A stretch of 64,000 nucleotides of DNA from a virus. The notes below the pieces were generated by a model. That model was given only the letters and a program-made list of their open reading frames with translations. It was not told the DNA's origin and made no database searches. Positions within the stretch are counted from its first letter, which is position 1, and each line of letters begins with the position of its first letter. The position numbers and the translations under genes were made by a program. This document shows, piece after piece, positions 1 to 64,000 of this stretch. The stretch lies in the IMG/VR virus record IMGVR_UViG_3300028845_000030; one strand, written 5' to 3'.

Positions 1-3000
1 TAAGAGATAGATCATCTGATGATGTAAGTTTATATTTATTAAACAGATTCTCTTTAATTTCAGATGTTCTAACAGCATAATCAGCATCTGATTTAATAGC
101 TGTTTTAGTTCTCTCTTTAGCTTCTGTATATTCTTTAACTATAGGTTGATTAACTAATAACATAGCATCATATAAGTCAACACCTAATGATACTAATTGT
201 AGCACTGGTCCTAATGATGTTAATGATAGGTTTAAATCTCCTGCTATAGGATCTTTAGCATTATCAGTCATAGCAGATAGAATAGTTGATAGAGTATCTT
301 GTATCCTTACTTTAACTTCTTTTCCTTGTTTCTTACTTTCAAATTTATCAAGTATTTCATGAGTACTAAAATCAAATAGAGGTTTTTCACCATTAAATAC
401 AGGTCTGAAGGTATCAGCTTTTAAATGCACTTTAGCTTTAGCTAGAAATGCTCTAATTAAGTTAGTATTAGCAGCTGGACCAACATTCTCTTTACCTGTA
501 GAGTTAGATTTCCAGGCAGTAAATTGACCTATTGGACTATTTAAATTAGCTTGTTTAGATATATCAATATCTTTTAATACTTGTATTTTATCTCTAACAT
601 CAGAAAGTCTTTTTACTGTAGCTGGAGTTTGAGGAATACCCTTTTCTACCATTGATTTATTAGTAAGAAAAGCAATATTAGCATCCACTAATTGATTATT
701 AATAGTGGCATTAGATAGAGTGATGGTCCCTCCTTTTGTCTCTTTTTTAAACTCTTCAAGAGTGGAAGGTAATTGTAATTCAATAAGAGCTTCTTGTTCT
801 GGAACTCCTAGTTTAATTAGTTTAATAAAGTCTTTATTGTTCTGTTTTTGATCTTGTATAAACTCTTCAAATTTACCTTCTAAAGTGGTAGCTGTACCAA
901 ATGGTACAAACTTATCACCTTTCATGTAAAAGTCTTTTCTTTCAACAAATATACTGTCTATATCAAAGTCAGCACCTGATAATTCAATCACTTCTTTAGG
1001 GAATATACCAACAGACCCATATTCACTTGGAAGAAACTCTACCACTTTAAAAGCAATCATAGAATGCTTATCTTGTGTAGGTATCCTTTGACCAAACATT
1101 TCCAGCACTTGTTTAGCATTTAATATATCTCCAGGTTTAAGATTGTGTAGTTCTCTGGTAAATGCTGGCATTGCTACCTCAGATAGTCCACTTGGATTGT
1201 ATTTTAATGGTCTATATTCACCTGTTTTTTCATCTTTAACATTAAATCCATAATCAGATATTAATGTAAGCTTCAATCCAGCTGTCTTTTGATTTAATAC
1301 ACCTTTAGTAAAGTGAGCTAAGAATAATTGCTCATATTTATTAAGAGTGTTAGGAAGATTTAAATTATACATTGGATCAAGTCCAAAGAATTGCAATAAA
1401 GAATCATCTGCACCTGATTGTTCAAGTGTATCTAATAGTTTCTTTCTAAATTTAGTTTCTTCTTTCTCTGTTAAATTACCATCTACTAGTTTACCCAAGA
1501 ACTTCTTAGCTTGATCTACAGAATTAGTTCTGGCTTGTGATAGAAGATTTTGATATATATGTCTTAATTCTTTTAAACTTATATCTTCCCCTTGAAAATT
1601 AACAATAGTATTATCATCTTGCTCACTATCAATAAGTTGTATTAATTGTGTTCCATAGACAATTTCTGTCTTACCAGATGGTGTATCTACTTGTCTTCCT
1701 GAGTATTTATTCTCAATAAGTCTAGTATTTGTATGATTAAAGTCATATCTACCATCTGGTCCTAATTCAGCTGGTTTATATGTTAATAATTTACTGGCAC
1801 TTTCTGGAAGTATTCTGGCTGGTACAATTTGGTCTATTTGTTCAATAGACATTTGTTGATGCCATTGAAAATCAGGATTTTGAGCCATTGTAGCTCTTCT
1901 TGATAGATTTTCTAGTTGTACTCTGAAGTTGTGTAATAATTCTTTCCCTGGTTTAGCTACCCATTCTCCTTTATCATTTTTAACTGATGTTAATTTCTTA
2001 GTGAGAATAAGATCAGACATTTTATGATAGTCTACAGGACCTGATGTAACAGTTTTAATGCTGTTTAACATCACCTGTTTATCCTTCAATGTGAGTATTT
2101 CATCCCATGTAAGTTCTTCACCATCATCAATTTTATTAAGAATAGAGAATATCTCAGGACTAAGTTTACCTTCTCTCTGTAGAATGAACTTAAAATGGTT
2201 CATATCTATCATAGCTTGAGCATCAGCTACATCAATATCTTTTGTAAGTCCTTTAGCTTTAGGTTCTTTATAAAATCCTACAATATGATTTCCTTTACCA
2301 AAAGACACCTTTGCTGATATAGCTCTCTTAGCTCTTTTAACATTATCAACAGCATCTTTAGAGAATGCTGGATTCATTTCTATAAGATCATTATAAGCAT
2401 TAATGTTTATAAGACTATTTACATAGAAATTACCTATATCATCTTTAGTTGATACATTTTTTGGTAGTAGATTCTGAGAAGTTATACCAAGATCTTCTAA
2501 TAATTGATTTTCTTGTTTAATTTCATTAAGTAGATTAGCTTCTATTTCTGTTTTAATAGCTTCTTCCATGTCATGAAAATCAGCTTTAGAAACATAATTT
2601 TTAGCTTTTGATAGAATTTGTTCTCCTAATTTGGTGTTTTCCAGATATTTGAAATAGAATAGATGTAATCCTCTTAATTTACCAATATGATAGTCTTTAA
2701 TTTTAACTACATCAGGATTATTAATTTCTCTCTCTGTAATAGTTATTCTTTCTACTTCTTGTAGAAATTGATCATATAATAGATTAATAGCTCTATCTGT
2801 TGGTCTACCATTAGAATACAGTTTTTCAACAGGAAGTTTTATAGAATAAGCTGAAGCACTGGCTTCCAACACTTTAGGATAGAATTTAGCAAATGTAACA
2901 TCACCTATTTTCTTTTGAGCAGAAAATAAGCCATATTGCATAAGTTTAAATGATCTATCATCTATACCTTTAAATGTAGTGCCTTCTTGACCTTTTTTAT

Positions 3001-6000
3001 CTTGTCTAATATCACCTGTAAACTCTAATTGTAAATTAGAGAATATTTCATCAGCATTTTTATGTGTTAATAGATAGTTATTATCATTGAAAGCATAAGA
3101 ATGGCTGTAGGAGGTATTTAATTGCTCTATAAACGCTTTTCTACCTTCAGGGGTACTAAGTGCTTGTCTAAGCTCTCTTGTACGCTCTAACATCAAAGAT
3201 GGTTTAATATAACTATATCTGGTTTCACCATTAGCATCCTGAAAGTTAGGACTTACCACCTGTTCATCAAATACATAATTAGCCTGTGCTATATTCTGTA
3301 GTCTTGTAATAGCTCCTTTTGTTCCTTTTTCATAAGGAGAATTATCTTTAGCTATTACCCCAGCTAATGCTGAAAGATCATCTCTTGTTAGAGGTTTAAC
3401 ATCTTTAAAGTTGGCTATAAGTGGGTTAAAAGGATCACTTATAGCCAATAATGAATATCTAATATATGTATCTGATACATCTACACCTATAGAAGCTAAT
3501 GCTTTCTTTATAGGTTCAATCTTATCTATATTACCTGTAGCAAGATCACTTCCTGCATCCTGTAAGGCTATTTTACTCTTAGTAAGATCTTTTGTTTCAC
3601 TAAAATTCTTCTCCCACTGATCTACTTGAGCTTTTCCAGCATTATTAGCATCAAATACTTTATATGTTTGTGTTTCTAAGTTAGGAAGTATTTGTAGATA
3701 TTTAATCTTCTCTGTAGTGAAAGCATTTAAAAATTGTTGTAATAGCTGTGGATTTAATTTAGCTACACCTATAGTTTCATCATATCCTGTTTCAGAAGTA
3801 AGTCTGTCATAAACAGCTTTAGTTTGAGGGTTATTTTCCGCAAATATTCTGAATTTATTCATCATATTTCCAGTGTCTGTAGATGCAAGAGTTTTCATTA
3901 TACTCTGATATACTACTTGAGGATCAACAGCTGTTTTAACAGGTCTCCCTAAAGCATCTGTAGTGTCATATAAAGTAGTTCCAATATAAGCTCTTATCTC
4001 TTTATTCAGAGAATCAAATCCACCTATATTAATAGCATTTTTATCAAAGTCTATTAGTTTTCTTTCATTTTCTGTAGCTGTTATCTCTTCATCAAGATCT
4101 ACTTTATCAAAGTTAAATACATCTAATTGTTTTTTAACTTGTTCTTTAATTAAAGCTACAGATGTTGGATTAGAATATACAAATTGTTGACTTCTTAACC
4201 ATCTTTTAATTTTAAGTCCTTCAATAGGTGATTTAGAAGCTATAATGTCTTTATTATTTTCTAAAGAGTTAAACTGATATGCTTTAGATATTGCAGCATC
4301 TAATAGAATATCTACATCCATTCTGGCTTTAGATGCTCCCATTTTAGCACTAATCACTTTAGCAGCTATAGTTCTTATAATTTGTCTACCTTCTTCTAGT
4401 CCTGTATATGTGTATCTTTTACCAGTTTCTGTATCTTTTTCACCATTAGGAATCTGTTTAAATACAGGATTAGCCCATTTCTTTGTAAACTGGTTATAAT
4501 GAGTTATATCACTTCTAAAACTTCCTTTATTTATATTTTCAAACAATGCTTGTAATTCTGTCTTATGTCCAACAAGCCATGTTAAAAAGTCTTGTATTTT
4601 AGAAAGAATTTTACCAATAAGTCCCATGTTTTCAAGCTTGTTTTTACCAAGTTTGTAGTTCATGAAAGTATCAGCCATCTTTTCTTCAAGCCATAATTCT
4701 TCTAATTGATCTTTTCTTAAAGATTTATTAGCATTAGATTGATTTTTAAGTTCAGATAATTGTTTGATAGTAGGAGTTCCATATTTAACTCTTGCTAACA
4801 TATGGAGTCTTCTTATCTGTTCATCAGATATAAGTCTTCTAAATACATAGTGAAAAACCTCATGGAATTCTGTACCTTTTTGAGCAGCTTTATTTAAATA
4901 GATAGATTTACCAGCAAAGAATCCCCAGGTTTCTCCCTTATTCTCTATATTAGTTATTAATGTGTTAATATCATCAAAATTAACAACAGATGCTGGAGAT
5001 ATTAATTTTCTAACATTAGCTTCTGCTTCTGGAAAATCAATAAATGTTTGAGCTGATTGTTGTGATATTTTGTTAATAGGAGTTTCTCCTCTAAGTCTAT
5101 CAATATCAGATTCTAATTTTCTGCCTTCTAATAATTGTTTCTCAAGAGCTTCTATTTCTATAAAATAAGAATCAGCTTCTTCTTCACTTGAACTATTAGC
5201 TATTTTATCTTCTAAAGCAGCTATTTGATCTTTAATTGTATTAGCTGATATAGATTGACTCTTTGGTGTAATCGTGGTAGGTGCAACTTTTGTTTCAGCA
5301 GGTAATATTTTACCAAATATATCTTCTGAAGGAATATTTAAATCTACTATAATCTTACTATATTTAAATACATTCTTAGATACATTAGATAGAAACATAC
5401 CAGCAAGTTCTTTAGTTGGTATCTTATCTGTATTTTCTGTCTTAGGAATAGATCTTCTGAAAGATTCAGGATGTATATATTTTAGTCCTTGATCTGTAAC
5501 ATGTTTAACTACACTATTAATAGAAGTTTTATTAGATAGAGGTATATCAAGATATGTTTTAGTTTCATCTCTTGTAATAACCATTTGTAGTTTAGATGGT
5601 TTTCCTTCTTTTGATATGTCTAATTTTAATTCAAGTCTTTCTCCAGCTGGAGATATAATATGAATTAAAGAACTGAATTTATCATTTATTTGTTTTTGTT
5701 CTTTCTCAGAAATAGTCTTTTTTTCTAATATATCAGCTATAATAGATTTAAATTCACTGTCTGTAAATATCTGTGTATCAGCTCCAAATAAGAATAGTTC
5801 TCCATTAGCTTCTCTACCTAAAGCTAAATATCTTGAATTAGTAGCTCCTATAAAGTTATTAGGATTTTTTATACTTTTAAGAAAGTTCTTAGCCTTATCT
5901 TTATTATTTGGATTACCTAATAGTTGTAACTCTTCCCATGTAGATCCATTTAATTTATCAAATATATAGAATTCTCCGTCTATATTAGCCTTACTAATTT

Positions 6001-8941
6001 CAGATAGAATAGGCTTAATTGCATCATCTTTAATTGTATCAAATTTACCTTTCTTAGCAAATACTGTAATACCATATTTTTCATTTAGATCTTTAGCTGA
6101 TAATGTTGTTTCTCCTTGTGCATTATAAATAGATTGATACACCTTATTAAGTGCATCTAGTTTATGTTGATTATTAATAAGATCAGTTATTTCTTCATCT
6201 GTAAGATCTCTGACAGCTTTATCTTCTCTTATTTTAAATAGTGTTTTAGCCTGTGTCCTGTTATTGTCAGTAAATCTGAATGTAGATGTATTACCTTTTT
6301 CATCTACTGTAACATATTGATCAGAATGTCTACCATGAAAGGCATCTATCCATGTTCCATCAGGAGTTTGTAATTCATAAACAACATCAAGAGCTTTATT
6401 AGGACTTAATGTTGCTTTTACACTGCTTGGGAATTTACTTAATAGATGATTTAGTCCTCTTTGGATGTTACCCTCTACAGATACCTTTTTAGTCAGCCTG
6501 ACTCTTGTAATAGGTGTTATATCAGAAACAGTGTTTAATATTTCTTGTACAGCAGCTTTAGTTCCTACAGCATGTACTCCTGTTCCATCTTCAGATTCTC
6601 CTGTATATGGTTGTGTAAGATCAGTGTTATTTAATACTTCTGGTCCTGTAGATGGTAGAGTTTTAGGTACATAGAAATCTGTTATAGGATGTAATACATC
6701 ATCACCTTTAATTTTAACCAGTCCTTCTTCTACATCAAAATCTTCTACTTCTACAGATTGTCCTTGTCCTCTAAATTGTACTTGTGATCCTGGAGCAAAT
6801 TGTCCTTCTTTTGTTACTGCTGTTTCTGTTTCTTCTTCATCAGTTGGTTTTTCATCTTCAACATCAGCACTATTCTTCTTATCAAATTCTTCATTAGCTT
6901 TTCTTACTTCTTCATCACCTATAATATCATTAAATAATTTAGAATATTCTTTCTCTCTTTGATTAAGTTTTTCAAGATCATTAACAATAGCTATAATCTC
7001 TGGTTTTCTGATAGGATTAACTCTTTCAATAGCCTCTTTAAATCCTTCTGTTTCTGTGAATTTTTCATATTTCTTAGAACCAGGGAGATTTGTTAATATT
7101 TCATTATTAATTTTTACTAATAAATCAGATCCTTCTTTAACTGTCAGATTCATTAATTCCTGATGTAGTTTTTGTCTTCTATCTTTAGCATCATCCACTA
7201 CTACAGCAGCATGTATAAGTCTTTCTTTATTACCTTCAGAGAAATCTTTATATGTATTTTCAACAGTTTCATAAGCTTTAACTATAGATTCTGTTTTTTC
7301 TATTCTATCTTGTACTAATTGAGCTACAGAAGTTTTATTAGATTCCTCTGGTGTTACACCAAATGTTTCTTTAAATTCTTCTGGTTTCATATTTTTTATA
7401 CTCTCTAAGTCTTCTTTAAGACTCTCATATTGTCCAGTTTTAATTCTAGATAGAGTATATGATGTTATAAGATCATTTTGAGCATTGTTAAATTCAAATT
7501 TATCACCTTTAGCAGCTGCTTCTGACATTTCACCAGAAATAGCTTTAGCTCTATTATCTGATTGTATAAGTTGTTTATATACTTCTTTAGGATTGTGCTT
7601 GTTAAGTATTTCTAAAGCATTAGCTATCTGAGGATCATCTGATTTAAATGCTTCTCTTAGAGCAGATTTCTTCATAGCTCCACCAGAGATTAATGTAGAT
7701 AATGCACCTACAACAAATGATTCCCATCCTTTTTCTGTACCATAAGCTTCTTTAAGTCCTATAATAGCAGATTCAAGAATATTAGTGTCTTGTTTATTAA
7801 ATTTCTTTGTATAGAAGTCTTGAGATGCTGTAGATGTAGCACCTTGCAGTTGTTCTTGTGTTCCTTCTTCTACTGGTTGAGCACCAACTTTAGCTATTTT
7901 AGTAAGTCTTTCTTCTAATGGAGATATATCTACTTTGGAGAAATCTCCTAAAGCAGCTTTTCTTTCTAACTTTTTACCAATTTCATCACCTAATTCTCCT
8001 ACAGCCTTTCTTTCAGCTTTAAGATTAGTCATAACCTTACCAAATTGTAAGAAATTTGATCCAGCTATAATTGGAAGATTAACTATGAATATAGTGTTTT
8101 CTAATTGATCTTTTTTAGTTTTAAGATCAAGTATCACTTCTTCTGGAACTTCTTGTCCTAATTGTTCATATTTAGATTTAACTTCAGCTAATGTTTTATC
8201 ATACCACTGTTTACCACCCATTCTACCTTCATCACCAGCCTCACCAATGGAAGCTGTTGTAGCTGTTGTTAAAGCTTCTCCAGCTTGAGCTATTTTACCT
8301 GTAGTTCCTAATGATTTAGCTATACTTCTATATACAAGACCTGATGCAGCACCAGTGCCTACAGCTCCTAATGTATATCCTGCTCCTGATAGAACATCTC
8401 CCCACCAAAAATTGGCTTTACCCATCTTTTGATACCAAGGCATCTGTTCATATTCCTTAGTATTATATAATGGAACACCACCAGATATAGCTTCATTAGC
8501 TTTATCCATTGATTGTGTTACATAGTTATCATATAATTTAGAGAATTGTCCATTAGACAGAGCTGATCCTATTCCATAAATAGTACCTGCTGTACCATTT
8601 ATAAATGATGTTAAAGCTTTACCTGATGCTTGAACTACACCATTAGCTATTTTATCAGATATTGGTTGTTTCTCTGCTCTATAATAAGGAAGATCTCCAC
8701 TTTTAACAATATCAATATCCATTCTGGCATCATCAAATTTTGATTTACCAAAATCAGTGGGTTTTCCAGAAACATCAATACCTGCATAACTTTCTAAGTT
8801 TACAGGTATTTGAGGTTTAGCTTCTCCAACATTAGCATCTAAGAATTTATTAAAAGCTTTTTCTGATGGTTTATACTTAGCTAATGATTCTTGTTCTTCT
8901 ATTGTTAGGGGTGATAAATTTGAATTTTCTTTTTTAGCCAT
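1..8941 (-). CDS. Giant virion protein with a complete N-terminus; the C-terminus is cut by the window edge (at least 2980 aa). Read as a crAss-like virion-packaged RNA polymerase (phi14:2 gp66-like) preceded by a very long N-terminal region carrying a zincin HExxH motif
   Basis: The ATG at 8941..8939 overlaps the upstream stop (TAATG). Manual minus-strand translation stays open down to position 1. The ORF is missing from the track because it has no stop inside the window. SGADFDIDS is present (DFDID at 956..970, aa 2658-2662), resembling the NADFDGD/DxDxD catalytic motif of two-barrel RNAPs. HEVFH lies at 4850..4864 (aa 1360-1364). Both motifs are in frame with the ATG. Confidence 0.75.
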   Translation of the reverse strand, partial: MAKKENSNLSPLTIEEQESLAKYKPSEKAFNKFLDANVGEAKPQIPVNLESYAGIDVSGKPTDFGKSKFDDARMDIDIVKSGDLPYYRAEKQPISDKIANGVVQASGKALTSFINGTAGTIYGIGSALSNGQFSKLYDNYVTQSMDKANEAISGGVPLYNTKEYEQMPWYQKMGKANFWWGDVLSGAGYTLGAVGTGAASGLVYRSIAKSLGTTGKIAQAGEALTTATTASIGEAGDEGRMGGKQWYDKTLAEVKSKYEQLGQEVPEEVILDLKTKKDQLENTIFIVNLPIIAGSNFLQFGKVMTNLKAERKAVGELGDEIGKKLERKAALGDFSKVDISPLEERLTKIAKVGAQPVEEGTQEQLQGATSTASQDFYTKKFNKQDTNILESAIIGLKEAYGTEKGWESFVVGALSTLISGGAMKKSALREAFKSDDPQIANALEILNKHNPKEVYKQLIQSDNRAKAISGEMSEAAAKGDKFEFNNAQNDLITSYTLSRIKTGQYESLKEDLESIKNMKPEEFKETFGVTPEESNKTSVAQLVQDRIEKTESIVKAYETVENTYKDFSEGNKERLIHAAVVVDDAKDRRQKLHQELMNLTVKEGSDLLVKINNEILTNLPGSKKYEKFTETEGFKEAIERVNPIRKPEIIAIVNDLEKLNQREKEYSKLFNDIIGDEEVRKANEEFDKKNSADVEDEKPTDEEETETAVTKEGQFAPGSQVQFRGQGQSVEVEDFDVEEGLVKIKGDDVLHPITDFYVPKTLPSTGPEVLNNTDLTQPYTGESEDGTGVHAVGTKAAVQEILNTVSDITPITRVRLTKKVSVEGNIQRGLNHLLSKFPSSVKATLSPNKALDVVYELQTPDGTWIDAFHGRHSDQYVTVDEKGNTSTFRFTDNNRTQAKTLFKIREDKAVRDLTDEEITDLINNQHKLDALNKVYQSIYNAQGETTLSAKDLNEKYGITVFAKKGKFDTIKDDAIKPILSEISKANIDGEFYIFDKLNGSTWEELQLLGNPNNKDKAKNFLKSIKNPNNFIGATNSRYLALGREANGELFLFGADTQIFTDSEFKSIIADILEKKTISEKEQKQINDKFSSLIHIISPAGERLELKLDISKEGKPSKLQMVITRDETKTYLDIPLSNKTSINSVVKHVTDQGLKYIHPESFRRSIPKTENTDKIPTKELAGMFLSNVSKNVFKYSKIIVDLNIPSEDIFGKILPAETKVAPTTITPKSQSISANTIKDQIAALEDKIANSSSEEEADSYFIEIEALEKQLLEGRKLESDIDRLRGETPINKISQQSAQTFIDFPEAEANVRKLISPASVVNFDDINTLITNIENKGETWGFFAGKSIYLNKAAQKGTEFHEVFHYVFRRLISDEQIRRLHMLARVKYGTPTIKQLSELKNQSNANKSLRKDQLEELWLEEKMADTFMNYKLGKNKLENMGLIGKILSKIQDFLTWLVGHKTELQALFENINKGSFRSDITHYNQFTKKWANPVFKQIPNGEKDTETGKRYTYTGLEEGRQIIRTIAAKVISAKMGASKARMDVDILLDAAISKAYQFNSLENNKDIIASKSPIEGLKIKRWLRSQQFVYSNPTSVALIKEQVKKQLDVFNFDKVDLDEEITATENERKLIDFDKNAINIGGFDSLNKEIRAYIGTTLYDTTDALGRPVKTAVDPQVVYQSIMKTLASTDTGNMMNKFRIFAENNPQTKAVYDRLTSETGYDETIGVAKLNPQLLQQFLNAFTTEKIKYLQILPNLETQTYKVFDANNAGKAQVDQWEKNFSETKDLTKSKIALQDAGSDLATGNIDKIEPIKKALASIGVDVSDTYIRYSLLAISDPFNPLIANFKDVKPLTRDDLSALAGVIAKDNSPYEKGTKGAITRLQNIAQANYVFDEQVVSPNFQDANGETRYSYIKPSLMLERTRELRQALSTPEGRKAFIEQLNTSYSHSYAFNDNNYLLTHKNADEIFSNLQLEFTGDIRQDKKGQEGTTFKGIDDRSFKLMQYGLFSAQKKIGDVTFAKFYPKVLEASASAYSIKLPVEKLYSNGRPTDRAINLLYDQFLQEVERITITEREINNPDVVKIKDYHIGKLRGLHLFYFKYLENTKLGEQILSKAKNYVSKADFHDMEEAIKTEIEANLLNEIKQENQLLEDLGITSQNLLPKNVSTKDDIGNFYVNSLININAYNDLIEMNPAFSKDAVDNVKRAKRAISAKVSFGKGNHIVGFYKEPKAKGLTKDIDVADAQAMIDMNHFKFILQREGKLSPEIFSILNKIDDGEELTWDEILTLKDKQVMLNSIKTVTSGPVDYHKMSDLILTKKLTSVKNDKGEWVAKPGKELLHNFRVQLENLSRRATMAQNPDFQWHQQMSIEQIDQIVPARILPESASKLLTYKPAELGPDGRYDFNHTNTRLIENKYSGRQVDTPSGKTEIVYGTQLIQLIDSEQDDNTIVNFQGEDISLKELRHIYQNLLSQARTNSVDQAKKFLGKLVDGNLTEKEETKFRKKLLDTLEQSGADDSLLQFFGLDPMYNLNLPNTLNKYEQLFLAHFTKGVLNQKTAGLKLTLISDYGFNVKDEKTGEYRPLKYNPSGLSEVAMPAFTRELHNLKPGDILNAKQVLEMFGQRIPTQDKHSMIAFKVVEFLPSEYGSVGIFPKEVIELSGADFDIDSIFVERKDFYMKGDKFVPFGTATTLEGKFEEFIQDQKQNNKDFIKLIKLGVPEQEALIELQLPSTLEEFKKETKGGTITLSNATINNQLVDANIAFLTNKSMVEKGIPQTPATVKRLSDVRDKIQVLKDIDISKQANLNSPIGQFTAWKSNSTGKENVGPAANTNLIRAFLAKAKVHLKADTFRPVFNGEKPLFDFSTHEILDKFESKKQGKEVKVRIQDTLSTILSAMTDNAKDPIAGDLNLSLTSLGPVLQLVSLGVDLYDAMLLVNQPIVKEYTEAKERTKTAIKSDADYAVRTSEIKENLFNKYKLTSSDDLSL

Positions 8942-10923
8942 TATTCTTCAGGAGTTTCAAAACTCTGTGTTTCCATTCTTTTATTAATCTTACCTGTAAC
9001 ATCTCTAAATTCATCTTTGTTAAATAAATCACTCATATAAGAATTAACTACATTTGATGTAGATTCTTCAGGTGTAAATATCTTTTTATCTTCATTATAT
9101 CTTATAGCTTTAACAATATCAGGATTTGTTTTATCCTTGTACATATAAACTGTTGTTTCTCTATCTACACTTACCTTTCCAATTGGTTCTAAATTTTGAA
9201 TATTACCTAGTTTGCTAGTTATATATTCTCTGTTTTTACCAGAACTAATTCCTAGAGCAGCAGCTGCTTCAGAAACATCTTCTTGATTTCTTGATTTTGG
9301 ATCAAGTATTAGTTTTTTTGTTTCTGTTGGAATCTTAGCTATTCTATTAAATGCTTCTTGATATGTTTTATTTCCAGGTGTAAACTCTTTATTTACTTCA
9401 TTACCTTCTTTATCTGTGAACTTAAATAGTACTTTAGCTTTATTTCCATCTAATGTTAATTGAGCTAATTTACCTCTTGTTTTACCTGTTTTTTCATCAA
9501 TAAATTGAGGATTATCTTTTAAGAAAGAATTCATAGTTTCTCCTGGATCTCCTACCATCTGTTCTTTATCTGATGAGTTCAATAATTTAGTTCCAAGAGC
9601 ATCTCTTACAGGTTCTACTGGAACATAATTACTACCAGCACTAGTATTTAGATTTTGTAAATATGTTAATGTCTTTAATACTTGTTCATTACCAGGAATT
9701 TCTTTTCTTGTTTCATCTTTATTTAATCCAAGATCTCTACTTATAGCAAATAATGCTTTATAGGGAGTGTCATTGTGTTTAAAGTATTTATCTGGTAATA
9801 TACCACTCCATTTAGCAAGTCCTTGTGGTTTTAATTTATCATGTAAAGCTTCATTATCAACATTCACTGTTCCTGTAGCTGGATCAACTTTTAACACACC
9901 ATTAAATACTGATAACTCACCTGTAAATATATTATTATCTTTTATTCCAGATTGAGCAAATGTTCCAAGAAGTCCTTCTTTAGCTTTCTCTTTTCTTGCT
10001 TTATCTAATTTTAAAGGATCTTTAACTTGCATATAATCTTCTTTAGCTCTTTTATAAGCTCCTCCATGCGCTGTACCAGCTAATATAGATCCAAAAGGAT
10101 TATTTTCATCTAAAATAAAATGAGTTTCTTTGGTTTTAGGATTAACTTGTGTTCCTTTTATAAAATTACTCCAACCTGGTTGATCATTAAATCTACCTTC
10201 TTGTTCTAATGAACTTAATAATTGAGTATCACCTAAAGCTCTTTTAGTCAAAGAATCTACTATTTTAGTATAATCTTTATGATTTATCTCTCCATGTTTC
10301 CAAGCATCTGTAACTTCATTTAGAGATCCATGTCTACTTAATCCAGTTATACCTGTTTCAGCTTCTACATCTTTAAGTTTATCAGAAGTCCATTGATTAG
10401 GATCAATTCTTTTAGTTAATCCTTGTCCATTAAATGTATTAAAACCACCTTCTGGATTAATTGTACCACTAAATCCATATTGAGCATCTCTAAGATGTTT
10501 TCTTAATTGTTGATCTGTCCAACCTAATTCTTTAGACTTATCTAATATATCTTTTTCATAAGCTTTGTAAGCATCATAATTACCCTGAATATTCCCTATA
10601 TCACCCATAGGACCAAATCTATTCAATATTTGTTGTTTAGTTTTATGCCATTCAGTTCTAATTGATGGATCTAATAAATCTTTCCCAGTAAAATCTTGTA
10701 GTTGTTTATCTATTTCTTGTTTGGCTTTTAAAGAAGATTCTACATCACCAGGTAATCTATTCCATGATTTACCAAGAATGTCAATTACATCTTGTTTTTT
10801 TTCTTTATCATATTGTCTCTGTTTACCTTGAGCAGCAGCCATTATTCTATCAAAAGGTAAAGGCACATACTGACTTTCTCTTGAATATTGACTATCTGGT
10901 AATGTAAAATATCTACCTGCCAT
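8941..10923 (-). CDS. Hypothetical virion protein (possible ejected cargo protein, by position only)
   Basis: 660-aa ORF in the late operon. Its stop overlaps the ATG of the giant RNAP gene. No motif recognised. It sits between the large tail proteins and the virion RNAP. Confidence 0.75.
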   Translation of the reverse strand: MAGRYFTLPDSQYSRESQYVPLPFDRIMAAAQGKQRQYDKEKKQDVIDILGKSWNRLPGDVESSLKAKQEIDKQLQDFTGKDLLDPSIRTEWHKTKQQILNRFGPMGDIGNIQGNYDAYKAYEKDILDKSKELGWTDQQLRKHLRDAQYGFSGTINPEGGFNTFNGQGLTKRIDPNQWTSDKLKDVEAETGITGLSRHGSLNEVTDAWKHGEINHKDYTKIVDSLTKRALGDTQLLSSLEQEGRFNDQPGWSNFIKGTQVNPKTKETHFILDENNPFGSILAGTAHGGAYKRAKEDYMQVKDPLKLDKARKEKAKEGLLGTFAQSGIKDNNIFTGELSVFNGVLKVDPATGTVNVDNEALHDKLKPQGLAKWSGILPDKYFKHNDTPYKALFAISRDLGLNKDETRKEIPGNEQVLKTLTYLQNLNTSAGSNYVPVEPVRDALGTKLLNSSDKEQMVGDPGETMNSFLKDNPQFIDEKTGKTRGKLAQLTLDGNKAKVLFKFTDKEGNEVNKEFTPGNKTYQEAFNRIAKIPTETKKLILDPKSRNQEDVSEAAAALGISSGKNREYITSKLGNIQNLEPIGKVSVDRETTVYMYKDKTNPDIVKAIRYNEDKKIFTPEESTSNVVNSYMSDLFNKDEFRDVTGKINKRMETQSFETPEE

Positions 10924-11090
10924 ATTATTTAAATCTTATAAATATTGAAATTCCTAACCAAGCTATTCCTATTGAAGCAGTAGTATAATGTAATCTTGGT
11001 ATTAAATTTATTGTATTATAACCACCAAACTGTTCTGATGATCTTGTTTTATTATAATGTATATATTTCATTTTGTAAAGATAAGTAAAA

Positions 11091-13226
11091 TTATCTTCTC
11101 TTTGTTCTAAATGCTTCATATAATTTCTTTGCTTCAGGATGTTGTTCAAAATAACTGAACATAGAAGGAATCATATCTAAGGAAGCTTGATTATATTGAT
11201 TAGCTTTATTTTCTCTTGTTATAGAACTACCTTGTCTTGCTAAGTTCTCACCTATATCATATTTAGCTTTATATCTGGCACTCAATACTTTATCTCTATT
11301 AGCCTGATTAAGATCATCTGTTCTATATCTATTACCAATATTAAATTGATCTCCCTGATTTCTTATTCCAGTATTAGCTCTATCATATTCAGCTCTAACA
11401 TTAGCTTTAGTTTGATCTCCCTGTAATTTATTGGCTAATAGAGCATTAATAGCTAAATTACCAGAACCTCCTGTAGTTCCTGGAATAGCACTTCTTAAAG
11501 CACTTGTAGATTGATCTACATCTCTTAAAGCATTAGTAGGATCAAGAGTATTTGGCTTGTAGTTATAATAAGCTTGTACATCTGCCTTATTATCTGGTCC
11601 AGCTAAGAAAGAAGCAGGTCCAAAGTTTTGAGCTATTCCTATGGCAGCTTCTGTACCTAATTTACCCCAATTAGGACCAGTATTATTATTTATTGGAGGT
11701 GTAGTTCCAAATGGTGTTATTACTGGTTTATTTGGATTACTTCCAGGAACTGGATAACTACCTGTTCCATTAAATGGATTTTTCATTCCACCTGGATTAG
11801 CTTGAAAATCAAATTTTGGTTTATAAAGAGGGTCAGCTAAACTTCTATCAGAATTACTCCAATCAGTTGTATCAAATTGTTCTGGTGGATTTTCCCAAGG
11901 AGTATCTCCAACTGTTCCATCTGGAGCATAATAACCTATTTTAATCTGATTATCCATTGCTCTATCTAAGAATGCTTGTTTAGTTCCACCATCTGCAAAA
12001 TATGTTGGTAGTCTGTTTAATTCAATATGTCCACCATCTGCATGTTTAAATTTACTTGCATTTCTGGCAAAATTAGCTCTTTTAACTAATGTAGAAGAAT
12101 AATTCTCTTTATGTGCTAATATTTGAGAAGCATATTCTTGTACAGATTTACCTGCTCTTTTAGCAGCTGCTGTGAATTTACCTCTATTCTCTGGTTTAAT
12201 GTGTATTCCACCATCTTTATACATCATAGTACCACCAAAAGCAAATACATCATTTGCAAAATTATCATCTTTTTGAGCTTCTTGTTCTTCAAATATCTTA
12301 TCTAAAGCTCTTTTATTCTTTTCTAACATTAATTGAGCTGTCTTTTTCTTTAATTGATCAGCTTTATTATCTTCTAATGTTTTCTCAAACTTATTGGTTT
12401 TAAAAGCTTCTGCTTCTTTAGCAAATGTAATTCCATTCTTAGATTTAAGTCTATCAGAATATACTCTTGTACCTTGTTCCAGATTAAGATTAATTCCACC
12501 ATTTTGATGAGAAGGTGCTTCTACTTGTTCTGTAGTACCATCTGGTTCTTGAAATACTTCTTGTTTTTCCAATTGAGCATTATAATTAACATCATCTTCT
12601 TTAATAGTTCCACCATTAGGAAAAGATTGTTGCATTCCAGGTTTAATTGGTTGTGCTGCTTGTGGAATTAGTCTATTTTCAAAAGTTGTATTAAGATCTC
12701 CAGAAATAGGTCCATATCCTATTTGATTAGGAAATTGTTTTAAAGCATTTTGATATACATCAGGTGTTATAATTTGTGGATTAGATCCCATATTTGTTGC
12801 TGTAGCATAAGGATTAATCTTTTGTCCTTTCTTATAAGGCATATTTGTTTGATAATATGATGTGTTTATTTTACCTGTATCATCTTTAGTTCCTCTTGCA
12901 TAATAAATAGGAACTGTTCCACCATTAGGCATCATATTAGCTGCCAGTCCAGCAATTGGTTTAGTCACTTGTCCTACTTTTTGTAGATTTTTATCTTTTG
13001 TAGCTGTCCCTATATCTCCTATAAGATCAGCCCCTTGCATTAAATTGTCCTGCATTCCAGGAATTAATCCTGTAGCTGTAGCAACTCCTGATCCTATTAG
13101 TTGTGCTGTATTTTCATTAGCACCTAACATTTTAGCAAGTCCTGTAGCTCCTTGATTGATTAGTCCACCAAAAGGATACTTAGCTTTTGCTAATAGAACA
13201 TATTTGCTTTTTGATTTTTTAGCCAT
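11091..13226 (-). CDS. Hypothetical virion protein, G/N/P-rich (possible cargo or internal protein, by position only)
   Basis: 711-aa ORF on the same strand in the same operon. Low-complexity G/P/N-rich segments. No catalytic motif seen. Confidence 0.75.
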   Translation of the reverse strand: MAKKSKSKYVLLAKAKYPFGGLINQGATGLAKMLGANENTAQLIGSGVATATGLIPGMQDNLMQGADLIGDIGTATKDKNLQKVGQVTKPIAGLAANMMPNGGTVPIYYARGTKDDTGKINTSYYQTNMPYKKGQKINPYATATNMGSNPQIITPDVYQNALKQFPNQIGYGPISGDLNTTFENRLIPQAAQPIKPGMQQSFPNGGTIKEDDVNYNAQLEKQEVFQEPDGTTEQVEAPSHQNGGINLNLEQGTRVYSDRLKSKNGITFAKEAEAFKTNKFEKTLEDNKADQLKKKTAQLMLEKNKRALDKIFEEQEAQKDDNFANDVFAFGGTMMYKDGGIHIKPENRGKFTAAAKRAGKSVQEYASQILAHKENYSSTLVKRANFARNASKFKHADGGHIELNRLPTYFADGGTKQAFLDRAMDNQIKIGYYAPDGTVGDTPWENPPEQFDTTDWSNSDRSLADPLYKPKFDFQANPGGMKNPFNGTGSYPVPGSNPNKPVITPFGTTPPINNNTGPNWGKLGTEAAIGIAQNFGPASFLAGPDNKADVQAYYNYKPNTLDPTNALRDVDQSTSALRSAIPGTTGGSGNLAINALLANKLQGDQTKANVRAEYDRANTGIRNQGDQFNIGNRYRTDDLNQANRDKVLSARYKAKYDIGENLARQGSSITRENKANQYNQASLDMIPSMFSYFEQHPEAKKLYEAFRTKRR

Positions 13227-13305
13227 TGTAATTAAATTGTTATATATAATATAATCATTATATTTGAAATCTCCTAATATTTAGTATAATATTTTTGTAT
13301 GATTG

Positions 13306-16300
13306 TTATCTAGCTGAAACCCTGTATTTAGTAGCTATATTGTGAATCAAGAAGTTATATCCTGATGTATTTGGATAACTATAATCGCATGTTAGGTATT
13401 TATCTCTCATTCTTTCTCCCCAAAGTTTATTTCCAGAATTAAGATCTGTAAATATATCAGGACTATTAGTTCCTGTATATAACACTCTGTTTCTAGGAAT
13501 AGCTATATTAAAGCTTCTTTCTTTCCTCTTAACATTTGTATCATATACAAGAGTCTGGAAATCAGTGTTTTGATAGTCATTATACATTCTAATAGAGTTG
13601 AATATACTATCATTGATATTAACAGGATTAGAGCCAGAGGTATTAATAGCCTGAGTTTCAAATACTTGATTATCAAACACCTTTGTTTGTATAGGATTCT
13701 CATTTACTATTGTAGTTAGTGTACTTGGATATACTGTATTATAGAACTTTGAATAAGACCCCTTAGAATGCACATAGATTGCATTAGAGACACTATTACT
13801 AGGTGAAAGGTATATCTGCCTATTTGATAGATAGATCGTTGGTGTAAAGCTATAAAATGATGTAAAGCAATCAGCTAATTCATTATAAGCTATTGTAAAG
13901 CTATTTGTATCTTCTATATTGATATAATCATGAAATGTGCTTATAATTTCATTATTCTTATAATCATACACTGTACATATTCCTTTTCTAAGAATAGGAT
14001 TATCATGATTTAAGAATTCACCTGTTAAATTCCTATCAAAATAAGTGTGCATTCCTTTAATATCTGACAGAGGTTCATTATTACCTCTATATCTGTATTG
14101 TTTTTTAGCCAATACATCATAGTAATATATAGAATTAGGGGTAGCTAATACACTCCATTGATGCTTAGAACCACTATTAGTGCTTATATATTGATGTTTA
14201 TCCATTTTATTACCCAATCCTATTTGTAATTGAGCATCTAATATACCAGCATTATTTAATACAGCTCTTGGATAAACAGGGATGATTCCTATTGCTCTAT
14301 CTTGTATAAAGTGTAATTGGTTCTGAAATACAACAATAGCATTTATAGGACCATAAGCACCATCTACATCTTTATAATCTCCAGCTGGAAATATATTCCA
14401 AGAATCAGCTAATTCACCATTAATTTTAGTGTTTGATCCATAAGTTCTGTTATCAAATGATGTTTGTTCTATATATGGGATAGGTTTAGGAAGATATGTT
14501 ACAACATCATTCTCCATACTAAACATAGGATTATATTGATTACATTCATTTATATCAAGTCCTAATCCATTATTTTGAGATCCATTATAATAATAGGTTG
14601 TATTAACAGTTGGATATGATCCTCCTGTAGCTGCTATTCCATCTTTAGATCTACAATTAACATTTATAGCTGATTCACAAACAAATAATTTTGGTACTAA
14701 ATAACAATTTGATAATGATCCACCAGCTTCCAGTCTACTTTGAAATCCATATTCAGAGTATAAACTAAATAAAGGTTTTCTTTCATCATTATGATCAAAT
14801 ACAGAAATCCATACATCACCTCCAAATACATCAGAACTGTATAATGTTTGTGATGAATTTACTGGTTGATAATGATTACAAGAAATATAATTATTTAAAG
14901 ATTTAACAGTTAATGTATCTCCACCATATTGATTAGCTACTGTTCTTTTATAATTGACCAGATATTTTCTATAGTTATTATATAAATTATCTGTGTACAT
15001 ATAACTACTTGTTAATCCATTATATCCTACATATTTAAATGTACTTGAATCAAGTTTTAATAGTAATGCTTGTCCTCCTTGTGAGTTATAAGCATTTCCA
15101 TATGAAGTATTTGCTATTTTAGTTGCACCATCAGATATAAGACCTGAAGTTATGGCTGTTTGAGATACATCAAAAGTATTGTTAATAATAAAAGATTTAC
15201 CTATACCTCCGCCAGATCCATTTACTTGCCTATATGTTCCATTTAATATGGCAGGTGCTTGGTTTTGATATAATTTTAATACAGCAGATGTTCCAATTGC
15301 ACCAATAGCTGGATATGGATTTCCTCCATAAGCAGGTTGTGCTCCTCCATTTATAGAATCTAATATATCAACTATTTCTGTAGTATCTCCACTTTTATAC
15401 CCTATGTGTCCAAATGTTTCAAAAAATGTTTCTGGACTATATAATGTAGCATACTGAGTATCCATTTTAACATTTGGATTTAATACAGCACCATTTTTAA
15501 GAGTTACTACTGATCCAGGAGTTAATGTTGGATCAAAAGCTGGTTGAATAATACCCTGTGCTAATATAGTTTTATCATTCTGTTCTCTCTTCACTCTAAC
15601 AATAGAGAATCCAGATATTTGATCATTAATTGAACTTGTATTTACTGTAAATTTAATAGCTATTGGAAGAGCATAATAATTCTGTCCAAAGCTTTTTGAT
15701 AGAGGAAATTGACTTGTTCTTTCTTCATGGTCAGCAGCAGTTGTATCAGGCATATAAATAGCTGGTATTCTAATATCAGCTATCCATTTAACAAATCCAG
15801 GAAATCCTTTCTTATCATAAAATACAATGCCAAATCTATATATTTCATCTCTTTGGTATCCTCTAAATACAGCTTCTACATAAGGAGATGTTGGATCTTT
15901 AAAGAAGTTTCCATAAGGATATGTTTGACCTGTTATTCCTGTATTAACAGATCCATTATCCCATGTTGTATTTCTATATTGTGGACCAGGTTGTGGATTA
16001 GTTTGAGAATCCATATTTGTTTCATATCCTGTATTATGTACAAATTGATAAGCTATATTAGCTCCTGTTCCCCCTAATATTGTTGAATTATATTGATATA
16101 AATAGTTGTTCCAACTTGTAGGAGCTTGATTAGGATTATTATCAGGAAGTAAACCTGGATCTTCACCTATAAGATAATCAGCATTCATTGCTGTTCCTCC
16201 TATTGGATAATTTACATTACCTGTACTATTTTTACTCCATCTAAAAGCTCTTGCATCCCAATCAAGATCTAATTTACTTGTTTTAACATTTGATATTAAT

Positions 16301-17691
16301 AATAAAGAATCCTTTATAGCATTTGATTTGTATATATCAATTGGTCTAATAGGATTAATCAGTTCAGAATTAGTTATAGCAATATTAAGAATTTCTGTTC
16401 CTGTGTGTGTTACAGATATAGACCCTGTAGTTTTATCTACATCTGTTTCATAAAATACAGCTATTTCATCTGGAACAGGAGTTAATGTAGTTCTTCTTAC
16501 ATAAGCTATTTGTATTCTATCATAATCAGTGTCTAGTCCATTAATTGATAGAGTTACAGATTTACCTGTATTTGTAGAAACATCATAACTATTTGATATA
16601 TATATATTATTAGGACTTCCATCAGCTGCTGTTTCAGAACTTGAAACTATGTGTAATAAATTACTTAATGGAGCAAAAGCTGTATTAGTTCCTTGTGTTT
16701 TTAATAGTCTATATGTGTATTGATACATTCCATAAGGAAGACTACCAGTTGTTCCAATAGATTGCATGATCACTTTACTCTGATCATTATTTGGAACACT
16801 GTCTATAAGACTTAAATCCAGGAAAAAACCATCAGGATCAGCAGTGTTAAAATATCTCATTTTATTATAAAAATCACACCAATATATCTTCTTAGTGGTA
16901 TCATTTTCATAATTACCTGTTATAGCTGTTGGAGCTACAGGATATTTTTTAGAGAAGTTTAATTTGTTGTTATATAATAGTTCAAGAGTGAATACATTAG
17001 CTGGAAGAGGATCTTGATCTATTTTACTGGCATCATATGTTAACTTCCATATTTGTCCAACATTTAATGATGTTCCTACACCAGGATTAGGTGTACCATC
17101 AGCATCACTTTCTGATGGAAGTAGGTTATCTTCACTTGTTGTAAGAATGATTATTTCATCTCTTATGTTTGTACTTCCAATTGGAATTAAATTAGTTTGA
17201 GCTGAGATAACTGTTGAATAATTTATTCTTAATGTTGAATAATTTGTTAATGTTAAATCAGCATATATAGTTGAATATAAAAATACATGTGTTCCTTCGG
17301 CATAAGCTACTACTCCTAAGTTATTCAATACTGAATTAGTATTTATTATTGTTGCAAGTTCTACCCAATATGCTGCACTACCATCTGTTGTCCAAGTTAT
17401 TGTTTCTGATGTTATAGTACCATCTTGTTCTGTAACAGTTATATCAAAAGTCATTGTAATTATTCCTCTACCTAATACAGTTCCTCCTGATAGTTTGATA
17501 TAATTACCTGTATCAGGAAAAGTTATAGCAAGAGTATTACCTTTAACATTAGATAAGATTCCAGTGGATTGTCCACTTTCTGTCATTATTCTAAAATTAA
17601 GAGCATTAAAATAAGAATCTTTCTGTTGAATTGTTTTAGCAAAATCCTGATTAAGACCTTTGTTAAAACTATTGATTGCTATACCATCCAT
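13306..17691 (-). CDS. Large tail structural protein (1461 aa); possibly the muzzle-type tail protein of crAss-like phages, by size and position
   Basis: Longest complete ORF in the window. N/T/S/Y-rich, beta-rich composition typical of tail or baseplate proteins. Located just upstream of the two possible cargo genes and the RNAP gene. Confidence 0.7.
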   Translation of the reverse strand: MDGIAINSFNKGLNQDFAKTIQQKDSYFNALNFRIMTESGQSTGILSNVKGNTLAITFPDTGNYIKLSGGTVLGRGIITMTFDITVTEQDGTITSETITWTTDGSAAYWVELATIINTNSVLNNLGVVAYAEGTHVFLYSTIYADLTLTNYSTLRINYSTVISAQTNLIPIGSTNIRDEIIILTTSEDNLLPSESDADGTPNPGVGTSLNVGQIWKLTYDASKIDQDPLPANVFTLELLYNNKLNFSKKYPVAPTAITGNYENDTTKKIYWCDFYNKMRYFNTADPDGFFLDLSLIDSVPNNDQSKVIMQSIGTTGSLPYGMYQYTYRLLKTQGTNTAFAPLSNLLHIVSSSETAADGSPNNIYISNSYDVSTNTGKSVTLSINGLDTDYDRIQIAYVRRTTLTPVPDEIAVFYETDVDKTTGSISVTHTGTEILNIAITNSELINPIRPIDIYKSNAIKDSLLLISNVKTSKLDLDWDARAFRWSKNSTGNVNYPIGGTAMNADYLIGEDPGLLPDNNPNQAPTSWNNYLYQYNSTILGGTGANIAYQFVHNTGYETNMDSQTNPQPGPQYRNTTWDNGSVNTGITGQTYPYGNFFKDPTSPYVEAVFRGYQRDEIYRFGIVFYDKKGFPGFVKWIADIRIPAIYMPDTTAADHEERTSQFPLSKSFGQNYYALPIAIKFTVNTSSINDQISGFSIVRVKREQNDKTILAQGIIQPAFDPTLTPGSVVTLKNGAVLNPNVKMDTQYATLYSPETFFETFGHIGYKSGDTTEIVDILDSINGGAQPAYGGNPYPAIGAIGTSAVLKLYQNQAPAILNGTYRQVNGSGGGIGKSFIINNTFDVSQTAITSGLISDGATKIANTSYGNAYNSQGGQALLLKLDSSTFKYVGYNGLTSSYMYTDNLYNNYRKYLVNYKRTVANQYGGDTLTVKSLNNYISCNHYQPVNSSQTLYSSDVFGGDVWISVFDHNDERKPLFSLYSEYGFQSRLEAGGSLSNCYLVPKLFVCESAINVNCRSKDGIAATGGSYPTVNTTYYYNGSQNNGLGLDINECNQYNPMFSMENDVVTYLPKPIPYIEQTSFDNRTYGSNTKINGELADSWNIFPAGDYKDVDGAYGPINAIVVFQNQLHFIQDRAIGIIPVYPRAVLNNAGILDAQLQIGLGNKMDKHQYISTNSGSKHQWSVLATPNSIYYYDVLAKKQYRYRGNNEPLSDIKGMHTYFDRNLTGEFLNHDNPILRKGICTVYDYKNNEIISTFHDYINIEDTNSFTIAYNELADCFTSFYSFTPTIYLSNRQIYLSPSNSVSNAIYVHSKGSYSKFYNTVYPSTLTTIVNENPIQTKVFDNQVFETQAINTSGSNPVNINDSIFNSIRMYNDYQNTDFQTLVYDTNVKRKERSFNIAIPRNRVLYTGTNSPDIFTDLNSGNKLWGERMRDKYLTCDYSYPNTSGYNFLIHNIATKYRVSAR

Positions 17692-17704
17692 ATTTTACTT
17701 TATA

Positions 17705-18427
17705 TTATTTAATAAAACGCTGTTCTTGTCCACCTCTAAATAATTGTGAGTAAGCATAGGTTTGTGGAATTAGTCTCACTAATCTATTCTTCAGGTTCTC
17801 CAATTGTGCAGCATTAGGCATATTGGCAGCTCCTCTTGCAGCTTGTACATAGAAATCCCATCTCATCTGTGAATCATCTTTAACTTTATCTGGAATTCTA
17901 CCTTTTCTCCATTCTCTCCAGTCTAATTGTTTAACTACATAAGCTTTACATGCTTCAAAATAGTAAACATCATCTGGTATTAAAGGAAATCCATCTTCAT
18001 CTACATCTATTGATAAATATGTAATTGGTATTCTTCCTTCACTAACTGTTGTATGTAATGTATAATTATCTATATAGAAAGTGTTTCCACATTGAGAACC
18101 ACCTGCATTACTATCTACATCCAGACATACAGGTATTTGTGCTTCAGGACAACACCAAGCAGCTATCATACTATTACCAGCCCAATACATTACAGCATTA
18201 TTATAAGTAATTTCTTGTAGTTTATAGAAGCCCGTAGGTAGACATGCTTTATGATTTTCTACATCAAGAATAACTGTTTTTGAATCAAATTGTCTAAAGG
18301 CTCCTATAAATAGAAGTGCTTCCCCTAACCATTCAATAAGGTCTGCTTCTGGAAGTTCTTCATTTAATCCAAGATCTCTGTATAATTTCTCAATTATATA
18401 TTTGTAACTAATTTTACCTGCTATCAT
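17705..18427 (-). CDS. Hypothetical tail-associated protein
   Basis: 240-aa ORF, tightly packed in the late operon directly upstream of the 1461-aa gene. Confidence 0.7.
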   Translation of the reverse strand: MIAGKISYKYIIEKLYRDLGLNEELPEADLIEWLGEALLFIGAFRQFDSKTVILDVENHKACLPTGFYKLQEITYNNAVMYWAGNSMIAAWCCPEAQIPVCLDVDSNAGGSQCGNTFYIDNYTLHTTVSEGRIPITYLSIDVDEDGFPLIPDDVYYFEACKAYVVKQLDWREWRKGRIPDKVKDDSQMRWDFYVQAARGAANMPNAAQLENLKNRLVRLIPQTYAYSQLFRGGQEQRFIK

Positions 18428-18438
18428 ATTGTTATTTG

Positions 18439-18873
18439 TTATTCAAAGTAATCAATCTTATCCACTTTAATACATTTAGCCAGTTCTCTATTTAAATGTT
18501 TACAGGCTTTAAAGAAATAAAAACTTTTATTTGGTAATTTCACTTGATTTTTCTCCCATATTACTTTGTATATATAGTCATTTGTATAATATACGGTATG
18601 TCCAAGTTTCATTGTTGTACCATAATCAATTTTAAACTTATTATCTGGTACTTTACTGTAGTCTATTTTCTTCTTTCTTACTCTCAAATTACCTCCTCTA
18701 ACTGGTAATTTAAATACATCTGATTCTTTTAATAGAACATCTCTTATTCTAAGATTACATTCTTCCCATATTTTTGCACAAAATTCCAGATTTTGTTGTT
18801 TGACATTTTTAGTTTTACATCTTATTTTGTAAAATTTGTATATGTCTTTTGTCCCTTTACTTAATTTTCCCAT
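18439..18873 (-). CDS. Hypothetical basic protein
   Basis: 144-aa K/R-rich ORF in the late operon. No motif recognised. Confidence 0.6.
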   Translation of the reverse strand: MGKLSKGTKDIYKFYKIRCKTKNVKQQNLEFCAKIWEECNLRIRDVLLKESDVFKLPVRGGNLRVRKKKIDYSKVPDNKFKIDYGTTMKLGHTVYYTNDYIYKVIWEKNQVKLPNKSFYFFKACKHLNRELAKCIKVDKIDYFE

Positions 18874-18879
18874 GTTTTA

Positions 18880-19578
18880 TTATACTTTTGGTTGTCCTCC
18901 TAATGGTCCAGTTTCATCATTAGCATTATTTTTAGTATCCTGACCATTTAACATATAAGGTTTTACTTTTGTATTAATTATATAATTGGTTACATCATTA
19001 GCCATTTTTAAAGACATAGGATATTCAGATTCCAGTGTAATGCAAGATTGATTATTACAATCTACAAAACTATTAAGGTCTAGTGGGTTTTCAAATATTC
19101 CTTTTAGAGAAACCATTCCTAATGAAAGATCACTATTAGTGATGTAAAGATAGCGATTTTTTAAATACCAACCTGGTGTATTTTTTACAAATTTATTATA
19201 TGCTCTGAATCTTGATCTAAATGGATTAATTTTAGCTATAACAGTGGAACCATCTATTCCAGCTACCTGCATAATCATGTTTATACCATCTGTTTCTATT
19301 GTAGGAGGAAGTTGTACTTCACTTCTAAGCATGTAACAATCTGTTGTAACTTCACAACATTCTGATGTATCAACTTCTGTTAATGCTAAACAACCTATTG
19401 TTTGTATCCAAACATCAGAAATATCCTGCCTTTTCTGAATAGCTTGATTAATCATCATACTTCTGGTTTCATTTATCCAATGAAGTATTTCATCATCAGA
19501 TATTCTAAAATCTACAGGTGTTGGACCAGATGATGCTATATTACGAATATCTGTTATTAGAGATTGAGCACTTGCCAT
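18880..19578 (-). CDS. Hypothetical structural protein
   Basis: 232-aa ORF. Its stop and start abut neighbouring genes. Confidence 0.7.
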   Translation of the reverse strand: MASAQSLITDIRNIASSGPTPVDFRISDDEILHWINETRSMMINQAIQKRQDISDVWIQTIGCLALTEVDTSECCEVTTDCYMLRSEVQLPPTIETDGINMIMQVAGIDGSTVIAKINPFRSRFRAYNKFVKNTPGWYLKNRYLYITNSDLSLGMVSLKGIFENPLDLNSFVDCNNQSCITLESEYPMSLKMANDVTNYIINTKVKPYMLNGQDTKNNANDETGPLGGQPKV

Positions 19579-19579
19579 A

Positions 19580-20164
19580 TTATTTTATATTAAATAGATT
19601 TATTGCAACTCCAACATTATGTGTTGAATTTACAAGGTTATATCCATAATTTACATAGGTGGTTTTATATCTAATTCCTATGAATGGTTGTATAGATGAT
19701 AGAGTATTTTGATTACCACCTATTGTAAGTCCACCATAAGCAGAATAATGATTCATTCCATATTTAGTTATTAATACACTATCTGTTACTGTTATAGTTT
19801 TAGTTATTCTTAAAGGTACATGTAATTCATATGACATTATATTACTTTTAAGTTCTCCTTGAGCCTTTAATGTTTGTCTGATAGTTATATTAGAATCAAT
19901 AAGAGAGTCTTTATATGTATTAATTTTATCACATATTTTAGAAGAATCAGCTTTTTCTATATAAACAGGATGTCCAATAGATATAGTTTTAGTAATTATT
20001 TTTGTTCTATCTTGCCATACAGTGTCAACTCTTGTTACTACAGATTTTTTAGTTATAATTTTAGTTGAACTTGTTGGACAAGAATGTCCACATCCTCTTG
20101 TTAATAATAGAATAATTATTCCTATAAATAATGCTATTATTGTGTAATTTTTTAGTTTTTCCAT
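19580..20164 (-). CDS. Membrane-anchored, beta-rich protein (outer-membrane-protein-like C-terminus)
   Basis: N-terminal hydrophobic helix IIALFIGIIILLL followed by Cys residues. The C-terminal half has alternating beta-strand-like sequence ending in ...VGVAINLFNIK. Confidence 0.6.
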   Translation of the reverse strand: MEKLKNYTIIALFIGIIILLLTRGCGHSCPTSSTKIITKKSVVTRVDTVWQDRTKIITKTISIGHPVYIEKADSSKICDKINTYKDSLIDSNITIRQTLKAQGELKSNIMSYELHVPLRITKTITVTDSVLITKYGMNHYSAYGGLTIGGNQNTLSSIQPFIGIRYKTTYVNYGYNLVNSTHNVGVAINLFNIK

Positions 20165-20165
20165 T

Positions 20166-22010
20166 TTAATATTGTCCTATATTTATTTCTTTTGTTGTTC
20201 CATTTAAATTTTGTAGTTCTATCCAATCTTCATTTCCAGGAATTAATGTTTGATTTACACCACCTTTTAACATTAATGTAGCTCCATTTACAAATCCTAT
20301 ATTATTAGCTCCTTTTGCTAATATTTGAACTGACATATATGTAGGCATGTTAGCGATAGTATCTATTGCAGCCACTCCTCCTGTTATTGTTGTATTATAA
20401 ACACCATATAAATCAGAATCTAAGGTTAGTGTTGTAAGACCAAATGCTTGTGAAATTGCTGTTTCAAATGTACTAAAAACATCTCTTTTGTATGATTTAT
20501 TTGAATGACTCTCATTTGTAAATATTTTTTGTAAACTTGGTGTTCCGCCATCTATATTACAAAAATTAATATCACTATTACCAATTAACATCAATGTAGC
20601 TCCTCTAACTTCTGTATCAGATATACTTCCTGTTGAATCTACTACTGTTACATCTCCAAAATTATGTAAACCAATGTGTCTGCAATTACCATCGTACATA
20701 GTTAAATTACTATGTGTTACATCTGATGCTAATCCGTCTGAATCTCTAAAAGCATTAAATGTTGATCTACTTAATACTAAAGTAAAACTAAAATTTGCTT
20801 TATCTGATATATAAAATCCAGAATCTTGTATGAATAAATTAGTTTGAGCTGTAACAGCATTCCATCCTGTAAAATCAAAACTATATATATTATTACCAAA
20901 TACAGTGTTTCTACCCCACTGAAATCTTAATGTTGATATTCCCTCTTTATCCATAACAACATTTCCTCTTTTATCTTCTCTTGTTGTTATTAGATCACTT
21001 GTAAAGTTATATGTTATTCTATCATATTCTATTTGATAAGAACTATCTGTTGTAGCTAATGCTGTCCAATTAGTTGTATCATATTTTGGATGTTGAATAG
21101 TTGCTGATCCTGTTGTATTTACATAATGTAAATTGTTCCATGACATTATTTTATTAGCAGCAATTGATCCCGATATAGCTGTACTTGTTACAGAAATTAT
21201 TGTTCCTGTGGAACCACTTGTTACACCTGTCATAGTTTCAGCTGCAACAGGTAATGTTCCATTAGTACTGATACATTGAAAATATCTTGTGTTATTTATG
21301 TTTATGGCTACTTTTCTTAGTACTTCAAGTTGACCTCCTCCACTACAGTTTACTAACTCTCCTATTTGAAATGAACCAACTAAATTGTTATATTCTACTA
21401 AAATTGTTCCTTCCCATACACCTATAAAATTAGTTGTTACATTATTATAGTCAGCATTTGTAGCTTTTAATATACCAGTTGTTGATAGTGTACTTGATGA
21501 TGTAGCTGTTAAATATACGTTTTTATCTGATATAAAATATAAACAACTTTCTTGTAATCCAGAAGTAGAAATTAATGTAGTTATTTCAGCGTGTGTTTTG
21601 CTGATTATAAGATCTATTGGGGTATTTGCTATTGCTGTAACTCTTCCTTTAGAATCTACTGTTGTAGTGGCTACATTTAGTTGATCTCCATATGTTCCTG
21701 CAACTACTCCTGTATTAGCTAGTGTTAATACTCCTGATGGAACTATTGTAGCATCTCCTGATAGTGGAACAGCTTGAGCTAAATTTGAAGCATTACCAAC
21801 AAATATTTGTGAATTTGGTAAACCTATACCAGACAAACTACCACTTCCACTACTACTTGATGATGAATTATATGAAAGTAATCTTGTTAATGTACCATCT
21901 TGTAATCCAATATAATAAATTGGATATTGATGATTAGTTGTATCTACATAAATGAAGTTTAGCTGTGCAGATTTATTCCTATTTATAGTGTTAATCTGGG
22001 CTGTTGTCAT
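20166..22010 (-). CDS. Tail fibre / receptor-binding protein
   Basis: 614 aa. Contains a poly-Ser/Gly linker (SSSSSSGSGSLSG) and is T/S/G/N-rich and beta-rich. Lies in the tail-fibre cluster. Confidence 0.65.
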   Translation of the reverse strand: MTTAQINTINRNKSAQLNFIYVDTTNHQYPIYYIGLQDGTLTRLLSYNSSSSSSGSGSLSGIGLPNSQIFVGNASNLAQAVPLSGDATIVPSGVLTLANTGVVAGTYGDQLNVATTTVDSKGRVTAIANTPIDLIISKTHAEITTLISTSGLQESCLYFISDKNVYLTATSSSTLSTTGILKATNADYNNVTTNFIGVWEGTILVEYNNLVGSFQIGELVNCSGGGQLEVLRKVAININNTRYFQCISTNGTLPVAAETMTGVTSGSTGTIISVTSTAISGSIAANKIMSWNNLHYVNTTGSATIQHPKYDTTNWTALATTDSSYQIEYDRITYNFTSDLITTREDKRGNVVMDKEGISTLRFQWGRNTVFGNNIYSFDFTGWNAVTAQTNLFIQDSGFYISDKANFSFTLVLSRSTFNAFRDSDGLASDVTHSNLTMYDGNCRHIGLHNFGDVTVVDSTGSISDTEVRGATLMLIGNSDINFCNIDGGTPSLQKIFTNESHSNKSYKRDVFSTFETAISQAFGLTTLTLDSDLYGVYNTTITGGVAAIDTIANMPTYMSVQILAKGANNIGFVNGATLMLKGGVNQTLIPGNEDWIELQNLNGTTKEINIGQY

Positions 22011-22206
22011 TTGTTCCTGTATTTCCCTTGTTTTCTTTATCCTTTATAAAAGATACTAATTCATTAGCTAATGCTCCTACAGCTAATACAGCTAATGTTA
22101 AATATGGATGTCCTTCAGCTAACACCATACTTCCTCCTATTACACCTGTTACAGCTTTAATACAAAGTCCAATAAGTTTAAATTTATCAAATTTAGATAT
22201 TTTCAT
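21991..22206 (-). CDS. Small membrane protein, holin-like
   Basis: 71 aa with two hydrophobic segments (LIGLCIKAVTGVIGGSMVL, LTLAVLAVGALANELV) and a charged C-terminus. Lies immediately upstream of the endolysin gene. Confidence 0.5.
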   Translation of the reverse strand: MKISKFDKFKLIGLCIKAVTGVIGGSMVLAEGHPYLTLAVLAVGALANELVSFIKDKENKGNTGTNDNSPD

Positions 22207-22283
22207 TGTCTTTATTATCTCTATCTAATTTATCAATAAAATATAGCATTATTACTAAAACTATTAATGTAATTAGGATCATA

Positions 22284-22727
22284 TTATTTTGGTATATAAC
22301 TTTTCCAATTTAATAATTGGAAATGAGGATAATCTTTAAATTTCCAGTCTCCACCCCATTCAATCTGAGGTTCTATTTTTTTAATTATATCTTTAAATTT
22401 TTTAAATAAATTGATATTCCAATCTAATTTTTGTTTTAAATTGATAAAAGCTATATCAAAAGCAAATGATGGATTGTAATTATGTGGAGATTGTCCAGCT
22501 TTAGCTTGAGATACTTTTTCACTGGCTTCATCTATAATACCATTACCATTATTGTCTTTACCATCTGTTGGTTGATTATATAGAGCAGTTTGTTCTTCAT
22601 TTGATCTATATGTACAAACTACAAATGGTTGAGAATCTAATGGATATAACTTTTTATATTCATCTATAGCTTTATAATAAGCTTCTCTTAATATATAATT
22701 AAGATCTTTTGTGTCTCTACTAGCCAT
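22284..22727 (-). CDS. Endolysin, LAS-type zinc peptidase (peptidase M15 / VanY-like)
   Basis: SPHNYNPSFAFDIAF (H...D) plus DYPHFQL (third His) match the SxHxxGxAxD...H metal-binding site of M15 peptidoglycan peptidases. Confidence 0.8.
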   Translation of the reverse strand: MASRDTKDLNYILREAYYKAIDEYKKLYPLDSQPFVVCTYRSNEEQTALYNQPTDGKDNNGNGIIDEASEKVSQAKAGQSPHNYNPSFAFDIAFINLKQKLDWNINLFKKFKDIIKKIEPQIEWGGDWKFKDYPHFQLLNWKSYIPK

Positions 22728-22927
22728 TATTTCATGGGTTTAGGTGCTTTCTTAATGTCTGTCGTATCTACTGGATAATTAACTATAGTGATGTTGTAAT
22801 TCTTGTTTGTTTTTTGATATAGTGTATCAGGACTATCAGAATAGCTATTAACTATAATTTTATGAGAGACTCCTACTGTACATGCTATAATAAGAATTGC
22901 TATTAAAAAGGCTAATATAGTTTTCAT
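22727..22927 (-). CDS. Small lipoprotein (outer spanin-like)
   Basis: 66 aa. Signal peptide with lipobox LIIAC. ATGA overlap with the endolysin gene. Confidence 0.6.
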   Translation of the reverse strand: MKTILAFLIAILIIACTVGVSHKIIVNSYSDSPDTLYQKTNKNYNITIVNYPVDTTDIKKAPKPMK

Positions 22928-23739
22928 TTTTTAACTTGGAATTTTTCTTCTGGTTGTAATTTATTATTAATTATAACATTTACTATATGTGTTCCTTCTT
23001 TAAATTCTTTTTTATTTTCCAGGATCAGGTTTATTTTACATTCTGTTCCAACATAATTAACAATAGTGTCTTTCTTTATATCATCCTTTTTATCTGTACT
23101 CTTTATAATTACAGATATTCTTTTTTCTTCTTTTGTTGCAAATTTATTAGTTGGTAGTGAAAAAACTATTTTTGTTTTCTTTATTTTAGAAGCCTGATCT
23201 GTATTAAATTCTTTTGTTTTACCTAATAGATTTGTAGTAGTTCCTATTCCATTTATTGTAAATCCTGTTATTAATAGTCTGCTTGCTTCACTTAACTCTT
23301 GTTCTAATACGGCTTTATCTCTTAATATGTTACTTCTTTTTTCATATTCTTCAGCTAATTTGTATTTATATCTCTCATTTTCTCTAATTGATTGTTCATA
23401 TTTTTTATTTACTTCGATCACTTGTTTTTCAAAAATCTTCTTTTGGTCATTTAGTCCTTCTGACTTTTGTTGAAAATATATAGATTTAATATCAGCTTCT
23501 TTACCATTTAAAGCATAATTAATAGCACTGAAATACTTATCTTTTAATTTTTGGTTTTCTATTTTTAATAATGAATCTTCTATCTTAATAGTGCTTATTT
23601 TTTGCAGATCTACTATTAATTTTCTTACTATCTCTAATTTTAAAGAGTCTTCTGTTCCTTTTAATATCTGTTTTTTTGCACTTTGTTCTATACAAGATAC
23701 TAATAAAACTATAATAAGTATGATATATTTATTCTTCAT
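22924..23739 (-). CDS. Coiled-coil lipoprotein (lysis-associated?)
   Basis: 271 aa. Signal peptide with lipobox LLVSC. Long K/E-rich coiled-coil region. Overlaps both flanking genes by 1-4 nt. Confidence 0.6.
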   Translation of the reverse strand: MKNKYIILIIVLLVSCIEQSAKKQILKGTEDSLKLEIVRKLIVDLQKISTIKIEDSLLKIENQKLKDKYFSAINYALNGKEADIKSIYFQQKSEGLNDQKKIFEKQVIEVNKKYEQSIRENERYKYKLAEEYEKRSNILRDKAVLEQELSEASRLLITGFTINGIGTTTNLLGKTKEFNTDQASKIKKTKIVFSLPTNKFATKEEKRISVIIKSTDKKDDIKKDTIVNYVGTECKINLILENKKEFKEGTHIVNVIINNKLQPEEKFQVKK

Positions 23740-24149
23740 TATTTCTTACTATTTCTTGCTATTTCTATAATAAGATTATATGTATCATCTTGTCTTTTTC
23801 TAAGATCATTTGCATCATTAGAAGCTGCTTGTCTATCTATAGTTTGATTTTTTCTTATTTCTCCTAGTTCTTTCTTTATATTAGCTATTTCTTGTGCTTC
23901 TAATAGTGGTAATATAGATAGACTATCTACTCTCTTAGTATATTTTGGATAATCTTTAGTTAGAATATTATCATGAGCAGAAATCTTATTATGATCACTA
24001 TAAGCAGCTAATATAATAGCTCCTATAGACGTAACAGTTATTCCTAGCACCCATACAATGATTGAAGATCTTGCATCTATAATCCAACCATGTATTTTTT
24101 CTAATATGTTCTTTTCTTGATTATCCATGTTTTTATTACAATAGTTCAA
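23739..24149 (-). CDS. Single-pass membrane coiled-coil protein (inner spanin- or holin-like)
   Basis: 136 aa. One TM helix (IIVWVLGITVTSIGAIILAAY) followed by a charged helical C-terminus. Adjacent to the lipoprotein genes. Confidence 0.55.
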   Translation of the reverse strand: MNYCNKNMDNQEKNILEKIHGWIIDARSSIIVWVLGITVTSIGAIILAAYSDHNKISAHDNILTKDYPKYTKRVDSLSILPLLEAQEIANIKKELGEIRKNQTIDRQAASNDANDLRKRQDDTYNLIIEIARNSKK

Positions 24150-24417
24150 TTATTCTATTATTTACATCATCATCTGTCCATTGACCTATTTTAGTATAAG
24201 AATTACTAATAACTTCTCCTTCTTCATTAACCTTATCTTCCCACAAAGTTAAAATTTTAGTAGCTCCTGTACCACTAAAAAATGATATATGAGCAATGAC
24301 AGCCTTACCATCATCAGTTACTAAATCTACTGATATTTTATCAGTTTTTAATACAACTTCTTCCTTTGGAATGATTATAATTTTTGTTTCTTTTTTTAAT
24401 GATAATTCTCTTGCCAT
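24136..24417 (-). CDS. Hypothetical protein
   Basis: 93-aa ORF between a tail-fibre gene and the lysis cluster. Confidence 0.6.
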   Translation of the reverse strand: MARELSLKKETKIIIIPKEEVVLKTDKISVDLVTDDGKAVIAHISFFSGTGATKILTLWEDKVNEEGEVISNSYTKIGQWTDDDVNNRIIELL

Positions 24418-24422
24418 GTTAT

Positions 24423-26066
24423 TTAGTCATTAGTTGTTTTAGCTGCTATATAGTAAGTTGTTCCTCCAATATTTACTGTTATTGTTCTATCTGGAGCTGT
24501 TGGTGAAACAGAATTTACAGCACTTGCACACACAATATTTTCTCTTGTTGTTCCAGCCCTTGTAAAGAACAGATTTGTACCATTGTACTCCATTGCTCCT
24601 GCTTCTGCTGTTGTAAGATTTGTTCCAGAAGTAAATTTTAGTGGAGCTGTGCTTGCCGTTGCGGTTCCTGCTGCAAGTACATGGTAGGCAGCTGACCATG
24701 TAACTAATCCAGCGCTTGATATAGTGGCCCTATTAGTGTTATTAGTCCCAAAATTTAAAGGGTCAGCTGTTAGAGTACCAATAGCCAAACCAGTACTGCT
24801 TGCTCCATCTGAAATTAAGTATGTTTTGTCAGCACTTGTCACCCCTAAGAAATTTAAGGCGTGCGCTGATCCACACGTTAATAGACCTCCGTAAGTAGCA
24901 AATGACCCTCTGTTATTTTGAAAATAAAAAGATGAATTACCTGACGAGTGCGTATTCTGAACCTCTATTGATATTCTATTATTTGAACTTCCAGTTACAG
25001 CTATTGGGCTACTCGTTGCTGCTGCTGTTGAGCCTATACTTAACCCTGAACTATTTATTTGCGCTATTTGTGAATTTCCGCCTGCTGCAAACCTAATTAC
25101 TCCACCAACAACATCAGACATTATACCAAACGAACGCCCGCTGTATATATATCCATCCCCTGCGGCGTTCATTCCATACGGTGTTGTTGTGGATGAGTTT
25201 AAACCGAAATTTATAACGGAGCCAACATCATTAAATATTTCAAGCCTTGAGCTTGCGCTTGCTCCCGCTGTGCTGTTGGTAATATTTAGCGATGTTTTAT
25301 TATTCTGTCCTACCGTTATATTTAGCGGAACAGTTGCACTTGCTGCGGTAGCCCCTATATACGCTCCGCTGGCATTTGACTTTAATCCATTTGCTGTAAA
25401 GATTGTGCCGTCAAACGTTAATAGAGAATTATCTCCCCATGTGTTTGTTGCCGTTGCGTAGGCCAACCTGTTAGCCGTTGCGCTGTTGGGTAATTTTAAT
25501 GTACTCCATAATGGTAATGTAGTAACACCCCCACTTCTTAAATAACTTCCCACTGCAACATCTGCTATTCTACTTGGTGTATTAGCAGCACTAAATGATA
25601 CAATATCTCCTGTAGTTCCTGTTGATGGTATAACAGTAGTAGCACTTGCTAATGTAGCAGGAGTAACAAATTTATCTGTATTAGTTCCTGTATTTACTTC
25701 TGCTTGTGTAGCATTATATGGTACATCTAAAAATTCCCAACTTACACCATTACTATAATACATACCTGCACTATAATATGTACCTCCTAATGATCCTGGA
25801 AGCCATTTAGTACCCTGTGACGCTGAACACCAATAGAACTTACCTGTAACTGTTCCTACTGCTGGTAATGCACTATAATTAGCAACTACCGTAATTGGGT
25901 CTTGATAAGTTCCTGTAAAATTGACAATAGGATTAGCAGGATCTGTATTATCTACTGTAATATCAGTTCCTGAATTTACAGATGTAACAGTACCTCCACC
26001 ACTTCCTCCAGATCCTCCTGATGAGGAAACTATTCTTCTACTATTTTTAATTACAGGACTGCTCAT
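24423..26066 (-). CDS. Tail fibre protein
   Basis: 547 aa. Contains a GGSGGSGGG linker and is A/G/S/T-rich and beta-rich. The local DNA looks richer in G+C. Confidence 0.65.
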   Translation of the reverse strand: MSSPVIKNSRRIVSSSGGSGGSGGGTVTSVNSGTDITVDNTDPANPIVNFTGTYQDPITVVANYSALPAVGTVTGKFYWCSASQGTKWLPGSLGGTYYSAGMYYSNGVSWEFLDVPYNATQAEVNTGTNTDKFVTPATLASATTVIPSTGTTGDIVSFSAANTPSRIADVAVGSYLRSGGVTTLPLWSTLKLPNSATANRLAYATATNTWGDNSLLTFDGTIFTANGLKSNASGAYIGATAASATVPLNITVGQNNKTSLNITNSTAGASASSRLEIFNDVGSVINFGLNSSTTTPYGMNAAGDGYIYSGRSFGIMSDVVGGVIRFAAGGNSQIAQINSSGLSIGSTAAATSSPIAVTGSSNNRISIEVQNTHSSGNSSFYFQNNRGSFATYGGLLTCGSAHALNFLGVTSADKTYLISDGASSTGLAIGTLTADPLNFGTNNTNRATISSAGLVTWSAAYHVLAAGTATASTAPLKFTSGTNLTTAEAGAMEYNGTNLFFTRAGTTRENIVCASAVNSVSPTAPDRTITVNIGGTTYYIAAKTTND

Positions 26067-27193
26067 TAGTATTTATGATTAAAATTAGATAGTGGTTTAT
26101 AACTTTTTACTAAAATTTCTTTAAATACTCTTTTTATTTTACCAGTTAAACTAAAAAATGAAGATCCTGCTGTAACTGGTGATGTTATAAAATTCCATCC
26201 AGTATTATTTCCATTATCTACTCCATCTGTATTATTCCATGTTCCACCTGATGCTGCGCTATCTGTTATATCTAAATAACTAAATCCATATATACCTCCA
26301 TTTCCAACTAAATTCCATTGTGTAACTAATGGATCATCTCCAAAAAGTTCAATTCTAGCAGATGGACCAGTATTAAATGTTATATTATTAAACAGAAAAC
26401 CCTCCCCAGCAAGGAAATTTAATCTATTTGGACCATTTACGGTAAAATTATTACCTACTGAGAAATTACTTGTAAAATGATACTGATGACTTGCTCCAGC
26501 GTTAGCATTTATAATAAGATTATAAGGCTCCTTACCTCCAAAATTAATAGTTTTCGTAGTGTTTGCGGTATTACTAAGCACAATAGTTGCAGTTCCCGCA
26601 TTGAATGTTGTAGCTGCGTCTATTATTACAGCTGTAGTGAGTCCAGAAATTGTCCATGTGCCACTTCCCATATTAAGGATAGTTAAACTACTTGTTATAA
26701 GTTTTAATAAAGCACAATTAAAGTTATTTGCATCGAAAGTTCCACTTGTAATTGTAGTTGTTTGTGCTGTAATATTATCTTGCAATGTCCATACACCACC
26801 AACTCCAAATATTAATAAACTTGGAAGAGTTTTACCAGCAGTTGTAATTGTATTTCCAGACGCTGTATCGTTAAATGTTATTTTACATGAAGCGTTATTA
26901 GTTAATGCTGTATAGGTCATACCAGAAACCATAGTCAAACTCTTAACAATAGTCCATGTAAAGGCATTGTGAGTTAGTGTTCCTGTAAATCCTGTAAATG
27001 TTGCACTAAGACAATTGGCAGCAGCATTGATTACAGCAGATCCTGATCCACTATTTGCATCAAAAAATACATCGTCAGATGTTGTTGGTACAGAGGCATT
27101 ATTTGCCCCTCCAGATGTAGCAGACCAGTTAGTATTGCCAGTTGCAGCCCAATCAGTTGAGCTGCCTCCTCCTACCCAATATCTTGATGCCAT
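26066..27193 (-). CDS. Tail fibre / beta-helix repeat protein
   Basis: 375 aa. N-terminus YWVGGGSSTDWAATGNTNWSATSGG and T/N/G-rich repeats are typical of beta-solenoid adhesin or fibre proteins. ATGA-type overlap with the downstream gene. Confidence 0.6.
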   Translation of the reverse strand: MASRYWVGGGSSTDWAATGNTNWSATSGGANNASVPTTSDDVFFDANSGSGSAVINAAANCLSATFTGFTGTLTHNAFTWTIVKSLTMVSGMTYTALTNNASCKITFNDTASGNTITTAGKTLPSLLIFGVGGVWTLQDNITAQTTTITSGTFDANNFNCALLKLITSSLTILNMGSGTWTISGLTTAVIIDAATTFNAGTATIVLSNTANTTKTINFGGKEPYNLIINANAGASHQYHFTSNFSVGNNFTVNGPNRLNFLAGEGFLFNNITFNTGPSARIELFGDDPLVTQWNLVGNGGIYGFSYLDITDSAASGGTWNNTDGVDNGNNTGWNFITSPVTAGSSFFSLTGKIKRVFKEILVKSYKPLSNFNHKY

Positions 27194-27209
27194 GACAATT
27201 ATTTATATA

Positions 27210-27563
27210 TTATTCAAAAGAATAATATTGAATATTTAATGTATGTGTACCAGCTTGTGCTTGTACTACTCTAAAATTATTCAAATTTGCTGTGTCTACT
27301 ATGTCCCATGTGTCAAGATTTGATCTTCCCATTCCTGTAGTAGTGGTTGGTGGAGTTTTAGTTCCTAGTTCTAAGAATCTTATGGCTACACCTGTAGCAC
27401 TTGATTCTAAAGACATTAAAGCATATACAGCACCTGTAGGTATTGTTAAACTAGCTACTGTTCCATCAACTGTTAGTTGTTGATAACCACATGCTTTATA
27501 ACTGTTTCTTGTAGCTTGTAAAAGTTGTCTTAAATATAAGAGATTTTCTGTTCCACCAACCAT
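27210..27563 (-). CDS. Hypothetical structural protein
   Basis: 117-aa ORF within the tail-fibre cluster. Confidence 0.6.
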   Translation of the reverse strand: MVGGTENLLYLRQLLQATRNSYKACGYQQLTVDGTVASLTIPTGAVYALMSLESSATGVAIRFLELGTKTPPTTTTGMGRSNLDTWDIVDTANLNNFRVVQAQAGTHTLNIQYYSFE

Positions 27564-27590
27564 TGTGTTTGTATTTTAATATTGTTATTT

Positions 27591-27836
27591 TTAATCTGTT
27601 ACTTCGTCAAATATAGTATCTGTAGCTTCTTCTTTTGCTTTAACTTGAGGTTCTGTAGCAGTGTTATTTAATTTATTTACAAGATAATCATGATATTGTA
27701 AAGCTCCTAAAATACCATTAATATTAGCTCTTGTTAATTCAAGATTTTTAGCTAATTCTTGTTCTGTTTTCTTTTGTTCTTCTAATTGTTTATTTAGAAG
27801 AGCTTTTTGTTCATCTAATAATTTTTTGTTTTCCAT
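27591..27836 (-). CDS. Small coiled-coil protein
   Basis: 81 aa, K/E/L-rich heptad-like sequence. Confidence 0.55.
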   Translation of the reverse strand: MENKKLLDEQKALLNKQLEEQKKTEQELAKNLELTRANINGILGALQYHDYLVNKLNNTATEPQVKAKEEATDTIFDEVTD

Positions 27837-27876
27837 TTTTCTTTGATTTTATTTATATTTTGTAAATATACTAATT

Positions 27877-29151
27877 TTAATGATTCAACACTGTAGAAAT
27901 ATCATAATATTTTGTATTAGTTGCATCATATACAAGTCTAATAGTATCTGTTTTACCCACTGTAGTTGTAAGAGTGGGTGCAGCTCCACCACCCCAAGCT
28001 ATTGTAGCAGGCCATGTTAATGTATAAGATCCTGCTCCACCTTGTTTAATTAAAAGAGTATATATAGCTCCATCTTTAGGATTAGCAAATGTAAATGTTC
28101 TATTTCCACCTAATACTACATATTGTACATTAGAGTTATTCCAATCTAAAGCTATTGTAGCACCATCTGTTAGTGTATATTTCTTTGAAAAAGTTTGTCC
28201 TACAGTTTGTTGATTACCAACAAGATCCAGAGCTTCTTGTGGATTTGTATTTAAAATACCAAATTTACCACCTCTTATACTCCATACATTTACAAGACCA
28301 CTTCCACTATCTACTTGTCCAGATAACCTTGCATCTAAGTTAGCAGATGTACCATCCCAATGTGCTACAATTCTTGCTGTGAAAAAATCAGCATTTCCTG
28401 ATAATGAGGAATTAAAATTAATAGCTGTTTCTGTGTAATTTAATCCAGATCCTATATTTCTTAGTTGTAATGTACCACAATATGCTGTGGTTTCATTATT
28501 AGATGCTACATCTAATTTCCAATCTGGTGTAATTCCTACTCCCACTTCACCTGTTTTAAGGAAATACATCCTTGTAGTAGCATTTGTTTTTAATAGAAAA
28601 TCTTGATTATCAGATGTTCCTATAAAAGAAGTATCATTTCCAGGAGAATTTCCTGTTAATGACCAAAATCCAAGACTTGCTGTAGTTAAATAAGCTAATG
28701 TTACAGCATCTTGAGGATTTGTAGGATCACCCATTCCTGTAATTTTATTAGTACCCATAGCAATTGCTCCAGACATTGTACCACCAGTTAATGCTAGTTT
28801 TAAATCTGCATATGCTTTTGTGGCTGCTCCTTGAGGTACTGTAGGATCTACTAATCCAGTAATTTTAAATGAACCTAATGCCCAATCAGCTGTTAGTGGT
28901 GTACTTCCGTCAGCTTTAAGTCTTAAATTAACATCTGTTGTTAAAGCAGTGTCTGCGTTAGCTCTTGTTGTTGCTTCTGCTGTAACACTAGCTGCTACAA
29001 CAGCATCTGCTGCTATATAAGCTGTTGTTACAAGAGCTGTAACTTCTGTTAATGTAGCTTTCTCTGAAACACCTGATTTTGATATTTCAAATAAAGTTCC
29101 AGCTGTTACACCCCCTGTTGCTGGTAATTGTGATATTTTATAACTTGGCAT
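27877..29151 (-). CDS. Tail fibre protein
   Basis: 424 aa. The N-terminus MPSYKISQLPATGGV... resembles conserved phage fibre N-termini. A/T/G-rich. Confidence 0.65.
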   Translation of the reverse strand: MPSYKISQLPATGGVTAGTLFEISKSGVSEKATLTEVTALVTTAYIAADAVVAASVTAEATTRANADTALTTDVNLRLKADGSTPLTADWALGSFKITGLVDPTVPQGAATKAYADLKLALTGGTMSGAIAMGTNKITGMGDPTNPQDAVTLAYLTTASLGFWSLTGNSPGNDTSFIGTSDNQDFLLKTNATTRMYFLKTGEVGVGITPDWKLDVASNNETTAYCGTLQLRNIGSGLNYTETAINFNSSLSGNADFFTARIVAHWDGTSANLDARLSGQVDSGSGLVNVWSIRGGKFGILNTNPQEALDLVGNQQTVGQTFSKKYTLTDGATIALDWNNSNVQYVVLGGNRTFTFANPKDGAIYTLLIKQGGAGSYTLTWPATIAWGGGAAPTLTTTVGKTDTIRLVYDATNTKYYDISTVLNH

Positions 29152-29163
29152 GTTTAGTATTTA

Positions 29164-29571
29164 TTATTCTATAATTCTTGGATTATCATTATCTATTATT
29201 CTTATATCCCCTAGTTCTGTTATTCTTGTATTTCCAAAGTCTGTTGGTATAACTAATACAGATACTATTGTTCCTGGATTTGGAAGTGTTACATTTAATA
29301 ATGCTGATACTGAAGGAAATATAACTCCTTGCATATCTTCTTCTGATAGACAATTAACTGTACTTGTTGGATCAGCTGATATTGATTGATATTCTTCTAT
29401 TATTCTTAAATAAGCGTTAGCTAATTTAAGCTTTCTTAGGTTATCTGCTGCACATTTTCTACCATAGTAGAAATCTCTAGCTGTTTTATAAGCTAATTCA
29501 CCTATTGCACACCCAATAGTTTGAGCTGAACGCCCTAAGTCTAAAGCTGTTAAATAAGTTATAATTGTCAT
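29164..29571 (-). CDS. Hypothetical protein
   Basis: 135-aa ORF. Its start overlaps the upstream stop. Confidence 0.6.
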   Translation of the reverse strand: MTIITYLTALDLGRSAQTIGCAIGELAYKTARDFYYGRKCAADNLRKLKLANAYLRIIEEYQSISADPTSTVNCLSEEDMQGVIFPSVSALLNVTLPNPGTIVSVLVIPTDFGNTRITELGDIRIIDNDNPRIIE

Positions 29572-30020
29572 TATATTGCCAATAAAGAGAGAGCATATGC
29601 TGTTACAGATCCACCATTAGCTAATACCTGTAATGTTAACAATTGTACACCTGCTGATAAATTAGCTTGTGTTATAGTTCCAAAATCAATTAGAGCCACA
29701 TTACCATTACTAAAGTTAGCAGATGTAGCTACAGTACCTAATGTACTAGTAAGTCTTGCATATCCATTCCCTGTAGTGTTTAAAGCCCCATAAATCTTAG
29801 TGAGAGCCTGTGGAATATTAGCTGTTCCTGGGAATAATATGTATCCTATTGTAGTCCAACTATTTGATGTGGATGATATACCATTACCAAAGGAAGTGTC
29901 TATTCTACTTTTAGCATTAGTTCCATCTTCACATGTAGCATCAGCTCCATTTTCACCATTTGCTCCAGCTGGACCTTCTACTAAAGCACTATCATTTGGA
30001 GGACATCCACAATCTGCCAT
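29571..30020 (-). CDS. Small fibre-like protein with a Cys-rich N-terminus and a short collagen-like GxxGxxG run (paralog of 30022..30513)
   Basis: N-terminus MADCGCPP...GPAGANGENGAD. Shares the GY[IF][LI]FPGT[AD]N motif with the next gene. Confidence 0.65.
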   Translation of the reverse strand: MADCGCPPNDSALVEGPAGANGENGADATCEDGTNAKSRIDTSFGNGISSTSNSWTTIGYILFPGTANIPQALTKIYGALNTTGNGYARLTSTLGTVATSANFSNGNVALIDFGTITQANLSAGVQLLTLQVLANGGSVTAYALSLLAI

Positions 30021-30021
30021 T

Positions 30022-30513
30022 TTATTCTTGTATTAAAAGTAAGTTTTCTATTTGAATTGTTCCTGTTAAATCTGTTAAATCTTCTGGAAATACCTCTATT
30101 GTACAAAGATCTAGTTCTGCTGGTATATTAGATAATGCCCCTAGATCAAATATAGCTACAGATGATCCTGTTATTGATGTAGATTCAGCTATAATTAGAT
30201 TATCAGAATCTCTTAGTCTTACTAACCAAGAAGTATTTGATATTGCTACAGATATATAAGCTTTATTTGGACTAATTCCTGCTAAATTATCTGTTCCTGG
30301 GAATATGAAATAACCAGCTATTTGGAATTGAGCAAAATCTGTAGAATCATCAATAAAGTTTTGAACACTATAGAATGTATCTAAAGCTGTATCAAATACA
30401 ACATGTTCTTCTATACCATCAGATCCATTATAAGCTACACCTGGTTGACCATCTTCTCCTGGAGCACCAATTGGTATAACTATTGAAGTTTCATTACATC
30501 CTGTTGTACACAT
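30022..30513 (-). CDS. Small fibre-like protein, paralog of 29571..30020
   Basis: N-terminus MCTTGCNE...GAPGEDGQPG. Contains the shared motif as GYFIFPGTDN. Confidence 0.65.
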   Translation of the reverse strand: MCTTGCNETSIVIPIGAPGEDGQPGVAYNGSDGIEEHVVFDTALDTFYSVQNFIDDSTDFAQFQIAGYFIFPGTDNLAGISPNKAYISVAISNTSWLVRLRDSDNLIIAESTSITGSSVAIFDLGALSNIPAELDLCTIEVFPEDLTDLTGTIQIENLLLIQE

Positions 30514-31100
30514 TAGTTACAAGTGTTACAATTAGAATTAGTACAGAGTTTCTGTAATATTGTTAAAAGACTGTCAAATAAACTTGTTTTAGCACAAGCT
30601 GCTGCTCTTTTAAGTCCTGTCAATAAAGCATCTGCTTTAGAAGCTACTGCTATAGCATCTGCCTGACAATCACAACTAGGATCAGTTATTTTTGCAAACA
30701 TTTGATTTACACAACAATTAATGTTGCAATAAAAGAATTGATAAACTGTAGTTTGAACAGTGTCTGTTCCTAATTCATCAAAATACACCTTATAGACAAA
30801 CTTATAAAGTCCATCTGAAAAATTACCATTTCCCTGACTTAAATCAGTGGGTGTAATTTCATACTCTTGTGTATCATCTGTTGTAGGCCACGCAGGAGTT
30901 TGAGCAAATAAATCTATTGTAAATGTTGTACCACTTGGATCAGTGATATAGAGATATGCAGCTAGTGCATCTGATGTTGCTTCATTAGGAGTACCCCAAC
31001 CTGTTAAATTAGAAGCAGAATAAGCACCAGTTGTTTCTGTGAAAGTCATAGACTGACACGTATTTGCTTGGCAAATATTGAATGATAATACTAGGCTCAT
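30513..31100 (-). CDS. Cys-rich structural protein
   Basis: 195 aa with clustered Cys residues (CNINCCVN, PSCDCQ, CTNSNCNTCN). First gene after the strong terminator. Confidence 0.65.
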   Translation of the reverse strand: MSLVLSFNICQANTCQSMTFTETTGAYSASNLTGWGTPNEATSDALAAYLYITDPSGTTFTIDLFAQTPAWPTTDDTQEYEITPTDLSQGNGNFSDGLYKFVYKVYFDELGTDTVQTTVYQFFYCNINCCVNQMFAKITDPSCDCQADAIAVASKADALLTGLKRAAACAKTSLFDSLLTILQKLCTNSNCNTCN

Positions 31101-31130
31101 TATATTATTTTATATGTTTAGCGCAAAGCG

Positions 31131-31199
31131 CAAATAAAAAAGCTACTAACCTCCAGGAAAAAGTAAAGGAAGGGAAAACGTAAACCTGGAGGAAGTAGC
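31131..31199 (-). terminator. Rho-independent terminator downstream of the 31210..31656 gene
   Basis: On the minus strand, the stem GCTACT..CCTCCAGG / CCTGGAGG..AGTAGC (plus-strand 31142..31157 and 31185..31199) is followed by TTTTTTATTT (plus-strand 31131..31140). Confidence 0.7.
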
Positions 31200-31209
31200 A
31201 ATAATTGTT

Positions 31210-31656
31210 TTACAGGAAGTATTCCACGTAAACATCAAGAACACCTGCTGTAAGAGCTTCTACAGCTACAACAGCTCTGATTTCTTTGTTAGCTGCCAAT
31301 AGAATATAAGAAGCTGCTTTTCTAGCTGCATCTAATACTGCGGTATCACCTGCTACAGTAGCTTCAGCATAAGAACCAGGAAGAAGTCCATGTAGACCAG
31401 AATCCCATACATTTGTTGCATCAGAGATAGCAATAGCTGCTTTCAAATCACCTGCTGATACTAATTGCAATGCAATAGTAGCTGCATCTGTTGAAGATGT
31501 AAATGTAGTTCTTACATTATAAAAAGCATTAGTTACAATAGCTCCTGATGGTATAAATACCCCAAGACCATAACCTGCTGTATTAATTGATCCAGCTCCA
31601 ACGGCTGTTGCATCAAATGTTGCTTTTACAACATGTTTTGTTAAAAATTGATTCAT
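31210..31656 (-). CDS. Abundant small structural protein (head decoration or fibre candidate)
   Basis: 148 aa, A/V/T-rich. Last gene before a strong terminator, together with the 423-aa gene. Confidence 0.65.
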   Translation of the reverse strand: MNQFLTKHVVKATFDATAVGAGSINTAGYGLGVFIPSGAIVTNAFYNVRTTFTSSTDAATIALQLVSAGDLKAAIAISDATNVWDSGLHGLLPGSYAEATVAGDTAVLDAARKAASYILLAANKEIRAVVAVEALTAGVLDVYVEYFL

Positions 31657-31689
31657 TTTAAATATATTTTATTATTTTATAATATTAGA

Positions 31690-32961
31690 TTAAAGAGTTG
31701 CACTTGCAAATCCAAGAGAGTTCATATAAGGATTCAAAAGAGCTAATATACTAGCAGCTGCTGTTGAAGTTAGTGTGAACACTGAACCAGTGGTCCAAGA
31801 AGGTACTGCAATAACTACTGATTGTTTATTATCTTGATTTACACCTGCTCCATCAATCAAATTAGGGTTTGTAAATTCAATTACAATTTGAGAATAGAAA
31901 CCTCTCTTTTTAAGAGTGGCTGCTGCTGCTGTTGCAGCACATGCTGATGTAAGAACTGCTGATGTAGTAGATATAAGATATTTAATCTCATAGTTTACAG
32001 CATCAAGAGTGATTAGATCACCAGGATTCATCATGTTGTTAGTTGTAGCAAATGTGATTACATCTGAACCAGAAGTAGTACCTACGTTACCTGTACCAAC
32101 AACTGCTGCTGATAAATTAGCTGTAGAACTAACTGTAAAATTTTGTGTTGGTGTAGGCCACAAAGTTCTGTTCATTTGACCTTCTTGACCCAACAGGAAG
32201 TTTTCAAGATTATACATTTGTTGATATGTTCCAGAACCATTATCTTGAGCATTAATTACTGTAGCAACATATCCTTGACCCCAACCTGTAAGAGAATTAC
32301 ATTCTACATCAAAATTAGGAGTTTCTATTGCATAAGAACCAACTGCTTGTGTAAGCAAATTACCTGTTACTTCAACACCATAGTTTGTAGCACCAGTTAA
32401 TCCATAAGCACCAGTACCATCACCTACTTTAACAGCAGTCAATAGATCTGGAAGATAACTATTAGAACCAGTTGGTCCATTAATTGCATTTACAATTTGT
32501 GTAGCAATTGTTGATTGTGTAGCTGATGCAGAAGACAAGAAATTCAATGTGAAGTTCAAGTTTCTTTCAGAATAAGTTTGTTTATCTGATGCAACGTGTA
32601 CAGTGAATTGATAATCTGTAGAAGCTGCTACTGGAATAGAACCAGCAAGAGTTTTTCTGTTATATCCAATAGCTACAACTTTTCTGCTTGCTGGTTGATA
32701 AGCAAGAGCAGTATATTTTGTTACTTTTCTACCTGGAATGCTCATGGTTCTTCTCAAAGAAGCATTAGCTGTAATATAATTCCAAATACTAATGGTTTCA
32801 CTATCAGAGATAGTATTTCCAGCAGTAAGGGTTACATTGTTTTCTCCTGCAAATGCAAGTTTACCTTGTGTTGCTATATTTGTAGTGTTAATAGCCAAAG
32901 AACCTGCAACAATTGCATTATCTGTGCTTACTACTAGATTTTGTACTCTATGTGTACTCAT
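31690..32961 (-). CDS. Structural protein (auxiliary capsid or head-fibre candidate)
   Basis: 423 aa, A/T/S/N-rich. Lies downstream of the capsid module and is terminated by the strong hairpin after the next gene. Confidence 0.65.
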   Translation of the reverse strand: MSTHRVQNLVVSTDNAIVAGSLAINTTNIATQGKLAFAGENNVTLTAGNTISDSETISIWNYITANASLRRTMSIPGRKVTKYTALAYQPASRKVVAIGYNRKTLAGSIPVAASTDYQFTVHVASDKQTYSERNLNFTLNFLSSASATQSTIATQIVNAINGPTGSNSYLPDLLTAVKVGDGTGAYGLTGATNYGVEVTGNLLTQAVGSYAIETPNFDVECNSLTGWGQGYVATVINAQDNGSGTYQQMYNLENFLLGQEGQMNRTLWPTPTQNFTVSSTANLSAAVVGTGNVGTTSGSDVITFATTNNMMNPGDLITLDAVNYEIKYLISTTSAVLTSACAATAAAATLKKRGFYSQIVIEFTNPNLIDGAGVNQDNKQSVVIAVPSWTTGSVFTLTSTAAASILALLNPYMNSLGFASATL

Positions 32962-33008
32962 TTTATTTTATTGTTTATGTTAATATTTTATTTTAATTGT
33001 TATTTATT

Positions 33009-33299
33009 TTATAGTCCTGTTTTGTGTAATCTATAACTTGTATTTACTCTTAATACACCTGCTGCTGTACCTGGTTGAGCACCTCCAGCTAATGCTGTTA
33101 GTCCTGTTGCTGAATAATATATATTTGCTGCACCAAATGTCATAACTCCTGAAGTGCTTGGTGTAACCAGTGATGTTGTACCATCTGATATACCATTTAC
33201 AACATCTATAATATCATTACCAACTGTTGCACTTGTATATTTTGGTAGCACCATTGCTCCCAAACCAAATTTTGTAACTATTCTATCTAATAGAGCCAT
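33009..33299 (-). CDS. Hypothetical structural protein
   Basis: 96-aa ORF with ATGA-type overlap to the upstream gene. Confidence 0.6.
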   Translation of the reverse strand: MALLDRIVTKFGLGAMVLPKYTSATVGNDIIDVVNGISDGTTSLVTPSTSGVMTFGAANIYYSATGLTALAGGAQPGTAAGVLRVNTSYRLHKTGL

Positions 33300-33982
33300 T
33301 ATTCTTGTGTATTTATAATTTTGTTAAATGTTTGTGTTCTTCTGGATTCTATGTTTTCTAACGCTATATCTACTGCTATATCTACAACTTCTTGATGTGT
33401 ATCTACTGGTAGCTCTAAAGTTATGTTTCCAGATAAACTAACAGGGGTCATTAATTTTAAGTATCTTAAATAATAAGTACCTAATGTATATGCTGTTCCT
33501 GTTATTATTTCTACTTTACCTTCTGACATTAAACGTAACACTTTAGTATTACTAGGTCTGTTAAAAGGGTCTGTTAGTATTTTATCATAATCATCATGTT
33601 GAATTGGTCTTACAAGTACTTTACTTGTAATTGGATTACCATGACAATCATTATATGTTATATTACATTGTTCCTGTACTATATATCTGTGATCATCAGG
33701 AAGTGTATAAAATCTTGATGTTGTAGATATATTGTCAACACTATAGGCTTCAGGAGTTAATTGTGCTGATTTTACCAGCGTTTTTAAATCTTCTGTTCTT
33801 TTCTGAGTTTCCTCAAAAGATTGCCTCTTTATATTTGTTGTTCCATATCTCTGCTTAACAAATCTATCAGCAGCCTGGTTAAGTAGGAAGTCTATTTCTT
33901 CTGGTGCTATATCAGGATACTCAAGACTATCTATTTTATCCAACCCAATCTTAAAAGCTTGATGTAGTTGAGATATGGTCAT
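33299..33982 (-). CDS. Hypothetical head/connector-region protein
   Basis: 227-aa ORF in the capsid-proximal block. Confidence 0.65.
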   Translation of the reverse strand: MTISQLHQAFKIGLDKIDSLEYPDIAPEEIDFLLNQAADRFVKQRYGTTNIKRQSFEETQKRTEDLKTLVKSAQLTPEAYSVDNISTTSRFYTLPDDHRYIVQEQCNITYNDCHGNPITSKVLVRPIQHDDYDKILTDPFNRPSNTKVLRLMSEGKVEIITGTAYTLGTYYLRYLKLMTPVSLSGNITLELPVDTHQEVVDIAVDIALENIESRRTQTFNKIINTQE

Positions 33983-33989
33983 TTATGCT

Positions 33990-34769
33990 TTATTTTTTTG
34001 CTTTTTCCAATCTACTTTTGAAATTAGCAAGTATGCTTGAGTTCTTAGGATTATTCAGATATTCTAACACTTCATCTGTAGAAGCACCAATTATATCATC
34101 TCCATTTTTAAAGAAGTTCTTGCTTTTAGTAATAATACTATATTCAAGTAGTTCTTCAATCAGAACCTTTGTTTTTAAATTTTTATCTTCAATTGTTTGA
34201 ACAAATCTTTTTGGATCTAGTTTCAAAAACTTATGAAGTTTACTGTTTACCATGTCTATTGAAGCTGAATCGGCTTTTACACCATAAATCTTCAATATAC
34301 CTTTTTTATCAGCTTCTGTTAATTCAACAAATGATTCAAAAGCTTTAATTTCCCAATTAATTTGTTTTGCATCTTCTGCTGCTTCTGATTCTTCATCAAC
34401 AATAACAAATTCAGCATTTGGGTATTTACTTAAATCTTTTGTAGCTGGACATACTTTTGAATTTTCAAGTATCCATCTGTATTTCAGAAAATCTGAATCC
34501 AGATTTAAGTCTAGTATTGCTTTATTTTTTATTCTTAATTCACTCTCAATTCCACTCCAGAATTCACTCTTTCTAGACAATTCACCTTTTTTCAGATTTA
34601 ATGCTTCTTCAAAAAGTGTTTCTTCTTCTTTAGTGAGTCCTGTTTTAAATCCTGCTTTTGTTAGTTGAGGTACTAACACTGTACCACTTGAATAAGGATA
34701 CAGTGATAGTCCACCAAACTTATTTTTATTCAGAGATCTAATCTCCACTCTTCTGTTTCTGTTTTCCAT
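33990..34769 (-). CDS. Hypothetical protein
   Basis: 259-aa K/E-rich ORF between the homing endonuclease gene and head genes. Confidence 0.65.
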   Translation of the reverse strand: MENRNRRVEIRSLNKNKFGGLSLYPYSSGTVLVPQLTKAGFKTGLTKEEETLFEEALNLKKGELSRKSEFWSGIESELRIKNKAILDLNLDSDFLKYRWILENSKVCPATKDLSKYPNAEFVIVDEESEAAEDAKQINWEIKAFESFVELTEADKKGILKIYGVKADSASIDMVNSKLHKFLKLDPKRFVQTIEDKNLKTKVLIEELLEYSIITKSKNFFKNGDDIIGASTDEVLEYLNNPKNSSILANFKSRLEKAKK

Positions 34770-34785
34770 TTCCTTTTATTTTTTG

Positions 34786-35412
34786 TTAAACTACTCTTAA
34801 TATGTATTCTCTTTTAAATGTTTTATTTATATCTTCTGTTTTATTTAGCTTTGACTGAATATATGGTCTGCTACAGTTGAAATATTTACTACATTCTGTA
34901 ATACTATTTACTATTTTAATTAGTCTTCCAGAAATATGAAATATAGCTACTTTTTTACTATTAATTATATTTCTTTCTATTATACTAATTAGTGTATTTG
35001 GATGAGCTTTTCTACCTTTTTTAGATAAACTCATTTTAATCTTGGTTTTTTCTGATGCTGTTCTACCTAAAGCTTTTTGTCTAATTTTATTTTTAGTTTT
35101 ATCAGAAAGTTTATTTCCAGGACTTCCATCTCCACCTTCAGAAAGATTATAACCAATTTTTCTATTGGTTGCATTATATTGTTTAATATAATTTATCTCT
35201 TTCTGTTTTAGTTCTTCAATTGAAGAAGCTATATCTATTTGTTCTACTATAAAATTTTCTGGTTTATGTTTTAACAATGCTCTATGAAAGTAGGATTTTG
35301 ATCCTTGTCTAGCCTCATAATGATGATGCCAAAATCTTTCTTGTATTGTTTGAACTGTTAAACCTATATAAATTTTATTATTTATTCTATTTGTTACTTT
35401 GTATATAAACAT
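34786..35412 (-). CDS. Free-standing GIY-YIG homing endonuclease (I-TevI-like, with NUMOD3-type repeats)
   Basis: Contains IYKVTN...KIYIGLT...R...E...GYN (GIY-YIG core). The C-terminus has repeats SDKTKNKIRQKALGR and SEKTKIKMSLSKKGR. Inserted directly downstream of the capsid gene. Confidence 0.9.
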   Translation of the reverse strand: MFIYKVTNRINNKIYIGLTVQTIQERFWHHHYEARQGSKSYFHRALLKHKPENFIVEQIDIASSIEELKQKEINYIKQYNATNRKIGYNLSEGGDGSPGNKLSDKTKNKIRQKALGRTASEKTKIKMSLSKKGRKAHPNTLISIIERNIINSKKVAIFHISGRLIKIVNSITECSKYFNCSRPYIQSKLNKTEDINKTFKREYILRVV

Positions 35413-35439
35413 AGTGTAAATATACTAATAATTTTATAA

Positions 35440-36897
35440 TTATCCAAGAAGTGCCGCCGCATCAAGTATGAGCTGCCCACAATTGGTTGGGTCTTTAATC
35501 ATGATACCACATTCTGACATTACATGGAAATCATATCCATCAACTGCTGATGCACTTGTTCCATTTCTCTTTGGACCAAAAGGACCATACAATCCTTCAA
35601 TATAAGAAGATACCATTTCTCTGTCTTTGTTATAAACTTTCATAACATTAGACTCACCATCAGTACCTATTTTAAAGTTCAGGAAGGTAGCTTTGTAAGA
35701 TTCAATTGGTAATCCAGTGTCAGGATGCAAAGCTCTATTTCTCAAAATTGAGTTATAAGCTGGAATCTCTTTCAAAGTGATTTCATCACCATTCAAACCA
35801 ATATATGTTTTAAATTGACCACCAAAAGTCATTTCAGAACCTGAACCAGTGATAAATTTACTATCAACCAGTTTATAGTTAGAAGCTGACACTTTCATTG
35901 CCTGGTCAAACAGATCCATAAATCCTCTACCACACAATGCAACATATTTCTTTGGACCTGGATCATTACCACCAAATGACAAGTCATTCATAAATGATCT
36001 AATCACTCTTTCAGTAAGCCTTGTGTAATACCTTTTATTAGCTGGAGCAATTTGTTGTTCAACACCTGCACCAGTGTAGATTGGATTACCATTGATATCT
36101 TTCATATCAGTAGTTCCATCAGCTTTAACATTCAGTTGACCATAAATGAAAGCAAGTTCCAATTCATCCATCCACTGCATCCAGAATACCCATTCTGCAT
36201 ATTTTACCCAAGTGGTAGTAGTTTTTCCAGATTCTGGATCAACTAATGCAATTTCAAGTACTTGTGAGTGAGCAGCACCAGTGATAGAATATTTCTTTCT
36301 AAAAGTGGTCATATAATTTTCCATCCAGAAAGGAGTGGCATAAGTTGTTTCTCCAGAAGTTCTAGAATGATCATGAGATACTACGTTGTATTCTTTAGAG
36401 AATTCTTTACCAACAGCAATAAGTGTAGGATCAAGATAAAGTGTAGGATCATTAGTAACTAATTGTAAATTGTAGATGTAATCAGAACCCTCTTGAAAAG
36501 GCTCAGACATTACTCTAGCAACAATATTTGTAGCTGAATCTGGTTTCAATACATCACCAAATGCAAACCATTTTTCTGCAAAACCCACTCTAAATTGTGA
36601 ACCTGCAATACCAGGAGTTGATCCACCATCAGTGAAAGCTCTTGTTACAGCAACTGCTTTTTGGGAATCTCCCATAAGAGGCCATCTGTATTGAATACCA
36701 TTAAGTTCTTTAGATCTACCAAGACCAGTGGTTAGGGTAGAAAGAGCATTTTTATATCCATTAACTTTGTTATACACAAGTGTTACAACAGCAGATGCCA
36801 AAGCTGGTTTGGTCAAAAAGAAACTGTGTAAGTGTGTAGCTTGGGTTAGTCCTGAGTGCCAGTTACCTTTGCTTATTTGTAAATCATTAATATTCAT
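35440..36897 (-). CDS. Major capsid protein (HK97-fold type, crAss-like size and position)
   Basis: 485 aa. Follows portal and the acidic scaffold-like gene in the canonical order. No enzymatic motifs. The assignment rests on synteny and size. Confidence 0.65.
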   Translation of the reverse strand: MNINDLQISKGNWHSGLTQATHLHSFFLTKPALASAVVTLVYNKVNGYKNALSTLTTGLGRSKELNGIQYRWPLMGDSQKAVAVTRAFTDGGSTPGIAGSQFRVGFAEKWFAFGDVLKPDSATNIVARVMSEPFQEGSDYIYNLQLVTNDPTLYLDPTLIAVGKEFSKEYNVVSHDHSRTSGETTYATPFWMENYMTTFRKKYSITGAAHSQVLEIALVDPESGKTTTTWVKYAEWVFWMQWMDELELAFIYGQLNVKADGTTDMKDINGNPIYTGAGVEQQIAPANKRYYTRLTERVIRSFMNDLSFGGNDPGPKKYVALCGRGFMDLFDQAMKVSASNYKLVDSKFITGSGSEMTFGGQFKTYIGLNGDEITLKEIPAYNSILRNRALHPDTGLPIESYKATFLNFKIGTDGESNVMKVYNKDREMVSSYIEGLYGPFGPKRNGTSASAVDGYDFHVMSECGIMIKDPTNCGQLILDAAALLG

Positions 36898-36912
36898 TTG
36901 TTATTTTTTTAG

Positions 36913-38136
36913 TTATTTTATTTTTAGTTTATCAAATCCACCAAATGGATCAGTATCTTCATTTGTTTTTTCTCTGGCATTATCTCTGGCTCCTGATAGT
37001 TTATTTCTATCATCTGTAAATTTACCAAGATTCTTTCTGAGTTCAGATGTCACTTTTGTTTTAACATCTCTTTCAAGTTTACTGATGTCCCAATTATTTT
37101 TTGCTAAATAGGCATAAAGCCATTGAGCATCTTTATTTGTTTCATTATGTTCTTGGAGTTTAGTCTTACCTGTTTTTCTATCAGGTGTTGACATATAATC
37201 CCAGAGTTGTTCTTTTTCCTTTTGATTTATTTTAAATCCTTGAATGTCTTCTTTTTTAAATAACTCTTCTTTAAGAGAATTCCAATATTGTTTATTGATT
37301 TCTTGAGTTTTTAAATTATTTTCTTCTTGTGCTTTAATTAAATTTTCTTTTTGGCTTCTTTCATAAACCTGAAGTTTCTTTAGATGTGTAGAAGCTTTGG
37401 TTTCTAATTTACCAAGATCTTCATAATCTTTTAATTCTTCTTCAATTTCAGCATCTTCCCAACCAGATAATTTTAATCCTTGTCTAATGACAAATTTCTG
37501 ATTATCTTCATTATCTATTTTTAAATTTTCAAATGATGTATTTCCGTAATATACATCATAAAAATCTTTAGGTTTACCACCTAATTCAACAAACTTTAAA
37601 AGTTCTTGAATTTCAGGATTATATGATTCTTTCCAATCATTTATTCCTTCTGATATGTTTTTTGTAATTGTTTTACTAATTACACCTTCTAAAGCATCTT
37701 CATCATCTGTGAGTTTTTCAATCTCACCATCTTCAAGATCAATTATACCTTTATCTCCTAAATAAGAAATAAGAGGTTTAAATGAGAAAGCTTCTTCAAC
37801 AACTGGTTCTTCTTTTACAGCTGGTTTTTCTTCTTTTACTACTCCCTCTTTAGTAGTTTCTTTAACAGCCTCAGTATCAGGTGTTTCAACAGAAGATTTT
37901 TCTTTCTTTTCTGTTTTAACTTCAGCTTTCTTATCAAGCTTTGCCTCTTTGTCAAATGAACCTGGGATATTAAGTTCTTGATCTTCAATTACTTTTCTAT
38001 CCTTTTCTTCTTTTGTAACACTTGATTCCACTGGAATATCTGTTATTTCAGCTTCTCCTGGATTAGGTGTTTTTAATCTACCTGCTGTAGGATTGAATAA
38101 ATCAAATCCTCCAAAAATATCTTTCTCTTTTGCCAT
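36913..38136 (-). CDS. Acidic K/E-rich protein, scaffolding-like
   Basis: 407 aa, extremely E/K/D-rich and predicted helical. Lies between the portal and capsid genes. Confidence 0.55.
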   Translation of the reverse strand: MAKEKDIFGGFDLFNPTAGRLKTPNPGEAEITDIPVESSVTKEEKDRKVIEDQELNIPGSFDKEAKLDKKAEVKTEKKEKSSVETPDTEAVKETTKEGVVKEEKPAVKEEPVVEEAFSFKPLISYLGDKGIIDLEDGEIEKLTDDEDALEGVISKTITKNISEGINDWKESYNPEIQELLKFVELGGKPKDFYDVYYGNTSFENLKIDNEDNQKFVIRQGLKLSGWEDAEIEEELKDYEDLGKLETKASTHLKKLQVYERSQKENLIKAQEENNLKTQEINKQYWNSLKEELFKKEDIQGFKINQKEKEQLWDYMSTPDRKTGKTKLQEHNETNKDAQWLYAYLAKNNWDISKLERDVKTKVTSELRKNLGKFTDDRNKLSGARDNAREKTNEDTDPFGGFDKLKIK

Positions 38137-38311
38137 TTTAGTTTTCCCTTATATTATAATATACACTATTATATATTAATATCCAAATAATTATACAACT
38201 ATTTTTTTAAATTATACTCTTTTTTTATGCTTGTTATAGTCTTTTTAACTTTATGACCCTACCCTCCGACCTCTTATTTTATATTACTCATTGCTTGTGT
38301 TAAGTCTGGTT

Positions 38312-40804
38312 TCATTTACCTGGTTTTGGTTTAGGTTTCATTTTTGCCACTTTTAAAGCAGTTTTTGCTTTTAATTCTTCTATCTTTTTCTGCATAGCTA
38401 CTTTATTAGCTTCTGCTTTAGCCTTAGTTTCTGTATCTCTTTGTTTAGCTTTTAATTCTTTCTCTTTAAGATCAAGTTCTCTTTGTTTTAAATCAGTATC
38501 TTTCTTATGTTTTTCTTTATCATGAGACAATTTAAGTTGTTCATTAAAGTTTCTGGAAGCAAGATCTTGTTTATCTAATTCATGTTGAGCTATTTCCATA
38601 ACATCAGGAACTCCATTTTTATTAGCATCTGTTGTAGGTGCTTGGAAATATGTTCCTATTTCAGCTACAGTGATTTTAGTTTGATTATTAAGATCAACTT
38701 CGTATTGTTTAAGATCTCTGTCTTTCTGCTTCTCTTCTAATTGCATAGCTACAACTTCTTTCTCATGCTTCTGTTGTTCTTGAGCTTGTAAGTTAGCTTG
38801 TTCTGCTCTTTCTTTCTCATTTCTCTCAAGAGTTCTTGTAAGATCAGATATAGAATCAGATTGTAGCACTTTAGCTATATCAGATAGAGTGGCTTTGTCA
38901 GATTGTAAAGCAACCTGGAACAATTGTTTAAGTTGATCTAATGATGCCTGATCTCTTGCACTGTTAGATACAAATACACCTACTTCAGCATTTTCTATTT
39001 CTGGACCTTCTATTGCTAACATATCAATAGTCTGATCATCCAGAACATATTGTGTTTCCATTCCCTCTCTATATGCTATTTTAGCACATTCTAACAGAGC
39101 TGTATATACTCTCTCTTTAACAGCATTATGTGCTTCCACCCAAGGTCTTGTCACATTAGCTGATTGTTGCATGTTCTGTTGATTAACACCAACTAATGTA
39201 TCAGAAGAAGCTTGTCCAAGTCTTCCCATATCAACTCCTGATAAGAAGAATACTTGTTGTTTAATAAACTCTAATGTATTTATGTATTGTTGTATTGTAT
39301 TACTAAGTGATAAGTCAATACTTTGAAATTGATTGAATGTTGATCTTTGTCCTGTAAATTTACCTTTACCTTCTTCAAATGAATTTATAAATGCTATTTT
39401 CATAGCTTTTAAGTAGTACATCCATTGTTCTACATCTATACCTTCACTTCTAGGTATTTGAGCAAGATCTATTAACATGATTTTACCCATATCACTGGCA
39501 AATGCTAACTCAAGCCTATATGCTATAATGTTGTATAAATATTGATATGGTTTAAGTCTATCTACTAATGATACTGATATACTGTTTGTTGAATTATATA
39601 TAAGTCCTGAATAACCTAGTCTTGAGTAATATGGATTATCAAGTTTTCTTCTTTGATTAACTTTAGGTTGAATGTTTAAATACATATCAAGTCCTATTTT
39701 AGTTCCTTCCCAAGGTTCATTAATCCAGAACCATTCTATTTTATTTCCAAGTTCTTCATCTTCTTTTGTAAACTTAAAAGTTTCATCAACCATCTCTTCC
39801 TGAAGATTTCCTTGTTCATCAGTGTATGTATAGGTTCCCACTTTTCTCATTCCCATCCATTCCACTCTAACCACTCTTAGTGACATAGAGTTCTGATTGT
39901 TCTGAATAACTTGACTTGAAAATAACGGATAGTTAGATGTATTATCTACACCATCTGGACCCAATGAGAAATTCTTATTCATTGGAAACCTATTTTGAGG
40001 ATCTTTAGCCTGATCTTCTAATTTTTTAATATCTGCTGGTGAAAGATCATCTCCAAATTCATCTATGATTTGAGGAACAGACATAAGCCTCACTTCTATA
40101 ACAGCTAAAGCATCATCTACAAACTCACTATCATTAGCTAATACTACATTCATATTAACTGGATTACATCTTCTAAAGACTGGTTCCCCATTAATAATTC
40201 CTGTCCAATAGATTTCTTCTCCAGCTATAAGAGCATCTTTCCATCCTCTTAGAAATAATCCTCTTGCATTCAATTTCCTTTTTAGATGTTTAAGTATTTT
40301 GGAAAATTGACTTTCAACCATATCCTGGAAATTATAATTAGCCAGTTTTTCCAACTCTTCAAATTTAGGAGGATTGTTTGGATCAATTGTACTTGGATCT
40401 ATCTCAGCCATTAAAAGCTCATTAAGCTTTTCCAGAATTCTCTTTTTGGCTGTTTCTTTCTTTCTGTTTATTACATCTTTATTTTCAGCTACAATAATAG
40501 CATTATCTGGTCTTGACATTTCTTCACCAAGTAATGTATTAATAGCAGGAGATATAATATCATAATGTTGTAGTTGTGCTGGAAACTGTCTATTTTCTGT
40601 TGTCAACCCCATTGGTTCACAGACATACTGTAAATCAGCCTTATTAAATCTACCATTATATAAATCATAGTTTATAAGTTTTCTATAATTAGTAGCTCTG
40701 TTACCAGAGTAGTTAGTGTATGATAAGTTTTCAAAATATCTTACACATTCTTCCCTCCATTTTGGTCCCTTTTGACTTAATACTAATTTCTGTTGTGGTA
40801 ACAT
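38312..40804 (-). CDS. Portal protein
   Basis: 830 aa, immediately downstream of TerL. Long K/E-rich C-terminal tail. Size and position are typical of crAss-like portals. Confidence 0.8.
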   Translation of the reverse strand: MLPQQKLVLSQKGPKWREECVRYFENLSYTNYSGNRATNYRKLINYDLYNGRFNKADLQYVCEPMGLTTENRQFPAQLQHYDIISPAINTLLGEEMSRPDNAIIVAENKDVINRKKETAKKRILEKLNELLMAEIDPSTIDPNNPPKFEELEKLANYNFQDMVESQFSKILKHLKRKLNARGLFLRGWKDALIAGEEIYWTGIINGEPVFRRCNPVNMNVVLANDSEFVDDALAVIEVRLMSVPQIIDEFGDDLSPADIKKLEDQAKDPQNRFPMNKNFSLGPDGVDNTSNYPLFSSQVIQNNQNSMSLRVVRVEWMGMRKVGTYTYTDEQGNLQEEMVDETFKFTKEDEELGNKIEWFWINEPWEGTKIGLDMYLNIQPKVNQRRKLDNPYYSRLGYSGLIYNSTNSISVSLVDRLKPYQYLYNIIAYRLELAFASDMGKIMLIDLAQIPRSEGIDVEQWMYYLKAMKIAFINSFEEGKGKFTGQRSTFNQFQSIDLSLSNTIQQYINTLEFIKQQVFFLSGVDMGRLGQASSDTLVGVNQQNMQQSANVTRPWVEAHNAVKERVYTALLECAKIAYREGMETQYVLDDQTIDMLAIEGPEIENAEVGVFVSNSARDQASLDQLKQLFQVALQSDKATLSDIAKVLQSDSISDLTRTLERNEKERAEQANLQAQEQQKHEKEVVAMQLEEKQKDRDLKQYEVDLNNQTKITVAEIGTYFQAPTTDANKNGVPDVMEIAQHELDKQDLASRNFNEQLKLSHDKEKHKKDTDLKQRELDLKEKELKAKQRDTETKAKAEANKVAMQKKIEELKAKTALKVAKMKPKPKPGK

Positions 40805-40813
40805 CTATTGAAT

Positions 40814-42856
40814 TTATATATTATCTCCTGTCCAGGAGGTTAGTTTATGTTTAGTAAAATGTGCTTTTCTAAAAAATGGATCTATGTCCACCAGTTTTTT
40901 TACTTCCTGATTAACCAGAGTTTCGTGCATTTCTTTTGATTGTAATATACAAAGCATAAAGGCAATCACTCTATCAAAGTTTCCTTCTCTATCATATGCT
41001 ATCATTTCCTTTAAAAGAGGAATAGATAGAATAGTGTGAAGGTTTAATATTTTTCTTCCGTTTATATCTGTTCTTTCTTCAAGACACCATTGTTTTAAAT
41101 ATAGTTCACATTGATCTTTAATACCTGATGATCCTTGTGATCCTCTATTCATGTGAATACCATATCCACGTTGTACCTTACTATCTTTAACAATATCCTT
41201 AATCATATTGTTAGGTTGTTCCCACAAATAATGTAAACAATGTTTTTCAAGGAAATAGTTTTTAAGTCCTTTTAACATGTTTTCATATAAACACTTTGCA
41301 TTATAATACATACAAAGTCTTCTGCAATTCTCATAGAAGCTATCAGCTAATTCTGGTCTTCCTGTATATTCTGCTACTATCTGGTTATATGATTGTCCAG
41401 CCAGTTTAAATGTTTTATAAACAAAGAAGCTTCCTAAAGATTCACTTGTTTCTGCTTTATCCTGATCATATGGGTCACAACCTGCTATATAAAGTCCATA
41501 TGGATTGTTTTCTCCTATTGACTCTGGATGTTCCCATATAACAATACATCCTTCTTTACTATCATTCTTTTTTAAAGGATAGTCTGTTATAGCTATCAGA
41601 TCACCATTTAATTTCCATTTTAATTTATTTTCATGGTCAAAATATAATTCTCCTTTTTGACCTTTACTTTGTAGTTCTTTAGATGTTTCTATATTAGCTA
41701 AATGTTCTTGTAATTCAGCTGTAGGAAATACACTTCCTTTGGTTCTTAAAAATGCCTCAGAAGGTGTTAGTGGATATTGAGTTATAGCATCTCTTACAGC
41801 TTTAGCATCACTACCCTTATTTTTTATTTCTCTAAGATTATCAATTGTTATTCTTGATAGTTCTTCATTTGAATTACCATCATCATCAACTAATTGTTCT
41901 CTGATTCTTATTTCTTTACCACCTATATCTATACTTCCTAACCTACCTCTTGTTGCTGGAAGAAACCATCCACATGTTGTTCCCTCCTTACCCTGATCCC
42001 ATTTATTATCAAAAGCCAGAAGATTATATTTTTCTGGATTATAGAACATTTCATGGAAATCTCTTGTTCCACCTTCCATATCACCACCTGTTCCATAGAT
42101 GATGGGAATACCTATTACATCCTCACCATCTCTCCAACAAGGTTCTGATAAGTTATATGCCTCTATGAGATTATCAAACTTACCTGCTTCTTCCCAAAGG
42201 AATAAACCACATGATCTACCAATAGCAGCTGAAGGATTATCCTTGAATGACAGACATTCAGCATCTGACATATATCCTTTCCAGATTTTTACACCATCTA
42301 CATCTACCTGATGTCTTGCTTTAATGTAATATTGTGTATCTGGATTTCTTGGTTTAATCCATTCTGTATTTGCATTTAAGAAGTTTAAATTGTTTAACAC
42401 CATTTTCATAGTGTTTTCACCATACATTGATGGATTACTTCCAATTAAACAGCTACTATCTCTAAAGAAGTTATATTCATGTGTTACAAGAGCAGCATTC
42501 TTATAAGAGAATCCTGTTCTTCTTGGTTTAACTAATATAACACCCTTCTTTTCTCTTCTTGCCTGGTCTATTATTTGGAAGAAATCATAATCTATATCTA
42601 AGAATCTTGGAAAGTTTTTAGTTTTCCTACCTGTTTCTTCATTTTTAGAAAGGATCTGGACAAAATTAAGATAGAAATAATGAGCACCAGTAATCCAAAG
42701 TCCATCTTTATTTTTTATTCCAAATTTACAATTATAATCCTGTTCTTTCCAATATTCTATAAATGGTATAGATCCTTTAGGAAACTTTGTATATACACCA
42801 TGTTTCTCAAAGTATATAGCAGGTTCTCTAAAATCATTTGTATTTCTAAACTTCAT
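40814..42856 (-). CDS. terL: Terminase large subunit
   Basis: 680 aa. Walker-B-like GLFLWEEAGKF, a GTGGDM coupling motif, and a C-terminal RNase-H-like nuclease Asp cluster (AGCDPYDQD). Confidence 0.88.
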   Translation of the reverse strand: MKFRNTNDFREPAIYFEKHGVYTKFPKGSIPFIEYWKEQDYNCKFGIKNKDGLWITGAHYFYLNFVQILSKNEETGRKTKNFPRFLDIDYDFFQIIDQARREKKGVILVKPRRTGFSYKNAALVTHEYNFFRDSSCLIGSNPSMYGENTMKMVLNNLNFLNANTEWIKPRNPDTQYYIKARHQVDVDGVKIWKGYMSDAECLSFKDNPSAAIGRSCGLFLWEEAGKFDNLIEAYNLSEPCWRDGEDVIGIPIIYGTGGDMEGGTRDFHEMFYNPEKYNLLAFDNKWDQGKEGTTCGWFLPATRGRLGSIDIGGKEIRIREQLVDDDGNSNEELSRITIDNLREIKNKGSDAKAVRDAITQYPLTPSEAFLRTKGSVFPTAELQEHLANIETSKELQSKGQKGELYFDHENKLKWKLNGDLIAITDYPLKKNDSKEGCIVIWEHPESIGENNPYGLYIAGCDPYDQDKAETSESLGSFFVYKTFKLAGQSYNQIVAEYTGRPELADSFYENCRRLCMYYNAKCLYENMLKGLKNYFLEKHCLHYLWEQPNNMIKDIVKDSKVQRGYGIHMNRGSQGSSGIKDQCELYLKQWCLEERTDINGRKILNLHTILSIPLLKEMIAYDREGNFDRVIAFMLCILQSKEMHETLVNQEVKKLVDIDPFFRKAHFTKHKLTSWTGDNI

Positions 42857-43058
42857 GTAAGAGTTTATTTACAATCTTTTCAAGTCTGTTTAATCTGTCT
42901 TCTACTGATTCTTCAGCATGTGGAACAAGCCATTTATTAATCACCATATAATCAAAATCCAGATTCATAGAATCAAATAGTTCTATCCATCCTTCTTTTG
43001 TATCCAGATCTACATCTCCACTTCCTGGTATGTCCTTTACTTTTCTATATAGTGTCAT
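42846..43058 (-). CDS. Hypothetical small protein
   Basis: 70-aa ORF. Overlaps the TerL start by 11 nt. Confidence 0.5.
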   Translation of the reverse strand: MTLYRKVKDIPGSGDVDLDTKEGWIELFDSMNLDFDYMVINKWLVPHAEESVEDRLNRLEKIVNKLLHEV

Positions 43059-43260
43059 TATATTGATTCTTAGTTATCCAAAATCCACTATCTTCATATC
43101 TAACTTCTATATAATTATATTTAGTTATTTCTTTTTTCTTTTCTTTTGCTTTAAGTATTATTTTTCTACTTAAATCAGGAAATACTTCTTTAAACTGATT
43201 ATAATTATACTTAGCAAATGGAGGCTGTTCTTCCCAACCTATTAAAATTAATTCTCTCAT
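43045..43260 (-). CDS. Hypothetical small protein
   Basis: 71-aa ORF with overlapping starts and stops consistent with coupled translation. Confidence 0.5.
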   Translation of the reverse strand: MRELILIGWEEQPPFAKYNYNQFKEVFPDLSRKIILKAKEKKKEITKYNYIEVRYEDSGFWITKNQYNDTI

Positions 43261-43793
43261 TATTCTGAAAATTGACCTAATGTTTGATTACCTCTAACTG
43301 TTGTCTTCTGTGTTATTTCTTTTTTAACTCTTTCTTCCAAGTTATTTAAACTCTCTATTGTCTTACCAATATCTGCTGTAGCTTTTTGAACTGCTGCTGC
43401 TTTCTTTAATTCAAACTCTGGATCTCCATTAGGATCAAATTTAAGAGTGCGGAAATATTCACTTAGTCTATCTATAAGTCCTCTTGTAGAATCTAATAGT
43501 CTTGAAGATCTTGTAACACTGTATTCTTCATATTTCTTTATAGCTTCCAGAACCTGTTCAGATTCTTTCCACTTTTTGTCTTTAATAATGTCTTTGATAA
43601 TGTTCTCTCTTCTTTCTTCTCTAGGATATCCAATGTAAGGACTTTTATTATCTACTAGGTAGAATATGAATGAGAGAAGCTTCATTGCCTCCTCTTTACT
43701 TTTTGACTTATCAGCTTCCCATATCACCTTAAACCAAGGTAATGAGAGAACATTAGGATCAAAGACTATTTTATTATTACTAAATTGAAACAT
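43260..43793 (-). CDS. Hypothetical protein (small terminase possible, by position only)
   Basis: 177-aa helical K/E-rich ORF upstream of terL. No motif support. Confidence 0.55.
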   Translation of the reverse strand: MFQFSNNKIVFDPNVLSLPWFKVIWEADKSKSKEEAMKLLSFIFYLVDNKSPYIGYPREERRENIIKDIIKDKKWKESEQVLEAIKKYEEYSVTRSSRLLDSTRGLIDRLSEYFRTLKFDPNGDPEFELKKAAAVQKATADIGKTIESLNNLEERVKKEITQKTTVRGNQTLGQFSE

Positions 43794-43832
43794 TTCCTTC
43801 TTTACTTATTTTTCCCCTATCCTGTGAATTAT

Positions 43833-44141
43833 TCACAAAGTTCTATTCTTGTATCTAAATCCTATTGGTTTGTTTGTATTAAATCTACTAACCATATTAT
43901 ATATGTTTGAATAGGATGTTTTAACAACTATTTGTTTCTCTCCACATTCAATCATACATATGTTTTTTAATATCTTTCCTTTATCACTTGTTAATTCTTC
44001 TATACTTGTTATATCATGAAGATTAATTGATTTTCTCTTCAAGATGTTTTTCTTGATTATTTTAGACTTACCTTCTTTATCAGGTGGTCCCCATATATCT
44101 ACTAATATTTTAAATTCTCTCACCATTTTCCTTTTGGACAT
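43833..44141 (-). CDS. Hypothetical protein
   Basis: 102-aa basic ORF. Confidence 0.55.
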   Translation of the reverse strand: MSKRKMVREFKILVDIWGPPDKEGKSKIIKKNILKRKSINLHDITSIEELTSDKGKILKNICMIECGEKQIVVKTSYSNIYNMVSRFNTNKPIGFRYKNRTL

Positions 44142-44365
44142 TTACATGTTTCACATAACACTTTAGCTTCTATTACGCATCCACATCCCCCTTTTTCCTT
44201 ACTACAGATTTTTCCAAATCTAATTGGACAACTGTTACATATCTTTCTTCTCTTTGCTGCCAGCTTCTGTAACTCTGTTCTGTATATCCCCATTTTTTCT
44301 ATAAGGAGATTTCCCCATCCTTTCAATATTTCCATTAGGACGACCCCTATTTTTCCTTTTTTCAT
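44120..44365 (-). CDS. Cys-rich zinc-binding-like small protein
   Basis: Contains CNSCP...CSKEKGGCGC...CETCKCP. Its first 131 nt overlap the 3' part of ORF 44235..44546 in another frame. Confidence 0.5.
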   Translation of the reverse strand: MKKGKIGVVLMEILKGWGNLLIEKMGIYRTELQKLAAKRRKICNSCPIRFGKICSKEKGGCGCVIEAKVLCETCKCPKGKW

Positions 44366-44546
44366 TTACTATAAACTTTCCTAAATGTTTTAATTTAATG
44401 TTTGAAAAATCACCATTTGATATTTCATCTACTAAAAACTCAAATTGGCTTCTTAATATAACTTCAGCTTCTTTGTCTGTTAATTTATATTTCTTTGCTA
44501 TAATAGGTATTAAATCACTTAAATGATCTCTAGTTAATCTGCTCAT
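44235..44546 (-). CDS. HU/IHF-like small DNA-binding protein (tentative)
   Basis: The N-terminal roughly 65 aa (KLTDKEAEVILRSQFEFLVDEISNG...IKLKHLGKFIV) resemble the HU-fold pattern. The K/R-rich C-terminal tail overlaps the next ORF and may not all be real. Confidence 0.4.
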   Translation of the reverse strand: MSRLTRDHLSDLIPIIAKKYKLTDKEAEVILRSQFEFLVDEISNGDFSNIKLKHLGKFIVNEKRKNRGRPNGNIERMGKSPYRKNGDIQNRVTEAGSKEKKDM

Positions 44547-44718
44547 ACATAGACAAATGTTTTATTATTAACATATTTGTACTTTCTTCTTTCTCTATTG
44601 TATATGTAAATGTTGGATGTCTGCTTTTAAATAGTTTAAATTTACTTGATATTCTTTCTTCACGTATTAATAAATCAGCTGCATCATCACACTTCACTTG
44701 GAACACTGTTATATTCAT
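44530..44718 (-). CDS. Hypothetical small protein
   Basis: 62-aa ORF in the operon. Confidence 0.45.
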   Translation of the reverse strand: MNITVFQVKCDDAADLLIREERISSKFKLFKSRHPTFTYTIEKEESTNMLIIKHLSMYEQIN

Positions 44719-45067
44719 TTGGTTTTGCTACATCAGATAATCTTTCACCTGTTATGTGAAATGTCACCTTAATAGTCTTGTTAGCAATATTATTAATCAT
44801 CTGTGGATTTAAAATAAGTCCTCCCTTTATCTTAATCAATGTGTTGCTCTTTTTTAAAGAGAGAATCATGTTATTAAAAGCATGTTGACTCTTTCCTGTC
44901 AATTCTCTTATTGTTCTTCTAGACTCTCTTGTGAGGGTCATTATGTCATTTTCAAGCATACAGGCTATTACTTCTAATTCACTCTTAGTTAACCCTAGAA
45001 AGGCATTAATGACTTTGAGGAATCCTTTGTAATAGTTTTCTCTTGATATTGGTATGTTAATTTCCAT
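44687..45067 (-). CDS. Winged-helix-like putative transcription regulator
   Basis: 126 aa. The segment LTKSELEVIACMLEND...RTIRELTGKSQHAFNNMILSLKKSNTL fits an HTH / winged-helix pattern. First gene after the tRNA. Confidence 0.4.
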   Translation of the reverse strand: MEINIPISRENYYKGFLKVINAFLGLTKSELEVIACMLENDIMTLTRESRRTIRELTGKSQHAFNNMILSLKKSNTLIKIKGGLILNPQMINNIANKTIKVTFHITGERLSDVAKPNEYNSVPSEV

Positions 45068-45090
45068 TTTCCTTTAATTTTTTTATTTTG

Positions 45091-45163
45091 AGCTTTCTAT
45101 AGGAATTGAACCTACAACCTTAGCTTTACAAAAGCTCTGCTCTACCAGTTGAGCTAAGAAAGC
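45091..45163 (-). tRNA. tRNA-Thr (anticodon UGU)
   Basis: Hand-folded cloverleaf. The 7-bp acceptor stem is GCTTTCT/AGAAAGC. The D stem is GCTC/GAGC. The anticodon loop is TTTGTAA. The T arm is GTAGG-TTCAATT-CCTAT. Length 73 nt, with no encoded CCA. Confidence 0.85.
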
Positions 45164-45598
45164 TTATTATATAATATAACGATTATAGTTGATATATCCT
45201 AATTTTTTATGACTTATTTTCTATAATTCTTTTTGTTATGTTTTTTAGTTATTAAACACAGCTATCCCCTTAGCATCTAATCCTGTTTAAATTAAACCTT
45301 ATTGTATAGTTGGTATTTAGCCCAATTCCTACTATTTCCTTGCTCTCTGGCTGTAGGTCCTATCTTTTAGTTTAATCTATTTTTTGTACTATCGGGGATT
45401 ACAGGTTTTACCTTTTTTCACCATCATCATTTCTGGAGGCTACTCATACTACCCAACTTCTGCCCTGCTCAATATAACTGTAAATTTAACCAGTATTGTT
45501 ACAGAGGATCTTCTTTTTAAGAAGGTACACTACTAATATAACACTTTTTTATGAGAAATCCAAATTTATTTTTAATATTTGGTATAAACTATTGATAA

Positions 45599-45847
45599 TC
45601 AGTTGAAATCATTTTCTTCCATTTTTAGACTTTCTCTTCTTTCTACTAGATTATTCATTTTCAGCTTAAATTCTGTATAAGCTTCCTCTACCATTTCTTC
45701 TAATGGATCATATTTAAGTCTTCTTACACCTTCTTTTAAATAGATGGTTCCATCAGGCCATACCCCTAATATTTCATCATCATAGTAGTTTTTTGATTTT
45801 GTCTTAGGTCTATATAAGCTAATATGCTCATTTTCAATATTTTCCAT
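45599..45847 (-). CDS. Hypothetical small protein
   Basis: 82-aa acidic ORF. Confidence 0.55.
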   Translation of the reverse strand: MENIENEHISLYRPKTKSKNYYDDEILGVWPDGTIYLKEGVRRLKYDPLEEMVEEAYTEFKLKMNNLVERRESLKMEENDFN

Positions 45848-45849
45848 AA

Positions 45850-46146
45850 TTAATATTTGCTTGTTTTAAGGATTTGATGTAAAGCTTTAGAGAATGTATC
45901 TACAAATTTCTCATCATTAGAGAGATGTTCATATGAAAGGTGGTCCAGTATAGCATGGACTATTTCATGGCAGTAGGTTTGTTCTATTGAGTCAGCACTC
46001 CTACCGTGAGTGGATAGTTTAATAGTGTTATTGTCAGGATTCCATTCTCCTAATGATTTACCTTTGTCTATTAGTTTAACTAGTTTAATCTTATGGAGTT
46101 CTCCAAATAGATTAAATGATTTTGGTATTTTTAGCTGTTGTTCCAT
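45850..46146 (-). CDS. Small HExxH protein (ImmA/IrrE- or SprT-like zincin, tentative)
   Basis: Contains TYCHEIVHAILDH, an HExxH motif. 98 aa. A canonical host-type promoter lies just upstream. Confidence 0.45.
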   Translation of the reverse strand: MEQQLKIPKSFNLFGELHKIKLVKLIDKGKSLGEWNPDNNTIKLSTHGRSADSIEQTYCHEIVHAILDHLSYEHLSNDEKFVDTFSKALHQILKTSKY

Positions 46147-46163
46147 TATGTTTGTTTATGTGT

Positions 46164-46194
46164 CAAAGATAATCAATTAGTTGGAAATTCCAAA
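46164..46194 (-). promoter_or_regulatory. Bacteroidetes sigma-A type promoter (-33 TTTG, -7 TAnnTTTG)
   Basis: The minus strand reads TTTG, then 19 nt, then TATCTTTG. The box ends 17 nt upstream of the ATG at 46146. Confidence 0.6.
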
Positions 46195-46380
46195 TAAAAA
46201 GTTATATTCTATTTTATCAAATATTTCTTTATATATTTTGTCTTGAGTTTCAAAGTTATGCTTATCACAAAAGCTCATCCACTGACTAAAATCACCATAT
46301 GTCCTGGTTGCTTTTTCTCCACATTGATAACAACATCCCCAAGTCTTTTTACTTAATTCTAAATCACTAAATTTTTTCAT
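46177..46380 (-). CDS. Small zinc-ribbon-like protein
   Basis: Cys pattern CCYQCG...CDKH. The track start at 46386 is a TTG codon, so the in-frame ATG at 46380 is the more plausible start. Confidence 0.5.
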   Translation of the reverse strand: MKKFSDLELSKKTWGCCYQCGEKATRTYGDFSQWMSFCDKHNFETQDKIYKEIFDKIEYNFLFGISN

Positions 46381-46416
46381 ATACAAATATAGAATAAAAA
46401 TTTGAAATAAAAAAAT

Positions 46417-46596
46417 TTATTTAATATTATTAATACCCCATTCAGGAGGTCCTTTAACTAGGGTTACTATTGTTGGATTTTCTTCCTCAAACCATCCTGT
46501 AAAATAACCTTTATTATCATAAATAGGATCATACCAATGATAGGTTATCCATTTTTCAGTTTCTTCTATTATTTTACTTCCTCTGTCTATTTTCAT
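46417..46596 (-). CDS. Hypothetical 59-aa protein (below the ORF-track cutoff)
   Basis: Translated by hand as MKIDRGSKIIEETEKWITYHWYDPIYDNKGYFTGWFEEENPTIVTLVKGPPEWGINNIK. The ATG lies 1 nt after the stop of the upstream gene and the ORF fills an otherwise empty gap. Confidence 0.5.
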   Translation of the reverse strand: MKIDRGSKIIEETEKWITYHWYDPIYDNKGYFTGWFEEENPTIVTLVKGPPEWGINNIK

Positions 46597-46597
46597 A

Positions 46598-47014
46598 TTA
46601 TTTGTGTTTTTCTAGGTAGGCTATCATTGATTTAAGGATTTCTATATCTTCATTTACTTTTCCTAATACAGTATTACACTTTGTACAAAGTAATTCTCTA
46701 ACTTTTCCTGTGGAATGATTATGATCTACTGCTAATTTTCTAGGTTCTAGTCTGGTTGATGAACAATTGGTTTTTTCTTCATTGTTGCAAATAGCGCATT
46801 TACTGTTTTGTCTATTTAATAATATTAAATAATCTTCATTAGTTATTCCATATTTCTTTTTCATTTTATACTGTCTCTGTCTTTCCCACTCTTTATTTGG
46901 ATCTTTCATTCTTCTATCATTTCTTCTTTTATTTTGACATTTCTTACATTCTGTTCTACTTTTATAAAATTTATATTGTTCTTTTTCTAAATTACATTTA
47001 ATACATTTTTTCAT
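46598..47014 (-). CDS. Recombination endonuclease VII family protein (T4 gp49-like / HNH-type)
   Basis: Contains CAICN...LAVDHNHSTGKVRELLCTKCNTVLG, the endonuclease VII signature. Confidence 0.8.
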   Translation of the reverse strand: MKKCIKCNLEKEQYKFYKSRTECKKCQNKRRNDRRMKDPNKEWERQRQYKMKKKYGITNEDYLILLNRQNSKCAICNNEEKTNCSSTRLEPRKLAVDHNHSTGKVRELLCTKCNTVLGKVNEDIEILKSMIAYLEKHK

Positions 47015-47171
47015 ATTGTAAAGATAAGAATAATTTTTTAAAATAAAAATTTTAAAAATATTTTATGTAAACATGTTTTCAATCCTCCCCCTAATGACTC
47101 CCCCTCCTACTTCTGGCAGAAAAAGTGTATGCCCTCAAATCCTAATGCAAACCATTTAAAACCCTATTCCT

Positions 47172-47438
47172 ATGAAAACTTTCAAAGTGCTACAATCTAA
47201 TCCCAACAAAAAGGGAGGATTTGTTACCAAACTTCAGGCTGAAACTAAAGTTGATGCTGGTGTGTTTGGTGAGAAGATTAAAAAGGAAACTTATTACATC
47301 TCTGCTGAAAAGCAATTAGAGGTGGGATTGGTTATTCCTGAGAAGGATATATTCCCTATGTTCAGAGTGGAAGAACATCCTATGATTAACCCTGAAACCC
47401 AAGAAGAGTTTATGGGCAAATGGTTACATTTAGCTTAA
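47172..47438 (+). CDS. Hypothetical early protein
   Basis: 88-aa ORF, the first gene of the rightward arm. Followed by a terminator hairpin. Confidence 0.65.
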   Translation: MKTFKVLQSNPNKKGGFVTKLQAETKVDAGVFGEKIKKETYYISAEKQLEVGLVIPEKDIFPMFRVEEHPMINPETQEEFMGKWLHLA

Positions 47439-47448
47439 ACAACACAAT

Positions 47449-47478
47449 GCCAACAGGTGTAATAGCCTGTTGGTTTTA
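47449..47478 (+). terminator. Rho-independent terminator
   Basis: Stem GCCAACAGG / CCTGTTGG with loop TGTAATAG, followed by TTTTA. Confidence 0.6.
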
Positions 47479-47502
47479 CAAACCCTTTAAACAACAAACA
47501 AC

Positions 47503-47595
47503 ATGAAACAATTCTCACCATCAGAGAAAGCAAGAGTTATTATTGTATTTATACTTATAGCTGTTGCATCAGTGGCAAGTGTATTTGCACATTAA
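47503..47595 (+). CDS. 30-aa single-TM peptide (below the ORF cutoff)
   Basis: Sequence MKQFSPSEKARVIIVFILIAVASVASVFAH. Preceded by the shared upstream motif. Confidence 0.4.
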   Translation: MKQFSPSEKARVIIVFILIAVASVASVFAH

Positions 47596-47624
47596 TTATT
47601 AACAATTTAAAACCCACAATTCCT

Positions 47625-47807
47625 ATGGATTTCTTTCACACTAATATTAAAAGGGGATCTGATGATCTTAAAGGTTATGATCTTCCTAAATCTGTTCATA
47701 AAGCTAATAGCAAGAATGGATTAAATACTCTTGATCAGACAGTTATTAAATCAAGAGGTAAATCAAAGTTTATTGGACTTGAAAGTTTTCGTAAATTTGG
47801 TATTTAA
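47625..47807 (+). CDS. Hypothetical small basic protein
   Basis: 60-aa ORF preceded by the shared upstream motif. Confidence 0.5.
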   Translation: MDFFHTNIKRGSDDLKGYDLPKSVHKANSKNGLNTLDQTVIKSRGKSKFIGLESFRKFGI

Positions 47808-47968
47808 GAAGCTATAACAATAGTAATAAGTTTCATCCCAGCTCTTTATAGATCTGGTCAATACCTAAGCTATTGTTATAAGTGCTGAATATGTTTGACC
47901 CTGTGTGAAATGTGCTCAGAAGTCCAGTCCTAATAGAATGAAGAAGCTGTTAGGCTGGACTATTTTTT
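47808..47968 (+). ncRNA. Candidate small structured RNA or structured 3' UTR ending in a terminator
   Basis: An 11-bp stem TATAACAATAG / CTATTGTTATA lies at about 47815..47825 and 47861..47871. A terminator stem AGTCCAG(T)CCTAA / TTAGGCTGGACT (47920..47960) is followed by ATTTTTT. Confidence 0.3.
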
Positions 47969-48020
47969 AAATCTACCGAATGAACGCAGTGAATGGTAGG
48001 AACTAAAACTCAACTAATCT

Positions 48021-48173
48021 ATGAAAATACATAAGATCAAATTCTACATTAGTCCAAATGGACTATTTGTAAAGCTAGATGAAGATAAAGAATATCTTGT
48101 GTCTGGTGTTAAAGCTTTTCCTATAGTTGATATAACAACTAAGAAAAGAAGAAAAGTATTAATATTCAACTAA
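48021..48173 (+). CDS. Hypothetical 50-aa protein (below cutoff)
   Basis: Hand-translated as MKIHKIKFYISPNGLFVKLDEDKEYLVSGVKAFPIVDITTKKRRKVLIFN. Confidence 0.4.
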   Translation: MKIHKIKFYISPNGLFVKLDEDKEYLVSGVKAFPIVDITTKKRRKVLIFN

Positions 48174-48184
48174 TTCTATAATAA

Positions 48185-48343
48185 ATGGAACCATCTATTG
48201 TACCAATTGAATGGTTGTTTCTAATAGGAGCAATCAGTTATCTTCTATATAGGCTATATAAGTTCATTATAAGATGTTTAGAAGAGAATAAGCCAGATTA
48301 TATGTCTGATGAAGATAAAGATGAATTAGAAGGACTCTGGTAG
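48185..48343 (+). CDS. 52-aa single-TM protein (below cutoff)
   Basis: Sequence MEPSIVPIEWLFLIGAISYLLYRLYKFII... with an acidic C-terminus. Confidence 0.4.
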   Translation: MEPSIVPIEWLFLIGAISYLLYRLYKFIIRCLEENKPDYMSDEDKDELEGLW

Positions 48344-48373
48344 ATCTATTAACAATTAAAAATCCCAATAGCT

Positions 48374-48589
48374 ATGAAACATTATAACCAGGCACTACAA
48401 CATCATTTAGCTTTAGAAGCTAATACAACACCTATTGGGAGTGTGTGCATATTTCCCAGTGAGTTTTTGCAGTGTGGATTAGTTGTTATTCCTAAGAAGA
48501 ATGAGCAATTAACTTATGTTTGCTTTGTTTATGCTAATTGTGTAGATAATTTTAGTAAGACTGAGAGCAAATTAATTGGAATGAACTGA
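48374..48589 (+). CDS. Hypothetical protein
   Basis: 71-aa ORF preceded by the shared upstream motif. Confidence 0.55.
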   Translation: MKHYNQALQHHLALEANTTPIGSVCIFPSEFLQCGLVVIPKKNEQLTYVCFVYANCVDNFSKTESKLIGMN

Positions 48590-49026
48590 TTATCAAGGGA
48601 ATGTGAGTGTGTTTGGCTTGTGTTCTCTTGATACAGTATCCATCAATACCTTTATTACTAATTACCAACAATCCTCATTTTACCTAAAGCCTACATTAAT
48701 ATAGTCTTTTTAACTTATAATGCACCACAACTCACGTAGATATAAAGACTTCTTAATCGCCTGCCGTAAGGCTATGTTAGGGGTTAAGATGTGAAACTAC
48801 CTGATTAATATCTAATATAGATAAAATAGCTTATTAGGATATAAATAACTAAGGACACTACTAGAGTAAACCTTATATTAATCAGCTCCCAAGGGTGAGC
48901 AGTTGTAATTTACACACTGAGATTTTGAGTGAATCTTGTTCAATATGAACAAAGTAGATAGTAAATTACAACTGAGTGCAGAGGGATTTTAATTAATATT
49001 CTAACCTTTTAACATCCAAAACTACT

Positions 49027-49290
49027 ATGAAACAGAAATATCAATTAGGTAAAGATTATTGGGTATTCCATAATAATCAACCTATAAAAGCACAGTTAAC
49101 AAATGTTAGATTAAATACTTCAATTAGATCGTTTGGTGATATTATATTAGATAAGAAGGATACAATTATGTATTCTTTTAGATCTCTTAGAGAACAACTT
49201 GGAGAAAACAGATTTAGCTTAGTTGAATTTAAAAGTGATAAAATATTCAGAATATTAACTGATTTAGCTAAACATTATAATCTTAAATAA
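49027..49290 (+). CDS. Hypothetical protein
   Basis: 87-aa ORF preceded by the shared upstream motif. Confidence 0.6.
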   Translation: MKQKYQLGKDYWVFHNNQPIKAQLTNVRLNTSIRSFGDIILDKKDTIMYSFRSLREQLGENRFSLVEFKSDKIFRILTDLAKHYNLK

Positions 49291-49291
49291 C

Positions 49292-49513
49292 ATGAAAAAC
49301 ACAATAATTTCTACATTATTTGGTATGTTTTTAGGAATATTCTTGTATTCAATATATACAGAGAATAAACAATATAATGCTATTGATAATAAATGGTGGT
49401 ATATTGATCTTCCTGAAGAATATCCTGAAATAACAAATGATACATTAATAGCTCATAAATCACAAGATACAATATATTTTGAGTTTTTAGTAGCTAAGAG
49501 AAATAATAAATAA
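49292..49513 (+). CDS. Small membrane protein
   Basis: 73 aa with an N-terminal TM helix ISTLFGMFLGIFLYSIY. Confidence 0.55.
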   Translation: MKNTIISTLFGMFLGIFLYSIYTENKQYNAIDNKWWYIDLPEEYPEITNDTLIAHKSQDTIYFEFLVAKRNNK

Positions 49514-49600
49514 CATAAGCTATCAACAGGATAGTCTTTCTGAATAAACAGATAGGGTTGTTCAAGGTATACCCTGATAGCTCTAAAACTTATTAATATT

Positions 49601-49744
49601 ATGAATGAATTAACAAACTTATTGGAATCTCTTATTAAATTAAGAAGCCATTATGTATCTATTATGCCTAAATCAATATTAATTAGTCAAATAGATGAAC
49701 AAATAGAACTAACATTTAACAAAATTAAACAATTAAATAAATGA
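49601..49744 (+). CDS. Hypothetical 47-aa helical protein (below cutoff)
   Basis: Hand-translated as MNELTNLLESLIKLRSHYVSIMPKSILISQIDEQIELTFNKIKQLNK. Its stop overlaps the next ATG (ATGA). Confidence 0.4.
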   Translation: MNELTNLLESLIKLRSHYVSIMPKSILISQIDEQIELTFNKIKQLNK

Positions 49745-50202
49745 AAACAATTCTAACTATTTGTGCAATGTTATTTATAATAGCTTGCACTAAACAAACA
49801 ACAGTTCCTGCTCCAATTAAATCTGTGTCTCCTATTGTCAGTAAAAACAATGTTATTCTGAAGAAGTTCACTAATATTATCTGGACATTAAAAGAACATA
49901 GTTATCAACCAAATTATGTATTAGTTCCATATACAGGTAATCAACAAACTAAAATATTTTATACAAATGGCACATGTGATTATCTTGTAAATAATTCTGT
50001 TTATAAGAGTACATGGAGAATAGATAATGATAGCACAATAGCTACAAAAGATACAACATGTCTTAATTATTCAAGTATATATTGTGGTGATAAGACATAT
50101 ATTAATATGCCTAATGACACTAATTTGTATTTGTGGACATATAATGAAGGAGCTATTAACAAAGGTGCTAAAATATTAATGCACTATACAGGTAAATATT
50201 AA
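49741..50202 (+). CDS. Lipoprotein
   Basis: Signal peptide MKTILTICAMLFIIAC with a lipobox Cys. 153 aa. Confidence 0.65.
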   Translation: MKTILTICAMLFIIACTKQTTVPAPIKSVSPIVSKNNVILKKFTNIIWTLKEHSYQPNYVLVPYTGNQQTKIFYTNGTCDYLVNNSVYKSTWRIDNDSTIATKDTTCLNYSSIYCGDKTYINMPNDTNLYLWTYNEGAINKGAKILMHYTGKY

Positions 50203-50216
50203 AAATCCTAAATAAG

Positions 50217-50405
50217 ATGAAAACATTTTTTATTTATTTATTAGCTTTCATATTTTATATGACAGGTTATATAAGTGTTATTTTAACAGCTAATTTAAAG
50301 GGATTTGAATGGTGGTATATCTTAATAATTATTGGTACATGTTTTATTATTATACCAGCTATATTATGGTGGTGTAATTATTTTGAAAATTTATTTAAAC
50401 ATTAA
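50217..50405 (+). CDS. Two-TM small membrane protein
   Basis: 62 aa with two long hydrophobic segments. Confidence 0.55.
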   Translation: MKTFFIYLLAFIFYMTGYISVILTANLKGFEWWYILIIIGTCFIIIPAILWWCNYFENLFKH

Positions 50406-50409
50406 AAAC

Positions 50410-50640
50410 ATGAAAAAACTATTAACTATTGCTATTCTTCTTTTAATAGGAGGAATAACTATGTCTTTTGTTAAGAAAGAACCATCTGTTAATTATGTTG
50501 ATCTTAGTGTTGAAAGAATGTGTGCTGTACAGCCTGGTGATTCTCTTGTTATTTACTATTTATATGGTAAACTATACATCAGACCTAAATTTAAAAATGA
50601 AGATATTGTAAATACAAATTATTTATTCATTGTTAAATAA
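50410..50640 (+). CDS. Small secreted or membrane protein (start revised from 50332)
   Basis: The in-frame ATG at 50410 gives a signal-like N-terminus MKKLLTIAILLLIGGITM. The track start at 50332 would overlap the previous gene by 74 nt. Confidence 0.55.
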   Translation: MKKLLTIAILLLIGGITMSFVKKEPSVNYVDLSVERMCAVQPGDSLVIYYLYGKLYIRPKFKNEDIVNTNYLFIVK

Positions 50641-50646
50641 TTAATT

Positions 50647-50829
50647 ATGGATCAAATAGATGAATTTTATTGCCCTCTTTGTACTTCTGATTTAAAATTG
50701 GAGCATAAAGTGGGTTATAAAAAGACATATTCATGCACAGCATCAATGTGTCCTTACAAATATACTGTAATTACTAACAAAATCAGATTATTTCTTGATA
50801 AGGTACAAGATAGTATATTAAGTTCTTAA
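50647..50829 (+). CDS. Zinc-ribbon-like small protein
   Basis: Cys pairs CPLC and CTASMC in a 60-aa ORF. Confidence 0.5.
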   Translation: MDQIDEFYCPLCTSDLKLEHKVGYKKTYSCTASMCPYKYTVITNKIRLFLDKVQDSILSS

Positions 50830-50926
50830 ATAATATTTCTTTGCAAAGAATACAGCATTAAGCTGAGTTGGCTGTTTAAAGATTAATGAGGCAACAAATC
50901 AATTAAATTTAATAACAACAAACAAC

Positions 50927-51349
50927 ATGGTAAAGGTAACAGCAAATCCAGCAACAGGAGTGATTTTTACACCAAATGCACGTCCTGGTAAAGATGGTAA
51001 AACTTATGGTTTTATACGTCTTGAAGAAAACAAAATTGATCTTGATGGAGCTATTGGTTCTTTGAAGAAAACATCAATTTTGAAACAAATTAGTGCAGAA
51101 GCAGCTGCTCATTTGGTTGATGGTCAGGAGTTTCCTGGTCAAATCATATCAACTGACAGCCTTGTTCCTCATTTTGAAGGACAAAAGAACCTGCAAGCTC
51201 CAATTGCAAAAGGCAGCTCTGAATTAAGAGATGTACTTTGTGGTGGACAGAAAGTTTACCGTAAATATGAATTTACAAGTGATATGAGAAAATCATCTGT
51301 AAAACTTACTTATGATAAGGTTGCTGCTCCAGTTGAAGCTATCAACTAA
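50927..51349 (+). CDS. Hypothetical protein
   Basis: 140-aa ORF. Its composition looks somewhat richer in G+C than neighbouring genes. Confidence 0.65.
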   Translation: MVKVTANPATGVIFTPNARPGKDGKTYGFIRLEENKIDLDGAIGSLKKTSILKQISAEAAAHLVDGQEFPGQIISTDSLVPHFEGQKNLQAPIAKGSSELRDVLCGGQKVYRKYEFTSDMRKSSVKLTYDKVAAPVEAIN

Positions 51350-51594
51350 TTAACAAAGGTTCTGAATCCTTGTTAAAATTCTTATAGACATAATATTATT
51401 AGACGGGACTCTTTTAATATTGGTGTTGGTCAAACCACTCTATAAGAACAATGATCTTGTATTATCTATCGTATAAAAACCAAGCAAGAAAAATATACCA
51501 CGACCGAGTGGAGAAATTAGAATTATTGGGATACTAATTAGATAATTATTATTTAAGATTCTACATTTTCATAGGTGTAGTTTTGGGTCTAATA

Positions 51595-51982
51595 ATGAAC
51601 AATCATGTAGAAATATATGATTGTTCTTATTAGTTTTTCTTGTTTAAAAAATTTAACTCTATAACAACAAAGCATAAAGTTCTTTAATATATTAACCATT
51701 GAATCAACCGCAAGGTTTAATGTTTGGAGATATAATAACGGAAGGGATAATTCATCAAAAGACAGAGTTGCATTTAAGCATCCTGCTATTATGCCTGAGC
51801 AATTAGCATTAGACCATATTATAACTTGGAGCAATGAAGGAGAATTGGTGTGTGATATTTTTATGGGAAGTGGAACAACAGCAAAAATGGCTAAACAACA
51901 AAACAGGGATTATTGTGGATGCGAAATTAGTAGTGAATATTTTGAACTTATAAAAGAAAGATTAAATGGAACACCGTTTTAA
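51595..51982 (+). pseudogene. Degraded beta-class DNA (N6-adenine/N4-cytosine) methyltransferase; only the C-terminal half survives
   Basis: The frame opens only after a stop at 51662..51664 and reads ...FNVWRYNN...KHPAIMPEQLALDHII...GELVCDIFMGSGTT...CEISSEYFELIKERL. This covers the HPA region and SAM motif I. The N-terminal DPPY catalytic region is absent. The first ATG (51791) lies after the conserved HPA segment. A 12-codon ORF at 51595 (MNNHVEIYDCSY) may be the N-terminal remnant. Confidence 0.55.
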
Positions 51983-52046
51983 ACCTTTTATGTTTTTGAA
52001 AAAAACAAGGAGAGCGTGGGCTTTTTTCTTTTTTAATAATTTAATT

Positions 52047-52183
52047 GAACATAACGTTTGACGGTAAACTCTCGTTGCCGTTTTAAATACGAGAGAAAAA
52101 TTATCAAATTGCAACAAAATGAAAAACGAAGTAGAAAAGATTGATAAACCACAAGGCAATGGAGTTTTACCGTGTGTTAGCCG
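52047..52183 (+). repeat. attC-like folded repeat, copy d
   Basis: The 5' arm is AACATAACG-TTTG-ACGGTAAA (52048..52068). The 3' arm is TTTACCGT-GT-GTTAGCCG (52166..52183). Confidence 0.5.
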
Positions 52184-52325
52184 TAGTTTTATTGGTTTAT
52201 TTATGCACTACGATAATGGAGATATGGTGAACATACAAGATTTACCTAAACTTGAATATGAAAAATTCCTTGAACAAATGAACGCTTTAAGAATGGCGTA
52301 TATCACTTTGATTAGTCGTCCGTAA
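52119..52325 (+). CDS. Hypothetical small cassette ORF (start uncertain: 52119 or in-frame 52203)
   Basis: 68-aa ORF. The first ATG lies inside the loop of repeat d. The in-frame ATG at 52203 (MHYDNGDMVN...) lies just downstream of the repeat. Confidence 0.45.
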   Translation: MKNEVEKIDKPQGNGVLPCVSRSFIGLFMHYDNGDMVNIQDLPKLEYEKFLEQMNALRMAYITLISRP

Positions 52326-52330
52326 ATTAC

Positions 52331-52462
52331 CGCTACGTTTTGCAGCTACCAGAAGGGCGGGATTTTAACCACAAAAAACTTATAAAGATGAATGATAATT
52401 TAACCACAAATGCTTCTAACGAAGCCGAAAGCCCCGCTTTTTTGGTAGGTGCTGTTATAAGC
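52331..52462 (+). repeat. attC-like folded repeat, copy e (5' core degenerate)
   Basis: The 5' arm is CGCTACG-TTTT-GCAGCTACCAGAAGGGCGGG (52331..52361). The 3' arm is CCCCGCTTTTTTGGTAGGTGC-T-GTTATAAGC (52432..52462). Confidence 0.45.
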
Positions 52463-52600
52463 AGTGCTTCCAAAATGCCTTGCGGAAGTAACCATAGTTG
52501 CTACCATTGCAACGGATATTATTTTGGGTGTACATGGTTGAGCAGAATGTCAGAAGAAGAATTTGAAAAACACGAGCAACTTGTAAATGCAACGAAATAG
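52340..52600 (+). CDS. Hypothetical small Cys-rich cassette ORF (start uncertain: 52340, 52388 or 52475)
   Basis: 86-aa ORF whose 5' half coincides with repeat e. The C-terminal 41 aa (MPCGSNHSCYHCNGYYFGC...) lie downstream of the repeat. Confidence 0.45.
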   Translation: MQLPEGRDFNHKKLIKMNDNLTTNASNEAESPAFLVGAVISSASKMPCGSNHSCYHCNGYYFGCTWLSRMSEEEFEKHEQLVNATK

Positions 52601-52604
52601 CATT

Positions 52605-52701
52605 GCACTAACGTTGGGCGGCTTGGCGAAGGCTGCCTAACGGATGCTCAAATTTTCGCAACAAACTCAATGGCAGCTTTTGCCAAACCGCTGTTATGTG
52701 C
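52605..52701 (+). repeat. attC-like folded repeat, copy a
   Basis: The two arms pair segment by segment. GCAC-TAAC pairs with GTTA-T-GTGC. GCGG pairs with CCGC. TTGGC pairs with GCCAA. GCTGCC pairs with GGCAGC. The spacer is 5 nt (GTTGG) on the 5' side and 1 nt on the 3' side. Confidence 0.55.
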
Positions 52702-52738
52702 TGGGCGGTTTATCAGCACTAAATTAAATTAAAATACA

Positions 52739-52924
52739 ATGACAAGAGAATTAATACCAACACCAATTGAAAGCAAGGAGTATGAATTTGTACTCATCAA
52801 TGGATTAAAAGAAGAAAACGAAAAATTGAAAGAAGTTATTTCTGAAGTTCTTGAAGTATTAGATGGTAATGGAGTTCCAAATATTGAGTGGGTAAAAAAT
52901 CGTCTTTCGGAGGCGGTAAAGTAG
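52739..52924 (+). CDS. Hypothetical small acidic cassette ORF
   Basis: 61-aa ORF lying exactly between repeats a and b. Confidence 0.55.
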   Translation: MTRELIPTPIESKEYEFVLINGLKEENEKLKEVISEVLEVLDGNGVPNIEWVKNRLSEAVK

Positions 52925-52928
52925 CCTT

Positions 52929-53031
52929 GCACATAACGCTTTGCGGCTTTGTGTCTGTTTGCCCATCGCACAAAGTTTCAATTTACTACAAATATTAATG
53001 GGGCAAATAGGACAAAACCGCTGTTATACGC
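52929..53031 (+). repeat. attC-like folded repeat, copy b
   Basis: The 5' arm reads GCACATAAC-GCTTT-GCGG-CTTTGTGTC-TGTTTGCCC. The 3' arm reads GGGCAAATA-GGACAAAA-CCGC-T-GTTATACGC. Confidence 0.55.
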
Positions 53032-53086
53032 TGGCATGGTAAATTCAGCAGAAAACTAATTTGAAACACTAAAAGAAAAAATAAAA

Positions 53087-53665
53087 ATGAGCAAAGGGGA
53101 TTTTACAACATTAGGAGCATCGGCACACTCAAAAGAAGAGCGTGAAGAAAATGACTTTTATGCAACCGACCCAAAAGCATTAGAAATATTCCTTGAAGAA
53201 AGTGGGATAGAACTACGAAATGTTTGGGAGTGTGCTTGTGGTGAGGGGCATTTAGCGGAAGTTTTGAAAAAGAAAGGTTTACTTGGTAGGGCAAGTGATT
53301 TGATAGATAGAGGATACGGTGAAACTGAAAGTAACTTTTATTACTACTCTGAAATTTGGGATGGTGATATACTTACTAACCCACCATACGGAGATGCAAT
53401 GAAATTTTGCCAACATGCACTTGATTGTGTGGATGAAGGTAGTAAAGTAGTGATGTTAATGCGTATTCAATTTTTAGAAGGGCAAAGGCGTAAACCCTTT
53501 CTTTTGAAAAACCCACCAAAGTATGTGTATGTAAGCAGTAGCCGATTATTACTTGCAAAAAATGCAGACTTTGTGAAATACAATACACCATCAGCCAACT
53601 GTTATGCTTGGTACGTATGGGAAAAAGGATTTAAAGGCGAAACTACTTTACGTTGGTTTAACTAA
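53087..53665 (+). CDS. N6-adenine DNA methyltransferase (small phage-type, SAM motif before NPPY)
   Basis: Contains ECACGEGHL (SAM-binding motif I-like) and DILTNPPYG (catalytic NPPY). 192 aa. Confidence 0.75.
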   Translation: MSKGDFTTLGASAHSKEEREENDFYATDPKALEIFLEESGIELRNVWECACGEGHLAEVLKKKGLLGRASDLIDRGYGETESNFYYYSEIWDGDILTNPPYGDAMKFCQHALDCVDEGSKVVMLMRIQFLEGQRRKPFLLKNPPKYVYVSSSRLLLAKNADFVKYNTPSANCYAWYVWEKGFKGETTLRWFN

Positions 53666-53731
53666 AATGTGCGTGGGAAGATTTTTATTTTTTCTCTCAC
53701 AAATGTTGAATCGAAGAACGAATGTGGTGCT

Positions 53732-53832
53732 TGCGTATAACGGTGGCGATTGGCGAAGTAAAAGCCTTGTGCTGACGTTGAAGTTTAGCACTACACCTGA
53801 TGGCTTTTATTTTGCCAATTGCGTGTTAGCTG
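53732..53832 (+). repeat. attC-like folded repeat, copy c (followed by a T-run)
   Basis: The 5' arm reads GCGTATAAC-GGTGGCG-ATTGGC-GAAG-TAAAAGCC. The 3' arm reads GGCTTTTA-TTTT-GCCAAT-TGCGT-GTTAGCTGC. It is followed by TGTTTTTTTT. Confidence 0.5.
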
Positions 53833-53895
53833 CTGTTTTTTTTCTCTTTGATTTTCAACACTTTAAAAAATAATTTGAAAATATCTTTGAAAAAG

Positions 53896-53927
53896 TTTGC
53901 ACAATCAAAAAAAGCATTGTATATTTG
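53896..53927 (+). promoter_or_regulatory. Bacteroidetes sigma-A type promoter (-33 TTTG, -7 TATATTTG)
   Basis: TTTG at 53896..53899, then 20 nt, then TATATTTG at 53920..53927. The box ends 22 nt upstream of the ATG at 53950. Confidence 0.65.
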
Positions 53928-53949
53928 TATCAACAAAAACGGAAAAACA

Positions 53950-54144
53950 ATGACAACTCAAGAATTTAAAACAATCGCAACAAACAAATTAAACGCCCTT
54001 TCAACTTCTGATTTGATAATAGAAGTTAAAAAGTTAGCGAATGACTTTTCAACTGGTGCAGAATTAGTTTCTGATATAGCTATGGATATTTTAATGAACA
54101 GACTACCAGAAAATGAATTTGTAGAATTATGCAACACACTTTAA
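53950..54144 (+). CDS. Hypothetical small protein (start revised from 53848)
   Basis: The in-frame ATG at 53950 lies downstream of the promoter. The track start at 53848 would place the promoter and the tail of repeat c inside the coding sequence. Confidence 0.55.
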   Translation: MTTQEFKTIATNKLNALSTSDLIIEVKKLANDFSTGAELVSDIAMDILMNRLPENEFVELCNTL

Positions 54145-54641
54145 CACAGGGAGCAGGTAAGAGGCAGAAATGCCTTTTACTTGAACTCGAAAAACAAGCG
54201 ATAATTTGCCAAAACAAAGAAAATGGTCTTTGGATGCGTGGAGCATTGAGTTGCAGGTTAGCAAAAGATTTGCTACTACCAACAGATAAAACAATAGACG
54301 AACAGATAAAAGAACTTGAACCATCTGTTTTAAGATTAGAAAAAGAAGCGGAAAGAATAGGTGCAAAATTAAATGGATACGCAAGGCGAAAACTAAATAA
54401 ACTATATGAGCAAAAAAAAAAGAAATTTATGTGTGCTTTGGGTAATTGTAAAACTCAATGCTTTACTTGTTCAGAGGATGAAAAATGCGATAAAAAATGG
54501 GGTGGCACTCGGCAAGGGTCGGGTGCTAAACCTAAATACAAAGAAGAAACTAAAACAGTTGCTTTTCGCTGTCCATTGTCAAAAGTTGATGAGCTGAAGT
54601 TAGTTGTCAAATCTAAACTTTCGGAGTGGTTGGTAAAATAG
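54129..54641 (+). CDS. Hypothetical protein with a C-terminal ribbon-helix-helix-like segment
   Basis: 170 aa. The C-terminus GGTRQGSGAKPKYKEETKTVAFRCPLSKVDELKLVVKSKL fits an RHH pattern. Contains an A10 tract at 54412..54421. Confidence 0.5.
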   Translation: MQHTLTQGAGKRQKCLLLELEKQAIICQNKENGLWMRGALSCRLAKDLLLPTDKTIDEQIKELEPSVLRLEKEAERIGAKLNGYARRKLNKLYEQKKKKFMCALGNCKTQCFTCSEDEKCDKKWGGTRQGSGAKPKYKEETKTVAFRCPLSKVDELKLVVKSKLSEWLVK

Positions 54642-54678
54642 CAGCTAACTACTCGCTAACACCAACAACATATACAAG

Positions 54679-54885
54679 ATGTCAACATTTAGATATTTAA
54701 CCGTAAAAACATGGGCAAAAGAAGCTGGTGTAACACGAGCAGCCGTTTATGCTAAAATTAAGCGTGGAACAATAAAATATAGCGATGGTGTTGAACACAA
54801 CAGTATTGATACAAACGACTATGCTCCACGCAAGGACTGGAATCACAATTATTTTGAACCGAAGATAAAAGATTTGCCATTCTGA
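54679..54885 (+). CDS. Helix-turn-helix DNA-binding protein (excisionase/AlpA-like)
   Basis: The segment LTVKTWAKEAGVTRAAVYAKIKRGTI fits the Xis/MerR-type HTH pattern. Confidence 0.5.
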   Translation: MSTFRYLTVKTWAKEAGVTRAAVYAKIKRGTIKYSDGVEHNSIDTNDYAPRKDWNHNYFEPKIKDLPF

Positions 54886-54963
54886 TTATAAATTAAAAAT
54901 ATAATACTATAATGGAATTAGAAACTAACCGCCACTTCAACACGGCAATAAAATTAAGAGAGA

Positions 54964-55146
54964 ATGGAAAACTGGAAAGAAACATCAAAAGAACTACCGC
55001 CTCAAAAGAAAATTGTTAAAACAAAAATTGATGATAATGATGGGATTAGAAATGAAGCAAACCTATTTTTATCAGGTAACTTATGGTTTATGGAGGATGG
55101 TAAAATGTATGTCTACTATAAACCTACTCATTGGAAATTTATTTAA
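54964..55146 (+). CDS. DUF551-like phage protein (tentative)
   Basis: MENWKETSKELPP...VYYKPTHWKFI resembles the W..v.d.LP ... THW pattern of DUF551. Confidence 0.4.
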   Translation: MENWKETSKELPPQKKIVKTKIDDNDGIRNEANLFLSGNLWFMEDGKMYVYYKPTHWKFI

Positions 55147-55322
55147 TCACCACCAAATACATAGAACCACATGAAGGTAGAACTTAACAATATTCGCATA
55201 GCAATAGAAGGAACAAAAGAATGGGAAAAACTAAATAAATAAACACATGAAACCAATAGACAAAATAAGCCATTTAGCTTGGATTTGGCATAAGAAACCT
55301 ATTAAACTAATAGATAAATAAT

Positions 55323-55718
55323 ATGGAATTAAAAGGCATAATTCAACTTGGTGAAATTAAAAGTTTAACTTGTTGTGAAAATTTACAAGATATTACTATA
55401 GATGGTATATCTTTATACTCTACTTTAGAAAATTTATTTAATTTAGATGAAGAAGAATATTGGAATGATCCAAGCAAGCAAAGCCATAACTATTCAGTAA
55501 AATATGTTATTTTAGATGAAAAACCATTAGTAGAAGATAACTCGTTTGAGGAACAAGCCTCGAAAGTTATAGTTGAAATGCTATATGGACAACTAATTTC
55601 AGGTTGTTATTCTGAATGGACATGTGGATATGGAGGATTTGATTATGTACTTGGTGGTCATTCTATATTTAAAGAATTAGAAGGAAAAGTAGGTAAATAT
55701 ATACATTTTATAATTTAA
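55323..55718 (+). CDS. Hypothetical protein
   Basis: 131-aa ORF. Composition returns to the AT-rich phage style. Confidence 0.65.
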   Translation: MELKGIIQLGEIKSLTCCENLQDITIDGISLYSTLENLFNLDEEEYWNDPSKQSHNYSVKYVILDEKPLVEDNSFEEQASKVIVEMLYGQLISGCYSEWTCGYGGFDYVLGGHSIFKELEGKVGKYIHFII

Positions 55719-55722
55719 ATTT

Positions 55723-55941
55723 ATGGAACTAACAACATTTTTCAACAATGGAACTAAACAGATAACCAAGTTATCTCCAATGTTCTTTAGAAATGATAAG
55801 AAATCTAATGTATTTTCTGCTTTAGAGCTTGAACAAAAGGCTAAGAGTGTAGCTATGGATATAGCTGGAGAACATTATTATTCTCATCATTTAGAATACA
55901 ATAAACTTGATCTTATAACAGATTTTACAAAAGAACAATAA
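55723..55941 (+). CDS. Hypothetical protein
   Basis: 72-aa ORF, tightly spaced with neighbours. Confidence 0.55.
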   Translation: MELTTFFNNGTKQITKLSPMFFRNDKKSNVFSALELEQKAKSVAMDIAGEHYYSHHLEYNKLDLITDFTKEQ

Positions 55942-55942
55942 T

Positions 55943-56362
55943 ATGAAAATAAACATTAATGGTGTATCTATTACATTGACAAAAGAGCAATTAATAGAAA
56001 TAGATAAACAAACTAAAAATATTAAAACTATTGATGATATTAATAGTTATAAAGATGCTGTTGATATTTTATCAGAAAAAGTAAATCCAAATAGAACAAA
56101 TCAAGAAGAACTAGAAACTATTATCAGAGCTGTTAATTTTATTGATAATGATAATAAAATATGGGAGGCTGATTTTTCAAATAAAGAATTATATAAATAT
56201 ATTCCTTACTTTGAGATGCTTGGTTCTGGTTGGTCTTTTCACGCTGTGAGCTTCTTCTACTACTGTTCTTTCTTTTCGGTTGGTCTTTATTATAAAAATA
56301 AAGAATCAGCTGAAATAATGGCAAAAAGATTCAATAAATTATACAATTTAGTTTTAGGGTAA
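55943..56362 (+). CDS. Hypothetical protein
   Basis: 139-aa ORF. Confidence 0.6.
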   Translation: MKININGVSITLTKEQLIEIDKQTKNIKTIDDINSYKDAVDILSEKVNPNRTNQEELETIIRAVNFIDNDNKIWEADFSNKELYKYIPYFEMLGSGWSFHAVSFFYYCSFFSVGLYYKNKESAEIMAKRFNKLYNLVLG

Positions 56363-56574
56363 GAATAATATAAGTTTAGTTCTAATTAGTCTTTTAACAA
56401 TGTGAACAACTACTGCAACTATTCTAACTATTCAGTTAGTCTCTACTTTTGTTTTATATAACTAACATATTCTACCTTGCCTATAGGCAAAAAATAACAA
56501 TTGATTTAAAAAGTCTCTTAGTACCTTAAATGTGGAAAAGTAACTAATTAAAAGTAAATAAAATTAATGTAATA

Positions 56575-56682
56575 GCTCTCATTAGGCTCATTATCCAGGC
56601 TAGGTGGATAATCTTGTACATCTGTTAGGAGATAATCATTGTAATGGCTCCTAATGGCTTGTATAGTAAACCTAATGGGAGC
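56575..56682 (+). ncRNA. Candidate structured RNA element (multi-stem junction with competing pairings)
   Basis: A closing stem GCTCTCATTAGG / CCTAATGGGAGC lies at 56575..56586 and 56671..56682. Inner hairpins are TTATCCA/TGGATAA (56591..56611) and TTAGGAG/CTCCTAA (56625..56654). A second CCTAATGG copy lies at 56650..56657. Confidence 0.3.
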
Positions 56683-56746
56683 ATTTATTATAAAATTATG
56701 GATTGGAAACAACTAGATAAAGATTTTGAACTTTAAAACTTAAAAT

Positions 56747-56986
56747 ATGAATAACGAAACATTAAATAAGATTATCAGAAAGAAAGTTATTTGGGCTGAA
56801 ATAAAAGCCAAAGAACAAGAATACCACAGATTACAAAAGCAAATTGATGAACTCGAACAAGCTAAAAAAGATGTAAGTTTTGAAGTTCAAAAAAGATTAG
56901 CTGAAAGTGAAAAGATTGGAGAGTGGATGGCTGAACGAGAATATGAAGCGTTAATGCGTGGGGAGGAAAAGCAAACTGACGTATAA
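56747..56986 (+). CDS. Small coiled-coil protein
   Basis: 79-aa K/E-rich ORF flanked on both sides by long noncoding stretches. Confidence 0.55.
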   Translation: MNNETLNKIIRKKVIWAEIKAKEQEYHRLQKQIDELEQAKKDVSFEVQKRLAESEKIGEWMAEREYEALMRGEEKQTDV

Positions 56987-57535
56987 CTGTTAGCTTTAAG
57001 CTGTTGTTTTTCACAATAGCATAAAGCGTAAGTTATAAGCTGTACAAGTTTTTACGAGTATTGTTTACATTTATTTTAAACTAATTCTATGAATTGTAAA
57101 AAATATGGGGGTGAGAGTTGGCTATTGATCAGATAGCATTTAATAATAGTAAGCAAGTGAGGCATTGTCACATAAATTTGTGCCTCTAATAAATTATGTG
57201 GTAAAATAGAATTGACAAAATCAGTTCTGACCAAGGATCAATCCTTGATGTTAAATTCTGTATGGAAAATAATATGTTGAAAAATACATATAAATCTCCT
57301 GTACAAGTTAGTTCTCTTGTAGAAGCTTAACATAGTAAAAGATCAAAAAGTGGTTTGTGAGTGGACTGAAGTATGGCGAAACTCTCTAATTCTTAGTTTA
57401 TAACTAAGTAATTTTGTCTATTTAGAAAAATAGAAAAACTTGTAGAAAATTATTATTAAACTATTTGGTGACCTGAAATCGTACTTCAGCACCTCCACAA
57501 TTAATTGATTATTAAACAGTTATAAGACTAAAAAT

Positions 57536-58378
57536 ATGGAAATAAGAGAAGGAATAAAATTTAAATCTATAGATGCTCCAAATACAGAGTTTGTATTAGA
57601 TAAAATAGAAAAAAATAATTTAATTAGTAGAGATAACGGTAAATATAAATATACTTTTGAAGATGTTATTGCTAATTTCAAAAAAGATATTTGGAAATTA
57701 ACTTATTACCCTTATAAAGAGGGTGATTATTGCATTAGAACCTGGCCTACTGGAAAGAAAACATTAGGAGTTGCTTGGAATTTTGCAGGTACTGATTTAT
57801 ATTTCAAATCATTAGAAGATTATAATGGAGAAAATGGTGTAATAAAAAATAGTGTATATGGTTTATTACAAAAACCATTTATAGGAATTTATCAAAGACC
57901 AGCATTTAAAGATGAAATACCAAAAGAAAGTATTATGAATAAAGAAGAGCTTCTCATGGAAGCTAAGAGATGTTATCCTATTGGAACTAAAGTTAGACCA
58001 CTTAATCTTAATACAATTGATGAAATTAAAAATCATGATATATCAAATTTTATACCACAAGATAATTGTGTGTGGTTTAAGGGTTATAAAAATGGTCTTT
58101 TAGTTTATGAAAATGGTAAATGGGCAGAAATAATTGAAAATAAAATAGAAAACATGAATGATTTAGATAAAGAATTAAAAGAAAGAGAGAGTAAACTAGA
58201 AAAGTCTACTGTAAATGTTAATTGGAACGTAGTATTTCCAGAAATAGGAGCAAAGGAGGTATATAGAACATCAAATAATAAAATCAAACCAAATTTAATC
58301 AAACACAACAATAGCAGATTTCAAAAATTGCTAATCATTAGAACAAACAAGAGTAAACATAGTGGTAAAACTAAATAA
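57536..58378 (+). CDS. Hypothetical protein
   Basis: 280-aa ORF. No motif recognised. Confidence 0.7.
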   Translation: MEIREGIKFKSIDAPNTEFVLDKIEKNNLISRDNGKYKYTFEDVIANFKKDIWKLTYYPYKEGDYCIRTWPTGKKTLGVAWNFAGTDLYFKSLEDYNGENGVIKNSVYGLLQKPFIGIYQRPAFKDEIPKESIMNKEELLMEAKRCYPIGTKVRPLNLNTIDEIKNHDISNFIPQDNCVWFKGYKNGLLVYENGKWAEIIENKIENMNDLDKELKERESKLEKSTVNVNWNVVFPEIGAKEVYRTSNNKIKPNLIKHNNSRFQKLLIIRTNKSKHSGKTK

Positions 58379-58402
58379 TTAATTATTAAAAAACTAAGAA
58401 AC

Positions 58403-58681
58403 ATGGCTGTAAAAGCAACAAAGTACCAGGGAATTATTTCCAAAAGTAAAGAAGTAAAAGATTTAGAAGCAATTGAAAACAATGTAGAAGAAGCAAGAAT
58501 TCAGATGGATGCTGATATTCTGGAAGCTAAAAGAAAGGTGGCTACTGCTACTAAAACTGTAGAAAACACTATTGCACAAGTTCCATTTAACAGTGCATAT
58601 GTTGTATCTGCACAAGAAGATTTGGAAGTAGCTAAAGCTCATTATCAAGCATTAGTTGATCTTAAAGCTGACTTGTTTTAA
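58403..58681 (+). CDS. Small helical (coiled-coil) protein
   Basis: 92-aa A/E/K-rich ORF. Confidence 0.6.
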   Translation: MAVKATKYQGIISKSKEVKDLEAIENNVEEARIQMDADILEAKRKVATATKTVENTIAQVPFNSAYVVSAQEDLEVAKAHYQALVDLKADLF

Positions 58682-58796
58682 TATTAAAGATGATAAGGCG
58701 TTGACCTGTACACAGCCTAAATGTATACAGAATAGTGTAGGGTGACTAGTGGGGAGAGACCTGCACATTATTTAATTATATGTATTAGCATATAAT

Positions 58797-58813
58797 TATA
58801 CCGATAGGGTATA
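58797..58813. promoter_or_regulatory. Palindromic operator-like site TATACC-N5-GGTATA (copy 1)
   Basis: Perfect 6-bp half-sites. A second copy lies 40 bp downstream. Confidence 0.35.
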
Positions 58814-58836
58814 ATATTAGCCTAAATGCTATTATT

Positions 58837-58854
58837 TATACCTGATAGGGTATA
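58837..58854. promoter_or_regulatory. Palindromic operator-like site TATACC-N6-GGTATA (copy 2)
   Basis: Same half-sites as copy 1. Lies upstream of tRNA-Arg and the replication genes. Confidence 0.35.
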
Positions 58855-58971
58855 TGGTGGAGTCTATAGACATTAAAAAGTCTGTTGGCCTTAAATATTA
58901 AAGTGCTTACAATTATAAAGTAGGTTAAATGTCAAGCTGAGAGAAGATGCAGCTTTAATATTTATTAATAT

Positions 58972-59043
58972 GGGGATGTAGGTAAATGAATATACTAATT
59001 TCCTTCTAAGAAATTGTTCTAGGTTTGATTCCTAGCATTCCTA
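58972..59043 (+). tRNA. tRNA-Arg (anticodon UCU)
   Basis: Hand-folded cloverleaf. The acceptor stem is GGGGATG/CATTCCT, with two G-U pairs. The D stem is GGTA/TACT. The anticodon stem ATTTC/GAAAT carries the loop CTTCTAA. The T arm is CTAGG-TTTGATT-CCTAG. Length 72 nt. Confidence 0.8.
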
Positions 59044-59056
59044 CTAAAACTATAAT

Positions 59057-59395
59057 ATGAAAAAGATAATTAAAAAGAAAACAACTACAAAGAAGCCTAA
59101 GAAAGCTACTATATATAATCAATTAGAAATATTAGCTCCAGAAGAAATTAAATTCTTAAATACAACATTGTGTGATACAATAGATTATGCTTTAAGACTT
59201 GTAGAAGAACAAAAGCATACGTTAGAACAATTAAATAAAATTAAGAATTCTGGAATATCAAATCCTTATTATATTCCAGAAAATACAGATAAAAATATAG
59301 AAATGTATCAAGAATCATTGGAAGTTAATTTAAAGAAAATTAAGACAATGAAAGGAATTACTAAGAAACTTAAAGCCTTTGAAGGAATAATATGA
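59057..59395 (+). CDS. Hypothetical protein with a K-rich N-terminus
   Basis: 112-aa ORF that begins 13 nt after the tRNA. Confidence 0.6.
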   Translation: MKKIIKKKTTTKKPKKATIYNQLEILAPEEIKFLNTTLCDTIDYALRLVEEQKHTLEQLNKIKNSGISNPYYIPENTDKNIEMYQESLEVNLKKIKTMKGITKKLKAFEGII

Positions 59396-59670
59396 AAAAA
59401 TCAAAAAAGGATCAAAAGAAAATAGTTGCTTTTTATATTAAAAAGTATGAAGAATATTATAAAATGAATTCAAATGATCTGGTTTTATTACAAGATCAGA
59501 AGATGTCTTCAACTCAAAAATTAGCTCTTAGAGATGCTATTAATCAGAAGATGAAAGAAGAAATAATGAATCAGAGGATGAAGAATATGGAAGAGAAAGA
59601 AGCTGTAGAAGAAAAGCCAATAATTGATTTAAATAAAGTAATGGATGGAGAATCAACAAATAAAGAATAA
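59392..59670 (+). CDS. Hypothetical K/E-rich protein
   Basis: 92-aa ORF with ATGA overlap to the upstream gene. Confidence 0.55.
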   Translation: MKKSKKDQKKIVAFYIKKYEEYYKMNSNDLVLLQDQKMSSTQKLALRDAINQKMKEEIMNQRMKNMEEKEAVEEKPIIDLNKVMDGESTNKE

Positions 59671-61543
59671 TCATGTTGAGGTATATGATATTGAAACTTT
59701 ATCTAATTTATTTAGTTATGTTGGATTAAATGTTGATACACAACAGGAAGTAACATTTGTTATACATAAGGATAGGAATGATTATAGAGCTTTAATTAAA
59801 CATTTAGAGACACTTAAAGGTATGGTTGGATATAATAATCTTAGATTTGATTATCCTATTATACATTATATTATACAAGCTCAAAAAATGTGGGGTGATG
59901 ATGGTGGTGTAATAGCTGCGTTAATATATCAAAAAGCTCAAGAGATTATTGATACTCCTGAAGAAGATGAATTTAGCACACAAATACCTGAATGGCATCA
60001 TATTATACCACAATTAGACTTATATGCTTTGAATCATTTTGATAATCCAGCTAAAAGGACTTCATTAAAAGATCTTGAGTTCTGGATGAATTACCCTAAT
60101 GTACAGGATATGCCTATAAGCCACAAGGAAGCTATTACAACCACTCAAATACCAATGGTGCTGGAATATAACCTTAATGATGTAAAGGCCACCTATGCCT
60201 TCTATAAGCTTTGTAAAGATAGAATACAATTAAGGAAAGATATTGGTAAACAATATGGCTTAAAAATGACTAATTATAATGATCCTAGGATAGGAAGTGA
60301 GATATTTCTTGATCTTTTGTCTAAAGATATGAAAATAGATAAAAAGGATCTTAGAAAAAAGAGAACTTTTAGGAAATCTATTAAATTAGGTGAAATAATT
60401 CTTCCTGGTATTAAGTTTAATTCTCCCAAATTCCAATCATTATTAGGTAATATTAAGAATACAGAGGTGGTGGGTACTAAAGGTGAGTTTAAACAATCTG
60501 TAGTATATAAAGGATTTAAGTATGATCTTGGTCAAGGTGGTGCTCATGGATGTATAAAATCTGGTGTATATTGTGCTGATGATGAGTATATTATAACAGA
60601 TATTGATGTCTCTAGCTACTATCCAAATTTAGCTATTAATAATGGTTTTAAACCAGCTCATTTAGGTGATTCTTTCTGTAGAATATATAAATCTATATAT
60701 GAAACAAGAGCTAAAGCTAAGAAAGAGGGTAATAAAGCTCTTAATGAGGGATTAAAACTCTCTTTAAATGGTACATTTGGTAAAGCTGGTGATAAAAATA
60801 GTTATTTGTATGATCAACAATTCTTATTATCAATCACTATTAATGGACAATTACTTCTTCTGATGTTAATAGAGAAAATAGTAGATAGTATAGAAAATGT
60901 ACAGGTGTTACAGATTAATACAGATGGTATAACAATTAAGTATAAGAAGGAAAATAAAGAAACAGTAGGACAAATATGTGATAGTTGGATGAAAATGACC
61001 AAATTAGAATTAGAATTTAAAGATTATTCTAAAATGGTTATTCAAGACGTAAATAACTACCAAGCAATTGATACAAAAGGAAATATTAAATCTAAGGGTC
61101 TTTTTGAAATAACTAAAGAATTTCATAAGGATACAAGCTTTAAAATAGTTCCAATTGCTATAACAGAATATTTTGTTAAAAGAACTCCTATTATGGAAAC
61201 TCTTATTAATCATAAGAATATATATGATTTCTGTGGGAGAGCTAAGTTTAAAAAGGATAGTTTTGGTGAAACCAGATATATAGGAAATAGTAATGGTCTT
61301 CCTGTTGAAATGAGAGAAAGACAACAGAAAACTACCAGGTATTATATATCTAAGAAAGGGTCTACATTTATAAAGGTGTATCCTGAGAAGAAGAAAGAAT
61401 CATTTATTAATAAAGGATTTCAAGTGACAATATTTAATAAATTTGTTGCTAAGGATAATTATGATGTTAATTATGATTTTTATTATAAAGAATGTTTGAA
61501 GGTGCTGCAATCTGTGGAAGATAAACAATTACAATTATTATAG
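59645..61543 (+). CDS. DNA polymerase with an N-terminal 3'-5' exonuclease domain (family B-like motifs)
   Basis: Exonuclease motifs are Exo I YDIET, Exo II GYNNLRFDYPII and Exo III YNLNDVKATY. Polymerase motifs are DIDVSSYYPNLA (DxxSLYPS-like), KLSLNGTFGK (KxxxNSxYG-like) and QINTDGI (DTD-like). Confidence 0.75.
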   Translation: MENQQIKNNHVEVYDIETLSNLFSYVGLNVDTQQEVTFVIHKDRNDYRALIKHLETLKGMVGYNNLRFDYPIIHYIIQAQKMWGDDGGVIAALIYQKAQEIIDTPEEDEFSTQIPEWHHIIPQLDLYALNHFDNPAKRTSLKDLEFWMNYPNVQDMPISHKEAITTTQIPMVLEYNLNDVKATYAFYKLCKDRIQLRKDIGKQYGLKMTNYNDPRIGSEIFLDLLSKDMKIDKKDLRKKRTFRKSIKLGEIILPGIKFNSPKFQSLLGNIKNTEVVGTKGEFKQSVVYKGFKYDLGQGGAHGCIKSGVYCADDEYIITDIDVSSYYPNLAINNGFKPAHLGDSFCRIYKSIYETRAKAKKEGNKALNEGLKLSLNGTFGKAGDKNSYLYDQQFLLSITINGQLLLLMLIEKIVDSIENVQVLQINTDGITIKYKKENKETVGQICDSWMKMTKLELEFKDYSKMVIQDVNNYQAIDTKGNIKSKGLFEITKEFHKDTSFKIVPIAITEYFVKRTPIMETLINHKNIYDFCGRAKFKKDSFGETRYIGNSNGLPVEMRERQQKTTRYYISKKGSTFIKVYPEKKKESFINKGFQVTIFNKFVAKDNYDVNYDFYYKECLKVLQSVEDKQLQLL

Positions 61544-61590
61544 GAACATGTATTAAGAGACATAATGAAGAGTAATATTAACAATATAAT

Positions 61591-61863
61591 ATGTCCAAAG
61601 AAGGAAAGCTTAAAATTAAGAAGTCAAATGATTCTGTTATTGCCACTTTATATACAACAGATATAGTGAAAGCAGGTAATAATAGAATTGTTACATTAAA
61701 TTCAGGTGGTTGGAAAACATCTACTACTAAAAAGTCAATTAATAGAGTGTTAGATATGCTTCAAATACCAATACATGTATTCACACATGAAAAAGAGTGG
61801 AAAATAATTAACAAAGATGGAATAACTCTATCTTTTGAAGACAATAAAGAATATGCTTATTAA
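61591..61863 (+). CDS. Hypothetical protein
   Basis: 90-aa ORF downstream of the polymerase gene. Confidence 0.6.
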   Translation: MSKEGKLKIKKSNDSVIATLYTTDIVKAGNNRIVTLNSGGWKTSTTKKSINRVLDMLQIPIHVFTHEKEWKIINKDGITLSFEDNKEYAY

Positions 61864-61923
61864 AATAAGCATGAGAATTAAATTATTAAAATAGTAAATA
61901 ATAACAATTAAATATAAATAAGA

Positions 61924-62331
61924 ATGAGAACAGTAAAAGTTAGTACATCAGGTGCAGATGGTTTAATAGAAGTAGAAACAGCAGCTACAACATGGGCAGA
62001 GCTTAAATCTGATATGGAAGATGCTGGAATATCAACAGATGGTATGAAAGGTGTAGTTAGAGAAACAAAGGTGAGCCTTGAAGCAAATGATGCTCAGATT
62101 CCAGAAGGTAATTTTACAGTGATGTTATTTACAGGTAAAATTAAATCTGGAGCTTTTGATCATGCTCAAATGATGAGAGATCTTAGAGATTCTATAGAAA
62201 ATGCTTATAATGAAGTGATTGAGAATATTGATTGTGGTGCATATGGTGAAGATGAACCTGAGAGATCAAATTCAACATCTTCTTTGGAAGCTGAAAGAAG
62301 GAAGCTTGAGAGAGAGCTTTCTGGACAATAA
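61924..62331 (+). CDS. Hypothetical protein; N-terminal roughly 78 aa look beta-grasp / ubiquitin-like (tentative)
   Basis: Alternating strand/helix pattern RTVKVS, GLIEVE, TTWAELKSDMEDAGI, GVVRE, VSLE, FTVMLFTGKIKSGA, followed by an acidic helical tail. Confidence 0.35.
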   Translation: MRTVKVSTSGADGLIEVETAATTWAELKSDMEDAGISTDGMKGVVRETKVSLEANDAQIPEGNFTVMLFTGKIKSGAFDHAQMMRDLRDSIENAYNEVIENIDCGAYGEDEPERSNSTSSLEAERRKLERELSGQ

Positions 62332-62392
62332 ATTGAAAATTAACAACATGGGTGTTATAGAAATATAATACCCATGTTTTATTATATAAAAT

Positions 62393-63640
62393 ATGGAAGA
62401 AATTGTGGATTTACATAAAGTGAAGTTTACATCTTCAAATCAGTTTTTAGTTGGTGAAAAGGTTAGAGTGACAGGACATACAAATTCAGCTATTGCTAAT
62501 TATTCAAATATAATTAATAATGTGGGAATTGTACATAGTAATCCTGATAGTAGTATATTAAATGGTTATTTTGCTAGAGAAAAAGAAGTATATATTTGTA
62601 TAAATACAAGTTCTTATAGAGTTGATGTAGCTGATCTTGATCTTGCTATAGAAGATGAAAAACTATATAATGAAATCAAGAGTGTTAGACTAGCTCAATC
62701 TGAATTATATTTAAAATATAGAGAAGTAGAAATTGAGCTGTTAAAGAAGAAATTATATAATGATAATAAAGATATATTAGAGATATTCGAGGAAGTATAT
62801 CCAAATCAATTTGATTATAATTTTGACAATGGTAAATTAAATTGTCTTATATATTTTCCAGAAATAACTATTACTAACTCTGAAAGAATGAGTCATAAAA
62901 TAGTTGATCTTTATATAAAAATAAGTTTTAGATCAAATAAAACTATTAATGATTTTAAAGGAACAAGAGCCACAGTGACATTAGCAGAAAGAACAGTAAA
63001 TTACAAACATTCTCATATGAGTAGTTCTGATAGTTTTTGGACTTGGTTATCTTGTTGTTTAGGAGAAAGTGAATTTGCTCAAACTTATAGTCTTCTTTGC
63101 AATCAATTTAATAAGGATAATTTAACAAGATTTTTATATCAACTTCCAGAATATTTATCATGGGAATCTCTAGAAGGTGGTCCATATATAAGAATGTCCA
63201 ATATTAATGCTAATTATAATTTTCCTGGTTCAGTAAATCAGGTTTTAATTGATAGTACATATAAAAAACTATTGGCTCAAATTAATAATATTCCTGTAAA
63301 AATAAATAAAGAGTTAATTGATGTATTTCAAATAGAGGCTAATGAGCAGTTAGAACAATTAATTCTTCCTGTAGCTGGAAATGCTATTTGTAATAAAATA
63401 GGAAATAATTATGTATTAAGTGGAACACAAAATAATAATCAATTAAATAATTATAATAGAGAAGTAGCTAATATTACAATGTTTAAGTTTAAAGGAAAGG
63501 ATATTAAACCACAGGTAATACCATCTACAGATGATAATAAAAATGCTGTAAAAGCTCCCTATCCAAGTCTTACACAAGGAATAGCTAAATTATTGACTAA
63601 ACAGATTAATGAATATATAATATCAGAAACAAATGTCTAA
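62393..63640 (+). CDS. Hypothetical 415-aa protein with an E2/UBC-like HxH...CCLG segment (tentative)
   Basis: VNYKHSHMSSSDSFWTWLSCCLGESEF (63008..63061) resembles the HPN...G.ICL active-site region of E2-fold proteins. The rest of the protein is unassigned. Confidence 0.3.
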   Translation: MEEIVDLHKVKFTSSNQFLVGEKVRVTGHTNSAIANYSNIINNVGIVHSNPDSSILNGYFAREKEVYICINTSSYRVDVADLDLAIEDEKLYNEIKSVRLAQSELYLKYREVEIELLKKKLYNDNKDILEIFEEVYPNQFDYNFDNGKLNCLIYFPEITITNSERMSHKIVDLYIKISFRSNKTINDFKGTRATVTLAERTVNYKHSHMSSSDSFWTWLSCCLGESEFAQTYSLLCNQFNKDNLTRFLYQLPEYLSWESLEGGPYIRMSNINANYNFPGSVNQVLIDSTYKKLLAQINNIPVKINKELIDVFQIEANEQLEQLILPVAGNAICNKIGNNYVLSGTQNNNQLNNYNREVANITMFKFKGKDIKPQVIPSTDDNKNAVKAPYPSLTQGIAKLLTKQINEYIISETNV

Positions 63641-64000
63641 ATTAACAGAATTAACATTATCAAATAAGCCTAAATTGATTATTTCTAAAGAATTACAATC
63701 AGAAATAATGTGTTTACATGCAAGAATTGGTGATGTAGAGTGGAGTGGTCCTGTATTTTATAAGATAATGGAGGGAAATATTAATGATCCAGATAAGCTT
63801 GTTATTAAAGCTTTACATGTATTTCCATGTGATGTTGGAACAGGAACTTATACAGAATACACATTAGATGAGAAGGTGATTGATTTTTATGATGTACATC
63901 CAGAATGTGATCCTACTGTAACTAAGAAGATTAAATGGGCACACTGCCATTCACATCACAACATGGAGTGTTTTTTCTCAGGAACAGATATGGCAGAACT
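63633..64000 (+). CDS. JAB/MPN (JAMM) metallopeptidase-domain protein, cut by the window edge
   Basis: Not in the ORF track because it has no stop in the window. The ATG at 63633 overlaps the previous stop (ATGTCTAA). Contains an upstream VEWSG (E..G) and HSHHNMECFFSGTD, which fits HxHx7SxxD, at 63948..63989. Confidence 0.65.
   Translation, partial: MSKLTELTLSNKPKLIISKELQSEIMCLHARIGDVEWSGPVFYKIMEGNINDPDKLVIKALHVFPCDVGTGTYTEYTLDEKVIDFYDVHPECDPTVTKKIKWAHCHSHHNMECFFSGTDMAE

Follow-up and report, generated by a model that had tools for sequence, protein, structure and literature searches.

Integrons are regarded as bacterial devices, and to our knowledge reports from phages have up to now been limited to stray integron fragments and a few CALINs. 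Recombination of folded single-stranded DNA is known from XerCD at the attP site of CTX phage, where the substrate is the folded hairpin. XerCD/dif systems either bring about the integration of whole replicons or act on duplex sites of 28 bp that alternate in orientation, the dif arm ending in ...GCGCATAA beside the cleavage point, and we know of none in which long variable hairpins are arrayed together with a dedicated terminal site. In the canonical attC site of integrons, each arm contains 5-6 unpaired nt as a central spacer (PMC5027507). CALINs have been described in virulent phages, including a Bacteroidota phage, by Qi et al. 2023 (PMC9892861); integrase-less clusters of attC sites on a phage, which the first-pass annotation of the DNA discussed here was not aware of as a feature of crAss-like phages, had already been published. 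Small accessory genes in hyperplastic regions of T4-type phage genomes are flanked by PeSLs, sequence-conserved promoter-plus-terminator motifs that are thought to act via homology (PMC2839356, PMC4122927).

The window analysed here, a 64,000-nt stretch of viral DNA whose assignment to a Crassvirales-like phage holds, contains five imperfect hairpins on its + strand, lying between small ORFs of the same strand. These repeats are probably recombination sites that fold as single strands, resemble integron attC sites in their working, and delimit mobile cassettes in Bacteroidota phages.

Folded elements in the window

All five elements that the first-pass annotation had placed between 52047 and 53832 are present on the + strand, and the spacers and 3' heptamers it gave for them are correct. 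The 5' box with TAAC that it described as shared is found in elements d, a, b, and c and is missing from e. Element d (52045-52183) is of a long-loop type, with the 5' box TTGAACATAAC at 52045-52055, the spacer GTTTG, the stem ACGGTAAACTC.../...GAGTTTTACCGT followed by GT and GTTAGCC (inverted repeat I3), and GTTA at 52176-52179; an ATG at 52119 sits within its loop. Element e (52326-52464), of the same type, has a decayed 5' box, ATTACCGCTACG (52326-52337), from which TAAC has been lost, and the stem GCAGCTACCAGAAGGGCGGG/CCCGCTTTTTTGGTAGGTGC followed by TGTTATAA, with GTTA at 52454-52457. It is ~93% identical to an element at 6287-6436 of locus L284, whose 5' box is intact (TATAAC). Element a (52602-52707; 5' box ATTGCACTAAC at 52602-52612, GTTA at 52693-52696) has the spacer GTTGG and a 20-bp stem including G.T pairs, followed by TGTTATGTGCTGG; many IMG/VR loci carry near-identical copies that extend to the conserved tail GTGCTGGGCGGTTTATCAGCACTAAATT. 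Element b (52925-53037; 5' box CTTGCACATAAC at 52926-52937, GTTA at 53023-53026) has the spacer GCTTT and the stem GCGGCTTTGTGTCTGTTTGCCC/GGGCAAATAGGACAAAACCGC followed by TGTTATACGCTGG, and elements 79-89% identical to it are carried in 37 Flavobacterium phage records. Element c (53728-53839; 5' box CTTGCGTATAAC at 53730-53741, GTTA at 53825-53828) has the spacer GGTG and a 21-bp stem, GCGATTGGCGAAGTAAAAGCC/GGCTTTTATTTTGCCAATTGC, followed by G-TGTTAGCTGCTG and a T-run (inverted repeat I2). This T-run is the only one following any of the five elements, and exact TTGCNNNTAAC occurs in the 64 kb only in b and c.

The covariance model R1 was built from a single sub-family, with 22 seed sequences taken mostly from copies elsewhere. 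Since a, b, and c are among the seeds, their scores (84.7 bits, E 1e-17; 87.8 bits, E 2e-18; and 55.7 bits, E 7e-11, respectively) are not independent. Of the non-seed copies, e is marginal (E 0.14) and d as a whole is not detected; both belong to the long-loop variant, which R1 also finds elsewhere. Folded as RNA and compared with dinucleotide shuffles, the + strand gives z values of -0.9 (d), -4.1 (e), -3.9 (a), -2.4 (b), and -4.7 (c), and in DNA folding the + strand has the lower free energy for 5/5 elements. A scan for Watson-Crick stems only misses b, d, and e. It independently picks up a solitary short family member at 56974-57046 on the + strand, 2.3 kb past the array, which reads CGTATAAC-TGTTA-stem-GTAA-GTTATAAGCTG and scores 24.7 bits under R1 (E 1.3e-3). 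A MAFFT alignment restricted to the five window copies was uninformative, a search of 50.5-56 kb against Rfam at permissive E-values gave chance snoRNA-like matches and no matching family, and no match to 48-58 kb was found by megablast among 50,697 phage records.

Cassette ORFs and extent of the array

The array is longer than the span of 52047-53832 first assigned to it: it extends over ~51.7-54.65 kb, comprises about 6 units, and is followed by the stray site at 56974-57046. It forms an island that is GC-richer than its surroundings (0.33-0.41 versus 0.24-0.28). Its left edge is a remnant cassette with a 5'-truncated N6/N4 DNA methyltransferase ORF (51722-51982, +; PF01555, E 1.3e-22; phrog_67), in which the PF01555 match covers only profile positions 143-221 of 221; full-length homologues lie within the arrays of L044, L021, and L077. 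The ORFs that follow d and e can both begin inside the loop of the element. The first of these (52119-52325, +), 68 aa from the ATG inside d, has an alternative start at ATG 52203 and no family match in Pfam and phrog searches. The second (52388-52600, +) is 70 aa from the ATG at 52388 in the loop of e; its first 23 codons, common to L284, are part of the element. The bodies of the two ORFs, in e and in L284, part ways after GCTGTTAT, and each has an in-frame AAAATG a few codons past this junction. The true start in the window is likely ATG 52476, giving 41 aa. We have considered that the loop ATG and the conserved N-terminal codons of the long elements could make up a portable leader peptide.

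Between a and b lies a 61-aa ORF (52739-52924, +), likewise with no family match in Pfam and phrog searches. The 192-aa ORF at 53087-53665 (+) encodes a DNA methyltransferase and matches phrog_799 (E 6.7e-55). It has homologues of 47-57% identity in L046, L036, L020, L031, L100, L082, and L118, and most loci with such homologues also carry element arrays. The last unit of the array (53895-54641, +) consists of a Bacteroidetes-type promoter-like site at ~53895-53928, read straight from the sequence, and the ORFs 53950-54144 and 54129-54641, the latter matching cassette proteins of L070, L273, and L066 over its C-terminal 40-60 aa at 85-93% identity. Homology with these three loci reaches ...AATAGCAGCTAAC and then ends, with four different sequences beyond; past this point L066 and L273 continue with elements. 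In the window, the cassette-end box TAGCAGCTAAC (54639-54649, +) has no hairpin after it and marks the right-hand array end. Between the array and the 56974 site, ORF 54964-55146 has a homologue inside the array of L298.

As the first-pass annotation had stated, the window has no integrase, a phmmer search with XerC finding no tyrosine recombinase in it. Counts of the attI-like motif TAACTATTATATATA, and of TTGCNNNTAAC with one mismatch, are at chance level in the window, and we therefore claim no attI-like site there. With five sites in 1.8 kb and no recombinase in 64 kb, the array agrees with the definition of a CALIN (at least 2 co-oriented sites within ~4 kb, no integrase) provided that the window sites are counted as attC-like, and we regard it as a CALIN-like orphan.

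A widespread family with covarying stems

The pattern TAACGNNNNGCGG...CCGCTGTTAT matches more than 120 IMG/VR loci, and R1 finds 325 copies in 100 loci, arranged in same-strand arrays with a spacing of ~0.3-1 kb. Family members also occur in isolated Flavobacterium and Polaribacter phages, and the elements of Freya phages form a divergent sub-type (ATAAG / GTTCTA). The cargo includes many DNA methyltransferases, presumably with an anti-restriction function, and an occasional HNH nuclease, and consists mostly of small unassigned ORFs; in the array of L091, about five of the 14 ORF-element units encode DNA methyltransferases.

Read on the gene-sense strand, the sites begin with ATTGCNN(A/C)TAAC-G and 3-5 unpaired nt, continue with a long variable covarying stem whose loop may hold the start of the next gene, and end, after 0-2 nt, with TGTTA(T/G). 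The proposal that structure is kept by compensatory stem changes is borne out: the R1 alignment is fitted to the model, and in 124 distinct copies 97.1% of stem cells pair (73% when shuffled), 420 cells are changed on both sides (125 +/- 8 in shuffles), double-sided changes occur in 11 of 12 stem pairs, and the covariation score is 0.585 as against 0.153 shuffled and 0.04-0.09 in slid controls. TAAC and GTTA are invariant (124/124 copies), within a flanking consensus of RYATAAC / GTTAT(R)(Y) or GTTAGC that is one position off the RYYYAAC (R'') and GTTRRRY (R') boxes of attC. The bases just outside TAAC/GTTA do not covary, their observed pairing being equal to that of shuffled sequences, as expected if recombination partners exchange there.

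Folding strand, spacer geometry, and gene orientation

Like attC sites and CALINs, the elements are imperfect palindromes with AAC/GTT outer boxes in which structure is conserved over sequence, and one strand folds better than the other. In DNA folding of 108 unique copies the element strand is the more stable in 91%, by a mean of -1.26 kcal/mol, and holds 163 G.T pairs versus 25 on the other strand. In cellular genomes (archaea, CPR bacteria, and anaerobes), a sister family whose outer boxes are the same likewise favours the element strand, in 95% of copies, with 26 G.T pairs versus 1, and here the genes lie opposite to the element strand in 10/10 cases. In phage arrays, including that of the window, the ORFs lie on the folding strand, in 118 intervals versus 0 and, with an independent detector, 85 versus 1. 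The canonical order, with the gene antisense to the folding strand, is seen only in cellular arrays, including the bacterial chromosomal loci L198 (Pedobacter) and L143, where the same design occurs in canonical integron geometry.

The phage sites differ from attC in other respects as well. Their spacer is one-sided: the 5' arm has 3-6 unpaired nt and the 3' arm 0-2 (most commonly 5 and 1; 4-5 versus 1-2 nt in the five window copies). The extra bases are on the arm with the AAC that is exchanged, and in canonical sites on the other one. Extrahelical bases number two or three on the L'' arm of canonical sites (G16, T23/24); in the alignments read, conserved bulges of one base were not observed. 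The phage sites further have an invariant G.T beside the R box and a longer conserved box (ATTGCNNATAAC), and because their genes lie on the folding strand, each site comes ahead of its gene, whose start codon it may include. The attC likeness drawn in the first-pass annotation stands at its core, structure-conserved recombination sites organising promoter-less cassettes; spacer geometry and gene strand are non-canonical. The one-sided spacer, the lack of identified extrahelical bases, and the genes on the folding strand mark the sites, attC-like in their working, as not canonical.

These differences weigh against the idea that the arrays are ordinary bacterial integron cassettes, with canonical attC sites and a classical IntI, taken up from a host integron. 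The GC-richer island in the window and the occurrence of the same design in bacterial chromosomal arrays would suit such an origin, as would the calling of one family member, P12002L_attC1, as an attC site by HattCI, although the Infernal step did not call it (PMC9892861). The same site, the only family member put to experiment, was the exception when IntI1 recombined 5/6 phage sites (PMC9892861), the spacer geometry departs from the canonical form (PMC5027507), and a classical IntI was seen beside none of the arrays, the linked enzymes being without the IntI insertion. The reversed gene orientation moreover sets the phage cassettes apart as a separate pool, and uptake from a host integron is very improbable.

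Strand preference could also be read at the level of RNA, with the hairpins acting purely as terminators, RNase III-type sites, or mRNA stabilisers between early genes and the rearrangements being incidental. All phage hairpins are on the sense strand and use G.U pairs, a T-run follows element c, and the overlap of long elements with start codons would allow translation control. The strand bias is however shared by the cellular sister family, whose genes are antisense to the folding strand; the T-run is found at c only; and covariation is lacking just outside TAAC/GTTA. With the recent junctions coinciding with conserved boxes, and with a dedicated recombinase and hairpin-less terminal site accompanying the arrays (both discussed below), we judge a purely RNA-level role to be quite unlikely. 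Being present in phage mRNA too, the hairpins may have an RNA-level role in addition.

Cassette movement and junctions

All of the mobility evidence comes from phages other than that of the window. Among near-identical Flavobacterium phage isolates, single ORF-plus-hairpin units have been deleted, inserted, or moved. Between lillamy9-1 and lillamy9-3, a 439-bp unit has moved from 5.64-6.08 kb to the hairpin-less array end at 2.04 kb with 100% identical flanks, a transfer to the array-terminal position like that expected of a complete integron; unit-wise deletions or insertions occur in snork6-2, sniff9-1, and mumin6-3. The mobile unit is the hairpin with its downstream ORF, which reverses the pairing of each element with its preceding ORF that was first assumed. 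Cassette-wise indels in related genomes, which had been anticipated, are thus observed, but their bounds are not the predicted G|TTA: at a resolution of 4-16 nt of shared sequence, the junctions in these four cases, all recent, have only the TAAC of the 5' box in common. The window's cassette end at 54649 breaks at this box too, and the left junction between Freya_6 and Freya_10 is TGTATAA|GG. Two junctions are older and fall at the 3' box (TTGTTA| and GCTGTTAT|). Exchange would then take place inside TAAC, in the manner of 5'-AA|C-3' cleavage of the attC bottom strand, and a cassette would read C-G-hairpin-ORF-...ATTGCNNATAA. The 5' box, ...TGCNNATAA|C, resembles the dif arm ending in ...GCGCATAA.

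The arrays lie in hyperplastic genome regions, and unit-wise indels at repeats in such regions are also described for the PeSLs of T4-type phages, whose stem-loops flank small accessory genes and are shuffled as modules (PMC2839356, PMC4122927). In a scheme of this kind, promoter/terminator repeats would be shuffled as regulatory cassettes by homologous or microhomology recombination, with no dedicated recombinase. Such a scheme is helped by the 12-16 nt common to both sides at some junctions and by lillamy9-1, in whose whole genome no tyrosine recombinase was found although it rearranges. Several junctions, on the other hand, have only 5-7 nt in common, always the same TAAC; the stems differ between copies and so offer little homology; one event amounts to precise cut-and-paste, with the terminal site as its target; and the association with a tyrosine recombinase is tight and polar. 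Unlike the sequence-conserved PeSLs, the elements have covarying stems and site-specific junctions. They show no enrichment of a promoter motif: TAnnTTTG, the Bacteroidetes -7 motif, occurs within 100 nt downstream of 11% of elements versus 9% of control windows. A promoter in the conserved tail after GTTAT was rejected because of this lack of enrichment. Shuffling of the PeSL type is, in sum, unlikely.

The array-linked recombinase and its terminal site

Site-specific recombination finds its probable agent in a tyrosine recombinase encoded in 335 viral loci, 80 of which were fetched for analysis. In these 80 loci, 149 of 149 R1 hits are on the recombinase strand, nearly all upstream of the recombinase, and the independent detector places 261 elements on that strand versus 14, together with the inter-element ORFs (85 versus 1) already given. 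Most loci (62/75) have at the end of the array an attI-like site without a hairpin, AATTGCNNA-TAAC-TATTATATATA, whose R box is common to the cassette sites, and the XerA/IntI-like enzyme of 265-280 aa is encoded ~65 nt beyond it. A recombinase gene at one array end and such a terminal site are what a complete integron has, as are regular ORF-site arrays, exchange inside an AAC-containing box, cassette-wise gain, loss, and movement, and methyltransferase cargo what attC arrays and CALINs have.

A partner integrase, which the first-pass annotation had thought worth seeking, is present elsewhere as a tyrosine recombinase, though not as a classical IntI, which we saw adjoining none of the arrays. 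The best NCBIfam match of the enzyme is NF040815, 'tyrosine recombinase/integron integrase', and its best PDB match is XerA, the Xer family being its closest relative. IntI4 aligns in two pieces, with ~48 aa of the IntI-specific insertion, which reads extrahelical bases, missing; TIGR02249 likewise matches in two stretches, under its cut-off, and the array-linked enzymes lack IntI4 residues 179-258. No integrase was found beside the arrays in L038, L067, and the Bacteroidota chromosomal loci.

The same association bears on the suggestion that the elements descend from transposable hairpins of the MITE or PATE kind, such as IS200/IS605 derivatives, and have since decayed. Many copies of imperfect palindromes with conserved ends are what such elements would leave. 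They would hardly be strictly co-oriented and strictly intergenic in regular ORF-element arrays, with all 149 hits on one strand beside a recombinase, flanks without covariation, and a moved unit that takes its adjacent ORF along; the annotations and ORF lists read contain no HUH transposase, a tyrosine recombinase being linked instead. We regard transposable hairpins as extremely improbable.

For attC-like recombination sites, the array-linked recombinase would be the enzyme that performs the exchange, with the folded single strand as its substrate. It would presumably excise cassettes by recombining hairpin with hairpin and re-insert them preferentially at the terminal site. The copies in the window may still be active; with neither a recombinase nor a recognisable attI-like site there, their movement would need a recombinase in trans, from the host or a co-infecting phage.

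A proposed gene-capture platform on phages

We lean towards the view that many Bacteroidota phages, from 38-kb siphoviruses to contigs of 100-360 kb, possess a complete platform of their own for gene capture, running parallel to the bacterial integron. It would combine a compact XerA-like tyrosine recombinase, from which the IntI insertion is missing, with an attI-like terminal site and with long arrays of folded sites that have no canonical extrahelical bases and whose genes lie on the folding strand. By means of it, phages would exchange anti-restriction methyltransferases with one another, along with other small accessory genes. The window, from a Crassvirales-like phage, would hold one of its arrays in orphan form. 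The platform differs from the integron in residing on virulent-type and jumbo phage genomes and, as the genes are read towards the recombinase, in having no Pc-type promoter logic. We found no published description of a phage platform comprising recombinase, terminal site, and arrays.

If this is correct, a whole lineage of integron-like platforms resides on phages, with a recombinase that would escape the label of integron integrase under the two-profile rule of IntegronFinder (PMC9668308). It would also explain the rapid exchange of host-range-deciding methyltransferases among Bacteroidota phages, Crassvirales relatives included; in Baltic Flavobacterium phages, plating efficiency correlated with methyltransferase content (PMC7077304). 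The system would further provide a natural recombinase/site pair with sites lacking canonical extrahelical bases, which would help trace structure-specific recombination from Xer. An 'integrase' annotation beside such an array is weak evidence for a temperate phage. The cellular sister family may be served by the same enzyme clade.

An attC-like hairpin array in a crAss-like phage

Judging by its gene content, the window represents the genome of a tailed phage of Crassvirales type, with a major head protein at 38% identity to crAss-like phage counterparts and with recognizable portal, large terminase and DNA polymerase genes. It also contains genes for tRNA-Thr(TGT) (45090-45163, − strand) and tRNA-Arg(TCT) (58972-59044, + strand). 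G+C rises to 0.33-0.41 from about 52.0 to 54.9 kb, compared with 0.24-0.28 in the surrounding sequence, and a reading of the sequence places five imperfect hairpins here on the + strand (d, 52047-52183; e, 52331-52462; a, 52605-52701; b, 52929-53031; c, 53732-53832), in exact agreement with the first-pass annotation. The kind of interpretation it offered, attC-like sites forming an orphan cassette array in a crAss-like phage, is supported, and from the wider comparison the hairpin system emerges as a new version of the integron principle, apparently widespread among Bacteroidota phages.

All five elements are built alike. The 5' box, (A/C)TTGCRYATAAC, precedes a G and 3-5 unpaired bases; then come a stem of 20-35 bp whose sequence varies among copies and is complementary inside each, an A-rich loop of 30-80 nt, and a returning arm followed by 0-2 bases and TGTTA(T/G). 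Folded as RNA, the + strand beats shuffled sequences in four of five copies (z of −2.4 to −4.7; d, −0.9), and when folded as DNA it has a lower free energy than its complement in all five, with several G.T pairs in the stems of a and c. The copies in the window may be relics that are no longer active, because TAAC has been lost from the 5' box of element e and the left edge of the array is a truncated gene. Only one Bacteroidetes-type promoter-like site (TTTG, about 17 nt, TAtaTTTG; 53895-53928) was seen inside the array, ahead of the ORF starting at 53950 in its last unit. About 350 nt of non-coding sequence (51350-51700) separate ORF 50927-51349 from the truncated methyltransferase and hold several inverted repeats nested in one another, among them 51442-51455/51617-51630 and 51395-51404/51587-51596.

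A structure-conserved family of sites

A pattern derived from elements a and b, TAACGNNNNGCGG...CCGCTGTTAT, matched more than 120 IMG/VR contigs among the matches listed, nearly all of them hairpins of the same design, with sub-families that differ in the inner stem. A covariance model (R1) built from 19 pattern-matched copies and window elements a, b and c found 325 copies in 100 viral loci, in co-oriented arrays with one or a few ORFs between neighbours; one locus, L091, has 14 units, about 5 of them with DNA methyltransferase genes. Two uncultured huge phages of 642 and 635 kb likewise carry a-type elements (LR756502.1, 579640-579762; LR745206.1, 590125-590187). On the window itself, R1 recovered a, b and c strongly and e marginally, did not recover d as a whole, and added a sixth, short member at 56974-57046 (+ strand), outside the GC-richer island. 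The stop codon of ORF 56747-56986 sits within the 5' box of this sixth site, which is directly followed by an ORF-free stretch of about 470 nt (57060-57530), and ORF 54964-55146, between the array and the sixth site, has a homologue within the array of another locus, L298.

The fold of these sites is conserved across 124 distinct copies, in which 97% of stem cells are paired compared with 73% in shuffles, double-sided changes number 420 versus 125, and the covariation score is 0.585, compared with 0.153 for shuffled alignments and at most 0.09 for slid partners; the underlying alignment was fitted to R1, so that pairing is somewhat inflated, and the slid controls and an independent RNAalifold result agree with the covariation. 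TAAC and GTTA are invariant across these copies, and a wobble pair between the G that follows TAAC and the T that precedes GTTA is invariant in 124/124 (columns 15 and 194 of alignment A4). On the complementary strand this G.T pair becomes a C.A mismatch beside the putative exchange point. Immediately outside TAAC and GTTA, bases are complementary by consensus only, without covariation, as expected if partners are swapped at that point.

The next gene frequently begins inside the loop and 3' arm of a long element (28/44, versus 2/83 short ones), and window elements d and e are of this type. Window element e (52388-52457) and an element of locus L284 (6356-6436) encode an ATG plus about 23 codons within loop and 3' arm, and these codons are kept across contexts; the ORF bodies diverge after GCTGTTAT, and each ORF has an in-frame AAAATG soon after.

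Rearranged cassettes in near-identical phages

Elements sharing 79-89% identity with element b occur in 37 records of Baltic Flavobacterium phage isolates, in which whole units are gained, lost and relocated. The genomes of lillamy9-1 and lillamy9-3 are equal in length, and a 439-bp unit comprising a hairpin and two small ORFs lies at 5.64-6.08 kb in one isolate and at 2.04 kb, the hairpin-less end of the array, in the other, with all flanks 100% identical. Two units are missing from snork6-2, an extra 1165 bp is present in both snork6-2 and sniff9-1, and a 500-bp unit is absent from mumin6-3. The paper on these Flavobacterium phages makes no mention of hairpins or cassettes. The first-pass annotation had anticipated cassette-wise indels with breaks at the GTTA cores; the indels were found, but every recent junction lies in the TAAC of the 5' box, on the gene strand.

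The sequences shared by junction partners are TTATAAC, ATAACG, ATAAC, CTTGCTTATAAC, TAACGTT and a 16-nt stretch starting at TAAC, and the sole common denominator of all recent junctions is TAAC. The same is seen in the window, where the cassette that ends at 54649 shares homology with cassettes of three other loci (L066, L273 and L070) up to ...AATAGCAGCTAAC, beyond which the four sequences all differ. Two older junctions with diverged flanks (junction X, and window element e versus L284) fall at the 3' box, which would fit occasional exchange on the other strand and means that the hairpin is not inseparable from the downstream gene.

A linked recombinase and a hairpin-less terminal site

All ORFs of all fetched loci were searched by phmmer with Escherichia coli XerC as query. 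Small tyrosine recombinases adjoin the arrays in several viral and cellular loci, and none was found by this search in the window or in lillamy9-1. Their best NCBIfam match is NF040815 ("site-specific tyrosine recombinase/integron integrase"); the integron integrase model TIGR02249 matches only in two pieces, under its cut-off. The best solved-structure match is archaeal XerA; the alignment to Vibrio IntI4 is split in two, and the recombinase is missing about 48 residues of the IntI-specific insertion.

A search of IMG/VR based on five aligned viral enzymes found 335 loci; 80 of them were fetched and contain 149 R1 hits. Every hit (149/149) lies on the recombinase strand, nearly all of them upstream, and in many loci the last hit is within about 0.3-0.7 kb of the recombinase gene. 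An independent detector placed 261 elements on the recombinase strand versus 14 on the other, and 85 inter-element ORFs on the same strand versus 1. About 65 nt before the recombinase gene, 62/75 loci have a hairpin-less site that keeps the 5' box of the cassette sites, with a fixed sequence replacing the hairpin (AATTGCNNA-TAAC-TATTATATATA). In order and polarity, recombinase, terminal site and array have the intI-attI-cassettes layout along the bottom strand. Many of the recombinase-bearing IMG/VR contigs are 100-360 kb long.

Folded DNA or RNA

The stability of the two strands was compared using only the inner part of 108 unique pattern matches, unconstrained by the pattern. In 91% of copies the element strand is the more stable of the two, and its G.T pairs number 163 versus 25. 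Inter-element ORFs in the phages also run on this strand (118 intervals, 0 on the other), so it is the mRNA strand, and the phage bias alone could mean RNA structure.

The cellular loci decide between the two. Bacteroidota sub-families were found by a scan of cellular genomes in bacterial chromosomes as well, in Pedobacter ginsengiterrae (L198), a Chitinophaga MAG (L176) and further Bacteroidota genomes or MAGs (L168, L183, L202, L222 and L237). A second large family, sister to the first, has the same outer boxes but a branched inner fold (ATAACG-4 nt-GCGG-ATAAAAG...CTTTTAT-CCGC-TGTTAT) and was found in MAGs of Altarchaeum, ANME-1, Thermoplasmata, Atribacteria, Dehalococcoidia, CPR and Spirochaetes (cellular contigs L131, L139, L143, L148, L153, L174, L193 and others), with XerA-like recombinases above the NF040815 cut-off nearby. 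In this family genes run opposite to the element strand in 10/10 unambiguous cases, and the element strand is nonetheless more stable in 95%, with 26 G.T pairs versus 1. Because the element strand is favoured even where genes run antisense to it, selection acts on the folded DNA strand; an extra RNA-level role of the hairpins in phages is possible.

Cellular arrays have canonical integron geometry, an ORF followed by a site whose distal end holds the folding strand's AAC-bearing box, so the element strand corresponds to the attC bottom strand. Relative to this geometry, the genes of phage cassettes are flipped. On polarity the first-pass annotation was wrong.

A proposed mechanism and its relation to known systems

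By analogy to IntI, which exchanges at AA|C, we propose that the recombinase binds the folded gene-sense strand of these sites and exchanges at TAA|C. Cassettes would be excised as circles and re-inserted preferentially at the terminal site, and phages that lack the enzyme, such as the window phage and lillamy, would be served in trans. The IntI insertion missing here is the part that reads the extrahelical bases in the IntI4 structure (2A3V); its absence accords with the design of these sites, where canonical extrahelical bases were not identified and a one-sided bulge of 4-5 nt lies beside the exchanged box. Since genes point towards the terminal site, Pc-type expression logic does not apply, and the -7 promoter motif showed no enrichment after sites; for both reasons cassettes are probably expressed by read-through from phage promoters lying upstream.

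In a canonical attC site each arm has 5-6 unpaired bases and the L'' arm carries extrahelical bases (PMC5027507), whereas the phage-family sites lack these 5-6 unpaired bases per arm, and with this non-canonical spacer geometry membership in the attC family itself did not hold up. The IntI insertion has been described as "not fully conserved" in an integron-like subgroup (Smyshlyaev et al. 2021). Clusters of attC sites lacking an integrase (CALINs), with methyltransferase cargo, have been reported in virulent phages (Qi et al. 2023; PMC9892861). One of those sites, P12002L_attC1, was predicted by HattCI only and was the sole site of six not recombined by IntI1 (PMC9892861); it is a short member of the hairpin family, found by R1 between two methyltransferase genes, and in sequence it matches the published primer exactly. 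The closest phage analogue is the PeSLs of T4-type phages, which differ in mechanism, and full-text searches of incomplete coverage returned no description of a phage-borne platform of this type.

A related integrase in Polaribacter phages

Isolated Polaribacter phages Freya_1 to Freya_10 (MT732463-MT732472) encode a relative of the array-linked enzyme at 37% identity. The segment just upstream of this integrase varies from 0.07 to 4.2 kb among the ten isolates; Freya_6 and Freya_10 differ by 441 versus 3168 bp, with a left junction at ...TGTATAA|GG. On the right, the variable segment ends about 14 nt short of the TAAC in AATTGTTGCTAAC, the box ahead of the integrase gene. The Freya elements are a divergent sub-type (ATAAG / GTTCTA), and the integrase annotation in these phages may reflect cassette shuffling and not lysogeny.

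Follow-up and report, generated by a model that had tools for sequence, protein, structure and literature searches.

A conserved phage cassette of ubiquitin-like, Cys/His, JAMM protease and E1-like proteins with a probable role in ubiquitin-like protein conjugation

Do bacteriophages encode a ubiquitin-like conjugation pathway of their own? The question is raised by the last two kilobases of a 64,000-nt stretch of viral DNA (IMG/VR record IMGVR_UViG_3300028845_000030; hereafter the window), in which a preliminary description had proposed three consecutive genes for a ubiquitin-like protein (Ubl), an E2-like enzyme and a JAB peptidase close to the DNA polymerase gene, with an E1 expected beyond the window edge. 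To our knowledge, prokaryotic Ubl conjugation has up to now been linked to bacterial anti-phage defence, namely the Bil, CBASS Cap2/Cap3 and Bub systems, and to archaeal sampylation.

All three open reading frames are present at the positions and lengths originally given, on the plus strand: P1 (61924..62331, 135 aa), P2 (62393..63640, 415 aa) and P3, which starts with the ATG at 63633 and is still open at the window end. The window thus holds the N-terminal 122 aa of P3 (63633..64000); the complete 397-aa protein, whose gene extends to window-equivalent position 64826, was read from contig L003, whose sequence agrees with the window at 100% identity along 11,608 nt. A single 90-aa gene separates P1 from the DNA polymerase gene (59645..61543; phrog_1252 match, E 1.6e-160), and the surroundings of the cassette are replication and nucleotide-metabolism genes, i.e. 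those for DNA polymerase, primase, UDG and DnaB. The view that the three genes are translationally coupled holds for P2 and P3, which overlap by 8 nt (ATGTCTAA), but not for P1 and P2, which lie 61 nt apart. This gap contains a terminator-like hairpin with a 15-bp stem followed by a T-rich tail (62345..62378, −19.9 kcal/mol, z = −4.7; the plus-strand feature including the T-rich tail spans 62345..62388). A strong hairpin with a T-run occurs at the equivalent position in all seven loci examined (including crAss001, FpV4, DAC15, L008, L009 and L010), the sequences being unrelated and the z-scores ranging from −3.7 to −5.4. Further downstream, the gene pairs P2/JAB, JAB/E1 and E1/P5 all overlap. 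Megablast of the region against phage records returned no match, and an all-against-all BLAST among the cassette proteins gave no sign of domain shuffling.

The Ubl assignment of P1 is borne out by its predicted structure. Residues 1–76 (61924..62151, plus strand), ending in K-I-K-S75-G76, adopt a beta-beta-alpha-beta-beta-beta topology in the AlphaFold model (strands 2–7, 14–19, 41–45, 50–52 and 64–70; helix 24–33), with a floppy segment at residues 73–77. Foldseek searches of the PDB returned ISG15, ubiquitin, SUMO, NEDD8, Rub1 and BfUbb as best matches (prob 1.00; best E 4.9e-4; target-length-normalised TM about 0.65–0.72; rmsd 2.1–2.7 over about 75 columns), and the top 50 are without exception ubiquitin-type modifiers or ubiquitin-like domains of the DIX/BAG type. 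On the strength of the model, P1 is therefore assigned to the ubiquitin-type beta-grasp proteins. Its sequence reads FTGKIKSG76-A77 across the domain boundary, as first described, and Gly76 (codon 62149..62151, plus strand) is kept in 112/112 unique homologues, making it the sole fully conserved column of the Ubl alignment; the residue that follows it is not conserved. The domain most often measures 75–76 aa up to this glycine among the 112 homologues. From this conservation, Gly76 is predicted to be the site of both processing and activation.

Residues 77–135 (62152..62331, plus strand) form a variable, acidic and partly helical tail, modelled at lower confidence with helices at 80–100 and 118–133. 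The earlier suspicion that this tail is dispensable agrees with the tail length, which among homologues varies from 1 to more than 200 residues. The prediction is that the tail is either removed or has a role of its own after cleavage. Since 90 of the 112 homologues carry tails of more than 40 residues, one may ask whether P1 is activated at all, or whether it consists of two domains with the beta-grasp at the N terminus serving only as a structural or cleavable part, as in lambda TAPI or the fusions of ubiquitin to ribosomal proteins. However, in 20/112 homologues the open reading frame ends 1–5 residues past the glycine, and these tail-less forms still keep it; in 18 of the 20 corresponding loci, the P2 gene follows directly after the short Ubl gene. 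That glycine is the only fully invariant residue of P1 likewise speaks against a purely structural domain. Forms of 91–92 aa, which end two residues after the SG, were considered as natural precursors and dismissed, at least for the type seen in L011 and L012: there, an HNH endonuclease gene splits the Ubl gene two codons past the glycine, and the tail is encoded separately. Such a natural split at the glycine, like the naturally short forms, is in keeping with Gly76 as the end of the Ubl.

P3 carries the JAMM signature that the preliminary description had regarded as its firmest element, E36-W-S-G ... H106-S-H108-H-x6-S116-G-T-D119, which is the canonical HxHx7SxxD arrangement (plus strand; E36, 63738..63740; H106-x-H108, 63948..63956; S116-x-x-D119, 63978..63989); the interval 63948..63989 named earlier corresponds exactly to H106..D119. 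The full motif is near-invariant among about 115 homologues (E36 in 115/115, H106 and H108 in 113/114, S116 and D119 in 114/114), and profile matches are weak: P3 scores 14 bits (E 0.047) against Pfam Prok-JAB, below the cut-off of 25, its crAss001 counterpart gp77 reaches 20.4 bits (E 4.9e-4), also under this cut-off, and the best PDB profile match of P3 is CSN5 at a weak E of 0.02. It is thus the motif that argues for placing P3 among the JAMM/MPN+ metalloproteases.

The expected E1 was indeed found on contig L003, where a ThiF-type gene lies downstream of the JAB gene. A 1,087-nt intron-like insert, itself carrying a homing endonuclease, interrupts this gene. Exon 2 alone exceeds the Pfam ThiF cut-off (37.4 bits; cut-off 28.1; crAss001 gp76, 58.3 bits), and joining the exons restores the G-loop GxGGIGS; once spliced, the E1 lines up without a break with uninterrupted homologues over GxGGIGS|W. 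An Rfam search over 4.5 kb detected no group I intron, and a focused search of 271 nt matched Intron_gpI with 19.9 bits (E 0.0043), below the gathering score of 50 bits. The enzyme is a minimal, single ThiF-like domain of about 235 aa with no IAD, CYS or UFD domains; the additional N-terminal 160 aa of crAss001 gp76 gave no match. Its G-loop residues G37 and G39 as well as K83 and D121 are kept in 115/115 homologues, and C183, located in the crossover loop after the DGR strand, in 112/112; judging from motif order, C183 is likely equivalent to the MoeB/ThiF cysteine. The NLxRQ motif lacks its arginine, the family having N68-x-x-G71-Q72 with Gly in 111/115, and an N-terminal arginine, R20, is conserved in 114/115 and may serve as an arginine finger in trans. 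Among PADLOC models, Cap2 E1-E2 (E 2.7e-9) and BilD (13.3 bits, E 0.006) were matched; crAss001 gp76 scored 21 bits with the BilD HMM. PDB profile matches comprise MccB at the top (E 4e-11), UBA5, ThiF, the SUMO and NEDD8 E1s and Cap2 (about 2e-7), and the best NCBIfam matches are ThiS adenylyltransferase models (thiF_fam2, 60 bits, below cut-off). By sequence, the enzyme resembles ThiS adenylyltransferases and MccB no less than it does the E1s of Ubls. For a PRTRC plasmid cassette, which was considered and rejected, only the ThiF component matched (29–37 bits), along with a faint PRTRC_A hit (E 0.075); P1, P2 and P5 had no matches with the PRTRC models.

The prominence of MccB bears on the idea that P1 is not activated: the E1-like enzyme could then have another substrate, such as the C-terminus of a peptide, which is what MccB and PaaA act on. 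It would in this case be hard to see why the Ubl, E1 and JAB genes are so strictly linked, and this, together with the invariant glycine of the tail-less forms, leads us to regard this possibility as very improbable. A second alternative draws on the ThiS adenylyltransferase matches of the E1. Here, P1 would be a sulfur carrier of the ThiS/MoaD/CysO type, with Gly76 adenylated and converted to a thiocarboxylate, the JAB protein would mature the carrier, as Mec+ does with CysO, and P2 would use the sulfur for a thio-modified nucleotide, base or cofactor in the replication module. The location among replication and nucleotide-metabolism genes fits this idea, as do the bacterial clusters of JAB, ThiS/MoaD-like and E1 genes that are tied to sulfur assimilation (PMC1779556). 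However, neither ThiS nor MoaD is present in the top 50 PDB matches of P1, which also has no Pfam ThiS/MoaD match; the Pfam matches of the genes around the cassette include no rhodanese, cysteine desulfurase or PP-loop ATPase, and P2 matches no known sulfurtransferase in Pfam or by Foldseek. We therefore consider a sulfur carrier distinctly improbable.

It is the remaining component, P2, that departs most from the initial picture of an E2/UBC-fold enzyme. The KHSHM/CCLGE element on which this assignment was based does exist, as K205-H-S207-H208-M ... C221-C222-L-G-E (63008..63061 covers H206 to L223), but H206 and C221 are not invariant, so that only the second cysteine of the CC pair is conserved; an HPN motif is absent from P2. 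The candidate active-site residues are H208, next to S207, and C222, 14 residues further on (63011..63058, plus strand), kept in 123/123 and 122/122 homologues, respectively. N162, R192, Y204, S207, G224, E258, S259, G262 and P264 are also nearly invariant, the last four within the most conserved motif of the family, W257-E-S-L-E-G-G-P-Y265 (63161..63187, plus strand; E258 in 122/123, S259, G262 and P264 each in 123/123), a peptide that also provided the pattern for homologue searches. The family corresponds to PHROG 15310 and comprises 3,308 clusters at 50% identity. In the AF2 model (mean pLDDT 80; core above 85–96), an SH3-like barrel (about aa 23–84) and a long helix (89–135) precede a core of four long antiparallel strands (140–196) followed by helices, and a C-terminal alpha/beta domain (283–414). 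The order of secondary-structure elements, i.e. helix, four strands, His loop, Cys and two helices, resembles that of E2s.

Searches by sequence, profile and fold gave no E2 relationship. P2 had no Pfam match, neither to UQ_con nor to Prok-E2_A-E (E ≤ 1 for the whole protein, E ≤ 10 for ten core segments), no NCBIfam model, and no PADLOC model at E ≤ 1 in the same search in which the E1 matched Cap2 and BilD. Profile alignment by hhalign with UBE2D2, UBE2N, UBE2I and UBE2L3 yielded a probability of 1.35%, and no E2 was retrieved from the PDB with sequence profiles built from 29 and 148 sequences. Foldseek of the whole model against the PDB found nothing at E < 0.001, and the top 50 contained no E2; the matches were confined to SH3, KOW and PWWP domains and to the N-terminal domain of P2, and the BFVD matches were exclusively uncharacterised crAss-like proteins. 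Long homologues of about 500–680 aa contain no informative fused Pfam domain. With no detectable kinship of P2 to E2s in sequence, profile or fold, the transfer step is left without a recognised enzyme. What remains for an E2-like role is its position, which is that of the E2 in Bil operons, together with its invariant cysteine and histidine. Two other places were considered for a missing E2 and discarded: P5, the gene product after the E1, is very poorly conserved and has no invariant Cys or His in its alignment, and the C-terminal half of the JAB protein has no conserved Cys.

The uniformly negative E2 searches with P2 raise the possibility that conjugation proceeds without an E2, in the manner of SAMP/UbaA/HvJAMM1 or TtuB/TtuC. 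Ubl, JAB and E1 would then suffice, with Cys183 carrying out the transfer, and P2 would be a substrate adaptor, a thiol peptidase or transamidase, or the main target. A single-domain MoeB/ThiF-like E1 is the architecture of E2-less systems, and the phage enzyme, with its invariant crossover-loop cysteine, conforms to it. A Ubl combined with a JAB and a Cys-peptidase also has a precedent in phage tail-assembly clusters, where lambda gpK, a JAB domain fused to an NlpC/P60 peptidase, adjoins a Ubl (PMC1779556). On the other hand, P2 occupies the same slot in essentially all loci and its gene overlaps the JAB gene, its residues H208, C222, E258 and S259 look catalytic rather than adaptor-like, and neither papain nor NlpC/P60 turned up in the Foldseek search of the PDB. 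In our assessment, an E2-independent pathway of this kind is unlikely.

How widespread is the cassette? Residue conservation was counted from about 115–125 unique homologues, derived from 142 viral loci, and at the levels observed the motifs are not fortuitous. Nearly all of these loci have the order Ubl-P2-JAB-E1. Among loci found with P2 and having enough flanking sequence (n = 62), essentially all show this order on one strand; among viral loci found with the E1, 75 of 80 do, the other five having no upstream sequence or no detectable Ubl. The cassette is present in the cultured phages crAss001 (gp79–gp76), DAC15 and the FpV4 group, and searching IMG/VR viral contigs with the E1 gave at least 489 matching stretches. 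The module had been called unusual; in viral contigs it is widespread, but it appears to be undescribed, as no article that connects crAss-like phages with a Ubl, E1 or JAB system came up in a full-text literature search. In the Ubl, JAB and E1 genes, it is the catalytic motifs that homing endonucleases and introns have repeatedly targeted, which suggests that these sites are strongly conserved and matter to the phage.

Among known systems, the closest parallel in gene order is provided by the BilABCD (bacterial ISG15-like) anti-phage operons, which occur as types I and II (10.1101/2023.09.04.556158; PMC10557695) and are arranged Ubl-E2-DUB-E1 (PMC10557695). As in Bil, the phage cassette has four genes in the same order (Ubl, Cys/His protein, JAMM peptidase, E1) and no E3 gene, and its ubiquitin/ISG15-like Ubl has a glycine followed by extra residues (Gly76-Ala77; BilA, Gly97-Ala98), which in BilA are removed by the cognate JAMM protease (PMC10557695). 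The E2 of type II Bil, too, had at first been entered as an unknown protein, 'CEHH' (10.1101/2023.09.04.556158; PMC10557695). However, the phage cassette resides in virulent phages and Bil in bacterial defence islands, the phage Ubl consists of one beta-grasp domain with a variable tail, the phage E1 is a single domain of about 235 aa while that of Bil is built as IAD-AAD-CYS, and BilB superposes on Ubc12 and UBE2D2 whereas P2, with about 400 aa, has no detectable UBC fold. The archaeal SAMP/UbaA/HvJAMM1 and Thermus TtuB/TtuC systems share with the cassette a small MoeB/ThiF-type E1 with a catalytic Cys, a Gly-ended beta-grasp modifier and a JAMM protease that serves its maturation or removal. 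Their modifiers, in contrast, are ThiS/MoaD-like, double as sulfur carriers and are not accompanied by a P2-like protein, while in structure the phage Ubl comes closest to ubiquitin, ISG15 and SUMO. Type II CBASS Cap2/Cap3 and Bub (6E/DUF6527) likewise combine E1-like adenylation with JAMM processing in prokaryotic conflict, and Bub illustrates how strongly the chemistry can diverge within the superfamily, as it uses oxyester intermediates (PMC11601596). Unlike these systems, the cassette has no E1-E2 or JAB-E1 fusion, no CD-NTase and no DUF6527 protease, and its E1 and P2 keep invariant cysteines where BubCD lack a catalytic Cys. Lambda and T1 TAPI and TAPK, finally, offer a phage Ubl with a conserved terminal Gly, a linker and a C-terminal domain, adjoined by a JAB (JAB-NlpC/P60) peptidase that is predicted to cut at the Gly (PMC1779556). 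They belong to the tail module and have no E1, whereas the cassette forms part of the replication module and encodes an E1 whose crossover-loop Cys is likely catalytic.

Taken together, our data favour a model in which the Ubl-P2-JAMM-E1 cassette most likely takes a ubiquitin-like protein through processing, activation and conjugation by means of a non-canonical transfer enzyme, a reading that we consider probable. P1 would be produced in excess, as its gene ends at a terminator-like hairpin and the enzyme genes overlap. P3 would cut P1 after Gly76, in parallel to the cleavage of BilA after Gly97 by BilC, and thereby release a Ubl of 76 residues whose C-terminal glycine is free. The E1, small and of the ThiF type, probably forms a homodimer in which the N-terminal Arg acts in trans; it would adenylate Gly76 and take the Ubl onto Cys183 of the crossover loop as a thioester. 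From there, the Ubl could pass to Cys222 of P2, which would thus be a non-UBC functional analogue of an E2 or E2/E3; alternatively, it could be transferred straight from the E1 to lysines of putative phage or host targets. The JAMM protease may also undo the modification. The purpose of such a pathway could be counter-defence, or control of replication or assembly. The more far-reaching proposal, i.e. that P2 founds a new, non-UBC class of E2/E3-like enzymes and that virulent crAss-like and related Bacteroidota phages run a complete and self-contained tagging pathway in the course of infection, is put forward tentatively, as possible rather than probable.

The conserved cassette with its Bil-like gene order suggests that many gut and environmental phages run a ubiquitin-like tagging system of their own. 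The Ubl logic of bacterial defence is now also found on the side of the virus and, should P2 indeed represent a new E2/E3-like class, the tagging of host or phage proteins by phages would mirror the Bil defence of bacteria. crAss001, DAC15 and the FpV4 group carry the cassette and can be grown in culture, so that a direct test of the hypothesis at the bench is feasible. If conjugation is real, the ubiquitin toolkit would gain a transfer enzyme without a recognisable UBC fold, and the question would arise what abundant gut phages tag, and why.

The putative modifier genes lie on the plus strand behind a family-B-type DNA polymerase gene (59645..61543; phrog_1252, E 1.6e-160) and a plus-strand gene for a 90-aa protein (61591..61863) with a weak match to Kyano_Gp96 (Pfam PF23790, 25 bits; phrog_554). 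The ORF listing and direct reading place P1, a 135-aa candidate ubiquitin-like protein (Ubl), at 61924..62331 and the 415-aa protein P2 at 62393..63640, while P3, a JAMM motif protein, starts with the ATG at 63633 and runs off the window after 122 codons. All motifs ascribed to the three proteins in the preliminary description, which had proposed a Ubl/E2/JAB triad, were recovered in place by direct reading. Translational coupling of the three genes, also proposed there, holds for P2 and P3, which overlap by 8 nt (ATGTCTAA), but not for P1 and P2, which are kept apart by a 61-nt hairpin-containing spacer (ORF listing, between 62331 and 62393, plus strand). The arrangement with a 90-aa Kyano_Gp96-like gene between DNA polymerase and Ubl gene recurs at locus L008. 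Genes for terminase, portal and major head proteins (PHROG families 6681, 6547 and 11589) are likewise present in the window, in the order TerL-portal-MCP on the strand opposite to the modifier genes, which we take to be the typical crAss-like arrangement. A crAss-like identity of the phage is plausible, and no more than that because the DNA polymerase family is widely distributed among phages.

In the P1-P2 spacer, the hairpin has a 15-bp stem with a T-rich tail behind it (62345..62378, -19.9 kcal/mol, z = -4.7). Folding of the Ubl-P2 interval revealed a strong hairpin with T-run in seven of seven loci (window, 62345..62388; crAss001 locus L001, 4600..4672; L002, 4740..4822; L007, 3788..3860; equivalents in L008, L009 and L010). 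Its position is kept while the sequences are unrelated, and the stem differences between the window and L008 are paired changes. From P2 onward, the genes overlap one another. Such a hairpin behind the Ubl gene, combined with overlapping enzyme genes, would fit production of the Ubl in excess over the enzymes.

To P1, the preliminary description had tentatively assigned a beta-grasp-like fold ending in FTGKIKSG76-A. A profile search retrieved 418 homologue clusters, and an AlphaFold2 model derived from 78 sequences predicts strands at residues 2-7, 14-19, 41-45, 50-52 and 64-70, a helix at 24-33, a flexible low-confidence segment at 73-77 and two helices in the tail. Foldseek matched this ubiquitin-type beta-grasp in the PDB to human ISG15 (E 4.9e-4), ubiquitin and its variants, SUMO, NEDD8/Rub1 and Bacteroides fragilis ubiquitin, with probability 1.00, target-normalised TM of ~0.65-0.72 and rmsd of 2.1-2.7 Å over ~75 columns; ThiS or MoaD structures were absent from the top 50. 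In an alignment of 112 unique homologous ORFs from 142 viral loci, the equivalent of Gly76 is the sole column conserved in every sequence, usually in the context [VTI]-K-S-G, and the domain up to this Gly mostly measures 75-76 residues, the length of ubiquitin. Judged by its modelled fold and this glycine, P1 is a ubiquitin-like protein, as originally suspected. A sulfur-carrier role for P1 is less likely, since it is of the ubiquitin type, not the ThiS/MoaD type, and no family of sulfur-donating or sulfur-accepting enzymes was found nearby.

Behind the glycine, the homologues diverge: the next residue is variable (A, S, V, G, I, K and more), and the tail may be as short as 1 residue or exceed 200. 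The ORF ends 1-5 residues past Gly in 20 of the 112 homologues, in 18 of which the P2 gene comes directly next. This pattern is that expected for a modifier acting through a free C-terminal glycine. In two loci of a further lineage (L011, 6001..7193; L012, 573..1765), the gene of an HNH/NUMOD homing endonuclease is inserted two codons past the Ubl Gly, leaving a 91-aa Ubl ORF (...RSGKF) and a separate tail ORF. Ubl and tail therefore need not be covalently linked. The insertion leaves no space for an intron core, and the Rfam search returned none. One 114-kb viral contig carries a tandem pair of Ubl genes upstream of P2 (L017, 4832..5838).

An E1 gene had been predicted to lie past the window edge. 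A look-up with the exact P2 protein led to a 78.8-kb metagenomic contig (L003) that is identical to the window across all 11,608 shared bases, so that what follows P3 could be read directly. There, a 48-aa ORF ending in ...VFVGGAGGIG-RKSVKN, whose start codon overlaps the P3 stop codon, is followed by the gene for a LAGLIDADG endonuclease of 265 aa (Pfam LAGLIDADG_3, 55 bits), a 194-aa ORF matching Pfam ThiF from profile position 46 (37.4 bits; curated cut-off 28.1) and P5, a 315-aa gene. When the two E1 halves are joined at GGIG/SWLS, the nucleotide-binding loop is complete again and the product shows a gap-free alignment with six uninterrupted homologues. Thus, the predicted E1 gene does exist just beyond the window. 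The 1,087-nt LAGLIDADG-encoding insert (L003 12539..13625; window-equivalent 64931..66017) lies directly after the GxGGIG loop; U is the last base of the upstream exon and G that of the insert, whose 3' 220 nt give a weak full-length match to the Rfam group I intron (19.9 bits, E 0.0043; gathering score 50 bits). The insert resembles a group I intron that harbours a homing endonuclease.

Spliced E1 comprises ~235 aa. It matches the thiF_fam2 and ThiS-adenylyltransferase models at 60 bits, which is under their equivalog cut-offs, as well as PRTRC ThiF, CBASS Cap2 E1-E2 models (E 2.7e-9) and, faintly, BilD; PDB matches are MccB, UBA5, PaaA, TcdA, ThiF, the SUMO and NEDD8 E1s and Cap2. By these profiles it clearly belongs to the E1-like superfamily but to none of the characterised subfamilies. 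Among the invariant residues are the G-loop, D62, N68, Q72, K83, D121 (the DN-motif Asp that binds Mg), R126, R149 and, in 112 of 112 homologues, Cys183, located in the segment that follows the DGR strand; the NLxRQ motif has Gly in place of Arg. In MoeB dimers, an N-terminal Arg acts in trans, and the conserved N-terminal Arg20 of E1 may do likewise. crAss001 gp76 (residues 1-160; L001 7188..7670) and its DAC15 equivalent carry an extra N-terminal extension of 110-160 residues, which is missing in the window phage and for which no family match was found.

P3 measures 397 aa on L003 and displays the canonical JAMM pattern E36-WSG ... H106-S-H108-H-x6-S116-GT-D119. The catalytic residues are essentially invariant (E36, 115/115; H106 and H108, 113/114; S116 and D119, 114/114 homologues), and the top PDB profile match is the deneddylase CSN5 (E 0.02), across the HSH...SGxD block. 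Pfam Prok-JAB scores stay below threshold, with 14 bits for P3 and 20.4 bits (E 4.9e-4) for crAss001 gp77. In agreement with the preliminary JAB call, the complete motif marks P3 as a predicted JAMM protease. Its C-terminal ~240 residues yielded neither a conserved Cys nor a family match.

P2 had been compared to E2 enzymes on account of its motif KHSH208M-x11-C-C222-LGE, and H208 (123/123) and C222 (122/122) are indeed invariant among homologues. The family comprises 3,308 clusters at 50% identity and corresponds to PHROG 15310, function unknown. No E2 match was obtained in Pfam with the whole protein or ten core segments at E<=10, in PADLOC and NCBIfam, although the same PADLOC run returned Cap2 (E1-E2) and BilD for E1, or in PDB searches with sequence profiles of 29 and 148 members; the probability given by hhalign for four canonical E2s was 1.35%. 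Foldseek with the whole model produced nothing below E 0.001 in the PDB and no E2 in the top 50, the only matches being SH3/KOW/PWWP domains aligned to the N-terminal domain, while BFVD returned uncharacterised crAss-like proteins only. Since every homology test for E2 came out negative, membership of P2 in the E2/UBC superfamily is not supported.

The confident P2 model (mean pLDDT 80, core 85-96) comprises an N-terminal SH3-like barrel, a long helix and four long antiparallel strands (140-196), followed by the S207-H208 loop, a short strand that terminates at C222, two helices, an invariant W-E258-S259-L-E-G262-G-P264-Y loop and a C-terminal alpha/beta domain. The SH3/KOW/Tudor-like barrel (residues ~23-84; window 62459..62647) and the ensuing ~45-residue helix are missing from many family members of ~300-330 aa, and the conserved unit is core plus C-terminal domain. 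In its succession of helix, four-strand meander, His loop, Cys and two helices, P2 resembles a UBC core. It may have a functional E2-like role. In the transfer step, P2 would then act as a novel type of Ubl carrier or ligase. By analogy with archaeal sampylation, E1 may instead conjugate on its own, with P2 doing something else.

The block recurs in other phages, cultured or named. tblastn located it in Bacteroides phages crAss001 and DAC15, in cr111_1 and in the Flavobacterium phage FpV4 group; in crAss001 it corresponds to gp79-gp78-gp77 'metalloprotease'-gp76 'ThiF'-gp75. Using HMMs of the four proteins, we scanned two sets of IMG/VR loci: 62 retrieved through P2, and the 80 best among at least 489 retrieved through E1. 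Ubl, P2, JAB and E1 occur in this order on one strand in essentially every P2-seeded locus with enough flank, a few lacking a detectable Ubl, and in 75 of the best 80 E1-seeded loci, the other five having no upstream sequence or no detectable Ubl. P5 (window-equivalent 66596..67543; L002 7891..8979; L009 11208..12272; L010 11467..12573) is poorly conserved and ends in an acidic tip in three lineages (...E-E-I-P-F, ...E-D-L-P-F, ...E-E-I-L-F). This ending recalls the C-terminal tips of SSB proteins from bacteria, so P5 may interact with the replisome and not belong to the Ubl chemistry.

Inserts of 0.4-1.15 kb interrupt the JAB gene immediately behind the JAMM HxH in many related phages (L009, L010, L015, L017, L044, L047, L052, L060, L076 and L144); in L009 and L010, LAGLIDADG genes are found on the opposite strand. 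In L044 and L052, the E1 gene is split as well, at the NL-x-GQ motif. The catalytic motifs of the cassette are recurrent targets of mobile introns or endonucleases.

Taken together, the best-supported reading of the cassette is a phage-encoded system for Ubl maturation, activation and conjugation. Its genes are ordered as in the bacterial Bil defence operons, in which the JAMM protein BilC removes Ala98 of BilA to expose Gly97, and whose type II E2 was originally entered as an unknown 'CEHH' protein (PMC10557695). A 2006 survey of prokaryotic ubiquitin-related systems listed for phages only the lambda/T1 tail-assembly pair of Ubl and JAB (PMC1779556), and phage-encoded homologues go unmentioned in the Bil preprint (Hör et al., bioRxiv 10.1101/2023.09.04.556158). 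In the full-text literature, mostly outside subscription journals, we found no report tying crAss-like phages or Crassvirales to a Ubl, E1 or JAB module, and the GenBank annotation of crAss001 names just 'ThiF' and 'metalloprotease'. New relative to known systems are the location on the virus side, the minimal E1 and the non-UBC protein in the E2 slot. As to its purpose, one may speculate that the cassette serves counter-defence, or control of replication or assembly.
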